From positions 1,184,001 through 1,248,000 of the forward strand of contig CP084167.1 of assembly GCA_021513715.1 (NCBI GenBank): a stretch of 64,000 nucleotides of DNA. The letters are read 5' to 3'. Made by a program: the position numbers and the translations under genes. This document shows positions 1 to 64,000 of the stretch, piece after piece. This DNA comes from Candidatus Heimdallarchaeum endolithica (GTDB taxonomy: Archaea; Asgardarchaeota; Heimdallarchaeia; Heimdallarchaeales; Heimdallarchaeaceae). Numbering within the stretch: the stretch's first letter is position 1; each line of letters opens with the position of its first letter. The notes beneath the pieces are model-generated. The model searched no databases, had not been told where the DNA came from, and was given only the letters and a program-made list of their open reading frames with translations.

Positions 1-273
1 AAGAACTAAAGCTGGCGCGCCAGTCCAGATAAAAAATTTCCTTTTTCCTAACTTCATATTTGAAGGGAGAATATCAGAAATGTAACCAAAAAGAAAACCA
101 GAAAAAGCGATAACTATTTTCCCTACAGCATTTCCAATAGAATTCCAAGTTTGATTCAGAGCAAAGTGATTGTTATATATCCAAACTGTTGCCAAAGAAC
201 TCATATTCATAAAAATAGATGTTCCAAATCTACAAGCACCATATGAAACTTTTTGCTTTTTTGTAAGGTACAT
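1..273 (-). CDS. MFS transporter, GPH/MelB-like (5' part; runs off window edge)
   Basis: Not in the ORF track. Manual translation from the ATG at 273 gives MYLTKKQKVSYGACRFG...FLFGYISDILPSNMKLGKRKFFIWTGAP, with the GPH-type G-x2-SD...G-K/R-R-K loop motif. Confidence 0.8.
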   Translation of the reverse strand, partial: MYLTKKQKVSYGACRFGTSIFMNMSSLATVWIYNNHFALNQTWNSIGNAVGKIVIAFSGFLFGYISDILPSNMKLGKRKFFIWTGAPALVL

Positions 274-363
274 GTTCTCTTAATCCAGTCTTCACAACAT
301 TTGCTATGTTTATTGACTGGTTGGGGAGAGTCTTGAAGAAATTACGTAAAATTTCAACTCATG
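271..363 (+). mobile_element. Partial copy (right end) of the non-coding element at 53052-53434
   Basis: 93 bp that align without gaps to 53342-53434 with 8 mismatches; bounded by CATG at both ends. Confidence 0.85.
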
Positions 364-406
364 GACAATAAGTAACTATTAAGGTTAAAAAAGTTAACGG
401 GAAAAT

Positions 407-1141
407 TTAGCTATCAGCTTGAATTTGGGATTCAATCCATTGTTTGATAATTGAAAAAGCCTTATCTTTACCATAATCTTCAGGAATTATGTGCCCTCCT
501 TTATTAATAAATACGAGGTTTTTATTCTCATGGGGTATTTTACTATATATCTTCTTTGCATGTGATACTGGAACTGATGGGTCTCTCACAGAATGGAGAA
601 TCAGTGTAGGAACAGAAATCTTTGAAAGATTTTTTCTTGTTTCTTTCAATAACTCAATTAACCAGAAAACACTTTTTGTATAATATTTTTTGTAACATTT
701 GTGGGTTTTCTTTACTTCTTCATCTTCAATCTCTTCATTGGTGTTATATTGAACTGGGATCAACTTTACCAAAAAAGGAAAAACTTTAACAAAGACTGCC
801 CTGATGTCAGGAATATTATAAGGAGTAGACATTGCTATTATTCCTGTGATCGAAGGATTTTGAGATGCAAGATAAAGAGAAATTGCCCCGCCCATGCTTA
901 AACCAGCAACAAAAACTTTGTCAACTTCTTTTTTTAGTTGAATTAGCTGTTCATTTGCGTAAGTAACTATTTTCATCCAATTAAGATTAGCATGCTCTTT
1001 AGCTGTTGTCTCATGTCCAGGAAGAGTTATATTATTTACTAAATAACCTTCATTTTTCAGGAAGTTTTCTAGAGGTTGCATTTCGAAATGAGTACCAGTA
1101 AAACCATGTATTAACAAAAACCCTACTTTCTCTTGAGACAT
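407..1141 (-). CDS. Carboxylesterase/monoacylglycerol lipase-type alpha/beta hydrolase
   Basis: HGFTG oxyanion motif, GLSMGG nucleophile elbow, catalytic Asp (DPSV) and His (GGH). Confidence 0.9.
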   Translation of the reverse strand: MSQEKVGFLLIHGFTGTHFEMQPLENFLKNEGYLVNNITLPGHETTAKEHANLNWMKIVTYANEQLIQLKKEVDKVFVAGLSMGGAISLYLASQNPSITGIIAMSTPYNIPDIRAVFVKVFPFLVKLIPVQYNTNEEIEDEEVKKTHKCYKKYYTKSVFWLIELLKETRKNLSKISVPTLILHSVRDPSVPVSHAKKIYSKIPHENKNLVFINKGGHIIPEDYGKDKAFSIIKQWIESQIQADS

Positions 1142-1271
1142 AAGAAATTATTTTTATTGTTTCTTTTTAATCTTTTTGTCAAAATAAGTAAAAACAACAT
1201 CAAATTTTGACTAAGGATTAATGTATTTTCTCAAAAGAACAAACACAAAAACACAAAGCTAAAATAGAAAG

Positions 1272-1862
1272 ATGTTTAATAAAATCTGTATGACTAATGA
1301 CCTTTGGTTCTGGATAATAATCGGAATAATTGCCACATTTCTAATAATCTGGCTATTCGTATCTATTTATAGGGGAATAAAGCATGAAATGTTACAGATA
1401 CTAGGTTATCTTTTACTCATGGCTAGTTTAACACTAACAATAGGTGATTATCCAGTACCTTCCTACTTTGAAATAATTGGAGGAATCCTAGGCTATATTG
1501 CTCTGATTATAGCTTTTTTCAGTGTCTTAATGGCAAATAGGAGATGGGTTATTCGAAGAGGAATAAAAAATCTTAACAAATTCAAGAATTTAATGATATT
1601 TGCTTATGCAAGACATCCTCTTACTTTATCAATGATTATAGTAAGTTTAGCAGTGTTTATGATAAACAATTCAGTGCTCTCTAACGTTCTTTGTGTGATG
1701 GCAGGAATGTGTTTCATTCTATCTTCTATTGAAAAAGACTTATTTTATGAACAACAATACGGTTATCCATATAAATTCTATTGTAGCAAAGTTCCTCGTT
1801 TTAATCTTATTTTAGGTTTTATTCGTTCTTTCAAAACAGAAAAAGAAGAAAGTAGAAGTTAA
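1272..1862 (+). CDS. Membrane methyltransferase, ICMT/PEMT family
   Basis: Several TM helices, YARHP motif, C-terminal YG..Y..Y...VPRF signature. Confidence 0.7.
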   Translation: MFNKICMTNDLWFWIIIGIIATFLIIWLFVSIYRGIKHEMLQILGYLLLMASLTLTIGDYPVPSYFEIIGGILGYIALIIAFFSVLMANRRWVIRRGIKNLNKFKNLMIFAYARHPLTLSMIIVSLAVFMINNSVLSNVLCVMAGMCFILSSIEKDLFYEQQYGYPYKFYCSKVPRFNLILGFIRSFKTEKEESRS

Positions 1863-1869
1863 ATAATTT

Positions 1870-3159
1870 TTATTCTTCTAAAGTGTCTACAGATGGGATT
1901 AGGAATATCCAGAGACCTGCAATCAATGCAAATATTCCACCTAAAATAATTGCTCCACTAAATCCAAAACTAGATTTTAGCATTAATGTTACAATTATAG
2001 GAGCAAAAAATGTTCCTAGTCTTCCAGTATTAAAACTCACAGATGTTCCTGTTGCTCTAACTTTTTGAGGAAAGATTTTAGCAAATAAAGGTCCAAAACC
2101 AGAGAATATTCCTGTTCCTAAACCTATAACTATAAAAGACAAAATAAGTATTCCTTTATTTGTTCCAGCAAAAGCAAATATTACTGCTCCAGTAGCAAGA
2201 ATTAAAGTATAACTGAAAAAGGTGAGCTTAGGCTTTTTAGTAGCATCTGCAATAAAACCAAAAGAAAGATAACCAATAAAAGCACCTAATTGAGCTAAAA
2301 GAGTGATTTTTCCAACCCAAGAAGCATCATCAAGAATAGATTTAAGATACTTTGGAGCCCAAGAAAAAATAACCCAATAAGCCATTAAAGCAAAGAAAGA
2401 CAAAATTATTCCTAAAAGAAGCGAAAGTTTGACTTTCTTTAGATCCTTAAATTGGTGATTAAGAGTCATACGAATATAAGCTGCTCCTCTGGGTATCGTT
2501 CTTTCTTTCTCATTATCTTCAACTATTTTCATTTCACCAGTAGCTTCTGCTTTAAAAATTAAGAACTTGGGTGATTCAGGAAGAAAGAAAATCATTAAGA
2601 TAGCAAAAAACAATGAAATAGCTCCAGAACCACCATAAGACCATCTCCAACCGATAACAGGTGTAAGGAAAGAACCTACAACTGCAGCCAAAGCTGCGCC
2701 TAAAGGAGCTCCTGTTTGAATAAACGCACTAGCAGATCCTCTATATTTCTTTGGTATAGTCTCGTTTACTAGTGTGTGCCCAGCTGCCCATTCTCCTCCA
2801 ATACCAAATCCAGTGATTAATTGAAATAATATCAATGCTGTAAAAGATTTGGCGAAGGAACATAATACAACCCCCAAAGAAAAGATCATTATTGAAGCAA
2901 CTATCATTGTTTTTCTACCAAAAATGTCACTCAAATAACCTAATATTATTCCCCCTAAAGCAGTCACTGAAAGAGAAGCAGAATAAATTAAAGCTAATTG
3001 ATGGTCAGTCAGTGTTATTTCATTAGGAATATACAACATCAAAAAGCTGTATAATATTAGGTTGTAAAAATCAAACAACCAACCTATCCATGAAAATGAT
3101 ATAACTTTAGCATAATTCCAATTAATATTTTTCAAATTCATCTGGCTCAGATGAAGCAA
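1870..3159 (-). CDS. MFS transporter
   Basis: About 12 TM helices; GYLSDIFGRK motif A and GFGIGGEW motif. Confidence 0.9.
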   Translation of the reverse strand: MLHLSQMNLKNINWNYAKVISFSWIGWLFDFYNLILYSFLMLYIPNEITLTDHQLALIYSASLSVTALGGIILGYLSDIFGRKTMIVASIMIFSLGVVLCSFAKSFTALILFQLITGFGIGGEWAAGHTLVNETIPKKYRGSASAFIQTGAPLGAALAAVVGSFLTPVIGWRWSYGGSGAISLFFAILMIFFLPESPKFLIFKAEATGEMKIVEDNEKERTIPRGAAYIRMTLNHQFKDLKKVKLSLLLGIILSFFALMAYWVIFSWAPKYLKSILDDASWVGKITLLAQLGAFIGYLSFGFIADATKKPKLTFFSYTLILATGAVIFAFAGTNKGILILSFIVIGLGTGIFSGFGPLFAKIFPQKVRATGTSVSFNTGRLGTFFAPIIVTLMLKSSFGFSGAIILGGIFALIAGLWIFLIPSVDTLEE

Positions 3160-3207
3160 TCTAAAAGTGCTTTTAAAATTGACTAAATGAGCCTAATTAT
3201 TATTGTT

Positions 3208-3642
3208 CTATTTTAATTTTTCAACCATAATAGCAGGACATATATTGAAAATTCCTGGCAGTTTACTTAATTTTTGCTCAAATTCATTTAACTCTTCTAG
3301 ATCATGAAACCAAGCTTCTATCATAACCATATGATCACCGGTGGAAGTTGTTAAACTAATAACTTCAGGCAAGTTTTTTAACTCTAAAAGCGTTGAAGTA
3401 TAGTACTCTTCTTTGATATCAAAACCAATCATTGCTTCAATCTTAAAACCGATTTTTCTTGGATCAACATCAATAGTAAACTTTCTAATAACACCTTTAT
3501 TTATTAATTTTTTTACCCTTTTTCTTACTGTTGCTTCTGTCACAGAAAATTTTTCAGCTATTTTATTATAAGAAATCCTACTATTTTTCTTTAATTCTTC
3601 TATTATTGCAATATCTGTAATTTTATTTCTTTGAGCTTCCAT
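3208..3642 (-). CDS. lrpA: Lrp/AsnC family transcriptional regulator (LrpA-like)
   Basis: N-terminal HTH (SYNKIAEKFSVTEATVRKRVKKL) and RAM domain with STGDHM. Confidence 0.85.
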   Translation of the reverse strand: MEAQRNKITDIAIIEELKKNSRISYNKIAEKFSVTEATVRKRVKKLINKGVIRKFTIDVDPRKIGFKIEAMIGFDIKEEYYTSTLLELKNLPEVISLTTSTGDHMVMIEAWFHDLEELNEFEQKLSKLPGIFNICPAIMVEKLK

Positions 3643-3678
3643 CTTTTCTACCTGCAGCTAAATATATCAATAAAAAAA

Positions 3679-3745
3679 GTTCGAATTTCGAACCTTTTTA
3701 TTTTGTAATTCGAAAAGATTTATATAAACTTTCGCATATATCGAA
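3679..3745. promoter_or_regulatory. Divergent lrpA/peroxiredoxin promoter with TTCG/CGAA operator palindromes
   Basis: Perfect palindrome GTTCGAA-T-TTCGAAC at 3679-3693, TTCGAA at 3709-3714, TATA box TTTATATA at 3719-3726, TTCG-N7-CGAA at 3731-3745. Confidence 0.6.
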
Positions 3746-3753
3746 TCAGAAAG

Positions 3754-4431
3754 GTGAATAAAATGGAAAAAGAATATGAAGAAACTGGAAAGATACCTTT
3801 AATAGGAACACAGTTCCCAAAAATGGTTGTGAATACCTCACAAGGGATGAAAAAATTACCTATGGACTATAAAGGAAAATGGGTTGTGCTATTTAGTCAT
3901 CCTGCAGACTTTACACCAGTATGTACTACAGAATTTGTTAGTTTTCAAAAACACTACGACCAATTCAAAAAATTAAATGTAGAACTTATTGGATTGAGTA
4001 TGGATCAGGTTTTCAGTCATATAAAATGGATTGACTGGATAAAGGAACAACTAGATGTTGAGATTAAATTCCCAATAATTGCAGATCACGGAGAAGTAGC
4101 TCGTAAACTTGGAATGTTACATTACAAAGCAACAAATACTGTTAGAGCTGTATTTATCATTGATCCTAAAGGAACGATTCGAGCAATCTTATATTACCCA
4201 AGTGAACTTGGAAGAAATATGAAAGAGATACTAAGAATGATAAAAGGCTTAAAATTTGCAGAAGAGCATAATGTAGCTATTCCTGCCAACTGGCCTGAAA
4301 ATGAACTTATAGAAGATAAAGTAATTATCCCCCCTGCAGGAGATGTAGAAACAGCAAAAGACAGACTTGCTCATGCCAAAGCTGGAGAATATGAGTGCTT
4401 CGATTGGTGGTTCTGTTATAAAAAAGAATAA
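3754..4431 (+). CDS. Peroxiredoxin (archaeal Prx6/TDXH type)
   Basis: FTPVCTTEF peroxidatic motif and C-terminal C-x-DWWFC. The start may be the ATG at 3763, after the SD-like AGGTGA. Confidence 0.95.
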
Positions 4432-5006
4432 TTTTTCTTTTTTCTTATTTTTTAAAGACAATTTTTAAAAAATGACTATTGAAAGAATAGTTAATGAATG
4501 ATGATAAACATATAGAATTCTTAACAACGAAGACTAATCCTGAAGTAAAAATCAGATTGATGACAATAAAAGCAAAGAATACTAAATACTCCAATCGTAA
4601 TTTTTTTCTAATTATGGGGTGGTTAAGTGAAATTAGTTTATTTGAACCACTAGCTGAACAATTAGCAGAATTTGGTAATGTCTTTATTTATGAACCCAGA
4701 GGGTACGGAAAATCAATCACTCCTCACAAAAAAGGTCTTTTTTCAATTGAAGAGTATAATGAAGAGATATCTACAGTCTTACAACTTAAGGGGTTAAAAG
4801 ATAAAGAATTTATTATTTTTGGTAGTTGCTCTGGTGGAGCAATGGCTTTCTGTTACTATTTAGACGGTAAAGGTCCTAAACCTTTTGCAATGGCAATTAT
4901 CAGCCCTCAACCACATTACAAAACACCTTTTTGGTTACCTATCTTTGGTCATTTACCCAACTTTCTTATGAATTTTATTCAAAAATTAATTATTGTTTTT
5001 ATGAAT

Positions 5007-6010
5007 AAGCATGTCCAAAAATTCTTTTTCACCTACTAAACGGTCCGAAGGAGTAAAAGGTAGTTGTAACAGAGAAGAGAACTGTACAAGGTAGAGAGGA
5101 TGGTGGAGGGTAAACGATCAAGGATTGGGGGAAGAGAGAGTTTAAGGAGACCAAAGACGTGTTCAATACTACTACGATACTCGGGATGATGATTACGACG
5201 ATACAGACCAGGGTAGAGACGATGAGCTTGAACTATTGGTCCGAGGGGAGGAGGAGAGGGATAACGAGCATTACTTTTTGGGGGAATAACAGGAAAAAAG
5301 GAATGTTGGCTAAGAAGTCCAACGATATTTTCTGTCCAGTAGGCACAGTCTCCATAAAATCGCAAGAAAGGTCTCAAGAGTGCAGAAGGAAGTTTCTGCC
5401 AGAGTAAACCGAAGACTTTACTATCATGAGTGTTACTAGCAGAATGAGCGAGAGAGACTATAGCTCGAGAGGGTAAACCAACTATAAGGTGTATCTTCCA
5501 GAAAAGTTTAGAGGTTTTCTTTAGTGTCCCTCTTGACCATTTGAGAAAACGCCAAACAGAAGCTTGACGGATTTTAAACCCTGAACTATCCACTGCCATA
5601 GCTTTCAAGCCTTTTTTCCTCACTATTTCCCTACCTAACTCTATTATCCACTGCTCTAAGATTTTACTTTCTGTCGCTCTCCACACTGCATGAAAAGTAG
5701 ATTTAGAAGGAATCTTCTTCATCCACCCCTCTTCTATCAAAAAATCGCATAAAGACAACTTTTCCTCTAACTTCCTCCAAGCTATCCCTTCTATTCTAGC
5801 AATGATTGCTAAAGCCAGTATCACCCATCTTTCTGCTATTCTCTTTCTCCCTCTCTTGCTTTCTCTCGGTTCCTCTTTCACCAGTTTCTTAAGGAAAGGT
5901 TCATTAATGATTATGAATTCTCTTGCTTTGTGGGGGTCTATGATCTGAAAGAAATTCATACTTCCGACATAAACCCCCACATTAATAAAAATTAATTTTT
6001 GGACATGCTT
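5007..6010 (-). mobile_element. Insertion sequence, copy 1 (1004 bp, IS5/IS4-like DDE)
   Basis: 17-bp TIR AAGCATGTCCAAAAATT; duplication TTATGAAT at 4999-5006 and 6011-6018 (10 bp if the TIR is read one base shorter). Confidence 0.95.
5036..5980 (-). CDS. DDE transposase (DDE_Tnp_1-like, IS5 family-like)
   Basis: AVDSSGF, KIH, YGDCAY and YRSSIEHVF motifs. Confidence 0.9.
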   Translation of the reverse strand: MGVYVGSMNFFQIIDPHKAREFIIINEPFLKKLVKEEPRESKRGRKRIAERWVILALAIIARIEGIAWRKLEEKLSLCDFLIEEGWMKKIPSKSTFHAVWRATESKILEQWIIELGREIVRKKGLKAMAVDSSGFKIRQASVWRFLKWSRGTLKKTSKLFWKIHLIVGLPSRAIVSLAHSASNTHDSKVFGLLWQKLPSALLRPFLRFYGDCAYWTENIVGLLSQHSFFPVIPPKSNARYPSPPPLGPIVQAHRLYPGLYRRNHHPEYRSSIEHVFGLLKLSLPPILDRLPSTILSTLYSSLLCYNYLLLLRTV

Positions 6011-6347
6011 TTATGAATATTTATCTGAAATTTAAAGACCCTGAAGAAGTAAAAAACGTTATTCATGCAAAAACACAATTAACAAAAAATGATGCATGGT
6101 GTCTTCGTAGATTTGTTCATGAATTCATAATCCCTTACGATATCAAGGACAGAATAGCTGATATAGACATTCCTATGGTAATGTTTGTGGGTAAAAAAGA
6201 CCATTTTCTAAACTTAAAGCAATCAAAGCAATTCTTACTTAACTCTAAATCCAAACTAATTGAACTGGAAGAAACTGCTCATAGAATTCAAGAAGGAAAT
6301 GAAAAGAAAATGGCTGAAGAAACAAATATTTTTCTAGAAAATCTACT

Positions 6348-7238
6348 TTAATCTATCTTTTTCCTTACTTCTTCTATTTGCTTAATTGTTGGGACTAGTG
6401 AAACTATTATTGTTCCTTAGCCAGTGTTTACTCCAATTATCGGACTGCATACAGACTTATAGATAGAGCACAATTCTACTTTCTGTTTAAGTTTGTTTTC
6501 TATATATTCTACCCCTTGCTCGTTGTTTAAATGTGTAATAATCATGTCATATTTCCAGCCATTTTTTATTTTACTAAGAGTTAAATGAACCAATCGTTTA
6601 ACCATTGATTTCCTAAAAAAAAGACCAGGAAACTTTGAAATCAATTTCCCTTGCTTAGACATTATAGCAACAGGTTTTATCTTCATAAATCTTGTGAAAT
6701 CAAGTAGTAGTTTTGATTTTAGTCTTCCAGACTTATAGACATTATCTAATGTTAAAAATCCAACTGTTAAAATAGAATATTTTTTCATTTCTTCAAGCAT
6801 TTCAATTATTTTTTCCAGACTTTTTCCCATTCTAACTAGTTTTGCTGCTGAAAGAACAAGTAATCCTTGAACTCCTGAAGCTGAAACAGAATCAATAAGA
6901 GTAACTTTTCCTTTAAACTTTCTAGCAATCATTCTCACACTATTATATGTTGAAGTTAAAGCAGAAGAAACAGAAATGTAAATAATGTGGTCATAGTTCT
7001 GTTTATTTAGTGTATTGTCAAAAACTATTTGATAATCAGCAATATCTGGTGCAGAAGATTGAGGTATATAATCAAGTTCGGCTATTTTACTATAATATTC
7101 TGAAAAGGATAAATCTTTTCCAACTTTCCACACTTTATCTTTTAATAAAACGTTATGTGGAATTTGTTCAATGTCCCACTTATCATAGAGTTCGACTGGT
7201 AAATCAGCTGCAGAATCAGTAATAATTTTGATTTTCAT
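6348..7238 (-). pseudogene. DegV family fatty-acid binding protein with an in-frame TAA near the 3' end
   Basis: Likely start MKIKIITDSAADL at 7238; SSALTSTY and IDSVSAS motifs. TAA at 6419-6417 interrupts GVNTG*GTIIVSL, and the frame continues for 22 codons to a TAA at 6350-6348. Confidence 0.7.
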
Positions 7239-7374
7239 TCTTATTTGAACTGTTAATTGTGCGAATGTTAAATTTTTTCCCCAAAAAAATAGAAATAAGT
7301 TGGCCTTGTTATTTGTTACTTGGGAAAAAAACATAAACATCAAAACATAGATAATTTAGAGAAGTTGGTTTAAA

Positions 7375-9135
7375 TTGAGAACAGAAGAAATAATTTCATA
7401 TGCAATGGCTGATAAGAAGGCAAGTTTAATTTTGAGAGGAGGAAAAGTAGCTAATGTTTATACAAGAGAATTAATTGATGCGGACGTTGTAATTGCAGAT
7501 AATTATATTGTATATGTTGGAAAAAACACAGATGATTTTAAAGGTGAAAAAACACAAATTATTAAGTTAGAAGACAAGGTAATCTGCCCAGGATTAATAG
7601 AATCACATATTCACGTTGAATCATCCATGTTATCTTTAACTGAATTCTCCAAAGTTGTAGTTTCTAAAGGAACCACCACATGTGTAATTGATCCCCACGA
7701 AATCGCAAATGTTTGTGGAATTGAAGGCATAAACCTATTTATTGAAGAAAGTAAAGAATTACCAGTGAAATTTTTAATTGAAGCTCCTTCTTGTGTTCCT
7801 TCTTTATCTGGTTTTGAAACACCAGGAGCAGAATTAGATGTTAATAAAATCATAAAGTTGCTTAAAAAAGATGAGATTTTTGGTTTAGCAGAAATGATGA
7901 ATTTTCCTGGAGTATATCTCCGATTTCCTGATGTATTAGGAAAAATTGATGCTGCAAAAAAATCTAAAAAAATAGTAGAAGGACATGCTCCTCTATTAAC
8001 GAATAAAGAATTACAAGCATATATAGCTGCTGGAATTTCTTCAGACCATGAAGCTACAACAGCAGAGGAAGCTTTAGAAAAACTACGTTTAGGAATGAAA
8101 CTACAAATAAGAGAAGGTTCTTTTGCTAAAGATCTTGAAAACATATTCTCCGATTTGATAAAATATGACATTGATTATAGGAACATTATTATTGCTTCTG
8201 ATGATAGAAATCCAATTGATTTAGTTGAAAAAGGGCATTTAGATTACTCTTTTAGAAAACTTGTTAAACTAAGTGTTGACCCCATCAAAGCTTTACAGAT
8301 GTTCACTATTAACACAGCAACTCACCTAAAATTGGATGACAAAATAGGCGGAATCTCTCCTGGTAAAATTGCGGATATTGTAGTAGTTAACGATTTGGAG
8401 AACTTTAACGTAGAAATGACTATTATTGAAGGAAAGATTGTTTATAGAGAGAATAAGGTTCAACAAAATATTATTAGAAAAAAATATCCTAAATCTGTTT
8501 TAGAAACGATGAAATTTTTTGAAGTTCCATCTATTTATGACCTTATGATTGAAGAGGAAGAGGAAGAGATAAGGGTTAATGTGATTGGATTAAAAGAGCA
8601 TTCTCTAATTACTGAACATTTACAATTAAAATTAAAGGCAATAGATGGATACCTTCAACCAGATTTAGAACAAGATATTCTTCCTGTTTTTGTAATAAAC
8701 CGTCATACACCAGAGAAAAATATTGGAAAAGGTTTTATCAAAGGTTTAGGAATAAAAGAAGGTGCTTTAGCAAGTACAATAGCTCACGATTGTCACCAAG
8801 TAATTTGTACTGGAACTAGTTATGAACTAATAATACAAGCTTTACAAAAGATCAAAGAAATAGGTGGAGGACAAGTTGTTGTAACAAAAAACAGTGCAGT
8901 GACACTTCCTTTGAAAATTGCAGGATTAATGAGTACTGAAACTTCTTCAGAAGTTGTTAAAAAAATAAGAACCATTAATCAAGAGTTGAAGAAACTTCAA
9001 CCAGCACTATCAGAACCTTTTATGGCTCTTGCTTTTGTAGCTTTACCTGTAATTCCACACTTGAAAATAACTGATAAAGGATTAGTAAACGTTGATACTT
9101 TTGGTTTCATTGAGTTAAAAATTCTAGAAAAATAG
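7375..9135 (+). CDS. ade: Adenine deaminase
   Basis: PGLIESHIHVESSM, DPHEIANV, LAEMMNFPGV, SDHE and STIAHDCH motifs. Confidence 0.95.
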   Translation: MRTEEIISYAMADKKASLILRGGKVANVYTRELIDADVVIADNYIVYVGKNTDDFKGEKTQIIKLEDKVICPGLIESHIHVESSMLSLTEFSKVVVSKGTTTCVIDPHEIANVCGIEGINLFIEESKELPVKFLIEAPSCVPSLSGFETPGAELDVNKIIKLLKKDEIFGLAEMMNFPGVYLRFPDVLGKIDAAKKSKKIVEGHAPLLTNKELQAYIAAGISSDHEATTAEEALEKLRLGMKLQIREGSFAKDLENIFSDLIKYDIDYRNIIIASDDRNPIDLVEKGHLDYSFRKLVKLSVDPIKALQMFTINTATHLKLDDKIGGISPGKIADIVVVNDLENFNVEMTIIEGKIVYRENKVQQNIIRKKYPKSVLETMKFFEVPSIYDLMIEEEEEEIRVNVIGLKEHSLITEHLQLKLKAIDGYLQPDLEQDILPVFVINRHTPEKNIGKGFIKGLGIKEGALASTIAHDCHQVICTGTSYELIIQALQKIKEIGGGQVVVTKNSAVTLPLKIAGLMSTETSSEVVKKIRTINQELKKLQPALSEPFMALAFVALPVIPHLKITDKGLVNVDTFGFIELKILEK

Positions 9136-9196
9136 TTACTTAAAAGTAAATTGATAATTTTAATTAATAATACTTTTATAATGAATTTTTTCTTGT

Positions 9197-9934
9197 TTGA
9201 TTGCAATGACAGATGAGATTATTGTCAAAACTAAGAATTTACGAAGAACTTTTGAGTTTGGAGAGACAGAAGTTGTTGCTTTAGATAAAATAGATATGGA
9301 AATCAGAAGAGGAGAATTTGCTGTAGTTCTTGGTCCTTCTGGATCAGGCAAAACTACTTTACTCAATATGATAGGAGGAATTGACAAACCTACAAAGGGA
9401 AAGGTAGAAGTAGATGGAAAAGAAATAACGGCTTACGACAAAGATAAGCTAAATGAATACAGAAGAAATGATGTAGGCTGGATTTTTCAATTTTTCAACA
9501 TTGTAGCAAGTCTTAGAGCTTGGGAAAATGTTGGTTTAGCTTTAGAATTTAAAGGGGGGTATAAAACCCCAGAAATAAAAAAACTCTCTTATGAAATTTT
9601 AAAACATGTTGGGCTAAAAGGAAAAGAAGAAAGATTTCCCAGCCAACTATCAGGAGGAGAACAACAACGTGTCGCTATAGCTCGAGCATTAATCAAAAAA
9701 CCGAAAATTATTGTTGCAGATGAACCTACAGGAAACTTGGATTTTGTGACTGGCCAAAAAATTGCTGAATTAATGCGTAATTTAAATAAAGAAGAGAAAA
9801 CAACCTTCATTGTTGTAAGTCATGACCTCAACATTACTCAATATGCTGATAGAGTTTTTCATCTCCAAATGGGTAAAATAGAGAAGATAGAAGAACATCC
9901 GGGAACAATGGTATCTAACAAAGTGGAGGGATAG
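9197..9934 (+). CDS. ABC transporter ATP-binding protein (LolD/MacB type)
   Basis: [16 protein letters not shown] and ADEPTGNLD motifs. Confidence 0.95.
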
Positions 9935-9937
9935 TCA

Positions 9938-12421
9938 ATGAAAATCATGACTAAAAAGACACTAAGAGAGATTATGAACAATAAATTCCGTAGTTTAAGT
10001 ATTGTACTTATAGTTGCAATAAGTTTAGGAATGCTAGTTGGTTTACGTGCGGCAGAGCCAGGTCTTTTTGCTACTTATAAATTAAATATGAGGGAACAAA
10101 ATGTTGCAGATGGAACATTTTCATTTACTCAAATGATTGATGAATCAAATGTTACCGCAATTTCGAACAATCAAACTTTCCTTCAACACTCAGACATCTC
10201 GGAGATTGAAGGAAGAATATTTTACAGTACTGAATTAATATTCAATGATGAATCTTTTAAAGCATATGTTATAGGAATAGATTTTCCGAATAAACTAAAT
10301 GTACTAAATATTGAGGAAAAAGCTGATGATATAGCTGATGATAACACAATATTAGATAAAAATAACAGCTGTTTAGTTGAAATAAGATTTGCTGGTCATA
10401 AAATCAAATTTCTGGGGCAAAATGTTCCTTTGAACGCTAATCTAACGGTTAATTTTATGGGTAATGATGTAAATTTAACAGTTAAAGGGATTGCGCAAGA
10501 TAGTTATTACACATATCTTGTTGATGAAATCTCTAAAATCCCTCTCCTCGGGAATCTGGCAGTAATATGGGTAAATATTGATACTGTTAGAAATTTACTG
10601 AATGTAAGTAAAACAGCAATTAATCAAATTTTGTTTACGGTAAAAGAGAGATTCAATAAAGATATGATATATAAAGCAGTGGGACATTTGACTAATTACT
10701 TTTCAGCAAACAATATTGAAACTAGTACAATTAAATTTACTATTTATGATGAAACAGATGAATACAATATGTTCTTAGGCGATGCAGGAGCAGCTGATAA
10801 GGCAGGATCTTTTTTCGCAACCTTAGGTTTAATTATATGTGTAGTAATCATTTCTAACACAGTTTCTAAACTTATATATTCTCAGAGAAAAAACATAGGA
10901 TTATTCCTAGCAATGGGTTCAAAGAAGAAAGAGATAGTTTTTCACTATTTAGGAATTGTTATGTTTCTATCGATTGTTGGAATTATTCTAGGAATTCCCC
11001 TCGCCTTGTATCTTATAATATCAATAGTTAAAGCTACTATAAAGATTTATGGTTTTCATTTAGTAGCTAAAACTATCCCACTTGATGAGTTTATTATTGG
11101 TACTACTGTAACTTTTGTTATTTGCGCTTTGAGTTCTGTTCTAAGTTCCTTACCCATTACTAGAACGACTCCTAGAGAAGCAATGAGTGTAGCTTTCTCA
11201 AGAATCACAATTACTGGAAAAACCCTAATTGAAAGATCTTTAAGTTGGATTCCTGTTCTGAATTCAATTTTCCTACGTATTCCTCTTCGAGAAGTATTTC
11301 TAAAAAAGAAAAAATCAATGATTACTATTCTTGCACTTACAACTTCTATGATTTTTCTTATAATCTCTGCTTCTATGATTTATAATGCTATAAGTTCAAT
11401 GGAGAAAAATTTCGATGTTTACAACAATTTCGATGTCAAAGTTACTTTTAGCGTACCTGTCCCCATTCAAAAAATATCTACATTCTTTAAAGAAAATAGT
11501 GATAAACTAGAAAATATAACATATCACGAAATATTTATGAGCTTTTACACAAAAATAATAAAAAACGATGAACTACTAACATGGTCTCAATTTGAATGCT
11601 ATCAAACAAACTCAACTTTACGTAATTATCATGTAATTAAGGGGGACGTTACTAAAAAAGAAGACTTAGGTAGCAGTACTATTTTATTGGGTAAATCGCT
11701 TGCTGAAAAATACGACATTAAGATAGGAAATAGTATTAACATTGGGATCTTAGGAAATTATACAGTAGAAGTAGTAGGATTAGTAGGTGAACTAGTAGAT
11801 TATTCAGTATTGTGGACAATCGAATCATTTCAAGAAAGTGGAGCAAATGCTTATTTTGGCATTCCTAAAAACTATATTAATGGGATAACATTTAATGTTA
11901 AACCAGGTACAGATCTAAAGATATTAAGAAAGATTTTCGAGGAAAATTTTTACATAGATACTTGGACAGATCAACAAACAGCAAGGAACTCAAGTTTAGC
12001 TTTACTCGAATCTTCTTTAGGAATATTGATGGTTTTCTTAGGAATTGGAATAGCTATTGGTATAATATTTTCTTTTCAAACTATGTATATGTCATTTATA
12101 GATAGACACCTTGATTTTATCGCTTTTAAGGCAATGGGAACAAAACTGAAACATATACGGAGGATAATCTTTATTGAAAATGGTATTTTAAGCCTATTTT
12201 CTTTGGTTTTATCAGTACCTATTGGATACATCACATATCGTTGGAGTATTGACTATATGATGGGAGATACATTTTATATTCCTTATATCATTCCATTATT
12301 TATATGGCCAATCATTCTCTTTCTTTCACTTTCGTCAATCTATTTAGCAACATTAAGATTGATGAGAAAAATCAAGAAGATGAAACTTGCTGATGAACTG
12401 AGACAAACAGGAGTATCTTAA
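9938..12421 (+). CDS. ABC transporter permease, FtsX/MacB-like (two repeats)
   Basis: Two units of an extracellular domain plus TM helices, with LAMG/KAMG motifs; directly follows the ATPase. Confidence 0.9.
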   Translation: MKIMTKKTLREIMNNKFRSLSIVLIVAISLGMLVGLRAAEPGLFATYKLNMREQNVADGTFSFTQMIDESNVTAISNNQTFLQHSDISEIEGRIFYSTELIFNDESFKAYVIGIDFPNKLNVLNIEEKADDIADDNTILDKNNSCLVEIRFAGHKIKFLGQNVPLNANLTVNFMGNDVNLTVKGIAQDSYYTYLVDEISKIPLLGNLAVIWVNIDTVRNLLNVSKTAINQILFTVKERFNKDMIYKAVGHLTNYFSANNIETSTIKFTIYDETDEYNMFLGDAGAADKAGSFFATLGLIICVVIISNTVSKLIYSQRKNIGLFLAMGSKKKEIVFHYLGIVMFLSIVGIILGIPLALYLIISIVKATIKIYGFHLVAKTIPLDEFIIGTTVTFVICALSSVLSSLPITRTTPREAMSVAFSRITITGKTLIERSLSWIPVLNSIFLRIPLREVFLKKKKSMITILALTTSMIFLIISASMIYNAISSMEKNFDVYNNFDVKVTFSVPVPIQKISTFFKENSDKLENITYHEIFMSFYTKIIKNDELLTWSQFECYQTNSTLRNYHVIKGDVTKKEDLGSSTILLGKSLAEKYDIKIGNSINIGILGNYTVEVVGLVGELVDYSVLWTIESFQESGANAYFGIPKNYINGITFNVKPGTDLKILRKIFEENFYIDTWTDQQTARNSSLALLESSLGILMVFLGIGIAIGIIFSFQTMYMSFIDRHLDFIAFKAMGTKLKHIRRIIFIENGILSLFSLVLSVPIGYITYRWSIDYMMGDTFYIPYIIPLFIWPIILFLSLSSIYLATLRLMRKIKKMKLADELRQTGVS

Positions 12422-12472
12422 TTTTTCTTTTTCTTTCAAAAATTTTTTATTTGCTTTATCTTTTTTAAAATT

Positions 12473-13192
12473 ATGACTGAACTTTTATTTCGAGATGATT
12501 CATATTTAACCGAATTTAAAGCAAAGATACTTACCATTGAAGAAAATGCAGTGATTTTAGATAAAACAGCTTTTTCTTTTCAAGGAGGAGGACTTAAATC
12601 TGATACGGGTGTCATCACAACTCCAGAGGGAGTAGAGTTTGAAGTTACAAAAGTTTTATCTCAGAAGGGAAAAATTTTACATTTTCTTAATCCATCTCCT
12701 TCAGAGGATTTAGTGGGAAAGGAAATAACTGGTAAAATTGATTGGGAGAGAAGATTTAGACAGATGAGAATGCATACATGCCTTCATGCCATTTCTGCTA
12801 TACTTTACAAAAAATATGGGGTTCATGTCACAGGAGGAGATATTAAACCAGAAAAAAGCAGAGTAGATTTTGAAATTGACCATCTTAGAGAAGAACGAGT
12901 CAAAGAGATCAAGGAAGCAATAGATAAAATAATTGAAAAAGATCATCCTATATCTGTATCTTATATAAGAAGAGAAGAAGCTCTCAAAAATCTAGACCTC
13001 ATTCGTACAAAAGTTAACCTTATTCCTGAATCTATAAAAATTCTGCGTATTGTTGAGATAGAAGGGGTCGACATCCAAGCTGATGGAGGAGTTCATGTTA
13101 AAAGCACAAAAGAAATCGGTGAATTCATTCCTCTAAAAACTGAAAATAGAGGGAAGAATCATAAAAGATTATATTTTACTGTAAAACCCTAA
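12473..13192 (+). CDS. alaXM: Alanyl-tRNA editing protein AlaX-M
   Basis: GGGLKSDTG, HTCLH and ADGGVHV motifs. Confidence 0.9.
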   Translation: MTELLFRDDSYLTEFKAKILTIEENAVILDKTAFSFQGGGLKSDTGVITTPEGVEFEVTKVLSQKGKILHFLNPSPSEDLVGKEITGKIDWERRFRQMRMHTCLHAISAILYKKYGVHVTGGDIKPEKSRVDFEIDHLREERVKEIKEAIDKIIEKDHPISVSYIRREEALKNLDLIRTKVNLIPESIKILRIVEIEGVDIQADGGVHVKSTKEIGEFIPLKTENRGKNHKRLYFTVKP

Positions 13193-13522
13193 TCACGTTT
13201 ATTTTTTAAAAAGCCTAAAACGAACAACTAATCTTTAGAGTTACTATGGTTTTTAATTTTTTATTTATTATCTGTATTTTTTCACAATAGCTAAACATTT
13301 TGGAAATAGTAAGAACTATATTTTCATTAATAATTCTTTAAGGTATTAAAAACTTGATGATTTTTGAACATTTTTTCAATAACTAATACACTCAAACAAT
13401 TTTCTAATAAAATGCTATATTAAACGACAACATTAAAACAAGTTTAAAAAAATCTAATCTAAACTTAACCAAAACCTTAAAAATGTTTGAAAAAAACCCA
13501 ACAACAAGAATAAATAGATATT

Positions 13523-14446
13523 GTGATGTACATGAACAAATCGAAAATTTTTGGAATACTCCTAACATTAACAATGGTTGGTTTGAGTTTAACATCCTCC
13601 TCATTAAATAGTCTAGCTTATGATCAACTTGAAGAAATGAATTCACTAAGAGCAACAGTCATAAAACCACATGACATCATCAGCCAAGATTATCTTAACG
13701 CTTTTTCGTATTCTAACCAAATCAGGATTGGAAAACTGATTAAGTTTAATGTAAGAGATCTTGAACGAACTGAGGATATTCATGTTCAAGAAGGAGACAA
13801 GAGGATAAAGAAAGGAGATAAAATTATTATTAGAATTGAGGCAGAACCTGATTTGAATCTGAACCACCCTGATCAATGGGCTCTAATTTATGTCAATGAC
13901 GTTAAAGCTCTTTACGCCAAAGAATCATACCAAATTGCTCGCTTTTTCCATTACATATTACCAAAAACTGTTAATATTTCGATGGTTGATTTTGCTCAAG
14001 ACTTAGATGGTTCTATGTTTGGAAATTATCCAATTGGAACAGAAGTAGTTAGTTTCTTCGATTTTGTAAAATACTTTAAAGAAACAGGAAATCCTGACTT
14101 CCAAACATGGGAATTTGAAGGAAACACAGCAATTTATGAATACGATCAGATTATAGCTACAGGGAACACTTCACATACAAAATTAATTTACGATATGGAT
14201 TCAAGTTTCTTAAATGAATACTACTATTCTGAAGTTCATACAGTCAATGGAGAAGTAGTTGGTAGCGCAAATATGACTTTAATTAGAACTCACGGATGGG
14301 GACTTCCTTATAATGTTAGTACTTTAGTTGTTTGGATACCAATTCTAGTCTTTACAATAGCAATTATTATAGCTATTAGATTAAAGGTTGCCCAAAGAAT
14401 TAAAATCTACTTTGAAGCGAAAAAACTAGCAAAGAGAGAAGGGTAG
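13523..14446 (+). CDS. Secreted, C-terminally anchored hypothetical protein
   Basis: N-terminal signal peptide, beta-rich ectodomain, C-terminal TM helix and basic tail. Confidence 0.7.
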   Translation: MMYMNKSKIFGILLTLTMVGLSLTSSSLNSLAYDQLEEMNSLRATVIKPHDIISQDYLNAFSYSNQIRIGKLIKFNVRDLERTEDIHVQEGDKRIKKGDKIIIRIEAEPDLNLNHPDQWALIYVNDVKALYAKESYQIARFFHYILPKTVNISMVDFAQDLDGSMFGNYPIGTEVVSFFDFVKYFKETGNPDFQTWEFEGNTAIYEYDQIIATGNTSHTKLIYDMDSSFLNEYYYSEVHTVNGEVVGSANMTLIRTHGWGLPYNVSTLVVWIPILVFTIAIIIAIRLKVAQRIKIYFEAKKLAKREG

Positions 14447-14570
14447 GGTTACCTGTTTTTTCTTTTTTATTTTCAAATTTCATTTTTTAATTTATTGTTT
14501 TCCGAACAAAAATAATTTTTAAATATATCTTTCTACATCGTATTACTTCCCTAGAAAAAGAGGTGAACAA

Positions 14571-16109
14571 ATGCCAAACATGAAAACTAAACAAATAGAT
14601 GTTAACGTTGACAATAATATTGTAATAATAAATGAAAAGACTTTAGATAATGAGAAAATTAAACATTCTTCTTATGTAAAAATAAGGAGTAAAGACAAAG
14701 AAGTTTTATGTCAAGTTGTAGCTACAACTTCACTGATACCTGAAGGTTATGCTGGTTTAACTCCTAAAATTATTAGTGAATTAAAAGTAAAAGAAGAAGA
14801 TGTTGTAAATATTTTTGCTAGAAAAATTCCTCTATCAATTGAATATGTAAAGAAAAAAAGAATGGGAACAATCTGGACAGAGAATCAGATTAGGCAAATT
14901 GTAAATGATATTTGTGCTGGTCAATATACAGATTTAGAAATTGGAATGTTTACTCTTTCCCAATATTTTATTGGATTAACAATGGATGAAATAGCCTCTC
15001 TAACTAAGAATATGGCAGAATATGGCACAACTTTACAGTTTGGAGAGCCTGTTTATGATAAACACAGCATAGGTGGAGTTCCAGGAAATAAAGTTAGTCT
15101 ACTAATTGTTCCTATAGTAGCAGCTGCAGGATTACTTATTCCTAAAACTAGTTCTCGTGCTATTACAAGTCCATCAGGAACAGCAGATACAATGGAAGTT
15201 TTAGCTGAAGTTAACTTTTCAGCAGACGAAATACTTGAAATCGCACCAAAAGTAAGAGGAATGCTAGTATGGGGAGGTACCCTTGATTTATCTCCACTAG
15301 ATGAAATAGTGATACACAAAGTAGAACGTCCATTAAGCATTGATCCCCATAGCCAAATGCTAGCAAGTATTTTTAGTAAAAAAATATCCACTGGAGTAGA
15401 TTACTTAGTATTAGATATGCCTACTGGAACTGGAACAAAAATGCCTACAAGAGAGGATGCAATAAACTATGCTCATGAAGCAACAGAACTTGGTAGAAGA
15501 CTCGGAATCAGGGTAGAGGCAGCATTAAGTTATGGAGATCAACCTGTAGGACGAGCTATTGGACCAGCTTTAGAAGCAAAAGAAGCTTTGTTAACTTTAG
15601 AAGGTAAAGGATCAAAGAGTGTTCTTGAGAAAAGCATAGAACTAGCTGGAATACTATTTGAGATGGCAGGATTAGCTCCTCCAACAAAAGGTTCAGAATT
15701 AGCTCTTAAATACATCAAGAGCGGTAAAGCCAAAGAAAAAATGGAAGAGATTATAGGAGTACAAGGCGGAGATCCATCAATAAAACCAGAAGACATTCCT
15801 GTTGGAAGTAAAACACAAACAATTGAATCTCCTCATGATGGATACATCGTAAAGTTATCTAACTCTGCTGTTAAAAAAATCGCTTTTACTGCTGGAGCAC
15901 CAAGACATAAAGAAGCAGGTGTTTACTTACATAAGAAGATAGGAGAATTTGTAAGAAAAGGAGAGCCACTATATACAGTCTATGCCAATAGTGAAGGAAG
16001 GCTTACTGATGCAGTAAATGTTGGAGCTAATCTTCGACCTTACTCTATTGAAGGAATGATAATTCAAAGAATTTCTTCAGGTCCTAGAAACCAAGATATA
16101 AAAGAGTAA
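14571..16109 (+). CDS. deoA: AMP phosphorylase
   Basis: DKHSIGGVPGNK and KTSSRAITSPSGTADTME motifs plus the archaeal N-terminal domain; SD GAGGTGA. Confidence 0.92.
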   Translation: MPNMKTKQIDVNVDNNIVIINEKTLDNEKIKHSSYVKIRSKDKEVLCQVVATTSLIPEGYAGLTPKIISELKVKEEDVVNIFARKIPLSIEYVKKKRMGTIWTENQIRQIVNDICAGQYTDLEIGMFTLSQYFIGLTMDEIASLTKNMAEYGTTLQFGEPVYDKHSIGGVPGNKVSLLIVPIVAAAGLLIPKTSSRAITSPSGTADTMEVLAEVNFSADEILEIAPKVRGMLVWGGTLDLSPLDEIVIHKVERPLSIDPHSQMLASIFSKKISTGVDYLVLDMPTGTGTKMPTREDAINYAHEATELGRRLGIRVEAALSYGDQPVGRAIGPALEAKEALLTLEGKGSKSVLEKSIELAGILFEMAGLAPPTKGSELALKYIKSGKAKEKMEEIIGVQGGDPSIKPEDIPVGSKTQTIESPHDGYIVKLSNSAVKKIAFTAGAPRHKEAGVYLHKKIGEFVRKGEPLYTVYANSEGRLTDAVNVGANLRPYSIEGMIIQRISSGPRNQDIKE

Positions 16110-16111
16110 AA

Positions 16112-16573
16112 TTACTTTTTAGTATCTTTTTTCTCTTTTTTTGCTTTTTTTTCAAACATCATCCTATGCATATAGAGAGATTGATCAACGAATTTCAGTT
16201 CAAAGCCTAATTTTTCCCAAAAACCTGCTACAAAAGGAGTACATGATAAAATTATTGTATCGTTTTCAAGTACTTTTTCAAGCAAGAGTTCTGCACACTT
16301 TCTACCGTAACCTAGTCCCCTTTTATCCTCTCTAACTTCAAAAACATAAATTATTGGTGAGCCATAAGTATAAAAACTCCCATTATTTAATTCATCGTCA
16401 GGAATAACTGCAGAAACTGCAACCATTTTATCTTTTAAAAAAAAGCCATAAATTTGAATTGAATCATCAATAGAAATTTTATATGAAATAAAAAATGGGA
16501 AGAGAACATCTGAAACATCGTCTACACTTATAAGTACTACTCTAATCTCTTCATTTTTCGTAATAATTTTCAC
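16112..16573 (-). CDS. GNAT family acetyltransferase
   Basis: V...RGLGYG acetyl-CoA motif and FWEKLGF. Confidence 0.85.
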   Translation of the reverse strand: MKIITKNEEIRVVLISVDDVSDVLFPFFISYKISIDDSIQIYGFFLKDKMVAVSAVIPDDELNNGSFYTYGSPIIYVFEVREDKRGLGYGRKCAELLLEKVLENDTIILSCTPFVAGFWEKLGFELKFVDQSLYMHRMMFEKKAKKEKKDTKK

Positions 16574-16689
16574 TGTTTTACCCCCTAAATATAGCCATAT
16601 CCTCTGTTATTTTATTGATTACTGCTTTGCTTTTTTAGTGTAGCTAAAGAGGAAAAGGTTTTTTACTTAAGTAATCAATTTTTATAAGA

Positions 16690-17883
16690 ATGTCTCCGTT
16701 TAACTTCGTAGAAGAAGCTATGATTGGAAGATCAGTTTTTAAGAACGAATCTTCCTTGTTCCCAGAATATGTTCCTCAAGAGCTTCCTTGTAGAGAAGAA
16801 GAGATTAAACGTTTAGCTCAAAATTTCAGAATACTGATAGAGGATGAAGGTTCTTTTTCAGTTAATGTTGCAATAGTAGGACAAGCAGGAGTTGGAAAAA
16901 CTGCATTATGTAAATATACAATGGAAAGAGTTGAACAAATAGCAAATCAAAGAAATAGAGCAGTAAAATTTGTTTACTATAATTGTCATTCATTTAGAAG
17001 CAAGACAGCAATACTTAGAAATATTTTGACTGAACACTTTGGAATTAGATCCAGAGGTTTTAGTGACGAAGAAATTTTAGAGATGCTTGTCAAGAGATTG
17101 TCTAAAGAAGGAATTAGACTAATTATAGCACTAGATGAAGCTAATATGCTTGATTCACAAGATATCCTAAGCATATTTCATGCAGGTGAATATTTTGGTT
17201 CTAAACACAGCATGATTTCTACAATAATCATTTCTCGTCCTGTAGAATGGTCTTCACTCCTAAATGTCCCGCTTTCAGGTCATATTCATGACCAAATGGA
17301 TATTCAAGGATATACCCGTGAAGAAATTTTGGAGATTCTGAAATACAGAGCAGAGATCGCTTTATATGAAACTTCTTATTCAGAAGAAACATTACAATTA
17401 ATTGCTGATATTTCTTCAAGTTCTAGAAATGCTCGCCACGGGCTAGAGATCTTATACCGTGCAGGTAAAATAGCAGATAGAAAAGGAGAAAAGTTCATCA
17501 AACCTGACTACATTCGCGCAGCTAAAGCAGATGTTTATCCAGAATTAAGGAGAGATGTCTTCAAAGAACTAAAAGAACAAGAATTAGCTGCAGCTTTAGG
17601 TGTTGGAAGAAGTTTAAGGGTAGAAGGAGTTACTGCAACAACAATAGATGAAGCTTATGAATATTATATAGTAGCATGTGAAGAGTTCAATATCGAAACT
17701 AAAAGTAAGTCTACTTTTAGGAGTTCAATTGAAATATTAAATAAAGTAGGCATTTTAAGTAAATCAGTTGGGCCTATAGAAACAGGAAAAAGAGGAAGAA
17801 GAGCTAAAATCACAACCTACGACATCCCAGTTTCAGTTTTAATTGAAAGAATAGAAAATATTCTAAAACAAAAAGTAATGTAA
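16690..17883 (+). CDS. cdc6: Orc1/Cdc6 replication initiator family protein
   Basis: YVP..LPCRE, Walker A GQAGVGKT, Walker B LDEA, C-terminal winged helix with RGR. Confidence 0.92.
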   Translation: MSPFNFVEEAMIGRSVFKNESSLFPEYVPQELPCREEEIKRLAQNFRILIEDEGSFSVNVAIVGQAGVGKTALCKYTMERVEQIANQRNRAVKFVYYNCHSFRSKTAILRNILTEHFGIRSRGFSDEEILEMLVKRLSKEGIRLIIALDEANMLDSQDILSIFHAGEYFGSKHSMISTIIISRPVEWSSLLNVPLSGHIHDQMDIQGYTREEILEILKYRAEIALYETSYSEETLQLIADISSSSRNARHGLEILYRAGKIADRKGEKFIKPDYIRAAKADVYPELRRDVFKELKEQELAAALGVGRSLRVEGVTATTIDEAYEYYIVACEEFNIETKSKSTFRSSIEILNKVGILSKSVGPIETGKRGRRAKITTYDIPVSVLIERIENILKQKVM

Positions 17884-17907
17884 AAAAAGATCCTTACAAA
17901 ATCTAAT

Positions 17908-18156
17908 CTATTCAACACAGATCATAGTCATCGAATCTTTAACTCCTTCCACAATAACTTTGTTATTTAACACTTGATTTTTCAGTTCATCCATACTATC
18001 AAAGGTAACTTTTACAATTAAATCATAAATTCCATATACAGCATGAATTTCGTTTACACCCTTTAACATTGATAATTTTTCACGTACTTCTTCTAACTTT
18101 CCTGGTTGAACATTTAATAGAATATATGCTGACTGAGTCATAATATCACATCTCAA
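17908..18156 (-). CDS. Stand-alone Lrp/AsnC ligand-binding (RAM) domain protein
   Basis: AYILLNV.PG...VYGIYDLIVKV pattern; no HTH. Confidence 0.85.
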   Translation of the reverse strand: MRCDIMTQSAYILLNVQPGKLEEVREKLSMLKGVNEIHAVYGIYDLIVKVTFDSMDELKNQVLNNKVIVEGVKDSMTMICVE

Positions 18157-18383
18157 ACTTATAAATCAACAAAAAAAAATGAATATAAAAGTTTAAACAT
18201 CTGGACATCAATTCAATTTTTGTACATTTTTTACTCCTATCTTGCTCTAATGTTAAATATTTAAAAAAATGGCTAAACTCCTAGAACTGAAAGAGAAAGT
18301 TTAATCGCTCTTCAATTTTCTAAACAATCAATAGGTTTCTACAGAATAAATATCTGTCTTAATCTCAGAAAAAGAAAAAGAAG

Positions 18384-19595
18384 TTAGGTAGCTATACGTA
18401 ATTTTGCTTTACAAGTTGGACAAGTTCCTTTTTGAATAATCCATTGATAAAGATGATTTTTGTGGAAAATATTATCGCAAGAAGGACAACGAATAGAATT
18501 TTCAAGGTCATTAATACTTTGGAAGCAAATACCACATTTAAGTCTCATCTTGGATGTACCAACAAGTTTAAAATCCTTAGGAATTGAAGAAAAGTCCACT
18601 CTAATTGCATTTTCAGGTGAATATTGTGCTTTTTTATACTTTGAGGAAGGATGAAATTCAAAGCTTTGATTCTGTTTTTTTCTTCTTTTTCTAAACATAA
18701 TTAGTACAATTACAAAAACAGAGATAAAAAAAGGGCCAGAATAGAGCGATATTCGAAGAAGAACTACAATGAATCTTAAAAATGCAAAGAATTCTTCACT
18801 CTCATACCATTTTTCTATTTTAAAACTATACTCTCTACCAGAATCAATGGGAATAGAAGAAATAGGGCTATCTGTTTTGACTAGAAATAGTCTGACAATG
18901 TTTAGTTCTATAGCATGATCATAAAAAAGACTTATTGAAGCAAAAGAGGAGGGTATTTTTGTCTCATTGAAAACAATAGAAAACCATTCAACTTTTTTGA
19001 TGCTTTCTGTTAGTATTAACTGAGAAAAAATATGAGAAGTAGGTCCTTCAAATGTCCAAGAATAAATAGTATTGTTAGATTGATTGCGTATTGCGATATC
19101 AAGGCTGGAAATGTTTTCATCGTAAAAAATAATATTAATATGTAGTTTCTTTAGCTCTGTAAAATGATCTGGAATTCGTTCTAAACTAAAATATAGTTTA
19201 TTTGTTTGAGACAAGTTTACCAGAGAATTATAATTCCAAATTGTAGGATTAAAATTATTTAAACTCCAAGAGAAAACAATTTCTTGAACAAATGAGTTTT
19301 CAAACTTCAATACGTAAATTCCAGGTTTTAATTCATTTGTTTTAAGATAATGCTCCTTTTCATCTTCGACGCTGATCAACCAACTATGAAGAATAGTCTC
19401 ATCTTCTTCTTCAAGAAGGAATATAGTAAGCCCAGTATATTCATCTTCCAATAGGATTTTACCCCAAACATTTACTAAAACTGAAATTTCAAGAGTTATA
19501 GGCTCATCAATATAGAGGTAGTATTTTACATTGGAGAATACATCATTTAGCTTTACAGAAAAAGATGAATCCAATCCTTTTTCATTGAAATTCAT
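18384..19595 (-). CDS. Membrane protein with C-terminal RING-type zinc finger (putative E3 ligase)
   Basis: TM helix followed by RKRRKK, then CGIC-x12-CPSC-x4-H-x2-H...W...CPTC. Confidence 0.8.
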   Translation of the reverse strand: MNFNEKGLDSSFSVKLNDVFSNVKYYLYIDEPITLEISVLVNVWGKILLEDEYTGLTIFLLEEEDETILHSWLISVEDEKEHYLKTNELKPGIYVLKFENSFVQEIVFSWSLNNFNPTIWNYNSLVNLSQTNKLYFSLERIPDHFTELKKLHINIIFYDENISSLDIAIRNQSNNTIYSWTFEGPTSHIFSQLILTESIKKVEWFSIVFNETKIPSSFASISLFYDHAIELNIVRLFLVKTDSPISSIPIDSGREYSFKIEKWYESEEFFAFLRFIVVLLRISLYSGPFFISVFVIVLIMFRKRRKKQNQSFEFHPSSKYKKAQYSPENAIRVDFSSIPKDFKLVGTSKMRLKCGICFQSINDLENSIRCPSCDNIFHKNHLYQWIIQKGTCPTCKAKLRIAT

Positions 19596-19804
19596 GAAAT
19601 TAAAAAACTTTTCAGCAAAAGCAAATTTCTATGGACTAATCTCCTTAGCATGCCCAGAATGGAGTAAAGGAGAATACTTCTATATTCAAGAAAATTACAA
19701 GGCAAATGTTACAACATCTAGAGCAGATGTGTTAATGATATTTGTACCATTTGTAATAACATTCATCATCAATAAGAGAAGAAAGAGAAGAAAAAAATAA
19801 CAAT

Positions 19805-20479
19805 TTAATTATCAACTAGCTCTTGAGTAATAGAAAAACTAGTTTCAGCCTTAATTTGGCTGTAAAACTTTTTTAGTATTTTTAGCCGTCGTTTAGCAAG
19901 TTTTTGGGTAAAACGAAAATGCATCCTTGAGGGAAGAAGGAAAAGTTTCTCATCAAAATGGAGTAACATCTCATCTATGTCTCTATTGTGTTCTAAACTA
20001 AAAGAAATTACACGAAAAAGACCGATAGAACCTAAAGCATCCAACATATCAGCATCTTGTAAGATTTTACCCTCAATACTCGTAGGCTCCCTACTTTTAC
20101 TGAAACGATGTTCAAGAATATTAAGACGAACCTCCTCTGCTAAATCAGGAAAACCTCGCTCAGAAAGAAAGTCAAAAGCTATCCTTGAGCCTAGTTCAGC
20201 ATGGCACTCTCCAGTTTTAGACTCTTCTGGACGAGCAACATCATGAAAGAGTGCGCTTAACAAACAAACATCAATAAAAGCATGGAGCTTAACTCCAATA
20301 GAATAACATAAGTCAATAACACGAAGAGTATGCTCAAAAGAATGAGTAGAAGAATCATTGTCTAATCTAGAAGAAACAAAAGAATAACAGTCTCGAAAGA
20401 GCTGAAGAAATAAAGAATAATCAAGAATATATCTGGCTTTGTAATAAGAAAGCATTATAAAAAGAAAAGAAAAAAACAA
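19805..20479 (-). CDS. HD-domain phosphohydrolase
   Basis: H..EH..RV, ALFHD and QDADMLDALG motifs. Confidence 0.9.
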   Translation of the reverse strand: MFFSFLFIMLSYYKARYILDYSLFLQLFRDCYSFVSSRLDNDSSTHSFEHTLRVIDLCYSIGVKLHAFIDVCLLSALFHDVARPEESKTGECHAELGSRIAFDFLSERGFPDLAEEVRLNILEHRFSKSREPTSIEGKILQDADMLDALGSIGLFRVISFSLEHNRDIDEMLLHFDEKLFLLPSRMHFRFTQKLAKRRLKILKKFYSQIKAETSFSITQELVDN

Positions 20480-20598
20480 CTATTAATCTTTTCTAAAAAA
20501 AAGGAAAAAATGCTTAAAAAAACAAAATTTAGAATCGATAGAAAATTTTAAATGATAAAATAAAAAGAAAACTGTAGAAAGAAAGGAAAAAACAAAAA

Positions 20599-20675
20599 GA
20601 CCGGGTAGTCTAGCTTGGTATGATACATGCTTGGGGTGCATGTGATCCGGGGTTCAATTCCCCGCTCGGTCACCA
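20599..20675 (+). tRNA. tRNA-Pro(GGG), CCA encoded
   Basis: Acceptor GACCGGG/CTCGGTC; anticodon arm CATGC-TTGGGGT-GCATG; T arm CGGGG-TTCAATT-CCCCG; ends ACCA. Confidence 0.95.
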
Positions 20676-21292
20676 TCTGTTTTCTCCAACTACAGCCAGT
20701 CTAGTGAGAATATAATTTTGTCATTTTCAAGCAGTGGAAATGAATTAATCACTATTTCCTCTATTGAGAATCAGTTTCCATTTCCAAAGATATTTTTCCA
20801 AGTTCGCATAGGTTACTAAAGCCTCAGCTAAATCAATGGTGCTAAAGCCAGTATTAGCCATTAATATCTCAAATACTTCTTTCAATTTAAGGACAAAAGA
20901 ATCATCGATATAATTTTTTCAAGACCATCATACGCTTTTAATATACCCACACTTATGTGGAATTTCAATAGATCTATTCCTTTTAGTTCATTTATAGCGT
21001 CTATTTCTTGTTGGCTTCTTACCATTGTATATATTTTTGTGTATAATATATCTTCCTCTGTTGGTTTTTTGATAATTGCTCCATTAAAATCTTTTATTAT
21101 TACTGTTGCTGGTATAGTTACATTTTCACTGTATAGTTTTATTAGTACATCTATTATCATTCTTTCTTCTGTTCCTTCTGTTGTGTATTTTTCTTTATAT
21201 TTTTCTAGGTATTCTTTTGTTAGTATTTTATTTTCTCTTTTTGCTTTATTTCTTATTTCATCATATAATTTCAATGCTTTATTTTCTGTACT

Positions 21293-22296
21293 AAGCATGT
21301 CCAAAAATTAATTTTTATTAATGTGGGGGTTTATGTCGGAAGTATGAATTTCTTTCAGATCATAGACCCCCACAAAGCAAGAGAATTCATAATCATTAAT
21401 GAACCTTTCCTTAAGAAACTGGTGAAAGAGGAACCGAGAGAAAGCAAGAGAGGGAGAAAGAGAATAGCAGAAAGATGGGTGATACTGGCTTTAGCAATCA
21501 TTGCTAGAATAGAAGGGATAGCTTGGAGGAAGTTAGAGGAAAAGTTGTCTTTATGCGATTTTTTGATAGAAGAGGGGTGGATGAAGAAGATTCCTTCTAA
21601 ATCTACTTTTCATGCAGTGTGGAGAGCGACAGAAAGTAAAATCTTAGAGCAGTGGATAATAGATTTAGGTAGGGAAATAGTGAGGAAAAAAGGCTTGAAA
21701 GCTATGGCAGTGGATAGTTCAGGGTTTAAAATCCGTCAAGCTTCTGTTTGGCGTTTTCTCAAATGGTCAAGAGGGACACTAAAGAAAACCTCTAAACTTT
21801 TCTGGAAGATACACCTTATAGTTGGTTTACCCTCTCGAGCTATAGTCTCTCTCGCTCATTCTGCTAGTAACACTCACGATAGTAAAGTCTTCGGTTTACT
21901 CTGGCAGAAACTTCCTTCTGCACTCTTGAGACCTTTCTTGCGATTTTATGGAGACTGTGCCTACTGGACAGAAAATATCGTTGGACTTCTTAGCCAACAT
22001 TCCTTTTTCCCTGTTATTCCCCCAAAAAGTAATGCTCGTTATCCCTCTCCTCCTCCCCTCGGACCAATAGTTCAAGCTCATCGTCTCTACCCTGGTCTGT
22101 ATCGTCGTAATCATCATCCCGAGTATCGTAGTAGTATTGAACACGTCTTTGGTCTCCTTAAACTCTCTCTTCCCCCAATCCTTGATCGTTTACCCTCCAC
22201 CATCCTCTCTACCTTGTACAGTTCTCTTCTCTGTTACAACTACCTTTTACTCCTTCGGACCGTTTAGTAGGTGAAAAAGAATTTTTGGACATGCTT
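21293..22296 (+). mobile_element. Insertion sequence, copy 2 (1004 bp)
   Basis: Same 17-bp TIRs as copy 1; duplication TCTGTACT at 21285-21292 and 22297-22304; only a few substitutions versus copy 1. Confidence 0.95.
21323..22267 (+). CDS. DDE transposase (IS5 family-like)
   Basis: Identical to the 5036-5980 protein except for one E-to-D change. Confidence 0.9.
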   Translation: MGVYVGSMNFFQIIDPHKAREFIIINEPFLKKLVKEEPRESKRGRKRIAERWVILALAIIARIEGIAWRKLEEKLSLCDFLIEEGWMKKIPSKSTFHAVWRATESKILEQWIIDLGREIVRKKGLKAMAVDSSGFKIRQASVWRFLKWSRGTLKKTSKLFWKIHLIVGLPSRAIVSLAHSASNTHDSKVFGLLWQKLPSALLRPFLRFYGDCAYWTENIVGLLSQHSFFPVIPPKSNARYPSPPPLGPIVQAHRLYPGLYRRNHHPEYRSSIEHVFGLLKLSLPPILDRLPSTILSTLYSSLLCYNYLLLLRTV

Positions 22297-22348
22297 TCTG
22301 TACTATCTATTTTTTTAAGATAAATTAAACTTTTTTGAGTTCTTCTTT

Positions 22349-22879
22349 TTGAAAAATCATGTTTTTGAAGTTCGCTATATGTTAATGTTTCCATCGCTAG
22401 ACGGAATAGTATACGCAATAGATTGCAATAGTGCTGGAGGTGCATCAATACGAACTTTTTGGCAAGGAATATCTGGAGATTACACTCATTCACGGAATAT
22501 GGAACTGATTGATGAAGACAAGGATTTGCTATCAGCATGGACTGAAAGGCAAATACTAACCAATGCAAAAATAAACGATACGGATGGGGACTCGTTACCT
22601 GATGGATATGAATTTATCGCATTGTTCACAGATCCTACACTTAAAGATACAGATGGAAATGGACTGACAGATGATAACGAAGACATGGATAATGATGGTT
22701 TAACTAATATCGAAGAATATATACGTAAAACAAATCCTTGGAAATGGGATACAGATTGGGACACATTACCAGATGGATATGATATATTTCCCCTATTTCC
22801 AGATGGATGGATCTATTATGGAATACTTGGTTCAGTTATTGTATTAGTTGTTGTAAAATTATACAAAAAGAAAAGATAA
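22349..22879 (+). pseudogene. 5'-truncated surface protein with TSP3-like DxDxDG repeats and a TM anchor
   Basis: Aligns by eye with the post-propeller half of 54709-57000 (WQG.GG/WQG.SG, IDED.D.L, DTD.D.LPDG, DGLTNIEEY); has no signal peptide and no propeller. Confidence 0.6.
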
Positions 22880-23006
22880 ACTAAAAACAGGATATTGACC
22901 TATACTCTTGTTTGAAATACTAGTTTGATATCTATCATTTTTTTAAGCTTGATAAAAACTTGATAAGAAAGAGAATAGAATATCTGAATTCTTTTTTCTT
23001 TTTTTT

Positions 23007-23573
23007 TTATATTTTTCTTATTATTTCTATTGCTTCTTCTACTTCTTTTACTCTTATTATTTTTTCTCTTTCTTTTTCATCTATTTTTTCTTCTTTTGCT
23101 ATTTTTTCGCTCCACCCACCTGATTTTTCTATTAATATTATTTTTTTACCATATTGCCACGCCATAGCTATCTCCGATAATGTTCCTGCTCCCCCTCCTA
23201 TCCCTACCACAACATCTGCCGACAGCACGATTATTTGATTTCTTGCATAACTCATTCCTGTTGGTATCACTATATCCACGTATTCATTTGCTGTTTCTTT
23301 TTTTGTTGTCGGCAATATTCCTACTGTCATTCCTTCTCTGTATTTTTTTGCTTTTTTTGCTCCTTTACACACTTCTTTCATTATTCCATCTCTTCCCCCA
23401 CATATTATTCTGCAATTATTTTCTACTAGTTTTTCTCCAAGTTCTTTTGCTATTTTTTTTAATTCTTCGTTTATTTCTCCCCCCTTACCTATTACTGCTA
23501 CTTGCTTTATTTTATTCACTTTCTCCCCTCCAAAAGTTATTAGTTTCAAAAAGTTGTTTAGTTTTTTGTTCAA
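23007..23573 (-). CDS. LOG/SLOG family Rossmann-fold protein (TIGR00725-like)
   Basis: CGG..GIM, GILP, TGMSYARN and GGGAGTLSEI motifs. The real start is probably the GTG near 23519. Confidence 0.88.
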   Translation of the reverse strand: MNKKLNNFLKLITFGGEKVNKIKQVAVIGKGGEINEELKKIAKELGEKLVENNCRIICGGRDGIMKEVCKGAKKAKKYREGMTVGILPTTKKETANEYVDIVIPTGMSYARNQIIVLSADVVVGIGGGAGTLSEIAMAWQYGKKIILIEKSGGWSEKIAKEEKIDEKEREKIIRVKEVEEAIEIIRKI

Positions 23574-23592
23574 ATTTTTACTTTTTTTTGAT

Positions 23593-24495
23593 TTAATTAT
23601 ATCTTTTTGACATTGCTTTCATCAGTTTTGCTTGGAATTTTGTTCTTTTGTTGAATGGTATATTTAGTTGATATCTTTTTGTAAACAGTTTTTGTAATTC
23701 TCTGTGTTCATTATGGTACATTCCTATTACAAATTTTGCTTGTTCTTCTAGTAATGTTTCATAATTTTCATTTAATATTAAGTCTATATAGTAATTTAGG
23801 AAATATTTTTCTTCCTTTGCTATTTTTTCTACTTTTGACTGCTTATTTTTTACTATTACTTTTTCTTCTTTCTTTTTTTCATATTTTCCGAAGAAATATA
23901 GTACATTGTGTACCAGTTGATTTTGACATGTTTTATCTGAATATGAGATTAGAGAAAAGTCATAACTTGCTTCATATGGTATTGCTTTATCTACTAGTGC
24001 TGCAAGTTCAATCAATCCCTCTTCGCTTAGATTTGGTTGTAAAATCACTTTTTCTTGTATCATTGCTGAAACTACAATTTCTCTTAGAGTTTTGTCATCT
24101 ATTTTTTCATGTATTTTGTTTTTTTCTTTTCTAAAGACATTTTCTGGCAATATTTGAGGTTCTTGTTTAATAGTGTTGAATAGTTCTGAGTAAATTAAAG
24201 GTGATGCATAATATAATAACGAATTAAAATTATATTCCTCTGATGATACTATTATATTTTGAGCAAGCGCTTTAGGTCTTCCAAATGGGTCTACCCCATC
24301 ACTTCTTACTAGTTTTACCACTACATCTCCTGTATTTTGCATTGTGAACTTTGAAACGTATTTTATATGCTTTTTTTGCTTACTTGACAATTCTGGGAGG
24401 AAAATAATTGAATTTTCTTTCAATTCTTCTGGTATATTTGCCAACCAGATTTTATATCCGTACTTGTCATCTCTCTTTGTCACAACTTGGTACAT
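23593..24495 (-). CDS. Hypothetical protein, possibly DENN-like or GAP1-N-like
   Basis: A DPFGR hairpin motif, then a helix-strand-helix-Pro pattern resembling a cDENN core. Confidence 0.45.
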   Translation of the reverse strand: MYQVVTKRDDKYGYKIWLANIPEELKENSIIFLPELSSKQKKHIKYVSKFTMQNTGDVVVKLVRSDGVDPFGRPKALAQNIIVSSEEYNFNSLLYYASPLIYSELFNTIKQEPQILPENVFRKEKNKIHEKIDDKTLREIVVSAMIQEKVILQPNLSEEGLIELAALVDKAIPYEASYDFSLISYSDKTCQNQLVHNVLYFFGKYEKKKEEKVIVKNKQSKVEKIAKEEKYFLNYYIDLILNENYETLLEEQAKFVIGMYHNEHRELQKLFTKRYQLNIPFNKRTKFQAKLMKAMSKRYN

Positions 24496-24621
24496 TAACG
24501 ATACATCTTTTTGATTTTTCAGTAATTTTACTGTTATTTATTAAATATCTTTCTATTGTAAAAATTTTTCCTCTTTCTTTTTGAAAATATTCTTATAGTT
24601 TTTTTAGTTAATTAGTATATC

Positions 24622-25653
24622 TTGAAAAAAAATCGTGATTTATCTGAATTATTCTCTATTATTGATAATCAATTAATTAATTCTCCTCTCAAAGCGATTG
24701 AACTCTTAGAAGATAATTCAGAACACTTTGAGGACGATATTCTTTTTTTCTTACGTCTAGGAGAACTTTATTTTGAACAAAAAAAATACGACAGTGCTTT
24801 ACTTTCTTTTTCCCGTGCATTAGAGCTTGAGCCTGAAAATGTTGAAGTATTATCCCACATCAGTGACGTTTATATCAAGAAAAATGATTACACCCAAGCA
24901 GAAGTTGCTCTCTTAAAGGCTATAGAATACGAACCCAAGAATGCTTTATTATTAAGTAAGCTTGCTAACTTATATTTTGACATAGGTAAATATTATGAGT
25001 CTCAACAATTACTTATTCAAGCAATAGAAGAAGAACCCAAAGCAGAATATTATTCTTTGCTTGCAACCATCTATAAGAAAATGGATAATGACATTGCTTG
25101 TTGGAACACTTTAGTTAAAGCTGAGCAATTATTTCCTGAAAATATAAACATTCTCAACCAGATTGGAGCTTACTATTTTGATTTGGATAATTTTTCAAAA
25201 GCTTTATCTTATTTTCAAAGTGCTCTTGCTTTAGATCCTGAAAATCAATATTCTCTCTTCCAATTAGCAAAAACTTTTGAGAAAATGAACGACCCTTACA
25301 ATGCTATTGACATTTATTCAAAAATTGTAGAAATTAATCCAGACCATGCTTTAGCTTATTATTATTTAGGTAAACTTTATTCTTCTCTTGGAGACTTTGT
25401 CCAATCACTAACTTGCTATTCTAAATGTTTAGAACTTGATCCTTCTTTTTTTGATGCTGCTTTAGATTTAGCTTCCATTCATTGGGTTTCAAAGAATTAT
25501 AATAAAGCAATATCAGTTTTAGAAGAAACTTTAAAATTTTCCAAGGAAGATGAAATATACAAGATGATGATCAACATTTATGAGGAAATAGGTGAAGAAA
25601 CCAAGGCTAAATATTATAGGAAGTTGTTAGAAAAAAATAATAATGAGGATTAA
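24622..25653 (+). CDS. Tetratricopeptide repeat protein
   Basis: About 8-9 34-aa TPR repeats ending in A.EL.P-like motifs. Confidence 0.92.
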   Translation: MKKNRDLSELFSIIDNQLINSPLKAIELLEDNSEHFEDDILFFLRLGELYFEQKKYDSALLSFSRALELEPENVEVLSHISDVYIKKNDYTQAEVALLKAIEYEPKNALLLSKLANLYFDIGKYYESQQLLIQAIEEEPKAEYYSLLATIYKKMDNDIACWNTLVKAEQLFPENINILNQIGAYYFDLDNFSKALSYFQSALALDPENQYSLFQLAKTFEKMNDPYNAIDIYSKIVEINPDHALAYYYLGKLYSSLGDFVQSLTCYSKCLELDPSFFDAALDLASIHWVSKNYNKAISVLEETLKFSKEDEIYKMMINIYEEIGEETKAKYYRKLLEKNNNED

Positions 25654-25655
25654 GG

Positions 25656-26063
25656 TTGCTATTTCTTCCAATCATCTCTTTTTCACAAGGATTAAAAGGT
25701 TCATATCTTCTTTTTATTCAGCTTAACAAAAGAATAACTATTAATTTGAGTAAGAAACATTTTTCTCTTGAAGAAGCTTGTTACATTTATGTTGGGAGTG
25801 CTTTTGGTGCAGGTGGGTTAAAATCTCGAGTCTCTCATCATCTTTTAAAAGAGAAAACTCAACGTTGGCACATTGACTTCTTGACTACCTCTCCTTATTC
25901 TGAAATTGTAGGAGTTGTTTATTTCATTGATCAAAAGGTTGAGTGCTATTTAGGAAAACTTTTCTCCTCATTCTCCTCTTTAGAACCAGTTTTTGGTTTT
26001 GGAAACTCAGATTGTAAAGCAAATTGTGATAGCCATCTATATAAAATTGTAAAATCAAAATAA
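25656..26063 (+). CDS. GIY-YIG (Uri/DUF123) nuclease family protein
   Basis: KGSY, YIYVGSA, R..HH, WHIDFL and FGNSDC..C.SHL motifs. Confidence 0.9.
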   Translation: MLFLPIISFSQGLKGSYLLFIQLNKRITINLSKKHFSLEEACYIYVGSAFGAGGLKSRVSHHLLKEKTQRWHIDFLTTSPYSEIVGVVYFIDQKVECYLGKLFSSFSSLEPVFGFGNSDCKANCDSHLYKIVKSK

Positions 26064-26136
26064 AATGAAGCTTTAATGAAACCTTCAAAGATTTTTTTTG
26101 GGTAAGATTTAATAAACAAATAAGGGAAAAAAAATT

Positions 26137-26538
26137 ATGGCAAGTGCAGTTGTCGAACAATTACTAAATCTTGCTGTTGAAATAGTTTTATTCTATGCTG
26201 CAGCAGCAATTATAAGCGCTTCAATGTTTTCTAGAAAAGCTAAGAGGTGGAGTTGGGTTAACCTGATTATGGCTATTATTGTAAGTTTAGCTTGGACTTT
26301 CTCTATCAATCTCTTCAACGGAAGAGCAGCCGCAGCGACTTTCGGTATTATACTTTTTATTATTTGCTTTTTCTTATGGACTGTTGCTGCAGATATTTCT
26401 GATAGACGTGCAGTATATGCAGCTCTTTTATCTCTTCTACTATGGTTCCTTTTCTGCTGGATTCTGATTATTATCCTCCACTTATTTGAAGTACATTTAT
26501 TTGACAGTATTCCATACCTATTTAGCTATTTCACATAG
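26137..26538 (+). CDS. Hypothetical 4-TM membrane protein
   Basis: Four hydrophobic segments. Confidence 0.65.
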   Translation: MASAVVEQLLNLAVEIVLFYAAAAIISASMFSRKAKRWSWVNLIMAIIVSLAWTFSINLFNGRAAAATFGIILFIICFFLWTVAADISDRRAVYAALLSLLLWFLFCWILIIILHLFEVHLFDSIPYLFSYFT

Positions 26539-27955
26539 AAAAAAAGTCAACAAATTGATTCAAATCTAAAGAATAATTAATTTTATTCTTTACTTTTTTT
26601 TCTTTCTCATATTTATTAAAAAATAGAGGAAAACGCTCATTTACTGTGTCAATAAAATAAATAAGCAGTTCTACTAATCTAAAATTTATTTCACATTCTA
26701 TTTTGTTAACGTTTCCTGTTATTGATTGTTTTTCTTTCCAGTCAACACATGGTCCCCCACATATATATCTAATAGGGCAAGATGAGCACTCTTTTATTTT
26801 TTCTACTGACTTTACTACATCATTATCAAGTTCTTGCATATTTAGTTTCTTACTCCATACTCCAAGTTTGTATTTTTCATTACCAATAAGGCTGGAACAA
26901 GGATAGATTTCTGAATTTGGACTTACACATACAGCTGTTAATCCTGCAGGACAACGAGTAAACAACTTTTCTCTTGACAATAATCTATTCAAATAGCGTA
27001 AGATATAATCAGTAGGACCAATTTTTTTTAAGAATTCTAGTAGTTCTTTTTCTTTCAATGTTAGCAAATAGTCAATCAAATTTTCAATTTTTTTTAGAAA
27101 AGTGCTTAATTTTCTCTTATCCCATGCTTGAGGATGAGTACTCTCTATTCTAAGAATTCTTAGAGAAACATAATCAAAAAATTTTGAATAATAAGAATAA
27201 AGAGAAACTAAATTTTCTATCATTGGATGTATTGGTATTATTAAATGTTTTACTACTTCTTTTCTTATTTTTGACAAGTTATCTATGACTTTTTTTCTCA
27301 CCTCTTCATTTTCACTATCAAGAGTAACTGTCAAGAACTTGTATTCATTTACAAAATCAACAAAACCTTGTTTAGGAGAAAAAAAGTTAGTAGAAGGAAG
27401 AAAATAGTAAATGGGAAATGAATAATCTTTTTTTATTTGCTCAATGAATAGAACTATTTCACGGAAATATTCAAAATTTAGTGTTACGTCACTTGTATAA
27501 AAGAGACTTATTCCTAGAGCTGTTTCTGATTTTCTTTTCTTTTTAAAATCTGCAAAATACCTAATTATTTCCTTGGATTTCTCTATTTCCAATTTATTAT
27601 TCTCTTTTTTTCTTTCATTTTTTGCATAACAAAACCAACAATCTAAGTTGCATTCATTTGAAGGATTAATAACCAAATAGTCAAATGAAAAATTTTTTTT
27701 TTCAAATTTTTTACTTTCTCCTTTTTCATCTATAATGAACTTTCTTTTCTTTAACATATTTATTTGTTCAATGATCCCTTGATATTTTTTCTCTGAGCAA
27801 CATTCTTCTAACTCTTTTAAAGACAAAAATCTTTTTTTGTTGGTACATAATTCAGAATCGCTTATTTTCCAAAAAAACCTGGTTTCAGGAGTATAAATGT
27901 AGGATTTACCATTATAAGAAAAAATCAAGATATTGATATATTGTTGTTCTAGCAT
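26531..27955 (-). CDS. Radical SAM/SPASM domain protein (putative peptide maturase)
   Basis: CNLDCWFC; SPASM motif CPAG...IYPC...CSSC..RYICGGPC...C; N-terminal RRE/PqqD-like segment. Confidence 0.88.
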   Translation of the reverse strand: MLEQQYINILIFSYNGKSYIYTPETRFFWKISDSELCTNKKRFLSLKELEECCSEKKYQGIIEQINMLKKRKFIIDEKGESKKFEKKNFSFDYLVINPSNECNLDCWFCYAKNERKKENNKLEIEKSKEIIRYFADFKKKRKSETALGISLFYTSDVTLNFEYFREIVLFIEQIKKDYSFPIYYFLPSTNFFSPKQGFVDFVNEYKFLTVTLDSENEEVRKKVIDNLSKIRKEVVKHLIIPIHPMIENLVSLYSYYSKFFDYVSLRILRIESTHPQAWDKRKLSTFLKKIENLIDYLLTLKEKELLEFLKKIGPTDYILRYLNRLLSREKLFTRCPAGLTAVCVSPNSEIYPCSSLIGNEKYKLGVWSKKLNMQELDNDVVKSVEKIKECSSCPIRYICGGPCVDWKEKQSITGNVNKIECEINFRLVELLIYFIDTVNERFPLFFNKYEKEKKVKNKINYSLDLNQFVDFFSM

Positions 27956-28155
27956 ACAGACCCTGTCTCTTCGTATTCAGATTCTTCTTCATCACTTTTT
28001 TCATCTTGTATAAAGAAAGCTACTTTATCTAACGCAGAATTTTTGTCAATAAATTTACCCAACCTTTTTTTCTTTTTAGTATCATATACTACCCACCACC
28101 CATCGCTTTCATCTTTGTAAATCTCAAAATCTCCACACTTTTCTCTTTCTGCCAT
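27949..28155 (-). CDS. Small protein, candidate substrate of the radical SAM enzyme
   Basis: 68 aa, overlaps the rSAM start; compact beta-beta-beta-alpha-like N-terminus and an acidic tail ending TGSVC. Confidence 0.6.
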   Translation of the reverse strand: MAEREKCGDFEIYKDESDGWWVVYDTKKKKRLGKFIDKNSALDKVAFFIQDEKSDEEESEYEETGSVC

Positions 28156-28344
28156 ATAGCAAAGTTCAACTAAACATTTTAAAAGTTTTTAGCTATTTTT
28201 ATTCTTAATCCGACGAATAATTTATATTAATTAGAACAGAGAATAGTAATAATAGATATTATTAACCATTGTTAATCAACTAAATTAAGAAAAAAACAAA
28301 CTAATTTAGAATGTATCAGATAGTGTAATAAGGAGTAAATAAGA

Positions 28345-29817
28345 TTGAATAATGAGGACACAAAACAAAAAAAACAAGTTAATTTATTAATATATCAAAA
28401 AGGGGATTACTTTTCTTCCGACATTTTTCCTGTTGAGCATATAGAAACTTCAAAACATAAAGAAATTAAAAAAGATATAAAGGAATTATTAAAAGAAGAA
28501 TTCTTTACTAAAAGCGAAATTTACCCCCTTGTCAGTTATTTCAAGGGGTGGAATTATTCAACAAAAAGGTTTTCTAATGCTAATCTTTTTTCCATAAGAA
28601 AAAATTATGAATCATCTAGTTTAGTTAATATAGCATTAATTGAAGAGGAAATTAATTTAATTAAAGCCCTTCAAGAGATAAATTTTATTCTTGATACACT
28701 TGATGGTATCTATAACAAAATCGTTCTAGTACAGTCTAAACTATCCACAATGGAAAGAGATAGAGAAACAGACGACCCTTATTTAGAACTAGAAAAAAAA
28801 CTCAATCTCTTGGGAAAATACTATCATTGGATGCTTTACGAAGAGAAATCTTTATCCACAAAGGAAAAAGAAGATGTAATTCAAAAAACAATGTTAACAT
28901 CTGTTCTCTTACTCAGATTGAAGATTCATTCTGACAGACTTCAATGTTTGGGTGTCTGTAATAAAACTTTTACAAAGACAGAACATGAAAAAGAAAATTG
29001 TGATTGTGATGGAGAAATTGTTCTTGCCCCACCATATTTTGAGATAGCAGACATTTCATTTGTTTATCCTGAGCAATACAGTGATATAATCAAAGATGAT
29101 AAAGAGTCATCACCAAAAGAAATCATTCAAAAAGTTAATCGAGCAACTTTTCCTTATTTTCTCTTATTATTATTTAATCAGATTAATCATACATATTTTA
29201 GCAATAATCTAATTTTTCCAAAATATAGTCTATGGGAATATGCAAGCACAAGAGACATAACAAAAATTAATTTTGATTTTTTACCAATAACAGATACAGA
29301 AGCTTTCTTAGTTGCGTACATTAGTGATTCGAGATACAATCATAAAAACCTTGAATCGTCAGTAATAATCCCTGTTCTTTCAAGAAAAATAACTAGCAAT
29401 CTAAAGGAAGGATATAGTTGGCATTCAACTATAGAAAATACTCAAATACACCATTGGAAGATTACACCTTTTCTTCCCCTTGCTGATATTGGCAAATATA
29501 TGAAGTTAGAAGAGATTCAATTAATCGAAACTAAAGAGAAAACAGAAGTAGATTTAGCCAAAATTGGTCAAGAAGAAGAAACTCAACCTATTCAAAATCA
29601 AGTAGACGAAAAAAAGGATATTAAGGAGAAACTAGTAGAATTTCAAGAGGAGAGCATTATTGAACCTCTAGAAAAGAAAGTTGTTTATGGATCCAGAATT
29701 ACTGTTAATAAAAAAGAAAAAGATGAAGAAATAGAAGTTCCCAACTTTAAGAAAGAGATTATCAAGCAAGAACCAATAAAACAAGAAGAGCAAGAGGAGG
29801 AAAAAAACAATGAGTAA
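28345..29817 (+). CDS. Hypothetical protein (Cys cluster, low-complexity E/K tail)
   Basis: 490-aa ORF; CLGVC...CDC; SD GGAG. Confidence 0.7.
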   Translation: MNNEDTKQKKQVNLLIYQKGDYFSSDIFPVEHIETSKHKEIKKDIKELLKEEFFTKSEIYPLVSYFKGWNYSTKRFSNANLFSIRKNYESSSLVNIALIEEEINLIKALQEINFILDTLDGIYNKIVLVQSKLSTMERDRETDDPYLELEKKLNLLGKYYHWMLYEEKSLSTKEKEDVIQKTMLTSVLLLRLKIHSDRLQCLGVCNKTFTKTEHEKENCDCDGEIVLAPPYFEIADISFVYPEQYSDIIKDDKESSPKEIIQKVNRATFPYFLLLLFNQINHTYFSNNLIFPKYSLWEYASTRDITKINFDFLPITDTEAFLVAYISDSRYNHKNLESSVIIPVLSRKITSNLKEGYSWHSTIENTQIHHWKITPFLPLADIGKYMKLEEIQLIETKEKTEVDLAKIGQEEETQPIQNQVDEKKDIKEKLVEFQEESIIEPLEKKVVYGSRITVNKKEKDEEIEVPNFKKEIIKQEPIKQEEQEEEKNNE

Positions 29818-31111
29818 TATTTCTCAATTAACAAGTCATCTAAAGTACATTCCTAAAGATACAATTGATTTGATTAGCGAGTTTAATCAATTATTTTCAT
29901 CTTTCAAATCTCAAATAAAGAAGTTTATTCTAACTCAACCTACTTTTCTTCAAGAAATTAGAAATCAGATTAAATCGGAGATAGGTTTTCTTTCTCCACA
30001 GCAAAAAAATGTAGCTTTAGCTTTATATGGTATCATCATTACTGAAGATATTTTAAAGAAATATTCTCCGTCTCAATATGCAAATGACATTTCTTTCCTC
30101 CTTGAAGCTACTGAAAAGAAAAACAAATGCACAGATGATGAATTTATTGGAATTGTGACAAGCTACATCAATTGTCTAAAAGTAGCTCAAACTTCAACTA
30201 ATGCTGTTATTAATAGTTTTATAGAACTAAAAGGTATAGGGCTTGATGACGAAATAATTATTGGAATATTAATCAGGAGATATTACTATTATATTTTCAC
30301 TGAAATTAATGAAATGTTTGAGATTGCAGAATTTCCTATTGACATTAGATGGATAACATCTTTACTTGCTTATTCATTGGATACTGCTATTCAAAAAACA
30401 AAACGACAAACTTCTACAAAATCTATTTCTAGTATTTATCGCAAAATATTAAATGAATATCCTCCTTGTGATGGCCCGAAATATATTTTTGATTTAATAT
30501 ATGAGTTTGTGATTAAAGGATATTATGATCTATTGAATAGAACATTTAAACAAAGAGCAGAACTAAAGAAAATAGAAAAAGGACTTATTTCAAAGGAAGA
30601 TAGCTTAAAAAAAGCAGATAGAGCAAAAACGATATCTAAAGAAGAAACAAAAAGAAAAATAGAGCACCTTATTACAGTTATTGAAAAAACTATTTCTGAA
30701 ACTTTGAAATTTAACAGAGATTTTGATGAAAGAAAACGTCAAATTTTAGAAGCTAATATTGAAACATCTTTAAAGAGATTGGCTTTAGATGAATTTGGTG
30801 TTCAAGACATAGCTGATGAAGAAAAATATATGACCTATTTATTAGAAAGTTGGTTCAACTTGTTTTTAGATTGGCCTCAAATGGTAATTCCAATTATTAA
30901 TCTTACTGCCTATTCACATTTCCTAAATGATCCTGTAAACTATATTAAGAAGCACAAAGATGAAATCGAAAGACAGCTTCAATTTAGAATAAGAAGACAA
31001 GTAGGTGGAGAAAGGATGAATGCCAAGAATTTATCTGAAGCTTTCTCTAGATTACTCTATGAGATTCTTAATAATTCTTCTGTTAAAACTCTATCAATTG
31101 AGAAAAATTAA
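29810..31111 (+). CDS. Hypothetical helical protein
   Basis: 433-aa ORF overlapping the upstream gene; SD GAGGAGG. Confidence 0.7.
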   Translation: MSNISQLTSHLKYIPKDTIDLISEFNQLFSSFKSQIKKFILTQPTFLQEIRNQIKSEIGFLSPQQKNVALALYGIIITEDILKKYSPSQYANDISFLLEATEKKNKCTDDEFIGIVTSYINCLKVAQTSTNAVINSFIELKGIGLDDEIIIGILIRRYYYYIFTEINEMFEIAEFPIDIRWITSLLAYSLDTAIQKTKRQTSTKSISSIYRKILNEYPPCDGPKYIFDLIYEFVIKGYYDLLNRTFKQRAELKKIEKGLISKEDSLKKADRAKTISKEETKRKIEHLITVIEKTISETLKFNRDFDERKRQILEANIETSLKRLALDEFGVQDIADEEKYMTYLLESWFNLFLDWPQMVIPIINLTAYSHFLNDPVNYIKKHKDEIERQLQFRIRRQVGGERMNAKNLSEAFSRLLYEILNNSSVKTLSIEKN

Positions 31112-31132
31112 ATTAAATTAAATTTAATTAAA

Positions 31133-32239
31133 TTATATTTTTTCTTCAGATATTGCTAATTCTCTAATTTTCTTTTGTAACACATTAATACCTATACCAT
31201 TTTCTTTAGGTACTGATAGCTCTCCGTTAAAGTCTAGTTTGAAGATAGGGTCAATTATATACTCTGTGAAGTATCTTTCACTCTCGCTTATATCATTGGG
31301 TAAAGTGAAATTTTTCATACTTGCCACTGCAACATTTTTTGCTCTTCCAATCCCTGTTTCTAGCATCCCACCAACCCATAAGGGAACTTTATATTCTTCA
31401 GCCAATTTATGAATTTCTAAAGTTTCATTTATTCCTCCCACGCGTGAAGGTTTAACATTGATTATTCTAGTAGCGTCCATTTCTATAGCATGTTTAGCGT
31501 CGTCAAAGCTTTTTATTGACTCGTCCAGACATATGGGAGTAGATATCATTTTTTGCAATTTAGAATGCTCTACTATATCTTTATAATGCAAAGGCTGTTC
31601 GATCATCATTAAATCATATTTATCCAATTTTTTGAATATTTCAGCATCTTTCAAACTATATGCTGCATTAGCATCTACCATTAAACCTAAATCAGGAAAC
31701 TGTTCTCTTATTTGTTTTACAATTTCCACATCCCAACCAGGTTCTATCTTGATTTTTACACGTTTGTATTTTTTTCTGATTGCATATTCTATTTTTTGAA
31801 GTAAAAGTGAAAAATCATTTTCAATCCCTAAGCTAATTCCAGAAGGGATTTTATTTTTCACCCCTCCTAGAAGTTGAGAAAGAGATTTACCTTTAATTTT
31901 ACCATATAAATCCCACAAAGCATCTTCTACACAAGCTTTGGCCATTGGGTTTCCACGTATTTTTGAAACTATAGACGTAAAATCTTTTGGATGCTCTATT
32001 TCCTTTTCTCCTTTCAACCATGGACCAATAAATTTCTTGATTATATACGTAACTGAATTATTTGTTTCTGGAGAATACCAAGGACCTGTATCAGTTACGC
32101 TTTCACCCCATCCACTTTGATCTCCTGACTGAAGTTTAGTTAAAACAATTTCTCTTGTTTTTTGGACACCAAAACTTGTTCTAAAAGGTCTTTTCAAATT
32201 CATAATTATTGTATAAATGGTGATAGAGTCTATTTTCAT
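31133..32239 (-). CDS. menC: o-succinylbenzoate synthase / N-succinylamino acid racemase (enolase superfamily)
   Basis: PFRTSFG, KIK, VDANAAY, IEQP, ICLDESI, NVKPSRVGG and GGMLETGIGRA motifs. Confidence 0.9.
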   Translation of the reverse strand: MKIDSITIYTIIMNLKRPFRTSFGVQKTREIVLTKLQSGDQSGWGESVTDTGPWYSPETNNSVTYIIKKFIGPWLKGEKEIEHPKDFTSIVSKIRGNPMAKACVEDALWDLYGKIKGKSLSQLLGGVKNKIPSGISLGIENDFSLLLQKIEYAIRKKYKRVKIKIEPGWDVEIVKQIREQFPDLGLMVDANAAYSLKDAEIFKKLDKYDLMMIEQPLHYKDIVEHSKLQKMISTPICLDESIKSFDDAKHAIEMDATRIINVKPSRVGGINETLEIHKLAEEYKVPLWVGGMLETGIGRAKNVAVASMKNFTLPNDISESERYFTEYIIDPIFKLDFNGELSVPKENGIGINVLQKKIRELAISEEKI

Positions 32240-32307
32240 TTCAAGATAACACTCTATCTTGTTTTATAACAATTATGATTTACTTTTTTACAAACATCTC
32301 TTTTAAG

Positions 32308-32360
32308 TGTCGATAAAAAACATAGACAGTCCTTGAAAATGTCGATAAAAAATATCGACA
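32308..32360. promoter_or_regulatory. Two tandem 21-bp palindromic operator-like sites
   Basis: TGTCGATA-N5-TATCGACA (perfect, 32340-32360) and TGTCGATA-N5-CATAGACA (32308-32328), 32 bp apart. Confidence 0.6.
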
Positions 32361-32372
32361 TTTCTCTGAAAA

Positions 32373-33215
32373 TTAAAGTTCAAAATTTTTTTGCAAGACA
32401 TAATAAGTCTCTATTTCCTCTGGATTCTTCATTACATAGAGATCCACAATAGTATAATTTTTCTTCAAGTAATGTTGGAAAACTTTTCTTGTCTTCATTC
32501 TCCATTCTATTGCTAAAGAGTTATTTTCTTTCTTTATTTCATTAATGTTTGGGGGTATTCTTACAAACAGCAAATCTTTGCTAATATTTAGTTTTAAATC
32601 AGTAGGATGTAAAAAATTGTCTTTTCTTTCAGCAGATAAAACTAAATTTGCAGATTTCAATGAGCTAGAATAATCATCAAACTTACTTTGAAGTCTATCT
32701 TCCACTCTTCTACTTTCTATATACCAGTTTACATAGAATCTATCTGTCGGTAACCCTATATTCTCTGCATCATGCATTTCGCCCCAGTAATTCTCCTTAT
32801 AAGTGTTACATACTGCCCCTAACTTGTGAAGATTTAGAAACGCATTCTTACTTTGTAAAGGATCAAAAGTCCAGTTAATTAATTTAAATTCCTTTTTTAT
32901 AGCCCATTTTCTCTGCTCTATCTTTAACTTAAAACCTAAACCTAGATTCTGGTAAGCTTTTTTTACTGCATTGTGATGAGAGTAAATAAAAAAGCCGTAT
33001 TCAGGAAGATTACCTACCCATCCCCACACATAACCTATGAGTTCATTTTTATCATAAGCACCAATGAGAACAGCGCCACTCCTTTTAGTTGCTTTGAATA
33101 ATCTCCTTGGAACTAATTCTAGATCAGGCATACCCCAAGCTTCTCTCTCAATATTCTCTATTTTGCTAAAACTTTCTTCATCTTCTATCTCTTTGAAAAT
33201 GATTTCACTAGACAT
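32373..33215 (-). CDS. GNAT acyltransferase (D-amino acid N-succinyltransferase-like)
   Basis: YSH..AV, GLGFKLK..QR, WTFDPLQ..NA..N..KLG and PTDRF motifs; adjacent to the NSAR/OSBS gene. Confidence 0.85.
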   Translation of the reverse strand: MSSEIIFKEIEDEESFSKIENIEREAWGMPDLELVPRRLFKATKRSGAVLIGAYDKNELIGYVWGWVGNLPEYGFFIYSHHNAVKKAYQNLGLGFKLKIEQRKWAIKKEFKLINWTFDPLQSKNAFLNLHKLGAVCNTYKENYWGEMHDAENIGLPTDRFYVNWYIESRRVEDRLQSKFDDYSSSLKSANLVLSAERKDNFLHPTDLKLNISKDLLFVRIPPNINEIKKENNSLAIEWRMKTRKVFQHYLKKNYTIVDLYVMKNPEEIETYYVLQKNFEL

Positions 33216-33267
33216 AAAATCAAATTAAAAATAATAGAAGAGGATATAAACGTTTACGAAAAGGATA

Positions 33268-34257
33268 TTAAGGTATGAGTCCCCAGAAAAAGGATTCTAA
33301 AAGCTTTGTTTTGAACTCTTTAGTAGTAGAGTAACTTGAGGAGAAGAAAGCTACATTTTCAAGAATATCTTGCAAATTGTTGAAAAATTCACCATACTCT
33401 TCACTTAGTTTTTCAATATCGACATAATAACGGATTAAAACACCTATTTTTTTCAAGTTTTTTTTCTTAATTAATGAATCTTTGAGTGATGTATATTTCT
33501 CTTTCATAATGTCTAGCATCAATAGAAGAACTTCTTGCTCATTTGCAATATCACTATCAAGCTCTTCTAAAGGAATAATTGAAAATTGGAAGGTTTTAGT
33601 TTTTATTATTCCAATCTCATTCTCAAATTTAACAAAAGAAAAAGGTAACGTTAAGAGGAAAGAAGCAAATGAGTTTTTTATTTTTTCTACTTCCTTTTTA
33701 GAATAAACTAAAGCTATTTTTTTAACTTTGGTTTTAAATAACCCTTTACTAATAAGTTCTTTCAATTCTTGAGCAAGGAGATTTGCCTGTGATACACTTA
33801 ATAATTCTTTTACTATACCTTCATATTCGTTAACGATACTCGTTAATAGTTTTTCATCTACTTGATCTATTGATTTAATGTTATGAAACTTATATATTAA
33901 TAATTTAGCAAACTCTTCTCTAAAATCATCTATCTTACTTACTATTTCAGGAACAAGACAAAGCAACAATCCTATTGTTTTCTTTTTCATTCTTTTATCT
34001 TGCATTGTAGGATCATCAACTAAGAAGGAGAAAGCATATTGGACAAAACCTTCAGAAAAAGCAAAAGGAAATGGTCCATATAATTCAGAACAAATCTCTT
34101 CTAGATCAACTACTCCTTGAAAAACAAGTGAATAAGTCATAGCTCCAGAAAACTCAAATTTGTCTATTATTTCTCCTTCAAATTGTGTCTCTTCTGATGA
34201 TACCATTTGAGTTAATGCAGGACCTATATCTTCTAATTTAAACAATGCTATAAGCAT
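33268..34257 (-). CDS. Hypothetical protein: longin/uDENN-like N-terminus plus degenerate GTPase-like C-terminus
   Basis: F....GP start, LYGPFP, AFSFLV.D....D.R; the C-terminal strand pattern resembles a Ras fold without G-box residues. Confidence 0.45.
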   Translation of the reverse strand: MLIALFKLEDIGPALTQMVSSEETQFEGEIIDKFEFSGAMTYSLVFQGVVDLEEICSELYGPFPFAFSEGFVQYAFSFLVDDPTMQDKRMKKKTIGLLLCLVPEIVSKIDDFREEFAKLLIYKFHNIKSIDQVDEKLLTSIVNEYEGIVKELLSVSQANLLAQELKELISKGLFKTKVKKIALVYSKKEVEKIKNSFASFLLTLPFSFVKFENEIGIIKTKTFQFSIIPLEELDSDIANEQEVLLLMLDIMKEKYTSLKDSLIKKKNLKKIGVLIRYYVDIEKLSEEYGEFFNNLQDILENVAFFSSSYSTTKEFKTKLLESFFWGLIP

Positions 34258-34277
34258 AATTATAACTATTTGAAAAA

Positions 34278-34357
34278 GAGTATTAAAACTTTACAGTACT
34301 TTGAAAAAAAGGAAAATGAGTATTAAAACTTTACAGTACTTTGAAAAAAAGGAAAAT
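34278..34357. repeat. Exact 40-bp tandem duplication
   Basis: GAGTATTAAAACTTTACAGTACTTTGAAAAAAAGGAAAAT x2. Confidence 0.95.
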
Positions 34358-34377
34358 GAGAGAAATTATTAAACGAA

Positions 34378-35400
34378 CTACTTTTTCTTTTTAATTAATA
34401 ACCATGAAGCTAATGAAAGTAACATAAGAGAGAAAAATGCACTGATGAACGGAAATGAAGTACTCTCCGTGAAATTTTCTGGATTTTGAAGTGTATAAAT
34501 ATCATATTCAATTAATGAAATGTAGGAAGTTAATCCAAAAGCAGGTAACAATGGAGATAGCGAAGCAATTTTTGCTCCTGTTTCACTCACAATCTGGCTT
34601 ATTACATTTGCATCAAATTGAGGTTGAACAACTATAGTTTTCACATTTTCTTCTTTCATCTCATTTATTACATTCTGTATATGCTCTGGACTAGGCTCGG
34701 TTTCATGTTGTTCTTCAATTATTGCAACTCTTTCAATACCTAAAAGGTCAAAAAGATACATAAAAGAGGGGTGATGTACAACAACTTTCAGTCCTTCAAC
34801 TTCAGGCTTGTATTCATCATTTATTCTTTTTATTAAGTCATCAAGATCATACAGATAGTTATCTCTATTAGAAAGGTATTTTTCTTCATTTTCAGGGTCT
34901 AAGGAAATAATTGTTGTAGTAATGTTTTTCACAAAACTTTTAGCATATATTGGGCTCATCCACACATGAGGGTTAAGAAAACTTTCATCTGCTGCTGGAT
35001 CTTCTTCCATTATACTCTCATTAGCTAACGTTATAACAACCAAATCAAGATTATCCTCTAATATTGAATCCATAGCAGAGGAGAGCCAAGATTCTAATCC
35101 TTCTATTCCTAAACGTATAAGAACATCTGCTTCTGAAATTAATTCTCTCTCTTGGGTAGTCATTTCATAAGTGTGAGGATCTTCTAGACCAGAAACAATA
35201 GAGATAGGAGTGAATAAACCTTTACCAATTTCGTAAGCCCAATTTTGTAATATACCTATTGTTGTAACGACATTTAAGGTGTCACTTGGGTTAAATTCTT
35301 GTTTTGGCAATGCTAAAGCAAGATTCCTCTCTGTATTAAGATTTGCAAACATTAATGCTGTGAAGATTAAGAAAAAAGCCATTATTCTTTTTTTATTCAT
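34378..35400 (-). CDS. znuA: Zn/Mn ABC transporter substrate-binding protein
   Basis: DPHTYE, NPHVW, HPSF.Y and EPSP motifs; signal peptide and C-terminal TM anchor. Confidence 0.9.
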   Translation of the reverse strand: MNKKRIMAFFLIFTALMFANLNTERNLALALPKQEFNPSDTLNVVTTIGILQNWAYEIGKGLFTPISIVSGLEDPHTYEMTTQERELISEADVLIRLGIEGLESWLSSAMDSILEDNLDLVVITLANESIMEEDPAADESFLNPHVWMSPIYAKSFVKNITTTIISLDPENEEKYLSNRDNYLYDLDDLIKRINDEYKPEVEGLKVVVHHPSFMYLFDLLGIERVAIIEEQHETEPSPEHIQNVINEMKEENVKTIVVQPQFDANVISQIVSETGAKIASLSPLLPAFGLTSYISLIEYDIYTLQNPENFTESTSFPFISAFFSLMLLSLASWLLIKKKK

Positions 35401-35412
35401 TTGATTTCCTCC

Positions 35413-35434
35413 TATTTACGACTCTTCGTAAATA
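35413..35434. promoter_or_regulatory. Palindromic operator, probably for the DtxR/MntR regulator
   Basis: Perfect TATTTACGA-CTCT-TCGTAAATA in the 65-bp divergent intergenic region, next to TTTATAAA. Confidence 0.65.
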
Positions 35435-35465
35435 TTTCAATAAAACAAAATTTATAAACTTTACT

Positions 35466-35942
35466 TTGTTTCAATTTATTGAGAAGGTGATAAATTTGAT
35501 CTTAGAGAATGATCAGCAAGTGGAAATTTCAATTAATGAAAAAATTATTTTAGATTTTCTCTATCGTTGGATACGTCCTATCCGCGTTGGAGACTTAAAA
35601 AATTATCTAAACGTAAAACATTCCACTCTTAACTCACAACTTCAAAATTTGGAAGAAAAACATTTGATTAAATGGAAAAGATATGGAAGTGTAGAACTTA
35701 CAGAAAAAGGAAAGAAATATTCTTCACATTTAACTCGCCATCACAGGATTTTAGAATTGTTTCTTGTTGAAACTCTTGCTATTTCTGTTTTAGAAGCTCA
35801 CAAGATAAGTACAGAAATAACTCCTGTTGCGAGTTGTAAATTTATTCACTATATTGTGCAAAAATTTGGCGAACATGATAAATGTCCTTGTGGAAATGAA
35901 ATCCCCCAGATCGAAGGGGAATGTTCAATTGGAGGGATATAA
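35466..35942 (+). CDS. DtxR/MntR family metal-dependent repressor
   Basis: HTH, LTEKG, RHHRILE.FL and CPCGNEIP motifs. Confidence 0.9.
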   Translation: MFQFIEKVINLILENDQQVEISINEKIILDFLYRWIRPIRVGDLKNYLNVKHSTLNSQLQNLEEKHLIKWKRYGSVELTEKGKKYSSHLTRHHRILELFLVETLAISVLEAHKISTEITPVASCKFIHYIVQKFGEHDKCPCGNEIPQIEGECSIGGI

Positions 35943-36965
35943 ATGGGTTCGTTTCTTGATTTTTTTTATGCATTAGCAAATTATAGTTGGATGCAGAGGG
36001 CTTTTTATACAGCCTTAATTGTAGGAATTGTTGGTGGTATTATTGGAGTTTTTATTCTATTGAAAGGAATGGTTTTTTTAGGTCAAGCGATTGCTCATAC
36101 TGCTTTTGCTGGTGCTGCACTCGCCATATTACTAGGAATTGAACCTTTATACATTATCATAGTTTTTGGAGTTATTGCAGCATTGGGTGTAGGTTATGTT
36201 AATGAAAAGAAAGTAATGAAAGAGGATATAATTATTGGGGTAATATTCACTTTTTTCATGGCTTTAGCTATAATATTTATCACTCTAAACAAGAAATACA
36301 GTACTGACGTTAATGCTATCTTGTTTGGTAACATTTTATTGGTTTCAAAGCTTAACTTCATTGTTCTACTTATAACATTAGGTATTGTTGGAATTTTGAT
36401 TCTTGGTCTAAAGAAAGAATATTATCTCATAACATTTAACTCTGAAATAGCTACAGTCTCAGGAGTACCAGTAAAATTATTAGATTACCTTTTACTTGTT
36501 CTACTAGCTTTAACAATCGATGTATCTCTAAAAGCCATCGGGGCGATTTTAGTTTTCGCTATGATTGTCACACCTGCTGCAGCTGCTTATCAATGGACTT
36601 TTAAGATTAACAAAATGCTTTTACTCTCTTCAATAATCGGAGTGATTTCTAGTATTGGAGGACTTTTTCTATCTTATCTCTTAAATTTGTCCAGTGGTGC
36701 TACTATAGTTAGCTTATCCACTTTAATTTTCCTTTTTTCCTTTCTAGTTTCGCCAAAACGTATCAAAACAGGTTTTACTACAGCAGAATGCAAATTCTGT
36801 AGACATGTAATCAACGGTGAAAGTTATTGTTTAGATGAACCAGAGTGTAGAGCTCTAGATATACCTCATTACCATGATGATAAAGGAATAATTATTCTGA
36901 AAAAGGACATTAGACCTCTTTCTACTCTAACAAGACACAAACATGATAAAAAGGAGGAAAAATAG
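35943..36965 (+). CDS. znuB: Zn/Mn ABC transporter permease with Cys/His-rich C-terminal extension
   Basis: AIAHTAFAG, LFGNIL and GAILV..M.V.PAAAA motifs. Confidence 0.9.
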   Translation: MGSFLDFFYALANYSWMQRAFYTALIVGIVGGIIGVFILLKGMVFLGQAIAHTAFAGAALAILLGIEPLYIIIVFGVIAALGVGYVNEKKVMKEDIIIGVIFTFFMALAIIFITLNKKYSTDVNAILFGNILLVSKLNFIVLLITLGIVGILILGLKKEYYLITFNSEIATVSGVPVKLLDYLLLVLLALTIDVSLKAIGAILVFAMIVTPAAAAYQWTFKINKMLLLSSIIGVISSIGGLFLSYLLNLSSGATIVSLSTLIFLFSFLVSPKRIKTGFTTAECKFCRHVINGESYCLDEPECRALDIPHYHDDKGIIILKKDIRPLSTLTRHKHDKKEEK

Positions 36966-37733
36966 ATGCAGCTTAAACAGGAGTCTAATAAAATTTTAAG
37001 TAAAGATCATCCTGAGGTAATTGTCTGTCTCAAAGATGTCTCTGTTGCTTATGGTAAAAATATAGCTTTATACAAAATTAACTTAGATATAGAAAAAGGT
37101 GATTTTATAGGAATTGTTGGCCCCAATGGAAGTGGAAAAACTACTTTACTAAAAACTGTTCTTGGTTTAATTAAACCTATCCAAGGAAACATTAATCTAT
37201 TCAATCAGCAAATCAGTGGTAAAATACCAAGAGAGATTAAAAACAAAATAAGCTATATTCCTCAATTTACTCCTTTTGATAAGAACTTTCCTGCATTAGT
37301 TGAAGATGTTGTTATGATGGGAAGATATAGCAAAATAGGGATGTTTAGGATGCCTAATAAGGAAGATAAGGAAAAGGTAAAACAGTCATTAAAACTTGTT
37401 AAAATGGACAACATGGCGCATAGACCTATAGGTCACCTGAGTGGAGGTCAACAACAAAAAGTTATGATAGCTCAAGCTCTTGCCACTTCCCCCTCTATTC
37501 TCTTACTTGATGAGCCCACATCAGCTTTAGACTTTAAAATGACTAAAAACGTGATGGATATTCTTAAACAACTTAATGAAAGATATGGAATTACAATTGT
37601 AACAATTCATCATAATTTAAGGATAATCAAGAGCTATACTAAACGAGTGATTGCTATTAACAAAACTCTTGTTTATGATGGTTCACCTAATGACGCCTTA
37701 TTTGACGAGATAATAGAAGAGATGTACATTTAA
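36966..37733 (+). CDS. znuC: Zn/Mn ABC transporter ATP-binding protein
   Basis: GPNGSGKT, YIPQ, LSGGQQQ and LLDEP motifs. Confidence 0.92.
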   Translation: MQLKQESNKILSKDHPEVIVCLKDVSVAYGKNIALYKINLDIEKGDFIGIVGPNGSGKTTLLKTVLGLIKPIQGNINLFNQQISGKIPREIKNKISYIPQFTPFDKNFPALVEDVVMMGRYSKIGMFRMPNKEDKEKVKQSLKLVKMDNMAHRPIGHLSGGQQQKVMIAQALATSPSILLLDEPTSALDFKMTKNVMDILKQLNERYGITIVTIHHNLRIIKSYTKRVIAINKTLVYDGSPNDALFDEIIEEMYI

Positions 37734-37750
37734 CCCTTTTTCTTTATTTT

Positions 37751-37860
37751 TAGTACTTCCGCAATAAGTTGACCGATTTCTATAGGTTAAAATTATAGGC
37801 GTTCATACTATCATTGGCGTGTTCTCAATTCATACTTTTTGAGATAATTCGGAAGTACTA
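37751..37860. mobile_element. Candidate MITE (110 bp)
   Basis: Perfect 11-bp inverted ends TAGTACTTCCG / CGGAAGTACTA in an AT-rich intergenic region. Confidence 0.5.
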
Positions 37861-37929
37861 TATTTTTCAAAAATATTTATATTCCACCACCTAATAGTTA
37901 TCAAATATCTCTAAAAACAGATACAAAAA

Positions 37930-38070
37930 ATGATTGCAATGGATAGTGGATTTATTGCTTTATTAATTATCATTGTGATTAGCGGATCATTACTAATTTA
38001 TGATCTATTTAGATTTTTTATTATAATAAAAAAAGAGATTACGAGAAAAAAAAATGTCCCAGAAAACTGA
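37930..38070 (+). CDS. Small single-TM protein (46 aa)
   Basis: Below the ORF-track cutoff: MIAMDSGFIALLIIIVISGSLLIYDLFRFFIIIKKEITRKKNVPEN; overlaps the nucS start. Confidence 0.5.
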   Translation: MIAMDSGFIALLIIIVISGSLLIYDLFRFFIIIKKEITRKKNVPEN

Positions 38071-38824
38071 ATTTCTTAAACCTATTTTATCAAGTGAATT
38101 GATAACCACCTTAAACGCAGCTATTGGCGAAAGAATGCTAATACTAGCAGGTAGTTGCACAGCTTTTTTTGATGGAAGAATAAAGTCAACTTTAGAATTA
38201 GGAGAAAGAATATTAATAATTAAAAAAGATTTATCCATTCTAATGCATGGAGTTTCAGGTGTAAAACCTTTAAATTGGCAAAAACCAAAACAAGGGCCAA
38301 TTTCATTCCTTAAAGAGAAAAATGAATTAGTTATGCATACAAAAAGGAAAAAAACAGAAGAAGAACTTTGGATCAGATTTCGCTCTATCGATTTTGTTAT
38401 TTTATGGGCAGGTAGTGATTTTTCTTCTTTAGAGATTTATGGAGATGAATCTGATCTTGTTAAATATCTAGTTGAACACCCTTCAATAATTGAAAAAGAT
38501 TTACAAATTCTTTCAACAGAATTTCCTACTGATGTAGGGTATGTTGATATTAAAGCTCTTGATAACAAAAAGAAACTACTCATAATTGAGGTAAAAAAGA
38601 GAAAAACTACTCCTTCAGATGCTTTTCAATTAAAAAGATACAAAGATTATTTCGAGAAAATAGAAAAAAAGAAAGTTCGAGCTATGCTTATTGCTCCTTC
38701 CTTTCCAGACAAGGTGAGAAAGTATTTAGAAAACAATGATTTAGAATCTAAAGAAATTGATTGGAAAACTATCTTTCCCACTATCTCTAGAGAGAAAAAT
38801 GTAAAAATTGATGATTTTTTTTAA
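38054..38824 (+). CDS. nucS: Mismatch-specific endonuclease NucS/EndoMS
   Basis: GR..STL..GER..IIK.D, P.NWQ, VDI, IEVK and QL.RY motifs. Confidence 0.93.
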   Translation: MSQKTEFLKPILSSELITTLNAAIGERMLILAGSCTAFFDGRIKSTLELGERILIIKKDLSILMHGVSGVKPLNWQKPKQGPISFLKEKNELVMHTKRKKTEEELWIRFRSIDFVILWAGSDFSSLEIYGDESDLVKYLVEHPSIIEKDLQILSTEFPTDVGYVDIKALDNKKKLLIIEVKKRKTTPSDAFQLKRYKDYFEKIEKKKVRAMLIAPSFPDKVRKYLENNDLESKEIDWKTIFPTISREKNVKIDDFF

Positions 38825-38827
38825 TCT

Positions 38828-39136
38828 TTATTCTCCTATGCATTCAGCTTCAGGAATAATTATCCAAGCAATTATATAGGCTATGAATAATGAAGTCCCA
38901 CTTGCAAAGAAAAGCAATATAGCAAGTAATCTAACTAAAGAAACATCTAAGTTTGAGTAAACAGCAAGTCCAGAGCACACTCCGCCTAGAACTTTATCAT
39001 TAGCACACCTAAACAACTTATGCTGTTGAGAATAAACTGAAGCTGGAACTTCTTGTTGTACTTCAAATTGACGACCACACTTTTGGCAAAACAATGCCCC
39101 TGGAGGGTTTTCTGTCCCACATTGTTCACAAATCAC
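38828..39136 (-). CDS. Zinc-ribbon plus PspC domain protein
   Basis: C..CG..N...A.FC..CG followed by KLFR...DKVLGGVCSGLA and AYIIAWIIIP. Confidence 0.9.
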   Translation of the reverse strand: MICEQCGTENPPGALFCQKCGRQFEVQQEVPASVYSQQHKLFRCANDKVLGGVCSGLAVYSNLDVSLVRLLAILLFFASGTSLFIAYIIAWIIIPEAECIGE

Positions 39137-39352
39137 GATATCACCATCTAATTATGAATATTAAAAAATATAAATCTATGTAAATAAACCCTTTAAGACT
39201 TCACCTATGTTGAAATCTTTAACAAAAAGCAATTATATTGTAATCTTAGAAGTAACTTAATAACAATTTATTTTTAACGATTCTATTTAGGAATAGTCTT
39301 CTATTTAACCCTTAGTAAAATTTTAAATAAAAGCGCAAAGTTCTCTCATCTG

Positions 39353-40366
39353 ATGTCTGATATACCTTTTATTATTATCAATCCTCAAGCTCGTTCTGGC
39401 AAGATAGGAAAAAACCTTGAAAAAATAAAGAAAAAGTTCAAACAATATCTTGGAGAGTTTAAATTCGAATTAACACAATGTCCTTTGGACGAAATAAGGA
39501 TAACAGCTGAAGCTATTGAAAAAGGTTACAAAAAAATACTTGTTTGTGGAGGAGACGGTACAGCTACAAACACAGGAGATGCAATCATAAATTCTGGACA
39601 GAAAGATGTTATTCTGGGTTTAATAAGTGCAGGGAGCATGTGTGACTGGCATAAAACTCATTCAATTCCTTTTGATATGGATAAAAGTTTACAAATCATT
39701 GCAAAAGGATATTATGAATCTTTTCCTGCAATGAAATGCACGGGAGACAAAACTTACTACTCTTTTGACATGGCTGATGGTGGATTCACTGGGGCAGCAG
39801 CTGCAGCAGCACACCATGAAGTGGAGTGGATCAAAAATGGAGACATAAAATACTTATGGTTAGCTCTCAAATATATTTTAGTGTCAAAGAATACTCAAGC
39901 TAAAATAACAATAGATGACAGAAAACCAATCGAGATAAAAGATTTCACCAACCTTATTGTTGCTTTCGGAGACGAAATAGTAGGGTTTAAAGTTCTTCCT
40001 GGAAATGACTATTTTTCAAGAGTAAACAAAGACTTAGGTATTTTTGTTCTTCATAAGCTGAAAGGATTTAGGAGAATTATTATGCTAATTAGAGCTTTAA
40101 GCGCAAAACATGTAGGTAAGAAAGGTGTCTGGTTAACAAGAGGAAAAAAAGTTGTCATAGAAACAGAGAGACCTATCCCTTGGGAGGCAGAAGGAGAGAT
40201 ATTTAATGAAAAATCTCACACAGTAACAATTGAATACATAGATGACGCATTGAAGCTATTCGTTCCAAAGAACAGAACCTACAATGATAAAATAGACGAA
40301 AATATCTATAATGAACCTTTTGAGAATTCATTCAAAAAAAGAAAAGTAGAAATTTATAAAAAATAA
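39353..40366 (+). CDS. Diacylglycerol kinase family lipid kinase
   Basis: IINP..R.G, GGDGT and EGE motifs. Confidence 0.85.
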   Translation: MSDIPFIIINPQARSGKIGKNLEKIKKKFKQYLGEFKFELTQCPLDEIRITAEAIEKGYKKILVCGGDGTATNTGDAIINSGQKDVILGLISAGSMCDWHKTHSIPFDMDKSLQIIAKGYYESFPAMKCTGDKTYYSFDMADGGFTGAAAAAAHHEVEWIKNGDIKYLWLALKYILVSKNTQAKITIDDRKPIEIKDFTNLIVAFGDEIVGFKVLPGNDYFSRVNKDLGIFVLHKLKGFRRIIMLIRALSAKHVGKKGVWLTRGKKVVIETERPIPWEAEGEIFNEKSHTVTIEYIDDALKLFVPKNRTYNDKIDENIYNEPFENSFKKRKVEIYKK

Positions 40367-40368
40367 TT

Positions 40369-42324
40369 CTACTTTCTATTTTCTAACTTTTTTGACCAAG
40401 TATCTTTTAGTGTTATAATGCGATTGAAAACTAAATTGTCTTTTGTTGTATCTTTGTCAATAATGAAATAACCTAATCTCTCGAATTGGTACCTTGATCC
40501 TACTTCTGCTTTTGCGAGGAATGACTCCACAAAACCTTTTACTATTTTTAATGAATCAGGGTTTATGTAATCAGTGAAATCTTTTCCTTCCTCTACATCT
40601 AAAGGATTTTCTTTTAAGAATAATCTATCGTATAACCTTATTTCTGCAGGTATAGCATTCTTCTCAGATATCCAATGAATACTTACTTTTACTTCTGGGT
40701 CGTCTTTAGTAGAACAGGTTTTTGAATCTGGATCATAAGAACAGTGTAACTCTTTGATTTTTCCTGTTTTTTCATCTTTAACTACTTTCTCGCATTTGAT
40801 TGTGTAACTATACTTCAACTTAACTTTTCTTCCTGGTGCGAGTCTGTAGAAATCTTCAGGAGGTTTTTCCTTGAAGTCACTATTATCGATATAGATTACT
40901 TTACTGAAAGTTATTACTCTTTTACCCATATCTTTGTTTCGAGTATGATTATTCACTTCTATTTTTTCTTCTTTGTCATCTGGATAATTGGTTATTATTA
41001 CTTTCAAGGGCTCAATTACACTCATAACTCTGGGGCAGCGTTCTTCTAGATCTTCCCTTATATAATGTTCCAATATTGAAAAATCAACTATTCTTTCTCT
41101 TTTAGATACACCTATACCATCAGTGAACTTTTTTATTGCTTCAGGAGTAACTCCTCGTCTTCTGAAAGCAGCAATTGTAGGCATGCGAGGGTCATCCCAA
41201 CCATCCACTATTCCTTCACTTACCAAGTGTAGCAGTTTTCTTTTACTCATCACCGTATAAGAAAGATTTAATCTAGCGAACTCTATTTGCTGTGGATGAA
41301 AGATAGGATTTCCTTCCTCATCTTCTAGTTGTTCTAGAAACCAATCATACAGCTCTCTATGTACCTCAAATTCTAAGGTACAAATAGAGTGCGTTATTCC
41401 TTCAATAGAGTCTTCTAAACCATGAGCCCAATCATATAATGGATATATACACCATTTGTCTCCAGTATTATGGTGTGTTCTATGTAATATTCTGTAAATT
41501 ACAGGATCCCTCATTAAGAGATTAGGGTGGGACATATCAATTTTAGCTCGTAAGACTTTTTCTCCATCAACGAACTCTCCATTCTTCATTCTTTCAAATA
41601 AAGCCAGATTTTCTTCTATGCTCCTATTTCTATACGGGCTTTCTTTTCCTAGTTCTGTTACTGTTCCTCTTAATTTTCTTATTTCTTCAACACTCAAATC
41701 GTCAACATATGCTTTTCCTTTTTTAATTAATTGAACTGCATATTCATATAATCTATCAAAATAGTCAGAAGCAAAGAAGAGTCTATCTTCCCAATCAGCT
41801 CCTAGCCATTTAACATCTTCAATAATTGATTTTACATATTCTTCCTCTTCAGTAATGGGGTTAGTGTCATCAAACCTGAGGTTGAATTTACCATTATACT
41901 CTTTTGCTATCCCATAATTGAGGTTAACAGAAACAGCATGTCCAATATGTAGATACCCATTTGGTTCTGGAGGAAAACGAGTATGAACTCTTCCATTATA
42001 TTTTCCTGTTTTCATATCTTCGTTTATTATTTTACGAATAAAATCAATTTCTTTTGTTTCTTTTACTTCTTCTTTCTCTTCCGAAAGTAGCTCAGGGTAT
42101 TTTCGTTGAATAAGTTGCTTAGTTTCATCTAGAGGTTGTGCATTGAGTTTTTCTATCATATCAAATACAATTTCTTTTAATTTTTTTGCACGACCTCGAA
42201 GCTCAGGATGGTTTGACATTAATTTACCCATCACAGCGCTAAGTTTCGCGTTGCCAAATTCTAGAATATTCTCTAGTACATATTTTTCAATGATGTCTTC
42301 TTCGGAATTCATTGTGACAAACAA
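40369..42324 (-). CDS. glnS: Glutamine--tRNA ligase with archaeal GluRS-like N-terminal domain
   Basis: [37 protein letters not shown] and MSKRKL motifs; C-terminal beta-barrels with QFERLGYF. Confidence 0.92.
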
Positions 42325-42479
42325 TAAATTTTCATTAAATTAAAATCTTTAGTCTTTAGATAAAAGAGAGTTAAAGATAAAGGTGTTTAATTTATTTTTT
42401 CCTCTTCAGGGAACTTTGATTTAGATATCACTATTTTGTAAAAAAGGATTAATTATCTACTACTCAAGAAATATTAAGG

Positions 42480-43688
42480 CTACTCTATTAGTGGTTGAGG
42501 AGCATGAGTTAATTGCTTTACTTTTGTTTTTTCAACTGCATAAGTATTTTCTGAACCTAATGTCATCCTATTTGGAAAGATCAATTTGGGTTCAACTGCA
42601 AGAACATTTCCTTCTTGAATCATATAATCAGACCTTCTAATTATAACTGGAAAATCGTTTAATTCTAAACCGACCCCATGAGCAAGAAATGGTATTTGTC
42701 CTCCTAACATCATTGTTTTATCTAATCCTAGCTCTTTAGCGAATTCATAGGACTCCATATAAATTTCAGAAACTTTTTTTCCTACTTTTAATAGCTCAAC
42801 CACCTTTTTCTCACACAACCAAGACTGATAGTATAATTCTTTAATAGAATCAGAAGGATTGCCAAAAACATAACATCTTGTTTCATCAGCGATGTAGCCT
42901 TTATAAGTAGTAGAAATGTCAACAAGAACTAGTTCATCCTGTTTAATCTTTTTCCTACTAGGCCCCCAAGGGTTAGATTGGTGCAATCCAGGGCCTGCTG
43001 TTGCTGTTAATGTATAACTAGAGATACCTGTATTAAGTCCTGATAAAACAATTCCATTACCCCCTGCTTCTGTATAAAAATCTCGGCTTCTCACTGAAGC
43101 TTGAGCTCCATTTTTCCTCATTTCAGCATATAACAATCCACTTGCTTCTATCTCTGTCATTCCAGGTTTTATTATTTCTGGAACATTGGAGTGAACTTCA
43201 TCCAAAATTTTTGCTGCCTTTGCTATGTGGCTAATCTCGTTTTTAGACTTTGATGAACGTATTTCTCTTAATACTCGACCAATGGAAATAACTTTTTTCT
43301 CTGGAAATAGCTTTGCTAATTTTTGAAATAGATCATAAGGCAAAACATCTCCTTCCAAACCAACTAACCCTTTTTTTCCGAGTTCAAACTCTTTTTTTTC
43401 TAAATAGTTGATTATTTCACTTGTTCTGTGAATTGGGACAATATTTTCGATTATTGTTTCTTCTTTTATTCTATCAAGCACCCTTCGAGCGAACAGTATA
43501 CTTTCTCCTTCTTGGGGAACAAATAACAGGCAAGATTGCCCTGTTCCAGAATAATAATACAGATCTGACTTATATTGAATAATAGAAAAGTCAATATTCA
43601 TTTCAGTTAATTTTTTTTGTAAACGTTTAATCCTTTCTTCAAACTCTTCTTTTGGAATATCATCTTTTTCTAAAATCATTAAGTTCAA
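42480..43688 (-). CDS. M24 family (Xaa-Pro) aminopeptidase
   Basis: Creatinase-like N-domain; D...Y.GY.AD, HGVGLE, EP and E metal ligands. Confidence 0.9.
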   Translation of the reverse strand: MNLMILEKDDIPKEEFEERIKRLQKKLTEMNIDFSIIQYKSDLYYYSGTGQSCLLFVPQEGESILFARRVLDRIKEETIIENIVPIHRTSEIINYLEKKEFELGKKGLVGLEGDVLPYDLFQKLAKLFPEKKVISIGRVLREIRSSKSKNEISHIAKAAKILDEVHSNVPEIIKPGMTEIEASGLLYAEMRKNGAQASVRSRDFYTEAGGNGIVLSGLNTGISSYTLTATAGPGLHQSNPWGPSRKKIKQDELVLVDISTTYKGYIADETRCYVFGNPSDSIKELYYQSWLCEKKVVELLKVGKKVSEIYMESYEFAKELGLDKTMMLGGQIPFLAHGVGLELNDFPVIIRRSDYMIQEGNVLAVEPKLIFPNRMTLGSENTYAVEKTKVKQLTHAPQPLIE

Positions 43689-43730
43689 AAAAAAATGTAT
43701 GTTAAAATACTTTCGAAAGGTATTTTGCTC

Positions 43731-44402
43731 TTAAACTATCTTTACCCATCTAGGTTCGTACTCGTATTTTGCAAATTTTACTCTTATTAGTTGAGTTGGC
43801 CCTTTTTCTATGTCATCTTCTCTTCTTGTTTCAACCATCATATCAGCTATACTATGAAGAGAACGTTCTATTTTTTCATCCATTACTCCTTTATCTAAGA
43901 CAAGTAGAGCACATTGATTACGAAGTCTAATTCTAGCTGCAACTGTTTGGATGAAATTAATCACTTGCATAGGATCATTATAAAGCATTAATAGCGAAAA
44001 TTGATCAAAAACTATTCTTAATTTATTACTCTGTTGAGAACGTTCATTAATACTCACAGAAATTGACAATAGGTCATTTGCTTTCTCTATAATTGTAGTA
44101 TTAGGTGTTTTTTCTTTGGGTAAAGCTCTAAAAGAAAAAACATCGATAAAATTCAATCTTCCTTTCTCTATATGTTCATCTATATTGTCTATACGTTTTT
44201 TCAGAATATTAAGCGTATCAAGAGCAGAGTTAGCATATAATACTAAAAGAACAGAATCACCATTATTCAATCCATCTTCAATGAATCTGTACATCATTTC
44301 TCTCTTTGAAGTACCAGATTCACCTGTCATTAATATCAGTGAAGAATCTATGGATCTTGTTAAGATATCTATTCTTGTTTTAACTGACATACTAACCCTC
44401 AC
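43731..44402 (-). CDS. KaiC/RAD55-like P-loop domain protein (degenerate Walker A)
   Basis: GESGTSK, FID and RIVFD.FS.L motifs. Confidence 0.8.
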   Translation of the reverse strand: MRVSMSVKTRIDILTRSIDSSLILMTGESGTSKREMMYRFIEDGLNNGDSVLLVLYANSALDTLNILKKRIDNIDEHIEKGRLNFIDVFSFRALPKEKTPNTTIIEKANDLLSISVSINERSQQSNKLRIVFDQFSLLMLYNDPMQVINFIQTVAARIRLRNQCALLVLDKGVMDEKIERSLHSIADMMVETRREDDIEKGPTQLIRVKFAKYEYEPRWVKIV

Positions 44403-44403
44403 T

Positions 44404-45138
44404 TTATTTACTCATAGCTTTAACAGCTTCTTGGCAGAATATTAATGCTTCAGAAATAAGGTTGCTTTTATCTACGTTTTGAGAACCTAAACGTAGTTTG
44501 AAACAAGTATGTACCACTTCAGAAGGTAATTTATCAGCATATTTCTCCTTAATAATGTCTTGAACATTGCTTCTATAGAATTCTTTTTCTCCACTATAAT
44601 ACATGAATGCACAAGCGCATCCTAAGACTGCATCTACAGTCATGTAAATTGCCTGATATTCATCTTCTGGAGGATATAGCACTAAATCTTTCATTTGATT
44701 ATAAAATTCTGTCCCCATTGCTTTTGCTGACTCTTTTATTGCATCTTCAGTAACTTTTAAAGCTGAAAATGGGTTTTTTCCAATCAGTTCTCTTCCTTTT
44801 TGGGCTAAAAGGATTTGAGTAGCAGGCAATGATGAAATTGAAGAAGATTCTAGAACTTTAACATCAATTAGTGAAGCAAATAATGGGTCTTCTAAATATT
44901 TAGAAATTATTTTACCTAATTTACTAATGGTTTTTTCCCACTTATCTTTTGCTGCAAATTTTTCATCAATTATTACTAAAAAATCACAGTCTGATTCTCC
45001 TGCGATGTGTACGTTATCAACTACACTTCCAACAAGAAGAAGACTTTTTACTTCTTTCTCAAGTTGTTTTTTTATATCCTTAGAAAACTCATCGATCAAA
45101 CTTTGGTATTCATCTCTTGTAAAGCCCATTTCTTTCAC
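44404..45138 (-). CDS. Nucleotidyltransferase (Pol-beta type) with helical C-terminal domain
   Basis: LLVGS...SDCDFLVII motif. Confidence 0.75.
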   Translation of the reverse strand: MKEMGFTRDEYQSLIDEFSKDIKKQLEKEVKSLLLVGSVVDNVHIAGESDCDFLVIIDEKFAAKDKWEKTISKLGKIISKYLEDPLFASLIDVKVLESSSISSLPATQILLAQKGRELIGKNPFSALKVTEDAIKESAKAMGTEFYNQMKDLVLYPPEDEYQAIYMTVDAVLGCACAFMYYSGEKEFYRSNVQDIIKEKYADKLPSEVVHTCFKLRLGSQNVDKSNLISEALIFCQEAVKAMSK

Positions 45139-45375
45139 CTTTTTGTTTATGCGAACATGTTTTTATATACTATAAATAATTTACTGATTATAATAATTTT
45201 TTCTGTTTTACAGTAAAAATAGAGAAAAAAAGTAGAATAATAGGAGAATAAAAAGAAAAAACAGTTTCTCAATACTGGAAGCGAAAAACAAATAACCCCT
45301 ACATTTAGAACATCATATTAGGGAAAACGCTTAATTATATTGTATCAAAATTAGTTAATATACAGCTTTTTCTAT

Positions 45376-48303
45376 GTGATTACTATGGGCAAAAAGAAGA
45401 AGTCAATTCAAATCAACCAAGAGATTATTTATGGACACACTCTTACTCCAGATGAAGTTGCTCTTAAATTAGGGACAGATCTTAAATTTGGTTTAAAAGA
45501 GAAAGATATTGAAAAAAGGCAAGATATGTTTGGAAAAAATGTTATTCCTCCTGTTAAAGGAAACATTTGGGATGTTTACTTAGCTCCTCTTTTTAATTGG
45601 TTGATTAATATTTATTTAATCGTTGCTGCGATTTTAGCCATTTTAGCAATCTGGGTTCCTGGTCAATGGTCTCAGATAGGTTTTTGGATGATTATAATAT
45701 TGTTTAATGTTGCATTTACCATTTTTCAGCAAGTTAGAGCACAGTTTAAGCTTGATGCTTTACATAAGTTAACAGCTCCTACCTCTGTTGTAATTCGAGA
45801 TGCCATTCCTGATACTGTAGAAGCTGCAGAACTTGTCCCTGGAGACTTAATAGAACTAGATCAAGGAGATAGGGTGCCTGCAGATGCTAGAATAATTCAA
45901 GCAAATAATTGTTTAGTTAATGAATCAGCATTAACTGGGGAATCTATTGCTGTTGAAAAAACAAACAACCCAAAAATTACTTTACCTATGGATACACCTA
46001 TTGGTCAAAGAAGCAATATGCTTTTTACTGGAACATATATAGAAAGTGGAAGAGCTGTAGCTATTGTAACCAATACAGGTATATTCACTGAACTTGGAAA
46101 ATTATCAAAAGAGCTTGAGAATATAAGTACAAACGAGATTCCGATTAGAGCTAAGGTTAACAGACTAGCAATGTGGTTAGGAATAGCTGTAGTTTCATAT
46201 TTGATAATCTCTATTATTTACAAAGTTATTTATCATCTTAAAAGAGGAACTTTAGAAAATGTTGATATCTTTCTTCAAGATATCGTTTCTTCTCTTACAA
46301 CTTCAATGGCAATAATGCCAATTTCTATTCCTCTTCTAACTACACTTATTTTGATTACAGGAGTTCTCTCAATGGCTAAAAAAAGAGTAATTATTAGAAA
46401 TTTGTCTGCAGTTGAGACTCTTGGTAGAAGTTCTATCTTATGCACTGACAAAACAGGTACTATTACAGCCAATCAAATGACTATTCAGAGGATTTGGGAT
46501 ACATCTTTGTTTTATGGTGTTTCAGGTACAGGATATAGTAATCGAGGAGCTATTTTCCCGATTGGAGAAGAAAGAGAAGTAAAAATCGAAGAATATATGA
46601 TTCCAGATTATTCAAGACCCTTTACTAAAGGTTCTCCCCTACAAGATATTCTAATTGGAGGTTTCTTAAATAATAATGCTCACTTAGTTGTAGAAGAAGT
46701 TTTTGAACCTTTCCATCAAACCTCTTGGAAAACGACAGGAGACCCTACTGATGGAGCTTTTCTTGCATTATTTAACAAATCAGGATTAAGAGAAGAGGAA
46801 GTCAAGAAAGAATTCGGTTTTCTTAAAGAATTTAATTTTGATTCCACAATTAAAAGGATGAGTAAACTTTACGAAATAGAAGAAGGTTATATTCTATTCT
46901 GCAAAGGTGCAACAGAAACTGTGTTACCCTTATGTAATAGTATAGGTTCATCTTCAAGCTTTACTCTTTTGACTGAAGAAAAAAGAAAAGAGATTATTGA
47001 AAACGTTAACTACTTTGCATCTCAAGGTTATAGAGTAATCTCATTAGCTTTACGAATTTTGCCCAAGGGAGATCTAATTCCTGATAGGAGAGAAGAAATA
47101 GAAAGAGATCTGGTATACAATGGTTTTGTTGCCATGCTTGATCCTCCCAGATATAGTGTTAAAGAAGCAGTGGAAGAATGTTATAATGCTCAAATAACTC
47201 CAATTATGATTACTGGTGATTCTCTCTTAACAGCTAAAGCAATTGGTAGAGAAGTGGGAATAATTAGAGAGGAACAATTGGCAGTAGAAGGAAATAAAAT
47301 CTCTGAACTATCTGATGAAGAGTTTTTTAACACAAGAATTTTTGCTAGAGTTTCACCTCAACATAAACAAGAGATTGTCGCAAAATACAAAAGTAAAAAT
47401 AAAATTGTTAGTATGACAGGAGATGGAGTAAACGATGCTTTGGCCTTAACTAATGCAGATGTAGGAATATGTATGGGTATTGCTGGGACAGATGTGGCTA
47501 AACAAGCTTCTGATGTTGTTATTGCAGATGATAGTTTTACAAGTACTGTTTTAGGAATAAGAGAAGGAAGAGGTTTATTCGAAAAAATAAGAGTTATGAT
47601 CTTTTTCTATATTACATTAAATGTTGCAGAAGCACTAGTTTACTTTACTAGCTCATTTATTCCAGGTTTTCATTTATTAAATGAGTATCAAAGAGTAATT
47701 ATTTTCTCAACTGCGCATACTATCCCCCCTCTTGCTTTCATAGCTGATTCAATAGCAAGTGATATAATGAATTATCCACCAAAAGATAACGAGGATATAT
47801 TTAACAAAAGATATGTCATTGCTTTAGCTTCTCTGGCTACTACACTTGCTCTATCCTCTGGATTAATATACATTTTAGCTTATACTGGAATTATTCCTGT
47901 GTACTCTTTTAATCAAGCAATACCTTTAGCTGAAGACATCCTAAACGCTGCACAATCTTGGGAGCAAGCTAAAGCTAGAACTATGTTTGTAATGGTACTA
48001 GTTATTAGTGAAAGTTTAGTAGTTCTTTCTTTAAGAAGGTTCAACAAGGGTTTATTAAAATCTCTAAAAGAAGATTGGAAAAACATAGTTATGGTTTTAG
48101 TTCTGGTAGTTCCTATTGGGCATATTTTAACCATGTATATTTTACCTTTCCAGAACTTTCTAAAAAATGCCATTGGGTTCAATTTAGAATATCTTCCATT
48201 ATCAATTGTAGATTGGTTAATTTTACTACCAGCTATTCTTTTCCCAATAATAGCACTAGAGAGTACAAAATGGCTAATTAGAAAAAAGAAGAAATATTTC
48301 TGA
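45376..48303 (+). CDS. P-type ATPase (P2A-like scaffold, atypical transport site)
   Basis: TGES, DKTGT, KGA, DPPR, TGD and GDGVND motifs; about 10 TM helices. Confidence 0.93.
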   Translation: MITMGKKKKSIQINQEIIYGHTLTPDEVALKLGTDLKFGLKEKDIEKRQDMFGKNVIPPVKGNIWDVYLAPLFNWLINIYLIVAAILAILAIWVPGQWSQIGFWMIIILFNVAFTIFQQVRAQFKLDALHKLTAPTSVVIRDAIPDTVEAAELVPGDLIELDQGDRVPADARIIQANNCLVNESALTGESIAVEKTNNPKITLPMDTPIGQRSNMLFTGTYIESGRAVAIVTNTGIFTELGKLSKELENISTNEIPIRAKVNRLAMWLGIAVVSYLIISIIYKVIYHLKRGTLENVDIFLQDIVSSLTTSMAIMPISIPLLTTLILITGVLSMAKKRVIIRNLSAVETLGRSSILCTDKTGTITANQMTIQRIWDTSLFYGVSGTGYSNRGAIFPIGEEREVKIEEYMIPDYSRPFTKGSPLQDILIGGFLNNNAHLVVEEVFEPFHQTSWKTTGDPTDGAFLALFNKSGLREEEVKKEFGFLKEFNFDSTIKRMSKLYEIEEGYILFCKGATETVLPLCNSIGSSSSFTLLTEEKRKEIIENVNYFASQGYRVISLALRILPKGDLIPDRREEIERDLVYNGFVAMLDPPRYSVKEAVEECYNAQITPIMITGDSLLTAKAIGREVGIIREEQLAVEGNKISELSDEEFFNTRIFARVSPQHKQEIVAKYKSKNKIVSMTGDGVNDALALTNADVGICMGIAGTDVAKQASDVVIADDSFTSTVLGIREGRGLFEKIRVMIFFYITLNVAEALVYFTSSFIPGFHLLNEYQRVIIFSTAHTIPPLAFIADSIASDIMNYPPKDNEDIFNKRYVIALASLATTLALSSGLIYILAYTGIIPVYSFNQAIPLAEDILNAAQSWEQAKARTMFVMVLVISESLVVLSLRRFNKGLLKSLKEDWKNIVMVLVLVVPIGHILTMYILPFQNFLKNAIGFNLEYLPLSIVDWLILLPAILFPIIALESTKWLIRKKKKYF

Positions 48304-48370
48304 AAACCATTTAAAACCTACTATTCTTTTTTTCTGCGTAAATGTTATTAAGGGAGAAGTTGAAAAACGA

Positions 48371-48751
48371 ATGAAAATGATTGGAGTAAATTATCATATC
48401 AAAATGATAATACCTAATAAAGGCGAAATAAATGCAGAGTTGATAAGAATTAAAGCTCCTCAGTTAACTGAACAGTTAGTCAGAATACTACCTTTGAACA
48501 CTAGAGCTATCAGGAGAGGAAATATTTTCTTGATTCCAATTAACCAGACTTTTGGTATTGAAAAACCAATAAAAAAAGTAAAAAAGAGTGATCTTGTCTA
48601 TGACCCTAAATCCCAAGCAATTTTAATTATTTTAGAAAATACAGAACTAGACTTTAGAGTAGCACAAATAGGAACAGTTGTTAAGAATCTTGAATTAATT
48701 CAAAAACTAAAAACGACTGTGGGAGTAAGAATTGAAAGTTTAAATCAATGA
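48371..48751 (+). CDS. Cyclophilin-like (TM1367/DUF369-like) protein
   Basis: G.I.AEL....AP......R.LP and E........DL.Y.P...AI.I patterns. Confidence 0.6.
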   Translation: MKMIGVNYHIKMIIPNKGEINAELIRIKAPQLTEQLVRILPLNTRAIRRGNIFLIPINQTFGIEKPIKKVKKSDLVYDPKSQAILIILENTELDFRVAQIGTVVKNLELIQKLKTTVGVRIESLNQ

Positions 48752-48787
48752 TGCAAAGCAAATTTCTTTTTTAGCCTAATATCTTTC

Positions 48788-48988
48788 TTATTTTTCATCT
48801 TCAACTATAATTCGTTGAAGAAAGATGTTACACTCTTTACAAACTAAAAAATCAAAAGTTTCTTTTTCTTTATAATAAATTTGGAAATGCATTGGTTTAT
48901 TACATTTTCCACATTTTACATCAGTCTCTTGCTCTTCAATTAGAATCAATTCATTTACATCGACTCTTGGAGAAACATATTTTTGCAT
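48788..48988 (-). CDS. Small zinc-ribbon protein
   Basis: CGKC...CKEC in 66 aa. Confidence 0.6.
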   Translation of the reverse strand: MQKYVSPRVDVNELILIEEQETDVKCGKCNKPMHFQIYYKEKETFDFLVCKECNIFLQRIIVEDEK

Positions 48989-49109
48989 TGGACAACAACT
49001 CTTAGATTCTCAAGGAAAAAATGAATATTTATTAATAAAGCTTTTTAAGCAAAATATAGTAAAAATGGATTCAAAAGAATCCTTTAGTTTATTTTGACTT
49101 TTAAGTTGT

Positions 49110-49397
49110 TTAGCTTCTTCGAAGTGTAATATCGATAGTACTTACAGTCTTTACTCCAGTATCAGTTTCTATTTCTTCAGAGCCTATTTTGGTGTCATAA
49201 ATTTTGATCTGTTCAGCTAGGAATTTGCGAGTGCTAATTTCTGCCACATCAACAGCTTTGCTTATTGAACGGCCACGAGCTTTGAGAATACATTCATCAG
49301 CTCCTTTGTTAAAGATAGTTACTACTACTAGACAGTAAGACATTGTTCCTTTTCTTCCGATGTAAATTATTTGTTGATCTTGTTGTTCTTCAGACAT
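49110..49397 (-). CDS. albA: DNA/RNA-binding protein Alba
   Basis: IYIG.K..MSY, KARGRSISKAVDVAE and VSTIDI motifs. Confidence 0.95.
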   Translation of the reverse strand: MSEEQQDQQIIYIGRKGTMSYCLVVVTIFNKGADECILKARGRSISKAVDVAEISTRKFLAEQIKIYDTKIGSEEIETDTGVKTVSTIDITLRRS

Positions 49398-49498
49398 GTT
49401 TATCCATCCTCGTTAATTGGTTTTAATGAATTTTTCAAATTGATATTTATAAAGTTTATTAACTGGTAAACATTGAAAGGCAAAAGTGAAGTAAAAAA

Positions 49499-50074
49499 TT
49501 AAGGCTTATATCTATCAAATAAGAAAAAGTGTAATTTTCCTTTCATTTTAGTAGCTAGAACGAAGTTTTTTCGTACTGTAGTTGCGAGTCTTCCAGCTCT
49601 AACTAATTCAATAGGATTAATAGATCCTTCCTTTTTTATAATTTGAACAAGATAAGGTGAGTGTTCTAACCCAGGTCCCTTAGTGTAAACAGCGAAATCA
49701 GTACCAAACTTTAGTCCTGGCTTGACAACATAACCTTTCTCTCTTAGATGTTTGTAAACTTCCATTTTCTGGTTGAAATTAATGTGATTTTCTCTGCATC
49801 TCTTCAGAAACTGTTTTTTGTCCAAAAGATTATTTTCTTCATCAAAAATTTCAATTATTTTTTTTTCCTGAAGAAAAAAAGCTTCAAAATATGAGAGCTC
49901 TAATGGGTCCCTAAATTCATCACCTAGGTTAGGTTTTCTAACTCCTATAGGTTTTCCATAAAATCCATTATTATACAACCATGTTCCTTTCTCTAGATCC
50001 CATACGACTACTCTGTTACCAATAAATTGAGCTTTGATTAATTCATTCATTCTTGCTAATAGTGAATTAACCAT
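49499..50074 (-). CDS. endA: tRNA splicing endonuclease
   Basis: GLKFGTDFAVY..GPG.EHS and GRLA..VRK (catalytic Y, H, K). Confidence 0.93.
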   Translation of the reverse strand: MVNSLLARMNELIKAQFIGNRVVVWDLEKGTWLYNNGFYGKPIGVRKPNLGDEFRDPLELSYFEAFFLQEKKIIEIFDEENNLLDKKQFLKRCRENHINFNQKMEVYKHLREKGYVVKPGLKFGTDFAVYTKGPGLEHSPYLVQIIKKEGSINPIELVRAGRLATTVRKNFVLATKMKGKLHFFLFDRYKP

Positions 50075-50146
50075 TTTTATTTTTATGTTTTTTAGTGAAA
50101 AAAAACCACAAAAAATAAAGATAATGACGATTTTATTTAATCATAG

Positions 50147-51340
50147 ATGACTGATACTAACGATTTTCCTTTATCTATAGAGAAATATGTCCAACAATGC
50201 ATTTACTGTGGATATTGTTCTGTATGTCCAACATATAAAGAAATTGGTTGGGAAAGTAATCATCCTCGAGGGATTCTTAAACAAATAGAAAAATACATCA
50301 ACGAAGACACAACTAGAGAAGAACAAAAAACTCTGTTTCAAGCGGTTTTTGACTGCACTTTATGTGGAGCTTGCCAAAATATTTGTTTGTCTGACATTCC
50401 GATTATAGATATTTGGATACAAATGAGAAAAGAAGCATTTGACAAAGGTCTGTGGAAGCAAGAATTAGTCCAAATAACAGAATTTGTTAAAACAACACAC
50501 AATATCTATGGACTAGATCCAAAAGACAGATTAAAATGGACAGAATATGTAAATATCAATCTTAATCGAAGAGTGAAAAAAAATAAACCGTTCCTATTCT
50601 TTTTTGGTTGTCAAGCCTCTTATTCAGGAAAAATGATGAAAATAGCAGAAAGTGCAGTAAAAGTCTTACGCAAAGCTAAAGTAGATTTCACTGTTTTAGG
50701 AGAAGATGAGTGGTGCTGTGGTTCTCCTATATTTCTGGGAGGAGGATTTGAACTAGGAAAGTCTTTGGCGAAACACAACCTTGAGAAAATAAAAGAATTA
50801 GGAGTAAAAACTCTCGTTACTGCATGCTCAGGTTGTTATCGAACTTTTAAAAACGTTTATCCAAACATATTAGGTGATGAGTGGGATATTGAAGTTCTTC
50901 ATTTCTCAGAATTAATTTCTAATTTGATAAAAGATGGGAAAATCGAGTTTAAGAAAGAATTAACGGAAAAAATAACTTACAAGGACCCATGTGAGTTAGT
51001 AAGGCATACAGGAGTCATTCAAGCCCCAAGAGATGTAATTTTAAACATCAAAAATGTCCGCTATGAAGAGTTAATTTCCAATAAGGAAAATGCACTTTGT
51101 TGTGGGGGAGGAGGTTTACTAAAAATCAATAATCGTCCTTTAGTTGAGCAAGTAAATGATAGGTTAATGGATGAAATAGCTTATTCTGAAGCTGATATCG
51201 TAGTAAACAATTGCCCTCTTTGTTTAGACACAATTAACCAAGGTTTGAAAAAGAAAAATTTGAATGTAGAAGTTATAGATATGACAGAACTTGTAGCGCG
51301 GGCTATGGGAATAGAGGAAAAGGAGGAGGATAAAGATTAA
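50147..51340 (+). CDS. (Fe-S)-binding oxidoreductase, HdrD/GlcF-like with two CCG domains
   Basis: Two CxxCxxCxx(x)C ferredoxin motifs; CCG at EWCCG and LCCGGGG. Confidence 0.9.
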   Translation: MTDTNDFPLSIEKYVQQCIYCGYCSVCPTYKEIGWESNHPRGILKQIEKYINEDTTREEQKTLFQAVFDCTLCGACQNICLSDIPIIDIWIQMRKEAFDKGLWKQELVQITEFVKTTHNIYGLDPKDRLKWTEYVNINLNRRVKKNKPFLFFFGCQASYSGKMMKIAESAVKVLRKAKVDFTVLGEDEWCCGSPIFLGGGFELGKSLAKHNLEKIKELGVKTLVTACSGCYRTFKNVYPNILGDEWDIEVLHFSELISNLIKDGKIEFKKELTEKITYKDPCELVRHTGVIQAPRDVILNIKNVRYEELISNKENALCCGGGGLLKINNRPLVEQVNDRLMDEIAYSEADIVVNNCPLCLDTINQGLKKKNLNVEVIDMTELVARAMGIEEKEEDKD

Positions 51341-52739
51341 AGACAGAGAACGAGCGCAATTTAGAAGATTCTTTAAAAAGAGATTTGAAGAAGGAGAACA
51401 TATTCTAGAACTATATACAAGAGATTTCGCTAAAGTCCCGAATTTAGTAAAAAAACTAGTTATTGCTAAACCAGAAGCAGTAATATTAGTAGAAACAGTG
51501 GAAGACATAAAAAAAGCATTTGAAATAGCAAATAAAACAAAAATACCTCTTATTCCTCGCGCAGGAGCTACTTCAGGACATGGAGGAACACTAGTTTACA
51601 AAAAAGGAATAATAGTCGATCTAACAAAACTTAACAGAATAATAGATATAGAGCTGATGGATCAATCAGTAACAGTAGAACCTGCAGTAACTTTTCACGA
51701 CCTGGAAAAAGCCCTAACAATGCAAAGTTTAGCTCTTTGCTCCTATCCATCAAGTATTTACTCAGGAACAATAGGAGGGTGGATAGCACAAGGAGGAGAA
51801 GGTATAGGGAGTTTGAAATATGGAAGCATTATTGACCTATTATTAGGATTAGAAGTTGTCTTGCCAGATGGAAGTGTAAAATACTATACTGAGAAAGAAG
51901 ATTTTGAAATGTTTGTAGGAGCACAAGGAACAACAGGAATAATAACCAAGGTTAAACTAAAATTTAGGTTTGACATACCCTTAAAACATATTGCTTTTAC
52001 ATTTGATAATTTCTCAGACATGTTAAAAGGGTTATCAAGATGTAGAGAAGTAGAACCATTTTCAGTTTGGTTCCTAAACAAACATAAAGTAGATTATTTA
52101 AATAAAACACTAGGATATATTTTACCTTCACGTCATCTAGTCATTGTTTCAAAAGAGATAAGCTATGATGAAGAAGAAAAAGAGTTCAGAGAAAAAATAT
52201 ACAAGATAGTACGAGAAGAAAAAGGACAACTAATTTCAGATTATTATATTCAAGGAATATGGAAAGCAAGATTCAAAATCTTTTCAATATTGAAAGAAAT
52301 GGAAAACTATATTCTAGGGGAAGTAAGCATACCATTAGATTACGGGGCAGAGTATATAGAGAGTCTTCCAAAGAAAATAGATAAAAAAATATTGATAGAA
52401 GGAATAATGGTTTCTTTTTCTACAGTATCAATAATCTTGAATTTGGTGCTAAAAACAGACCAATCAAAAATTAAACAATATAAAAAATTCTTGCAAGTCT
52501 ATAAATGGATATTAAAAGCAATAAAAATAGGAGGTTTTCCCTCAGCAACAGGGTTATGGTTCGGAGGATATTACCACACTATTTATGGAAAAGAAAGAGA
52601 AGAGAAATTGTTGAAATTTAAGAAAGAAGTAGATAAAAACAACATTTGCAACCCAGATAAAGTATGGTCCCCTAAAGTAAAACAATTACCCTTAATTTCT
52701 TTGAAAACAGCGATAAAAATTATAGGTGAATTATTTTGA
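51330..52739 (+). CDS. FAD-binding oxidoreductase, GlcD/D-lactate dehydrogenase family
   Basis: PRAGATS..GG, TIGG, GAQGTTGIIT and K..VD.NNI.NP motifs. The frame is open back to 51315 and conserved N-terminal sequence precedes the GTG at 51498, so the start is placed tentatively at ATA 51330 or ATT 51336. Confidence 0.85.
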   Translation: MKIKDRERAQFRRFFKKRFEEGEHILELYTRDFAKVPNLVKKLVIAKPEAVILVETVEDIKKAFEIANKTKIPLIPRAGATSGHGGTLVYKKGIIVDLTKLNRIIDIELMDQSVTVEPAVTFHDLEKALTMQSLALCSYPSSIYSGTIGGWIAQGGEGIGSLKYGSIIDLLLGLEVVLPDGSVKYYTEKEDFEMFVGAQGTTGIITKVKLKFRFDIPLKHIAFTFDNFSDMLKGLSRCREVEPFSVWFLNKHKVDYLNKTLGYILPSRHLVIVSKEISYDEEEKEFREKIYKIVREEKGQLISDYYIQGIWKARFKIFSILKEMENYILGEVSIPLDYGAEYIESLPKKIDKKILIEGIMVSFSTVSIILNLVLKTDQSKIKQYKKFLQVYKWILKAIKIGGFPSATGLWFGGYYHTIYGKEREEKLLKFKKEVDKNNICNPDKVWSPKVKQLPLISLKTAIKIIGELF

Positions 52740-53051
52740 AAATAGAAGAATACTTTTTTCCTGAAGATTTACTGTATGATATAAGTGAACCAGGACACAT
52801 TTGGATAAGGAAAATAGAAGAAAAAAAAATAGAGATAGGAATAGACGATTATGCAGCTAAACGTGCAGGAGAAATAGAGTTTATTAGAACAATGAAAGTA
52901 GGAAAACAAATTACAAAAGGGGGAACAATAGGAACTTACGAAACAGGAAAATGGATAGGACAAATAAAAAGTCCCGTATCAGGAACATTAGTAGAAAAAA
53001 ATGAACTACTAAAAAATCAACCAGAATTGGTGAATAAAGCGCCCTATAGCG

Positions 53052-53434
53052 CATGAGATACTTTTTTACGTAATAAACTAAATTTTTAGTTTGTGGAGTT
53101 ATCAGACCAATAACAACCTGAAACACATTTGCAAAAATAAAGAATACATACACGATATTAGGGAGTGTCACAACTTTTCAGCTATCTTTATATATTTAAT
53201 TCTCATTTATCTAATGTCTTGAGCTATATGCTTAAAGACGTAGGTTTCACTCCTACGACACCCGGTCTTCCCTGTGGGAGTTATGAGTGCCCGGGATAAG
53301 GAGATGAACCCCTTAGAGAACTTAATTAAGACTGTGTCTTTCATGTTCTCTTAAGCCAGTCTTCACAACTTTCGCTAAGTTTGTTGATTGGTTGGGGAGA
53401 GTCCTGAAGAAATTAAGTAAAATTTCAACTCATG
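53052..53434 (+). mobile_element. Non-autonomous element with CATG core and imperfect sub-terminal inverted repeats (IS110/IS1111-like candidate)
   Basis: CATG at both junctions. Left end CATGAGatacttTTTTACgTAAT versus reverse-complemented right end CATGAGttgaaaTTTTACtTAAT. No transposase. Confidence 0.75.
53220..53400 (+). ncRNA. Structured ncRNA inside the element (bridge/seek-RNA-like candidate)
   Basis: TATA box TTTATATA at 53187-53194. Four stems: 53239-53257, 53261-53295, 53315-53351 and 53355-53392; the last three have internal loops. G-U pairs favour the + strand, and one compensatory change is seen versus the 271-363 copy. Confidence 0.6.
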
Positions 53435-53581
53435 GATAGTGAGAATAGAAGGAATAAAAATAGAAGAAGAACTAAAAGAAAATGAATTAATAGTAGAAGC
53501 AGGAGAAAAATTGAAAGAACACATATTATTTAGAATCTCAAAAGAATAAAGAAGAAAAAGCAAATTCCAGGAAAAGAAAAT

Positions 53582-54403
53582 TTAAAGTAAAATTCCTAAA
53601 AGGAAAAAAAGAATAATTATTAAACCCAGAACTAAACAAACAAAAGCAAAACTGTATTTTTTAGCAACTTTAAGAAGTAATTCAATGGTTAAGAAACCGA
53701 CTATAGCTGTAACCAAAATAGCTAAACTTATCTCCCACCATTTGAAGAGAAGAACAGGTTCGTGAGTGATAAGTGACCAAGTTAAGTTGAGTGTAAAACC
53801 TCCAAGAACAGCAGGGATGCTCATAATAAAACTGCCTTTCAAAGCTTCTTCTTTATCCACTCCTAGAAAAAGTAATCCACCAACAGTGGTACCAGAACGA
53901 CTGATACCAGGAATAATAGTAAAACCCTGCAATAAACCAACAACAAGCATACGTTTCTTACTCAGTTCAGCGATAGGAACACCTTCTTTTTCAACCTTAC
54001 GAGAAAAATAAAGAACAAAAGCGGTAACTAAAAGAGCAATACCAACAATTAAGGTAATATACTCGCCAAAAACAGAACTCTCACCTAAATAAGATAGAAG
54101 AAGATAACAAGGAATACCAGTAATAGCTGTTCCAAAAGTAGTTAGTAAAATAAACCAACGCCATTGAACAACTTCAGGAGAACGATCGCGAAAATCAATA
54201 AAAAAGAAGAGCTCCTTATAGTATTTTAAAACAACAGCAATAAGAGTGCCTAAATGAAGCCACAAAGAAAGAGAAATAGCTTCTTGTGAACCAACATGCA
54301 AAAAAGAAACAAGTAAAGTAACAGATTGTCCTTCAGAACTGACTGGTAACCACTCCAATAAACCTTGTAGGACAGCAAAAAGAAGTAAAAACCAGAAGAG
54401 CAT
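53582..54403 (-). CDS. uppP: Undecaprenyl-diphosphate phosphatase (UppP/BacA family)
   Basis: QG..EWLPVSSEG, HLGT and PGISRSG.T motifs. Confidence 0.93.
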   Translation of the reverse strand: MLFWFLLLFAVLQGLLEWLPVSSEGQSVTLLVSFLHVGSQEAISLSLWLHLGTLIAVVLKYYKELFFFIDFRDRSPEVVQWRWFILLTTFGTAITGIPCYLLLSYLGESSVFGEYITLIVGIALLVTAFVLYFSRKVEKEGVPIAELSKKRMLVVGLLQGFTIIPGISRSGTTVGGLLFLGVDKEEALKGSFIMSIPAVLGGFTLNLTWSLITHEPVLLFKWWEISLAILVTAIVGFLTIELLLKVAKKYSFAFVCLVLGLIIILFFLLGILL

Positions 54404-54708
54404 GAGGTAAAAAAAAGAGAGAGGATAAAAATATATCTATTAAATAAGAAAAGAAGAACGAAACAATTACCAAAATAGAAAAATGAAAAATGAATAAGCA
54501 AAAGGGAATGATAAATAAAAACAAAACAAACTGTGAAAAGAAAAAGAATAAATAAAAAAAAGCAGAAAGAAGTGAAGATAGAAGATCATTAGAATTTTAA
54601 AGCAAGGAGAATACAAAAATTAATATTAAATCTCTTTTTGCCGATATATTTATTTATTTAATACTTGAACAAAAAACTAACAAAATAACTTAAACAATGT
54701 GAAATTAT

Positions 54709-57000
54709 ATGGGGTTAATAGAAACAAGGATAAACTCAAACATTTTTTCTAAAAAACATGGTGTTAGAAAAAAAATGGCTTATACTCACTTGATAGTAGC
54801 TATTTTGCTTGTACTAGTAATCAGTAATACTACATTAGGACAAAGTACAGATAGTAATAACATGCAACCTTACTCAAATAAGCCTAAAAATGCATTAGAA
54901 AGCAATGTTCTTTGGACTTATAGCACTGGAGGAAATATTCGTTCTTCTTCTGCTATAGGGGACATTGATGGAGATGGAAAAATAGAAGTTCTTGTGGGAA
55001 GTTTCGATAAAAATCTTTATGCTATTAACGGAGAAGATGGAACTGTTCTATGGAAATATGAAACAGGAGGAAAAATCTACTCTTCTCCAGCTTTAGGAGA
55101 CATTGACGGGGATGGAAAAATAGAAGTTCTTCTGGGAAGTTACGATAAAAATCTTTATGCTATTAACGGAGAAGATGGAACTGTTCTATGGAAATATGAA
55201 ACAGGAGGAAAAATCTACTCTTCTCCAGCTTTAGGAGACATTGACGGGGATGGAAAAATAGAAGTTCTTGTGGGAAGTTTCGATAAAAATCTTTATGCTA
55301 TTAACGGAGAAGATGGAACTGTTCTATGGAAATGTGAAACAGGAGGAAAAATCTACTCTTCTCCAGCTTTAGGAGACATTGACGGGGATGGAAAAATAGA
55401 AGTTCTTGTGGGAAGTTACTACCACAATTTTTATGCTATTAACGGAGAAGATGGAACTGTTCTATGGAAATATGAAAGAAAAAACGAAATTTTCAATTCT
55501 CCAGCTTTGGCAGATATAGATGGAGATGGAAAAAAAGAAATAGTGATGAGTATTGGAAATATATTTTATGCCCTTAACGGAGAAGATGGAACTGTTCTAT
55601 GGGAATTTAAAATGATTCTGAATTTTTACTCTTCTCCAGCTTTTGGGGACATAAATGGGGATGGAAAAATAGAAGTAATTATTGGAAACTCGAATACTGT
55701 AGTTTATGCGCTCAATGGAGAGGATGGAACAATTCTGTGGATGTATAAAACAAAAGGAAATGTTCAATCTTCTCCAGCTTTAGCAGACATGGATGGAGAT
55801 GGAAAAATAGAAGTGATTATAGGAAGTATTGACAAAAGAATTCATGTTATAAATGGAGAGGATGGAACAGGACTATGGACATATAAGACAGAAGGAAAAA
55901 TCTACTCTTCTCCAGCTTTAGGAGACATGGATGGAGATGGAAAAATAGAAGTGATTATAGGAAGTTACGATAACAACCTCTACACTTTTGACTTTGATAA
56001 TGCAAGTGCGTATGTTTATTGGCAAGGAATGGGAGGAACAAGCAATTTTGATAGAACGGCCAATCTAGGTTATATAGATGAAGACCATGATGGATTAACG
56101 GATGAGGAAGAAAAAGAAGTAACAGGAACAAATAAAACAAAAGCAGATACGGATGAGGATGGATTGCCAGATGGATGGGAAGTAAGATATGGACTAAATG
56201 CAACAGGAGAAGATAACGCGAATGAAGACATAGATGAGGACGGACTGACGAATATTGAAGAATATGAATATAATACAAATCCGATAAAAGTAGACACAGA
56301 TGAAGATGGACTGAACGACTATGAAGAAATAAATACATATGAAACAGACCCGATAAAAGTAGACACAGATGAAGATGGACTGAACGACTATGAAGAAATA
56401 AATACATATGAAACAGACCCAAATAAAAAGGACACAGATGGAGATAGATATAATGATTATAAAGAAATAGAAGCAGGAACAGACCCAAAGAATAAAGAAG
56501 ATAAACCAAAGACAAGAATATACTGGGGAGGAGCAATACTATTAGTAGCTGTAGCATTGATAGTGATAAAAAACAGAAAGAAATTAAGAAAGAAAGTGAA
56601 AAAATACGTAGAAAAAATAGAAGCACCGAATTTAAAAGAAGCAATAAAAACAAGAAAAACAGGATTCAAAAATTATAAAGAATATGAAGAAGCAAAGAAA
56701 AAAGGATACAAAAACTATACAGAATGGCAAAAATTCCAAAAAAGACAAGAAATACTAAAAGATCTAATAAGCAGAACAAAAAGAATAGCAATAAAAGATT
56801 TCATGACACTACTAAATTTCAAAAATAGGGAAGAACTGTATAAGTGGATACTAACGCTACCAGAAGGAATAGCAGTAATAGATGGAGAATACGTAGTGTT
56901 CGCAGCAGAAAGCGAGACGAAAGAAGAAATAGATGAAGCGATAAACACATTACTAGATCAGTTTTCAGAACTAGAGCGCTCAAAACAAGGTAAAATATAA
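54709..57000 (+). CDS. Surface receptor-like protein: FG-GAP/PQQ-like 8-repeat beta-propeller, TSP3-like Ca-binding repeats, TM helix, cytoplasmic domain
   Basis: Signal peptide (likely start ATG 54775); eight roughly 46-aa SSPALGDIDGDGKIEV repeats; DTDEDGL repeats; TM helix; C-terminal domain of about 140 aa. Confidence 0.88.
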   Translation: MGLIETRINSNIFSKKHGVRKKMAYTHLIVAILLVLVISNTTLGQSTDSNNMQPYSNKPKNALESNVLWTYSTGGNIRSSSAIGDIDGDGKIEVLVGSFDKNLYAINGEDGTVLWKYETGGKIYSSPALGDIDGDGKIEVLLGSYDKNLYAINGEDGTVLWKYETGGKIYSSPALGDIDGDGKIEVLVGSFDKNLYAINGEDGTVLWKCETGGKIYSSPALGDIDGDGKIEVLVGSYYHNFYAINGEDGTVLWKYERKNEIFNSPALADIDGDGKKEIVMSIGNIFYALNGEDGTVLWEFKMILNFYSSPAFGDINGDGKIEVIIGNSNTVVYALNGEDGTILWMYKTKGNVQSSPALADMDGDGKIEVIIGSIDKRIHVINGEDGTGLWTYKTEGKIYSSPALGDMDGDGKIEVIIGSYDNNLYTFDFDNASAYVYWQGMGGTSNFDRTANLGYIDEDHDGLTDEEEKEVTGTNKTKADTDEDGLPDGWEVRYGLNATGEDNANEDIDEDGLTNIEEYEYNTNPIKVDTDEDGLNDYEEINTYETDPIKVDTDEDGLNDYEEINTYETDPNKKDTDGDRYNDYKEIEAGTDPKNKEDKPKTRIYWGGAILLVAVALIVIKNRKKLRKKVKKYVEKIEAPNLKEAIKTRKTGFKNYKEYEEAKKKGYKNYTEWQKFQKRQEILKDLISRTKRIAIKDFMTLLNFKNREELYKWILTLPEGIAVIDGEYVVFAAESETKEEIDEAINTLLDQFSELERSKQGKI
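54945..55500 (+). repeat. Intragenic 138-bp tandem repeats (near-identical units)
   Basis: TCTTCTCCAGCTTTAGGAGACATTGACGGGGATGG recurs at 55081, 55219 and 55357. Confidence 0.9.
56281..56418 (+). repeat. Intragenic 69-bp tandem duplication
   Basis: PIKVDTDEDGLNDYEEINTYETD x2, identical at the DNA level. Confidence 0.9.
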
Positions 57001-57040
57001 TCCCCTTCCTTTATTTTTTTTAAAAAAAAATAATTAAGAA

Positions 57041-57174
57041 AACAGATTAGCCTTCAGAACTGACCAGTAACCAATCCAATAAACCTTGAAGGACAGCAAA
57101 AAGAAGTAAAAACCAGAAGAGCATGAGGAAAAAAAAGAGAGAAAATAAAAAGATATCGACTAAATAAGAAAAGA
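57041..57174 (-). pseudogene. Diverged duplicate of the uppP 5' end and upstream region
   Basis: Matches 54320-54454, including GGACAGCAAAAAGAAGTAAAAACCAGAAGAGCATGAGG exactly. Confidence 0.85.
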
Positions 57175-57269
57175 GGTAAGAAGTAAATAGACAAATATAA
57201 AAAACAAACAAAGCAAACATTTAGTAAAAAAAAAGAAAAAGTCTAAAATGAAATAAAAAAAGAGAGGGG

Positions 57270-58175
57270 TTAAAAAACAAAGCTAGGGAGGAGAGAAATA
57301 ATAAATAAAAGAGTAAATATCATGTGCAACTGTGCAGTGTGAACATCGATAATAGGAAAAATCTTTTCATTTTCAGTTTTAAGAGCAATGATGTTCTTTA
57401 ACGCAAGTGGAAAAGTCAAAAAAGTCAAAAGAGACCAATAATCAACTATGCCCAACAACAAATAAACAAAAACAAGAATAAAAGGTAAGACAACTAAGAA
57501 AACATACTCAAAGAAAGCAAAGCGTTTACCAAATAAAATAGAGAGAGATTTCATACCAAAACCAGCATCGATTTCAAGATCACGGTAGTTATTGCCCTGT
57601 AGAACAGCCAAAATAAGCAAAGCTTGAGGAAGAGATAAGAAGAGAGATAACCAAGAAAAGAAACCTGATTGAACAATAAAAGTACCAAGAGTTATGCCAA
57701 TACCAAAAGTAAAAAATATAGCAAACTCACCAAGACCACGATATTTTAACTCAAAAGGAGCTAAACCATAGAAAAAAGCAAGAATAAAACCTAACAAACC
57801 TAAAAATAAAACCAAAAAAATACTGGTAAGATAGAAAATATACAAACCAACAAAAATACCAAATAAAAATGAAAAAAAGCCAACACAAAAAACATGTTTT
57901 GGAGTAAGTAAACCCCTAACAAGAATCCTACCTTGAGTGTGAATATTAGAAACATCAATGCCTTTCTTGAAATCAAAATATTCGGAAACAAGATTAGCAC
58001 CTAAATGTAAAAGAAAAATACCAAGGAAAGTTAAAAAAGCAAGAAACCAATTAATGTAACCAATTTCGTACCAGGAAATAAGAAGACCAAGTGTAACAGT
58101 AAATAAACTAAGAGTAAAAGAAAAAGGACGAAAAACAATAAACCATAATTTAAAGCGGGAAAGAAAAGTTAAAAT
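57270..58175 (-). CDS. menA: UbiA family prenyltransferase, MenA-like
   Basis: The frame is open from ATT 58175 (301 aa): W...FRP, N...EYFDFKKGID, YRGLGE and NNYRD.E.D...G..SL motifs. The ORF track starts late, at 57845. Confidence 0.8.
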   Translation of the reverse strand: MLTFLSRFKLWFIVFRPFSFTLSLFTVTLGLLISWYEIGYINWFLAFLTFLGIFLLHLGANLVSEYFDFKKGIDVSNIHTQGRILVRGLLTPKHVFCVGFFSFLFGIFVGLYIFYLTSIFLVLFLGLLGFILAFFYGLAPFELKYRGLGEFAIFFTFGIGITLGTFIVQSGFFSWLSLFLSLPQALLILAVLQGNNYRDLEIDAGFGMKSLSILFGKRFAFFEYVFLVVLPFILVFVYLLLGIVDYWSLLTFLTFPLALKNIIALKTENEKIFPIIDVHTAQLHMIFTLLFIISLLPSFVF

Positions 58176-58558
58176 CTAAAATCACAACCAAAAAAAAACA
58201 TTTGACCGATTAAAAAAAGATTGTTGTTAAAATAAAAAAAGGAAATGATATAGGAAAAAAAAGAGTAGAAAAGAAGGAAAATTAAAAGGAAATAATAAAT
58301 AAATACAAAACAAACTGTGAAAAGAAAAAGAGCAAAAAGGAAAACAAACCAATGAAACGATAGAAATACATAAGAATTTTAGCCCAGGAAGCTTCAGGAA
58401 AAATCTTTTCTACGCATTAAGAGATTAAAATCAATTTTAATCCTACCAAATCGATGAGAAATAATAGGATATAAGAATTCTACAAAAATATAAGTAAAAA
58501 GGATAAGAATAGAAAAACCTAGACAAAGCAAATAGATTAAACCCTTAAGAAAACAGAT

Positions 58559-58633
58559 TGGTAGTCCCCAGGAGATTTGAACTCCTGCCCCCGGATCCAG
58601 AGTCCGGGATCCTTGCCACTAGACTAGGGGACT
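58559..58633 (-). tRNA. tRNA-Gln(CTG), CCA encoded
   Basis: Acceptor AGTCCCC/GGGGACT; anticodon arm CCGGA-CTCTGGA-TCCGG; T loop TTCAAAT. Confidence 0.95.
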
Positions 58634-58668
58634 CTAAATTACAAGCGGTAACAAAGGATTGGAAAAGA

Positions 58669-58743
58669 TGGTAGTCCCCAGGAGATTTGAACTCCTGCCA
58701 CCGGATTCAAAGTCCGGAATCCTTGCCGCTAGACTAGGGGACT
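58669..58743 (-). tRNA. tRNA-Gln(TTG), CCA encoded
   Basis: Same body as above; anticodon arm CCGGA-CTTTGAA-TCCGG. Confidence 0.95.
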
Positions 58744-58999
58744 TTTTATCTTAACTATTAGTCTTCTGTCGATTCTTTTTTTTAATTGTGTTTTAAACTT
58801 TTCTTTATCTACTATGCTTTATAAACTATTAAATTTTTTTCAATTTTTTCTTCAATATCTGACAGAAATTTTCCTCTGAATTAGTTTTACTGGTTTAACA
58901 ATATTATTTTTTTCCTGCTAGATTCTTCCTCTTATATTTTGAAAGCTTTTTTCCATCAATATTGATTCCTATCAACATTTCTGATGCTATTCCTATCCT

Positions 59000-59167
59000 C
59001 TGTTTTATAAACAATTTTTTTCTCGAGAGTCATTTATAAATAAAAAATGTCATAAAGTTTATAAAAAGAATGAATCTCTTTATAAATGATCTGACAACTT
59101 TGACAGATTCAAAAAAAGAGAAAATAAAAAAGGCTCTAAGAGCAAAAAAATAAAGAAATAGGTATGT
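59000..59167 (+). promoter_or_regulatory. CRISPR leader
   Basis: AT-rich non-coding stretch with several TTTATAAA boxes directly 5' of the first repeat. Confidence 0.7.
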
Positions 59168-62100
59168 GTTGCAATTAGGATCTCAGAATAGTGAGAATTG
59201 AAATCCTTCTTCGACATATGTTTAGCAAATATTTTGTCCAATAATGTTGCAATTAGGATCTCAGAATAGTGAGAATTGAAATTAGGTTCAAACATAGTAA
59301 CAGGAGTGGAAAGTTCGTTCAAGGTTGCAATTAGGATCTCAGAATAGTGAGAATTGAAATCATATTGTTCAATATCTTCTTTCAAAACAGATTTAGAAGA
59401 AAGTTGCAATTAGGATCTCAGAATAGTGAGAATTGAAATTCAGTTCTGACTAGAACTTTTAGATTTTGCATTTTTAATGTTGCAATTAGGATCTCAGAAT
59501 AGTGAGAATTGAAATTTTTCAGTAAGTCCAAGTATTGAAGCAAAATCATTGAATTCGTTGCAATTAGGATCTCAGAATAGTGAGAATTGAAATTTCTACA
59601 TTTCATGTCGATGGGTTTTTGTCCTGGTATGTGTTGCAATTAGGATCTCAGAATAGTGAGAATTGAAATTAAGTTTTCACTCCGAACTCATCAATATAAC
59701 CTGTTCTGAAGTTGCAATTAGGATCTCAGAATAGTGAGAATTGAAATAAGGCTGTAGAAACAACTTGTTCTCCCATGCCGCTTTTTTGAGGTTGCAATTA
59801 GGATCTCAGAATAGTGAGAATTGAAATAAGTCTAGAAAATAGACTTACTTTACTTTTTTTTTAATTTAGGGTTGCAATTAGGATCTCAGAATAGTGAGAA
59901 TTGAAATTTGTTTGTGTTTAGGGTGCTCTCGCTTAAATAGAATTCCATGTTGCAATTAGGATCTCAGAATAGTGAGAATTGAAATTAAGAAAATGTCAGG
60001 GTCGTGATAAATGTCTTCAGCATAGTTGTTGCAATTAGGATCTCAGAATAGTGAGAATTGAAATAATGAACCTTTATCTAAACTTCCCATTTTTAACCAC
60101 TCCTGTTGCAATTAGGATCTCAGAATAGTGAGAATTGAAATTTAGATTTGACAAAAGGTCGAAGTAGAAACCATTTCTCAGGTGTTGCAATTAGGATCTC
60201 AGAATAGTGAGAATTGAAATTTCTTTTTTCTTTATTTGTGTAAAAATGTTTTTGTAGAGGGTGTGTTGCAATTAGGATCTCAGAATAGTGAGAATTGAAA
60301 TTGAAAAGAAAAAATGTGTAAAAAGAAAAATAATAAAAAAGTTGCAATTAGGATCTCAGAATAGTGAGAATTGAAATCATTCTGTGGGTTTCCTTTCAGA
60401 AATTTGCTCAATAGAGCGTTGCAATTAGGATCTCAGAATAGTGAGAATTGAAATTAATTATATTCTTCTACATTTATTGCAGGAAATGAAGTGTGTTGCA
60501 ATTAGGATCTCAGAATAGTGAGAATTGAAATTCTTTTGTTCCGTTTTTTTCTCTTCTATTTCTTCTTGTGTTGCAATTAGGATCTCAGAATAGTGAGAAT
60601 TGAAATTCTGAAAGTTCAAAATTCTTTTTATAAACTTTTAATAAGTTGTTGCAATTAGGATCTCAGAATAGTGAGAATTGAAATACCATTTTTTCTTTTC
60701 TTCGAACTGTTGCACATTTCCAGGTTGCAATTAGGATCTCAGAATAGTGAGAATTGAAATTTTATGATGTAAATGATGAACTTACTGAAGATTATATTGA
60801 AGTTGCAATTAGGATCTCAGAATAGTGAGAATTGAAATATATCATTATCGTAACCGTTTATTTCTGTATCGATAATATGTTGCAATTAGGATCTCAGAAT
60901 AGTGAGAATTGAAATCAAGCGGAAGCATACCCGCTTACCTTTTTAACAGATACGCTTGTTGCAATTAGGATCTCAGAATAGTGAGAATTGAAATCTAACG
61001 TTACCAAAAAATTAAGACAAAAGGCGGTAGAATATGTTGCAATTAGGATCTCAGAATAGTGAGAATTGAAATTCTAATTTAACTAATTTGCCTTTTACGA
61101 TCTTTTCACCCGGTTGCAATTAGGATCTCAGAATAGTGAGAATTGAAATGATAATTTATTTATTTCTTTCCATCTTTCTAATTCTTCCATGTTGCAATTA
61201 GGATCTCAGAATAGTGAGAATTGAAATTATTCTATACCTCTTAAGTATATTATTTCGTCGTCAGAAGTTGCAATTAGGATCTCAGAATAGTGAGAATTGA
61301 AATACAAATATACGTGTTTCTATCATTGATACATTTTTATCTGTTGCAATTAGGATCTCAGAATAGTGAGAATTGAAATTTTAGTATTGACATAGATGGT
61401 AATACAATAATAGATTTAGCGTTGCAATTAGGATCTCAGAATAGTGAGAATTGAAATAAAATTACTATAATACTATCATTTACTATCATTTACTAGTTGC
61501 AATTAGGATCTCAGAATAGTGAGAATTGAAATTGGTAGGATAGTCCTTTTTAGTCATGAAGTAGATGTAGTGTTGCAATTAGGATCTCAGAATAGTGAGA
61601 ATTGAAATGCATTTTTTATAAGTTTTTTGGCTAACTTTTTTCTTGTGTGTTGCAATTAGGATCTCAGAATAGTGAGAATTGAAATACTGTTTTCAAGAAA
61701 TCAAAGCCTTACTTACAGCGATGCAAAGTTGCAATTAGGATCTCAGAATAGTGAGAATTGAAATTTTTTCCTCTAAATCCGTATTCTACTCCTCTAATGT
61801 AAATGTTGCAATTAGGATCTCAGAATAGTGAGAATTGAAATACTCTCTTGAATGGTCAATATAGATATGTTCTTCGTGGTAGGATGTTGCAATTAGGATC
61901 TCAGAATAGTGAGAATTGAAATTATACGCTGGAACGCTGGACATTATTTCTATTTTGAGAGACCAGGTTGCAATTAGGATCTCAGAATAGTGAGAATTGA
62001 AATATTATTTTCTTAAACGCTTCTTCTATCTTTCTTATATTATTGTTGCAATTAGGATCTCAGAATAGTGAGAATTGAAATACAATCAATGTATCAGTAT

Positions 62101-64000
62101 CCTCGTTTGCTACTGCTTGTTGCAATTAGGATCTCAGAATAGTGAGAATTGAAATTCTGTTTTCAAAAATTGTATTATATCGCTTTCAGTAGCATGTTGC
62201 AATTAGGATCTCAGAATAGTGAGAATTGAAATAATGTCAGAAACGTGTATAAAACCTTTCTTAAATTCTCTTGTTGCAATTAGGATCTCAGAATAGTGAG
62301 AATTGAAATCTCCTGATAGATTGATTGTTTATTCAAATTGCATTTATTGACTGTTGCAATTAGGATCTCAGAATAGTGAGAATTGAAATTAAGTTAAACC
62401 GTTACTGGATACTCTAGACCAACCAGAACGTTGCAATTAGGATCTCAGAATAGTGAGAATTGAAATCAACTAGGGCAACTGAAAAACCAGTTTATGCCAC
62501 GTATTGTTGCAATTAGGATCTCAGAATAGTGAGAATTGAAATTTATGCTTACTGTAATAGTTATTTTAGTTTATGCTTTTAGAAGTTGCAATTAGGATCT
62601 CAGAATAGTGAGAATTGAAATTAATTCTCGTCTGTTTGCTATACGCATAACCTTGCTTTGTGTTGCAATTAGGATCTCAGAATAGTGAGAATTGAAATAT
62701 AACTAAAAGATTATTTATTAATTCTGTTACGTTACTTTGTTGCAATTAGGATCTCAGAATAGTGAGAATTGAAATAAACCCCTCTGTATCTTCTATAAAA
62801 TCGCAACGATCACCTGTTGCAATTAGGATCTCAGAATAGTGAGAATTGAAATAAAGGAAAATGGATAAGAGTAATGGATAATAACTTTTTTGCTGTTGCA
62901 ATTAGGATCTCAGAATAGTGAGAATTGAAATAACAAAGACAATTTTTACCGAACTGATTAGTTACATGGTTGTTGCAATTAGGATCTCAGAATAGTGAGA
63001 ATTGAAATTCTGTTATTGTCCATCTTTTTGTTTCTTTATCATAATTATAAGTTGCAATTAGGATCTCAGAATAGTGAGAATTGAAATTTTGCATAAAATC
63101 GGCCTTGCAGACAATAAGATCGATGTGTTGCAATTAGGATCTCAGAATAGTGAGAATTGAAATCAAGACCCTGTTTTCAGCATAGACTTGCGATTCCTCT
63201 AAGTTGCAATTAGGATCTCAGAATAGTGAGAATTGAAATAGGTTGCCAGGGGTAATATCATGACTGGAAGGGCTCATAATGTTGCAATTAGGATCTCAGA
63301 ATAGTGAGAATTGAAATTCAGAAAAAAACAATACAATTTGGAAACTATCAGAACTTAAGTTGCAATTAGGATCTCAGAATAGTGAGAATTGAAATTGAAT
63401 CTATAAACGTTTCTTCATCTTTTATTTTTATCTCTTGTTGCAATTAGGATCTCAGAATAGTGAGAATTGAAATAATTGTTGTTGTCTCTCGTTCGGCTTC
63501 ATGGGATTTAGACTGTTGCAATTAGGATCTCAGAATAGTGAGAATTGAAATTTAATTCGTTTAAGGGTGAGTAAATGAATAAATTTGAAAAAGTTGCAAT
63601 TAGGATCTCAGAATAGTGAGAATTGAAATTACATCAAAGTTCGTGAGTTAGATTCTTGTGTAACTCGTGTGTTGCAATTAGGATCTCAGAATAGTGAGAA
63701 TTGAAATGCACCTAAAACGTAATAAAGTTGCATGTTGCTGAATGAAAGTTGCAATTAGGATCTCAGAATAGTGAGAATTGAAATAACAGAAATAAACGAA
63801 TTTATACTTTCATTAGATTACAAAGTTGCAATTAGGATCTCAGAATAGTGAGAATTGAAATATAACCGCAACCACATTTTACCTTTTTTTTAATTAAGTA
63901 AGCAAGTTGCAATTAGGATCTCAGAATAGTGAGAATTGAAATTAAACGTTCTGTAATCACGTGGGTGATACCTAGAACTTTGTTGCAATTAGGATCTCAG
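59168..64000 (+). CRISPR. CRISPR array, 37-bp repeat GTTGCAATTAGGATCTCAGAATAGTGAGAATTGAAAT
   Basis: 62 complete repeats counted by hand with no variants noticed, plus one cut at 63982-64000. Spacers are about 37-44 nt. Internal hairpin TCTCA-GAATAG-TGAGA; the 3' ATTGAAAN end gives the orientation. Confidence 0.99.

Follow-up and report, generated by a model that had tools for sequence, protein, structure and literature searches.

An uninterrupted reading frame in the genome of Candidatus Heimdallarchaeum endolithica, at 40369..42324 (-) of the 64,000 nucleotide stretch analysed here (the window), encodes a chimeric glutaminyl-tRNA synthetase (GlnRS) whose core is of bacterial type and whose N-terminal domain (N-domain) is homologous to that of archaeal glutamyl-tRNA synthetase (GluRS). 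We consider it likely, with good confidence, that this is a working GlnRS in which a bacterial core with a captured GluRS N-domain has been retuned to archaeal tRNA-Gln, alongside the GluRS/GatDE route. In outline, the core would have entered Heimdallarchaeia from bacteria by horizontal transfer and, in the lineage of this genome, acquired by in-frame fusion a copy of the ~85 residue helical domain that every archaeal GluRS appears to carry at its N-terminus; the resulting enzyme would attach free glutamine directly to both tRNA-Gln species, acting beside the retained GluRS and GatDE pathway and not replacing it. The best reading is thus that a bacterial GlnRS was imported and refitted to its archaeal host; it is not read as an ancestor of eukaryotic GlnRS. 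Reviews published in 2022 state that no archaeon has GlnRS, giving as the reason that archaeal tRNA-Gln is incompatible with it (PMC9499178, PMC8762117). One preprint mentions in passing that GlnRS adjoins cox genes in Hodarchaeales and Kariarchaeaceae, and no description of an archaeal GlnRS chimera was found in the literature searched.

Domain composition and host genome

The frame comprises 651 codons from a TTG, plus a stop. Translation probably begins at the ATG at 42312, because the N-terminal methionine of the protein's relatives aligns to residue 5, which would give a protein of 647 aa. The ORF is real, and what a sequence-only reading had observed in it is confirmed: every motif quoted there is present, those of the core (22 protein letters) as well as the N-terminal IEKYVLEN...HPELR. 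Residues 5 to ~88 form an archaeal GluRS-type N-domain, and residues ~92-651 a full GlnRS core. As a whole the protein scores 706.8 bits against NCBIfam glnS TIGR00440 (curated cutoff 425.8) and falls below cutoff for the archaeal gltX models TIGR00463 (398 vs 401.75) and PRK04156 (389 vs 516), whose alignments begin at residues 7-9 and so cover the N-domain. The top-scoring model is PRK14703, a GlnRS/YqeY fusion (842 bits), matched at positions 8-561 of 769; its C-terminal YqeY part is unmatched, and Pfam finds no C-terminal GatB_Yqey domain (PF02637) in the protein. The eukaryotic R1/R2 domains (PF04558/PF04557) likewise have no Pfam match in this protein or in the set of N-domains.

Within the core, a class I catalytic (Rossmann) domain with acceptor-binding insertion (residues 113-413, Pfam tRNA-synt_1c; 41086..41988 (-)) is followed by proximal (residues 430-531; 40732..41037 (-)) and distal (residues 549-623; 40456..40680 (-)) beta-barrel anticodon-binding domains, both matched in Pfam (PF03950 and PF20974). 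The class I signatures HIGH and MSK lie at residues 126-129 and 359-361. Alignment to E. coli GlnS upholds the residue equivalences proposed earlier (Y211=Y297, C229=C315, F233=F319, Q255=Q346) and adds R30=R116. The residues R30, Y211, H215, S227, C229, F233 and Q255, which form the glutamine-selective pocket in E. coli structures, are identical in the ORF protein and in 19/19 members of its clade, and the anticodon residues that read U35 and G36 (R341, R402, Q517 and R520, E. coli numbering) are all conserved. With dN/dS between 0.04 and 0.13 over nine pairs, the core is under strong purifying selection.

The N-domain (residues 5-84; 42073..42312 (-)) is a five-helix bundle, supported by profile search, family scan and an AF2 model (pLDDT 82.5), and is joined to the core by an acidic linker of low model confidence (residues ~85-95; 42040..42072 (-); AF2 model and charge analysis). 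A profile of 24 N-domains searched against 1.84e9 representative proteins returned 560 matches at E<=1e-3, of which 65 reached E<=1e-10; each of the 10 full-length matches tested (10/10) is an archaeal GluRS with the domain at its N-terminus, and the resemblance first noticed from the sequence alone is far above chance. Predicted structures agree (TM 0.76-0.90 to the N-terminal parts of archaeal GluRS, likewise as predicted models), and the organism's own GluRS aligns co-linearly from residue 1. The chimera shares this N-terminal ~85 residue domain, the GlxRS fold and beta-barrel anticodon domains with archaeal non-discriminating GluRS (M. thermautotrophicus, 3AII), and differs from it in a core that shares just ~30% identity with the host's own GluRS, with a GlnRS-specific pocket and G36-recognition and unpairing loops.

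The host genome is closed, a single 3.33-Mb contig of the genus Ca. Heimdallarchaeum; public runs containing it are DNA metagenomes from sediments and vents, with no RNA run listed among them. That the host is archaeal follows from this one contig, from the 95% identity of its proteins to those of Ca. Heimdallarchaeum aukensis, and from the presence of GatDE and an archaeal GluRS. A search for gatD, gatE and gltX, the check suggested with the sequence-only reading, found all three, and the direct and indirect routes to Gln-tRNA therefore coexist. Glutamine synthetase GlnA and AsnRS are also encoded, and GatB is absent from the genome. We regard the chance that a bacterial gene was misplaced in an archaeal bin by assembly or binning as negligible: genomes of this kind are metagenome-derived, which is the one point in its favour, but here the genome is one contig, the gene resembles its flanks in GC (0.33 vs 0.31), an orthologue lies in the sister species' closed genome, a bacterial-type core is joined in frame to an archaeal domain, and 29 genomes from two families share the arrangement.

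Origin of the core

Of 400 Asgard genomes, 41 carry a GlnRS gene; it is confined to three Heimdallarchaeia families and absent from sister families of the same order. Two of the three (f1 and f7, the 29 genomes above) carry the N-domain; the third (f5) has GlnRS without it. Core identity to GlnRS of many uncultured bacteria is 59-66%, and the core is co-linear with the characterized bacterial enzymes (E. coli GlnS, 1GTR/1QTQ; P. aeruginosa, 5BNZ) from E. coli residue ~9 to the end, with the same pocket, HIGH/MSK and anticodon-contact residues. In contrast to those enzymes, it resides in an archaeon, bears ~90 additional N-terminal residues, carries substitutions among the acceptor-stem readers (described below) and has, beyond residue ~334, an acidic insertion of six residues (~335-340; 41305..41322 (-)) that is unique to the archaeal clade with the N-domain. 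PF02637 is present at the C-terminus of many close bacterial relatives, as in the Deinococcus radiodurans GlnRS/YqeY fusion (2HZ7, PRK14703); the Heimdall enzyme resembles that fusion in pairing a bacterial-type core with a small helical helper, and departs from it in that the helper is N-terminal, homologous to archaeal GluRS, and not PF02637.

Maximum likelihood (ML) trees of archaeal and bacterial GlnRS place the archaeal clade (100/100) beside sequences from Omnitrophota and Chitinophagaceae (87/98), with both archaeal clades nested among bacteria. Of the separate phylogenies that had been called for, the one of the core thus has it among bacterial sequences in the ML topology, and in the one of the N-domain the nearest GluRS N-domain is from a Heimdallarchaeia family (78 bits; 94/91 in the N-domain tree). 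Of the two origins first put forward, the acquisition of a bacterial GlnRS with domain capture is therefore the one that fits. The nesting, and hence the direction of transfer, would follow from the ML topology, similarity scores and distribution. Whether there were one or two transfers, and whether the nesting inside bacteria is strict, are not statistically settled by these alignments: in AU tests a single archaeal clade was 25.7 lnL worse on the careful tree and not rejected (p=0.32), nor was the grouping of the sampled bacteria as one clade (p=0.28). We discarded an initial result that appeared to prove two independent transfers, as the quick tree behind it was far from the optimum and a constrained tree was 69 lnL better. 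Shared indels used as markers of nesting were clade-specific, none being common to the archaeal sequences and particular bacteria.

The other origin put forward, that this lineage informs on where GlnRS arose, would make it a vertically inherited or basal GlnRS, for example a sister of the eukaryotic enzyme or the donor of the bacterial one. Several features invite the idea: its host is a member of the archaeal class nearest to eukaryotes, the layout of N-terminal helper plus core parallels eukaryotic GlnRS (yeast Gln4, 4H3S; human QARS, 4YE6), and the AU test leaves monophyly of the sampled bacteria unrejected in a tree built without eukaryotes. A search for longer core homologues, which might have supplied eukaryotic GlnRS, returned only bacterial fusions (YqeY PF02637, PF19269, PF04015), and comparison with eukaryotes was made through bit scores against PDB entries. 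By that measure the ORF protein scores 647-655 bits against E. coli and P. aeruginosa GlnRS (647-686 across the Heimdall cores compared), 440 against human and 409 against yeast, and the f5 GlnRS 465 and 401 against human and yeast; two bacterial relatives score higher against both eukaryotic enzymes (471-487 and 421-429, respectively). These scores, the nested topology, and a patchy spread over three families of one class make an ancestral GlnRS very improbable and speak against that part of the sequence-only reading. The N-terminal regions differ as well, since the Heimdall domain is single and short and matches archaeal GluRS, not the eukaryotic R1/R2 families. The Heimdall chimera is an assembly of bacterial core and archaeal domain made independently of eukaryotic GlnRS, the origin of which is not revised on present evidence.

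The tRNA-Gln genes and the acceptor stem

ARAGORN finds just two tRNA-Gln genes in the genome, both within the window: tRNA-Gln(CUG) (58559..58633 (-)), the presumed substrate, with A1:U72, G2:C71, U3:A70, G10, A73 and an encoded CCA, and tRNA-Gln(UUG) (58669..58743 (-)), with an identical acceptor stem and A73. Both are of archaeal type and carry the necessary anticodons, along with G2:C71, G10 and a weak pair at 1:72. Against the U1:A72, G3:C70 and G73 of the substrates of bacterial enzymes, they present A1:U72, U3:A70 and A73. Two residues with which the bacterial enzyme reads the acceptor stem are replaced, Leu136 of the unpairing loop by Val222 and Asp235, the G3:C70 reader, by Val321 (41362..41364 (-), by alignment). 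We read these replacements as adaptation to A1:U72 and U3:A70, rather than as loss of function, and in particular the change from Asp to Val may match the enzyme to U3:A70.

At the position of E. coli residue 235, archaeal GlnRS with the N-domain have V or I (19/19), those of the f5 clade have T or S (12/12), and bacterial relatives mostly have D or N (72/77). Among eight enzymes that could be read together with their own tRNA-Gln (seven bacterial loci with an adjacent tRNA-Gln gene, and E. coli), this residue follows the 3:70 pair, being D in 4/5 and T in 1/5 with G3:C70, and N or V in 3/3 with C3:G70. The discriminator base varies too: every sampled tRNA-Gln of f5 has the bacterial G73, and the N-domain-bearing lineages have mostly A73, with G73 on one isoacceptor in some genomes; very few independent lineages lie behind this pairing of N-domain with A73 and of its absence with G73.

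Sister genera have odd tRNAs, one with anticodon UUA, adjoining their GlnRS/tRNA-Gln clusters. In the present genome blastn-short found no odd or suppressor-like tRNAs, and 'Stop/Pyl/SeC' calls made by ARAGORN in intron mode have long introns and were treated as false positives.

These data bear on whether the protein takes part in glutamine supply at all. It could instead be a redundant or repurposed GlnRS-like paralogue that, because GluRS/GatDE is intact, has no role in normal Gln-tRNA-Gln supply and perhaps serves a special tRNA or regulation. Retention of GatD in 75/83 Heimdallarchaeia genomes, GlnRS carriers included, would accord with this, as would the odd tRNAs of the sister genera. 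Yet the catalytic and glutamine-pocket residues and those that read C/U34-U35-G36 are all conserved under strong purifying selection, both isoacceptors bear the features required of a substrate, residue 235 fits a normal tRNA-Gln acceptor stem, and this genome has no odd tRNA of its own. We therefore hold such a paralogue to be improbable.

Role of the N-domain and significance

In the preferred reading of a working, retuned GlnRS, the N-domain most likely serves as an additional handle for binding tRNA, which would make up for the bacterial identity elements G73 and G3:C70 that archaeal tRNA-Gln lacks. Such compensation would parallel the YqeY/GatB-like domains appended to Deinococcus and eukaryotic GlnRS. 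The domain itself is maintained by selection (dN/dS 0.09-0.34 in 8/9 pairs, dS being saturated in the remaining pair). The N-terminus of archaeal GluRS has been named a 'YQEY domain' (residues 1-85); in the sole crystal structure, 3AII from M. thermautotrophicus, it is disordered (PMC2978374). The GatB-like N-terminal domain (NTD) of eukaryotic GlnRS binds tRNA-Gln (PMC3333875). YqeY homology of the N-domain was sought by sequence and in the PDB, and these searches gave no significant link: among the 24 members there is no Pfam match to PF02637 (YqeY/GatB tail) at E<=10, hhalign against 31 bacterial GlnRS YqeY tails gives 9% probability, and Foldseek of the N-domain model against PDB gives no match at E<=0.001. 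The best VIA-align matches to the model (Z<=6.2) are unrelated helical proteins; YqeY 8XJG (Z 5.0, rmsd 1.7 A over 46 residues) and the human GlnRS NTD (Z 5.0) lie within the noise expected for helical bundles. In a structure atlas the model reaches TM 0.75 to a eukaryotic GlnRS N-terminal cluster; its likeness to the second subdomain of the eukaryotic NTD is weak.

The handle competes with a reading in which the N-domain is a protein-docking or localisation module that links the synthetase to archaeal partners, such as binders of the GluRS N-domain, translation factors or the GatDE machinery. Close to neutral (median charge -0.5, pI ~6) and followed by an acidic linker, the domain looks unlike a generic RNA-binding appendage. 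This lack of basic charge, the disorder in the GluRS crystal, the want of a significant sequence link to YqeY/GatB tails and structural matches no better than Z 5.0 would all suit docking. Against it stand the YqeY-type classification in the literature, the TM of 0.75 to the eukaryotic cluster, the C-terminal YqeY domain of many bacterial relatives, and the family without N-domain, which changed the tRNA discriminator instead and so points to a role of the N-domain in tRNA recognition. On balance we think docking unlikely, though the most credible of the alternatives considered here.

More tentatively, and with less than even confidence, we suggest that capture of the N-domain (f1, f7) and the switch from A73 to G73 (f5) may be alternative fixes that let a bacterial GlnRS use archaeal tRNA-Gln. 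The direct pathway would then be caught invading while GluRS/GatDE still runs, and the N-domain would replace recognition of G73 and G3:C70, re-enacting the gain of a GatB/YqeY-like sensor by eukaryotic GlnRS.

The locus is a natural counter-example to the view of archaea as being without GlnRS. It appears to show the tRNA barrier being crossed by means of a domain from the host's own GluRS together with a changed acceptor-stem reader, and a sister family appears to have crossed it by a changed tRNA discriminator instead. The enzyme and its tRNA are possibly an orthogonal pair, which might interest genetic-code engineers. The system is a directly testable case of tRNA identity evolution, of the function of the archaeal GluRS N-domain, and of direct and indirect Gln-tRNA routes present together, an intermediate that models for the spread of GlnRS presuppose.

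The GlnRS gene and its bacterial-type core

The GlnRS gene occupies 40369-42324 on the reverse strand, an uninterrupted reading frame of 651 codons and a stop codon. Its start is probably the ATG at 42312, since the 36 longest relatives begin with a Met that aligns to residue 5. Pfam places a class I Glu/Gln catalytic domain at residues 113-413 and two beta-barrel anticodon-binding domains at residues 430-531 and 549-623. The best-scoring model is PRK14703, a GlnRS/YqeY fusion (842 bits), with the match confined to model positions 8-561 of 769, so that the YqeY part is unmatched; the archaeal GluRS models do not reach their cutoffs, but align from residues 7-9 onwards. The NCBIfam glnS score (706.8 bits, cutoff 425.8) and the match of the N-domain (residues ~5-88) to archaeal GluRS confirm the chimeric GlnRS noticed in the sequence-only reading.

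Residues ~90-645 share 59-66% identity with the ~560-residue GlnRS of many bacterial phyla, and only ~30% with the organism's own GluRS. Bit scores against the solved E. coli, P. aeruginosa, human and yeast structures, computed with the core region of each query, were 647, 655, 440 and 409 for the window core; 650, 686, 465 and 401 for L092, a protein of Heimdallarchaeia family f5; 682, 749, 471 and 421 for the Omnitrophota relative L050; and 743, 792, 487 and 429 for the Desulfobacteraceae relative L015 (against T. thermophilus and D. radiodurans the window core scored 593 and 533 bits, respectively). These scores therefore reveal no special affinity of the archaeal proteins to eukaryotic GlnRS, and the proposal that this lineage is informative on GlnRS origin finds no support in them; the archaeal enzymes resemble side branches of the bacterial type that have evolved somewhat faster. 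The competing proposal, a GlnRS acquired from bacteria and adapted through domain capture, is supported by the core identities and by the archaeal GluRS origin of the N-domain.

When aligned to E. coli GlnS, whose numbering is used here, the window protein and all 19 sampled N-domain clade members conserve (or replace by K/R) R30, E34, HIGH, D66, R133, R192, Y211, H215, S227, C229, F233, Q255 and [M/L]SK, as well as R341, R402, Q517 and R520, which read the anticodon; the roles of all these residues are assigned from the E. coli complex structures. Core dN/dS ranged between 0.04 and 0.13 (nine pairs). Close bacterial GlnRS (P0304-P0343, P0318-P0327) include fusions to a C-terminal YqeY (PF02637), to PF19269 (~1030-1140 aa) and to PF04015 (897 aa), so appended domains seem common in this subfamily.

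Origin and nature of the N-domain

We built a profile from 24 N-domains and compared it with 1.84 billion representatives. It matched 560 of them at E<=1e-3 (65 with E<=1e-10), the named matches being from Thermoprotei, Nitrososphaerota, Sulfolobales and Heimdallarchaeota; all 10 full-length matches scanned exceed archaeal GluRS cutoffs and carry the N-domain match at their N-terminus. AF2 predicts five helices packed as a bundle (pLDDT 82.5) and, after it, an acidic linker of low confidence; superposition of the model with the N-terminal parts of predicted archaeal GluRS gives TM 0.76-0.90. The N-domain is thus derived from archaeal GluRS. Because the best match among the GluRS tested is that of f5 (78 bits, against 43.5 for the genome's own GluRS), and because f5 GluRS and the GlnRS N-domains group at 94/91 support in an 83-column tree, a heimdallarchaeial donor is weakly favoured. 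The host GluRS retains its own N-domain, hence the domain was copied, not moved. N-domain dN/dS is 0.09-0.34 in 8 of 9 pairs, those with unsaturated dS.

Residues 1-85 of M. thermautotrophicus GluRS have been described as a disordered 'YQEY domain' (Nureki et al., PMC2978374). For a YqeY relationship of our N-domain Pfam gave no match, and other comparisons were weak: 9% in hhalign, Z 5.0 against both YqeY 8XJG and the human GlnRS NTD, and TM 0.75 against a eukaryotic GlnRS N-terminal cluster. The N-domain is not basic. It may act as a tRNA handle, a reading to which we give roughly an even chance and which we prefer to a partner-docking module.

Many short metagenomic proteins (50-300 aa; P0122-P0271) match the GluRS/GlnRS N-domain profile. 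Stand-alone N-domain proteins are possible, but the two looked up lie on contigs of 606 bp and 2.2 kb, and these short proteins are therefore probably gene fragments at contig ends.

Distribution and phylogeny

GlnRS exceeds the cutoff in 41 of 400 Asgard genomes, every one in class Heimdallarchaeia: f1, the window's family (21/31, frames 645-687 aa), and f7 (8/12), both with the N-domain, and f5 (12/22, frames 578-602 aa) without it. Among these 400 genomes it is absent from f2-f4, of the same order, and from f6. An ML tree from a careful search under LG+G4 (53 rows, with Asgard GluRS as the root) recovers the N-domain clade as monophyletic (100/100), grouped with Omnitrophota, Chitinophagaceae and one further bacterium (87/98), and places the f5 clade (100/100) among Desulfobacterota and Anaerolineales (96/94); a 122-row tree gives the same picture. 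The nesting of f7 within f1 suggests that the chimera spread from archaeon to archaeon. The backbone is short, and AU tests rejected neither a single archaeal clade (delta lnL 25.7, p=0.32) nor monophyly of the sampled bacteria (delta lnL 28.0, p=0.28), so both one and two transfers fit. A bacteria-to-archaea direction is indicated by the ML topology, similarity scores and narrow archaeal distribution.

tRNA-Gln and the indirect glutamine route

The genome has just two tRNA-Gln genes. Both lie in the window, having drifted to 16.6 kb from the GlnRS gene. Elsewhere the linkage is tight (L085-L114, L159): typically ~0.1-1.2 kb in f5 and many f1/f7 loci, with 2-4.6 kb seen in a few f1 genomes. 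The genes converge in f5 and point the same way in f1/f7. Tight linkage recurs in 7 of 78 bacterial relatives (L021, L031, L043, L046, L050, L066, L076), the Omnitrophota sister group included; co-transfer, insertion at tRNA genes or co-regulation could account for it.

Both window tRNA-Gln carry A1:U72, G2:C71, U3:A70, G10 and A73, compared with U1:A72, G2:C71, G3:C70 and G73 in E. coli. C3:G70 and G73 are found in every tRNA-Gln sampled from f5, which covers both isoacceptors in 12 genomes; A73 occurs in f3, which is without GlnRS, in f7 and in f1 genera g1-g4, and f1 genus g5 has A73 in the UUG and A73 or G73 in the CUG isoacceptor. In E. coli, Asp235 recognises the G3:C70 pair, and mutating it leads to mischarging. 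The equivalent residue is V/I in 19/19 N-domain GlnRS, just upstream of a six-residue acidic insertion private to that clade, T/S in 12/12 f5 enzymes and D/N in 72/77 bacterial relatives. For 8 enzymes, those of E. coli and of 7 bacterial loci where tRNA-Gln adjoins GlnRS, the enzyme's own tRNA-Gln sequence was compared; G3:C70 is paired with D in 4/5, the exception being T in Omnitrophota L031 (tRNA A73), and C3:G70 with N or V in 3/3, a pattern that in this small sample (n=8) fits enzyme-tRNA co-adaptation.

The A73 of the L031 tRNA-Gln (Ca. Tantalella remota, 5231-5305) is unusual in bacteria; the adjoining GlnRS, with Thr at 235 and Ile at 136, falls within the closest bacterial group to the chimeric archaeal clade. 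Possibly the donor lineage was already adapted to A73.

In sister genera of f1, odd tRNA genes lie between tRNA-Gln(UUG) and tRNA-Gln(CUG), just downstream of GlnRS (L132:1327-1400 on G013:C187, L150:1321-1395, L146:2458-2532, L144:2442-2516, L145:564-638). In one, the loop is of normal size (7 nt) and the anticodon, UUA, would read UAA; A1/A72 is mismatched and base 73 is A. The other four, almost identical to one another, have UUUAGG in a loop of 6 or 8 nt. That these four differ by one base despite a dS of ~0.3 between their GlnRS genes is suggestive of constraint. The odd tRNAs may serve in recoding or suppression and be charged by GlnRS. A blastn-short search found none of this kind in the window genome.

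The window lies within a single 3,326,783-bp contig of ~31% GC throughout, the GlnRS gene included, and Ca. Heimdallarchaeum aukensis (CP084166) has an orthologue with 95% identity. The flanks are chromosomal and ordinary: an archaeal-type NucS mismatch endonuclease (38054-38824, forward strand, 1.5 kb from GlnRS), a KaiC-like ATPase, an M24 peptidase and a P-type ATPase. A search for gatD, gatE and gltX, as the sequence-only reading had advised, located all three in this genome: an archaeal GluRS (503 bits), and GatD (491 bits) and GatE (405 bits) side by side; glutamine synthetase and AsnRS are also encoded. As the genome lacks GatB, GatDE is its sole amidotransferase, and every component of the indirect glutamine route is present. 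Of 83 Heimdallarchaeia genomes, 75 have a GatD above its cutoff, the GlnRS carriers included; in f7 (G080-G090) chimeric GlnRS occurs with two GatD copies, each full-length and scoring above that cutoff. Plausibly, GatDE cannot be lost while GluRS still mischarges tRNA-Gln.

A literature search found no description of a GlnRS core joined to a GluRS N-domain. Annotation pipelines label Heimdallarchaeota bin proteins 'glutamine--tRNA ligase/YqeY domain fusion protein', and a preprint mentions GlnRS beside cox genes; despite these, the view that archaea lack GlnRS still stands in reviews (PMC9499178, PMC8762117).

Follow-up and report, generated by a model that had tools for sequence, protein, structure and literature searches.

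What is the 379-bp segment that splits a gcvH gene of Candidatus Heimdallarchaeum endolithica, and by what means might an element that encodes no transposase have come to be there? We addressed this question in a 64,000-nt stretch of contig CP084167.1 (hereafter the window; genome positions 1184001-1248000), which belongs to a genome assembled as a single contig of 3.33 Mb with 30.8% G+C. An earlier, sequence-only reading of the window took the insert for an RNA-guided MITE of the IS110/IS1111 type that is mobilised in trans. Part of that description stands, in that the insert is non-autonomous and multi-copy, would be mobilised in trans, and has a promoter-like TATA box and a structured RNA of guide type, but the assignment to IS110/IS1111 does not, as the parent-like elements encode TnpB and no DEDD recombinase was found. 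We think it probable that the insert is instead an omega-RNA-bearing MITE, whose guide is read from its right flank and which borrows TnpB in trans. This reading follows from the common terminal repeats and CAT junctions, the homology to tnpB 3' regions, a pseudoknot, and a scaffold that ends at the right boundary. The best explanation of the wider picture is that the MITE and a TnpB-only IS with terminal inverted repeats would form one mobility group in Heimdallarchaeum-type Asgard archaea; the right 220 nt of the MITE are likewise best explained as encoding a TnpB omega RNA with its own TATA box.

The insert lies at window positions 53052-53434, inside a gcvH ORF that breaks off at 53056 (as seen in the sequence and the ORF list), and the site is laid out as ...TATAGCG-CATG-AGATAC...TTTCAACT-CATG-GATAGTG.... 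In G001, a closed genome of the same genus, the ortholog is uninterrupted (...TATAGTGCATGGATAGTG...), with one CATG at the insertion point, and forms an intact 144-aa ORF that matches Pfam GCV_H (PF01597) with an E value of 2.5e-28. The empty site with its single CATG and the intact ORF therefore show that the 379-bp insertion is precise and real, as the sequence-only reading had proposed. Its statement that no transposase lies inside the element also holds, the sole ORFs there being 43-45 aa long and unconserved.

The ends of the element are inverted repeats of 23 bp that start at CATG and match at 18 of 23 positions (left repeat CATGAGATACTTTTTTACGTAAT against the reverse complement of the right repeat, CATGAGTTGAAATTTTACGTAAT), and they contain tandem 10-bp units. 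They had been described as set in from the ends; we find that they begin at the very ends. What counts as target and what as element can be read from another copy (L014), where the occupied site is CATG...CATT and the empty site in G001 is a single CATT. This makes CAT the target; the G that follows it on the left is part of the element, and the base that follows it on the right is part of the target. Thus, the CAT part of the CATG target proposed earlier survives, the strict fourth G does not, and the target is better given as CAT plus a purine. We tallied 36 junctions of MITE and IS copies. A CAT stands before the left end in 33 of them and closes the right end in all; the latter is followed by a purine in 34 (24 G, 10 A), and the former is preceded by C in 17. 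The junction sequence fits both a duplication of CAT (or AT) and an element-borne terminal CAT inserted 3' of a target CAT, so either description may apply. For a further copy (L011), no ortholog that could serve as the empty site was found in G001.

By BLAST, the 3.33-Mb genome contains 16 full-length copies of the element, 86-100% identical, and about nine fragments; G001 has 11 matches to it, and further 380-bp copies occur on metagenome contigs. Being small, non-coding, bounded by terminal inverted repeats, dispersed in many copies and equipped with ends that it has in common with a longer IS, the element is a MITE. Pattern scans of the genome and metagenome contigs for a longer parent with the MITE right end gave only 380-bp copies, and no transposase was found adjoining the partial copies. 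Some of the partial copies consist of the right end only: these lie at window 271-363, at genome 1375194-1375285 (100% identical to the gcvH-insert copy), 2088844 and 1833485, and at two places in G001. Several 92-bp copies of this kind begin exactly at the internal TTCAT-G step (53342), and they resemble what cleavage or excision at another CAT might leave behind. The features of the gcvH insert and its surroundings are collected in Table 1.

Table 1. Features of the interrupted gcvH locus and of one partial copy, in window coordinates.
Feature	Position	Strand	Remarks
Right-end-only copy, 93 bp	271..363	+	91% identical to 53342-53434
GCV_H 5' part (glycine cleavage H-like)	52736..53054	+	Ends in target triplet CAT, 53052-53054
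Left terminal inverted repeat CATGAGATACTTTTTTACGTAAT	53052..53074	+	Pairs 18/23 with right end; motif common to the 1.87-kb TnpB-only IS
Inserted element, 379 bp, G to CAT	53055..53433	+	Read as inserted 3' of CAT; equivalently 53052-53430 plus CAT duplication
TATA-box-like TTTATATA	53188..53195	+	About 25 nt upstream of first conserved hairpin; putative archaeal promoter
Two 5' hairpins, H1 (53216-53239) and H2 (53240-53256)	53216..53256	+	RNAalifold, 26 copies; lowest-diversity segment (0.037)
Helix P1, CCCGG (53261-53265) with CCGGG (53291-53295)	53261..53295	+	RNAalifold; layout recurs in resident IS and other genera
Small hairpin (53267-53280) and loop UUAUGAGUG inside helix P1	53261..53295	+	
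Pseudoknot 5' strand AUGAGU	53283..53288	+	Within helix P1 loop
Omega-RNA-like scaffold body	53296..53427	+	Blocks common to tnpB 3' regions of 19 other-genera elements
Scaffold body parts: GAGAUGAACCCC block; ACUGUGU-hairpin stem (53316-53350); variable-tip stem (53356-53392); GGUUGGGGAGAGUCCUGAAG block		+	
Hairpin GAAAUU/AAUUUC		+	Inside right terminal inverted repeat; part of scaffold body
Internal CATG	53342..53345	+	Start point of 92-bp right-end-only copies
Right terminal inverted repeat ATTAAGTAAAATTTCAACTCATG	53412..53434	+	Pairs with left end
Pseudoknot 3' strand ACUCAU	53428..53433	+	Last bases of element, abutting flanking DNA
GCV_H 3' part	53434..53549	+	First ~16-20 nt: putative guide segment of read-through RNA

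Longer relatives were found by a fuzzy search for the terminal repeat. Facing pairs of it, about 1.87 kb apart, bound about 14 IS copies, which fall into two subfamilies with a mutual identity of about 80% and have ends of the form CATG-6 nt-TTTTTTACGTAA (or TTTTTGCG) and CATG flanks. These copies are the only longer elements found with the MITE's terminal repeats and CAT(G) junctions; the ends of four other multi-copy IS families in the genome (IS5-like DDE, IS481-like rve, IS6-like and a second DDE_Tnp_1) are unrelated. A longer element with the same ends and a DEDD recombinase, which the earlier reading called for, was sought and not found: the longer elements that have these ends carry TnpB. 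That reading had also named a parent with a TnpA/TnpB pair as evidence against itself, and a TnpB-only parent with no tnpA comes close to this. The sole ORF of the 1.87-kb IS encodes a divergent TnpB of 483-527 aa, which matches Pfam Cas12f1-like TNB (PF07282) at E 1.7e-10 and NCBIfam guided_TnpB (NF040570) at E 1.1e-22, the latter below the family's curated cut-off; the closest solved PDB chain is a TnpB, at E 9e-5. The genome has 25 PF07282 matches, with at least eight uninterrupted frames of 483-527 aa in the lineage that has the MITE's ends, and a cognate TnpB, one of the marks by which an omega RNA is recognized, is thus encoded in the same cell. In this lineage VGYP stands in place of the canonical RuvC-II glutamate, and further invariant glutamates lie close by. 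The lineage may be one of the "rearranged" RuvC types of PMC10691335, and its nuclease activity is not assured. Of 83 genomes in the class, 19 carry it. An unsystematic look at the loci of 19 relatives showed only the TnpB gene between the candidate ends, and several of these loci have clear inverted repeats and CAT(G) junctions. The best MITE pair is 99.7% identical, as against 96.8% for the closest pair of TnpB IS copies, and the MITE is therefore the group's most recently active member.

When a MITE profile is run against the resident IS (nhmmer), sequence similarity between the two is limited to the terminal repeats, so the homology of their RNAs is shown by way of a covariance model and of relatives in other genera. 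Run over all 3.3 Mb of the genome, a profile HMM built solely from the 19 other-genera tnpB 3' regions matches the 18 MITE copies and no other sequence, at E values between 4e-6 and 1e-2, among them the gcvH-insert copy, which matches over 53282-53407 at E 2.6e-5 (nhmmer); the same profile has no match to the resident IS in a whole-genome nhmmer search. The blocks common to the MITE and the 19 relatives are, in order, AAUGAGUGCCC, GAGAUGAAYCC, an ACUGUGU-type loop hairpin, GGUUGGGnAGAGUCCUGAA and a terminal AACUCAU, and every one of the 19 relatives has AACTCAT where the alignment ends. We also made a covariance model from 15 3' regions of the resident IS. It aligns with the MITE module over its full length on the + strand, up to the right terminus, and the module is its top match in most loci, at E values between 6e-5 and 0.06; when the better-matching left repeat is scored by itself, it comes out about 5 bits lower. 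In sequence, the scaffold of the MITE resembles omega regions from other genera more closely than it does those of the resident IS. Helix P1 has a counterpart in the resident IS (CGUGG...UUUAUGAUU...CCACG), and the helix shows a compensatory change between the lineages, from CCCGG/CCGGG in the MITE to CGUGG/CCACG in the resident IS. The module thus has both homology to tnpB 3' regions and a scaffold that ends at the right transposon end, as an omega RNA does. Rfam held nothing relevant, either at gathering thresholds or at E values up to 10. The stems that the earlier reading saw downstream of the TATA box are present in the RNAalifold structure of 26 copies. Covariation among the MITE copies themselves is thin (4 pairs, mostly from one sequence); the covariation it noted with the copy at 271-363 is there as a single compensatory change, which lies in the last long stem and sets AACTT/AAGTT against AACAT/ATGTT.

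The same RNAalifold analysis pairs AUGAGU with ACUCAU, the last bases of the element. Over 32 sequences (from the MITE, 16 relatives, six copies of the resident IS and a single copy of a second resident lineage) this pairing holds in 191 of 192 cells (99.5%), against 17-43% for slid controls. In the resident IS both sides are switched, to AUGAUU/AAUCAU, such that a G-C pair becomes U-A; two single changes preserve wobble pairs, and one lineage has one mismatch. A similar arrangement is known from the ISDra2 omega RNA, in which a pseudoknot joins positions -2 to -6, immediately before the guide, to positions -102 to -106, and the authors describe this guide-adjacent pseudoknot as conserved across all Cas12 guide RNAs (PMC10097598). 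The MITE RNA has such a pseudoknot next to its putative guide. The sequence-only reading had called TTATGAGT (53281-53288) a loop that binds donor DNA. The complementarity with the terminal ACTCAT is real and conserved, but it lies within the molecule: the "donor-binding loop" is the guide-adjacent pseudoknot of an omega RNA. Its other loop, TTCATG, was said to pair with the target sequence CATGGA. This pairing isn't general: the loop is invariant among copies while the flank after CATG varies, it doesn't track the targets as that reading had proposed to check by covariation, and it is absent from the homologous RNAs.

How might such an RNA be made and used? The internal TATA box that was reported earlier is present, and we infer that TTTATATA is the RNA's promoter. 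In several of the predicted helices, every copy or almost every copy has G-U pairs; on the opposite strand these would be A-C mismatches, and the fold is therefore specific to the + strand; compared with shuffled sequences, folding gives z scores of -2.8 on the + strand and -2.1 on the - strand. Transcription would start near 53218 and run out of the right end, such that each copy would make an RNA with the scaffold up to its right boundary and a 3' tail from its own right flank. That the flank would serve as guide rests on the known mode of action of TnpB omega RNAs (PMC10097598, PMC10055086). TnpB from resident IS copies could load the MITE RNA in trans, as must happen for PATE elements, which lack proteins and often encode omega RNAs (Meers et al. 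2023, PMC10055086); the principle of protein-less omega-RNA elements is therefore already known. For the MITE, acceptance of its RNA by the resident TnpB is a proposal, and the resident-IS covariance model scores the MITE only weakly. The loaded TnpB might then cut the empty site (CAT plus the right flank), either after excision or on an insert-free sister chromosome, and homologous repair would restore or copy the MITE. New insertions next to CAT-purine would be made by a transposase common to the MITE and the TnpB IS. As the right end bears CAT beside the guide, avoiding self-targeting would require a longer adjacent motif, and none is definable from the 36 junctions.

It is also possible that the MITE is an inert relic, derived by deletion from an old TnpB IS, with the 3' non-coding region retained by chance, its RNA neither made nor used, and the terminal repeats alone of consequence. 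One might expect as much from the difference between the MITE scaffold and that of the resident IS, from the persistence of 92-bp right-end copies without the promoter, and from the youth of most copies, which makes conservation partly a matter of recency. Against this, mean pairwise difference among copies from two species is 0.062 in the RNA module and 0.131 in the left part, so the module has about half the diversity found elsewhere in the element. Of the copies aligned over the TATA box, all but one keep its TTTATAT core unaltered, with variation at neighbouring positions. The pseudoknot and stems, with G-U or compensatory changes, are retained in copies down to 76% identity, and the module keeps blocks that are conserved across genera. 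We therefore consider an inert relic unlikely.

A more radical idea concerns the transposase. The TnpB lineage and the omega-RNA-only MITE could be a self-contained mobility system, in which the TnpB-RNA complex, or an enzyme of a kind new to TnpB, would itself be the transposase. This idea follows from elements with inverted repeats that insert beside CAT and carry only a RuvC-rearranged TnpB plus RNA, or RNA alone, from signs of recent transposition, and from two closed genomes in which no functional Y1, IS607-type, IS630-type or DEDD partner was found. The host genome has a single Y1 tnpA. It is part of another IS, which has hairpin ends of its own, and the oldest MITE copy separates the start codon from this gene. 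No Y1 tnpA match was obtained in G001 or in 25 genomes of another sampled genus (g4), 13 of which carry the TnpB lineage. An IS630-type DDE (DDE_3) likewise gave no match. There are two serine recombinase genes, single-copy, of 249-277 aa, with an N-terminal catalytic domain and not in the IS607 layout; they might act as helpers, but nothing links them to the MITE. Cas1 occurs at three loci, each among co-directional ORFs in operon-like clusters; we read these as probable CRISPR adaptation modules, and found no terminal-repeat motif at the one locus scanned (L081). We hold a self-contained system to be distinctly improbable.

Another model assigns the stems to DNA rather than RNA: they would be single-stranded recognition hairpins for an HUH-type or other strand-specific transposase, and ATGAGT would pair with a cleavage site, ACTCAT. 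The asymmetric insertion beside a fixed CAT, with CAT also at the right end, does recall the adjacent and encoded motifs of IS200/IS605, and the right-end-only copies start at internal TTCAT-G as if at an alternative cleavage site. In IS608, internal guide sequences pair with the cleavage site, and the DNA guide adjoins the end hairpin, whereas in the MITE the corresponding segment is about 140 nt away. The Y1 survey above also counts against this model, with the genome's one tnpA deprived of its start codon by the MITE itself and none found in the other genomes searched, as do true inverted repeats with tandem 10-bp units, which are typical of double-strand binding sites, and the homology of the module to tnpB omega-RNA regions. 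Taken together, these points make the model very improbable.

Elements of the IS110 family use a recombinase with DEDD (RuvC-like) and Tnp domains and a bridge RNA with two loops that track target and donor DNA, and members of the IS1111 group have subterminal inverted repeats. A MITE of this type, with loops paired to the target CATGGA and to the donor junction and a DEDD recombinase acting in trans, could draw on the short complementarities (TTCATG with CATGGA at two sites, TTATGAGT with ACTCATGA), on the identical short core on both sides of the junction, and on a general likeness, in that both have a structured non-coding RNA in the end of a mobile element and a short fixed core at both junctions. 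Yet DEDD_Tnp_IS110 (PF01548) and Transposase_20 (PF02371) have no match in the single-contig 3.33-Mb genome, PF01548 has none in G001, which also carries the element (the IS110 profiles matched in 6 of 14 reference genomes run as controls), and the MITE differs further in that its repeats are terminal, its RNA has no Rfam match even at E values up to 10, its "donor loop" pairs and covaries with the RNA's own 3' end, its "target loop" lacks conservation in homologs and the flanks differ between copies past CAT-purine, and neither loop acts as a programmable guide. With TnpB-encoding parents, no DEDD recombinase, homology to tnpB 3' regions and the pseudoknot, an IS110 bridge-RNA MITE is ruled out as a working model, and its probability is next to negligible.

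If the MITE is an omega-RNA element, the known systems closest to it include the PATEs (PMC10055086), which are also short, multi-copy and protein-less, have ends in common with TnpB elements and a scaffold that abuts the right end, and depend on a TnpB encoded elsewhere. The MITE differs from these in its 23-bp terminal inverted repeats, where PATEs have asymmetric subterminal hairpins, and in its insertion at CAT-purine, its own archaeal TATA box and its Asgard host. A Y1 TnpA partner was not found for it either, there being none in G001 and one disrupted copy in the host. An IS200/IS605 PATE mobilised by Y1 was rejected as an identity for the MITE, whose ends are inverted repeats and whose host's single Y1 tnpA is disrupted and from a different IS. 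ISDra2 (PMC10097598) resembles the MITE in its right-end scaffold, its guide taken from the flank, its pseudoknot to a region more than 100 nt upstream, and a protein partner with a RuvC fold and zinc ribbon. In sequence, however, the MITE RNA is not similar to that of ISDra2; it is carried by an element that lacks tnpB, and its partner is a very divergent TnpB of 480-530 aa (best PDB match E 9e-5) that lacks the canonical RuvC-II glutamate. We also compared it with TnpB in symmetric-end transposons (the DDE-associated and aCas1-associated Asgard groups; Altae-Tran et al. 2023, PMC10691335) and with eukaryotic Fanzor TIR transposons. As in these, the TnpB gene lies less than 250 bp from one inverted-repeat end, and solo-TnpB copies have common ends; unlike in these, no DDE, IS607-type serine-recombinase or Cas1 gene is linked to the MITE-type ends, and the junctions bear the triplet CAT in place of TA. 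TnpB and MITEs go unmentioned in the genome paper on these organisms (PMC8813620). What appears to be novel in the MITE, compared with known omega-RNA elements, is that its ends are inverted repeats, its TATA box is its own, its host is an Asgard archaeon and no transposase partner is known for it.

Having a candidate omega RNA on an element of its own, we can ask what it means for the biology of these archaea. The MITE would be a guide RNA detached from its nuclease gene, with its own promoter-like TATA box, that outnumbers its TnpB-carrying relatives, and if our preferred reading is true, it is a clean natural case of RNA-level parasitism on TnpB. Its scaffold of about 220 nt, with a defined pseudoknot, offers a compact means for testing a RuvC-rearranged archaeal TnpB. 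The finding also sharpens the question of what moves TnpB-only inverted-repeat elements in a genome with no known partner transposase. If, improbable as we hold it to be, the TnpB lineage and the MITE were a self-contained system, they would be a prokaryotic counterpart of Fanzor-carrying TIR transposons, near the root of the eukaryotes. What moves the TnpB-only elements bears on how Fanzor-type nucleases came into inverted-repeat transposons.

Shortened copies of the MITE that retain only its right end are present in this genome and in G001, a closed genome of the same genus (see table), and every one of them starts at or adjoining the internal CATG of the element (window 53342-53345). Identity to the copy in the gcvH-like gene reaches 100% in one of them. 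Their recurrent breakpoint, TTCAT/G, is similar to the true right end, CTCAT/N (slashes mark the junctions). We also see a rearranged copy in a metagenome contig (Ga0164318_10030686, 1778-2155), where MITE positions 231-382 on one strand adjoin positions 1-237 on the opposite strand, an arrangement that looks like inversion of part of the element.

The genome carries a heavy IS load overall. Its sole Y1 tnpA gene is interrupted by the most diverged full-length MITE copy, which splits the start codon (ATGCCAT/) from the remaining gene. This tnpA belongs to a separate IS605-type element, with a 408-aa tnpB and hairpin ends of its own.

Copies of the MITE and other mobile elements
Feature	Location	Copies or size
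Most diverged full-length MITE copy (86%)	genome 925508-925884 (L016/L063), outside the window	
Right-end-only MITE copy	window 271-363	~92 bp
Right-end-only MITE copy	genome 1375194-1375285	~92 bp
Right-end-only MITE copy	genome 2088844-2088936	~92 bp
Right-end-only MITE copy	genome 1833485-1833568	~92 bp
Right-end-only MITE copies	G001, loci L049 and L051	~92 bp
Second TnpB-only lineage	genome 709211-710722 and 1464799-1466310 (L033)	
IS5-like DDE element	whole genome	34 copies
IS481-like rve element, long target duplications	whole genome	25 copies
IS6-like element	whole genome	12 copies
Second DDE_Tnp_1 family	whole genome	6 copies

Elsewhere in the window, a 763-aa protein (54709-57000) has about ten tandem repeats of ~40 aa each (YAINGEDGTVLWKYETGGKIYSSPALGDIDGDGKIEV), followed by D-T-D-E-D-G-L-rich repeats and a C-terminal membrane anchor.

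A second TnpB-only lineage, whose protein is 505 aa long (55% identical), has ends reading CATG-AAAAAATTTTTTGTA...TTGTACAAAAAATTAACTCATG. Its scaffold is laid out in the same way, with a pseudoknot in which AUGCGU pairs with ACUCAU with one mismatch. In the TnpB lineage whose ends are also those of the MITE (for example the L030 ORF, 325-1776), VGYP occupies the usual RuvC-II glutamate position of TnpBs, and D241, E390, E399 and D433 are invariant across eight aligned members (alignment A5) from several genera. This lineage may represent a catalytically rearranged branch.
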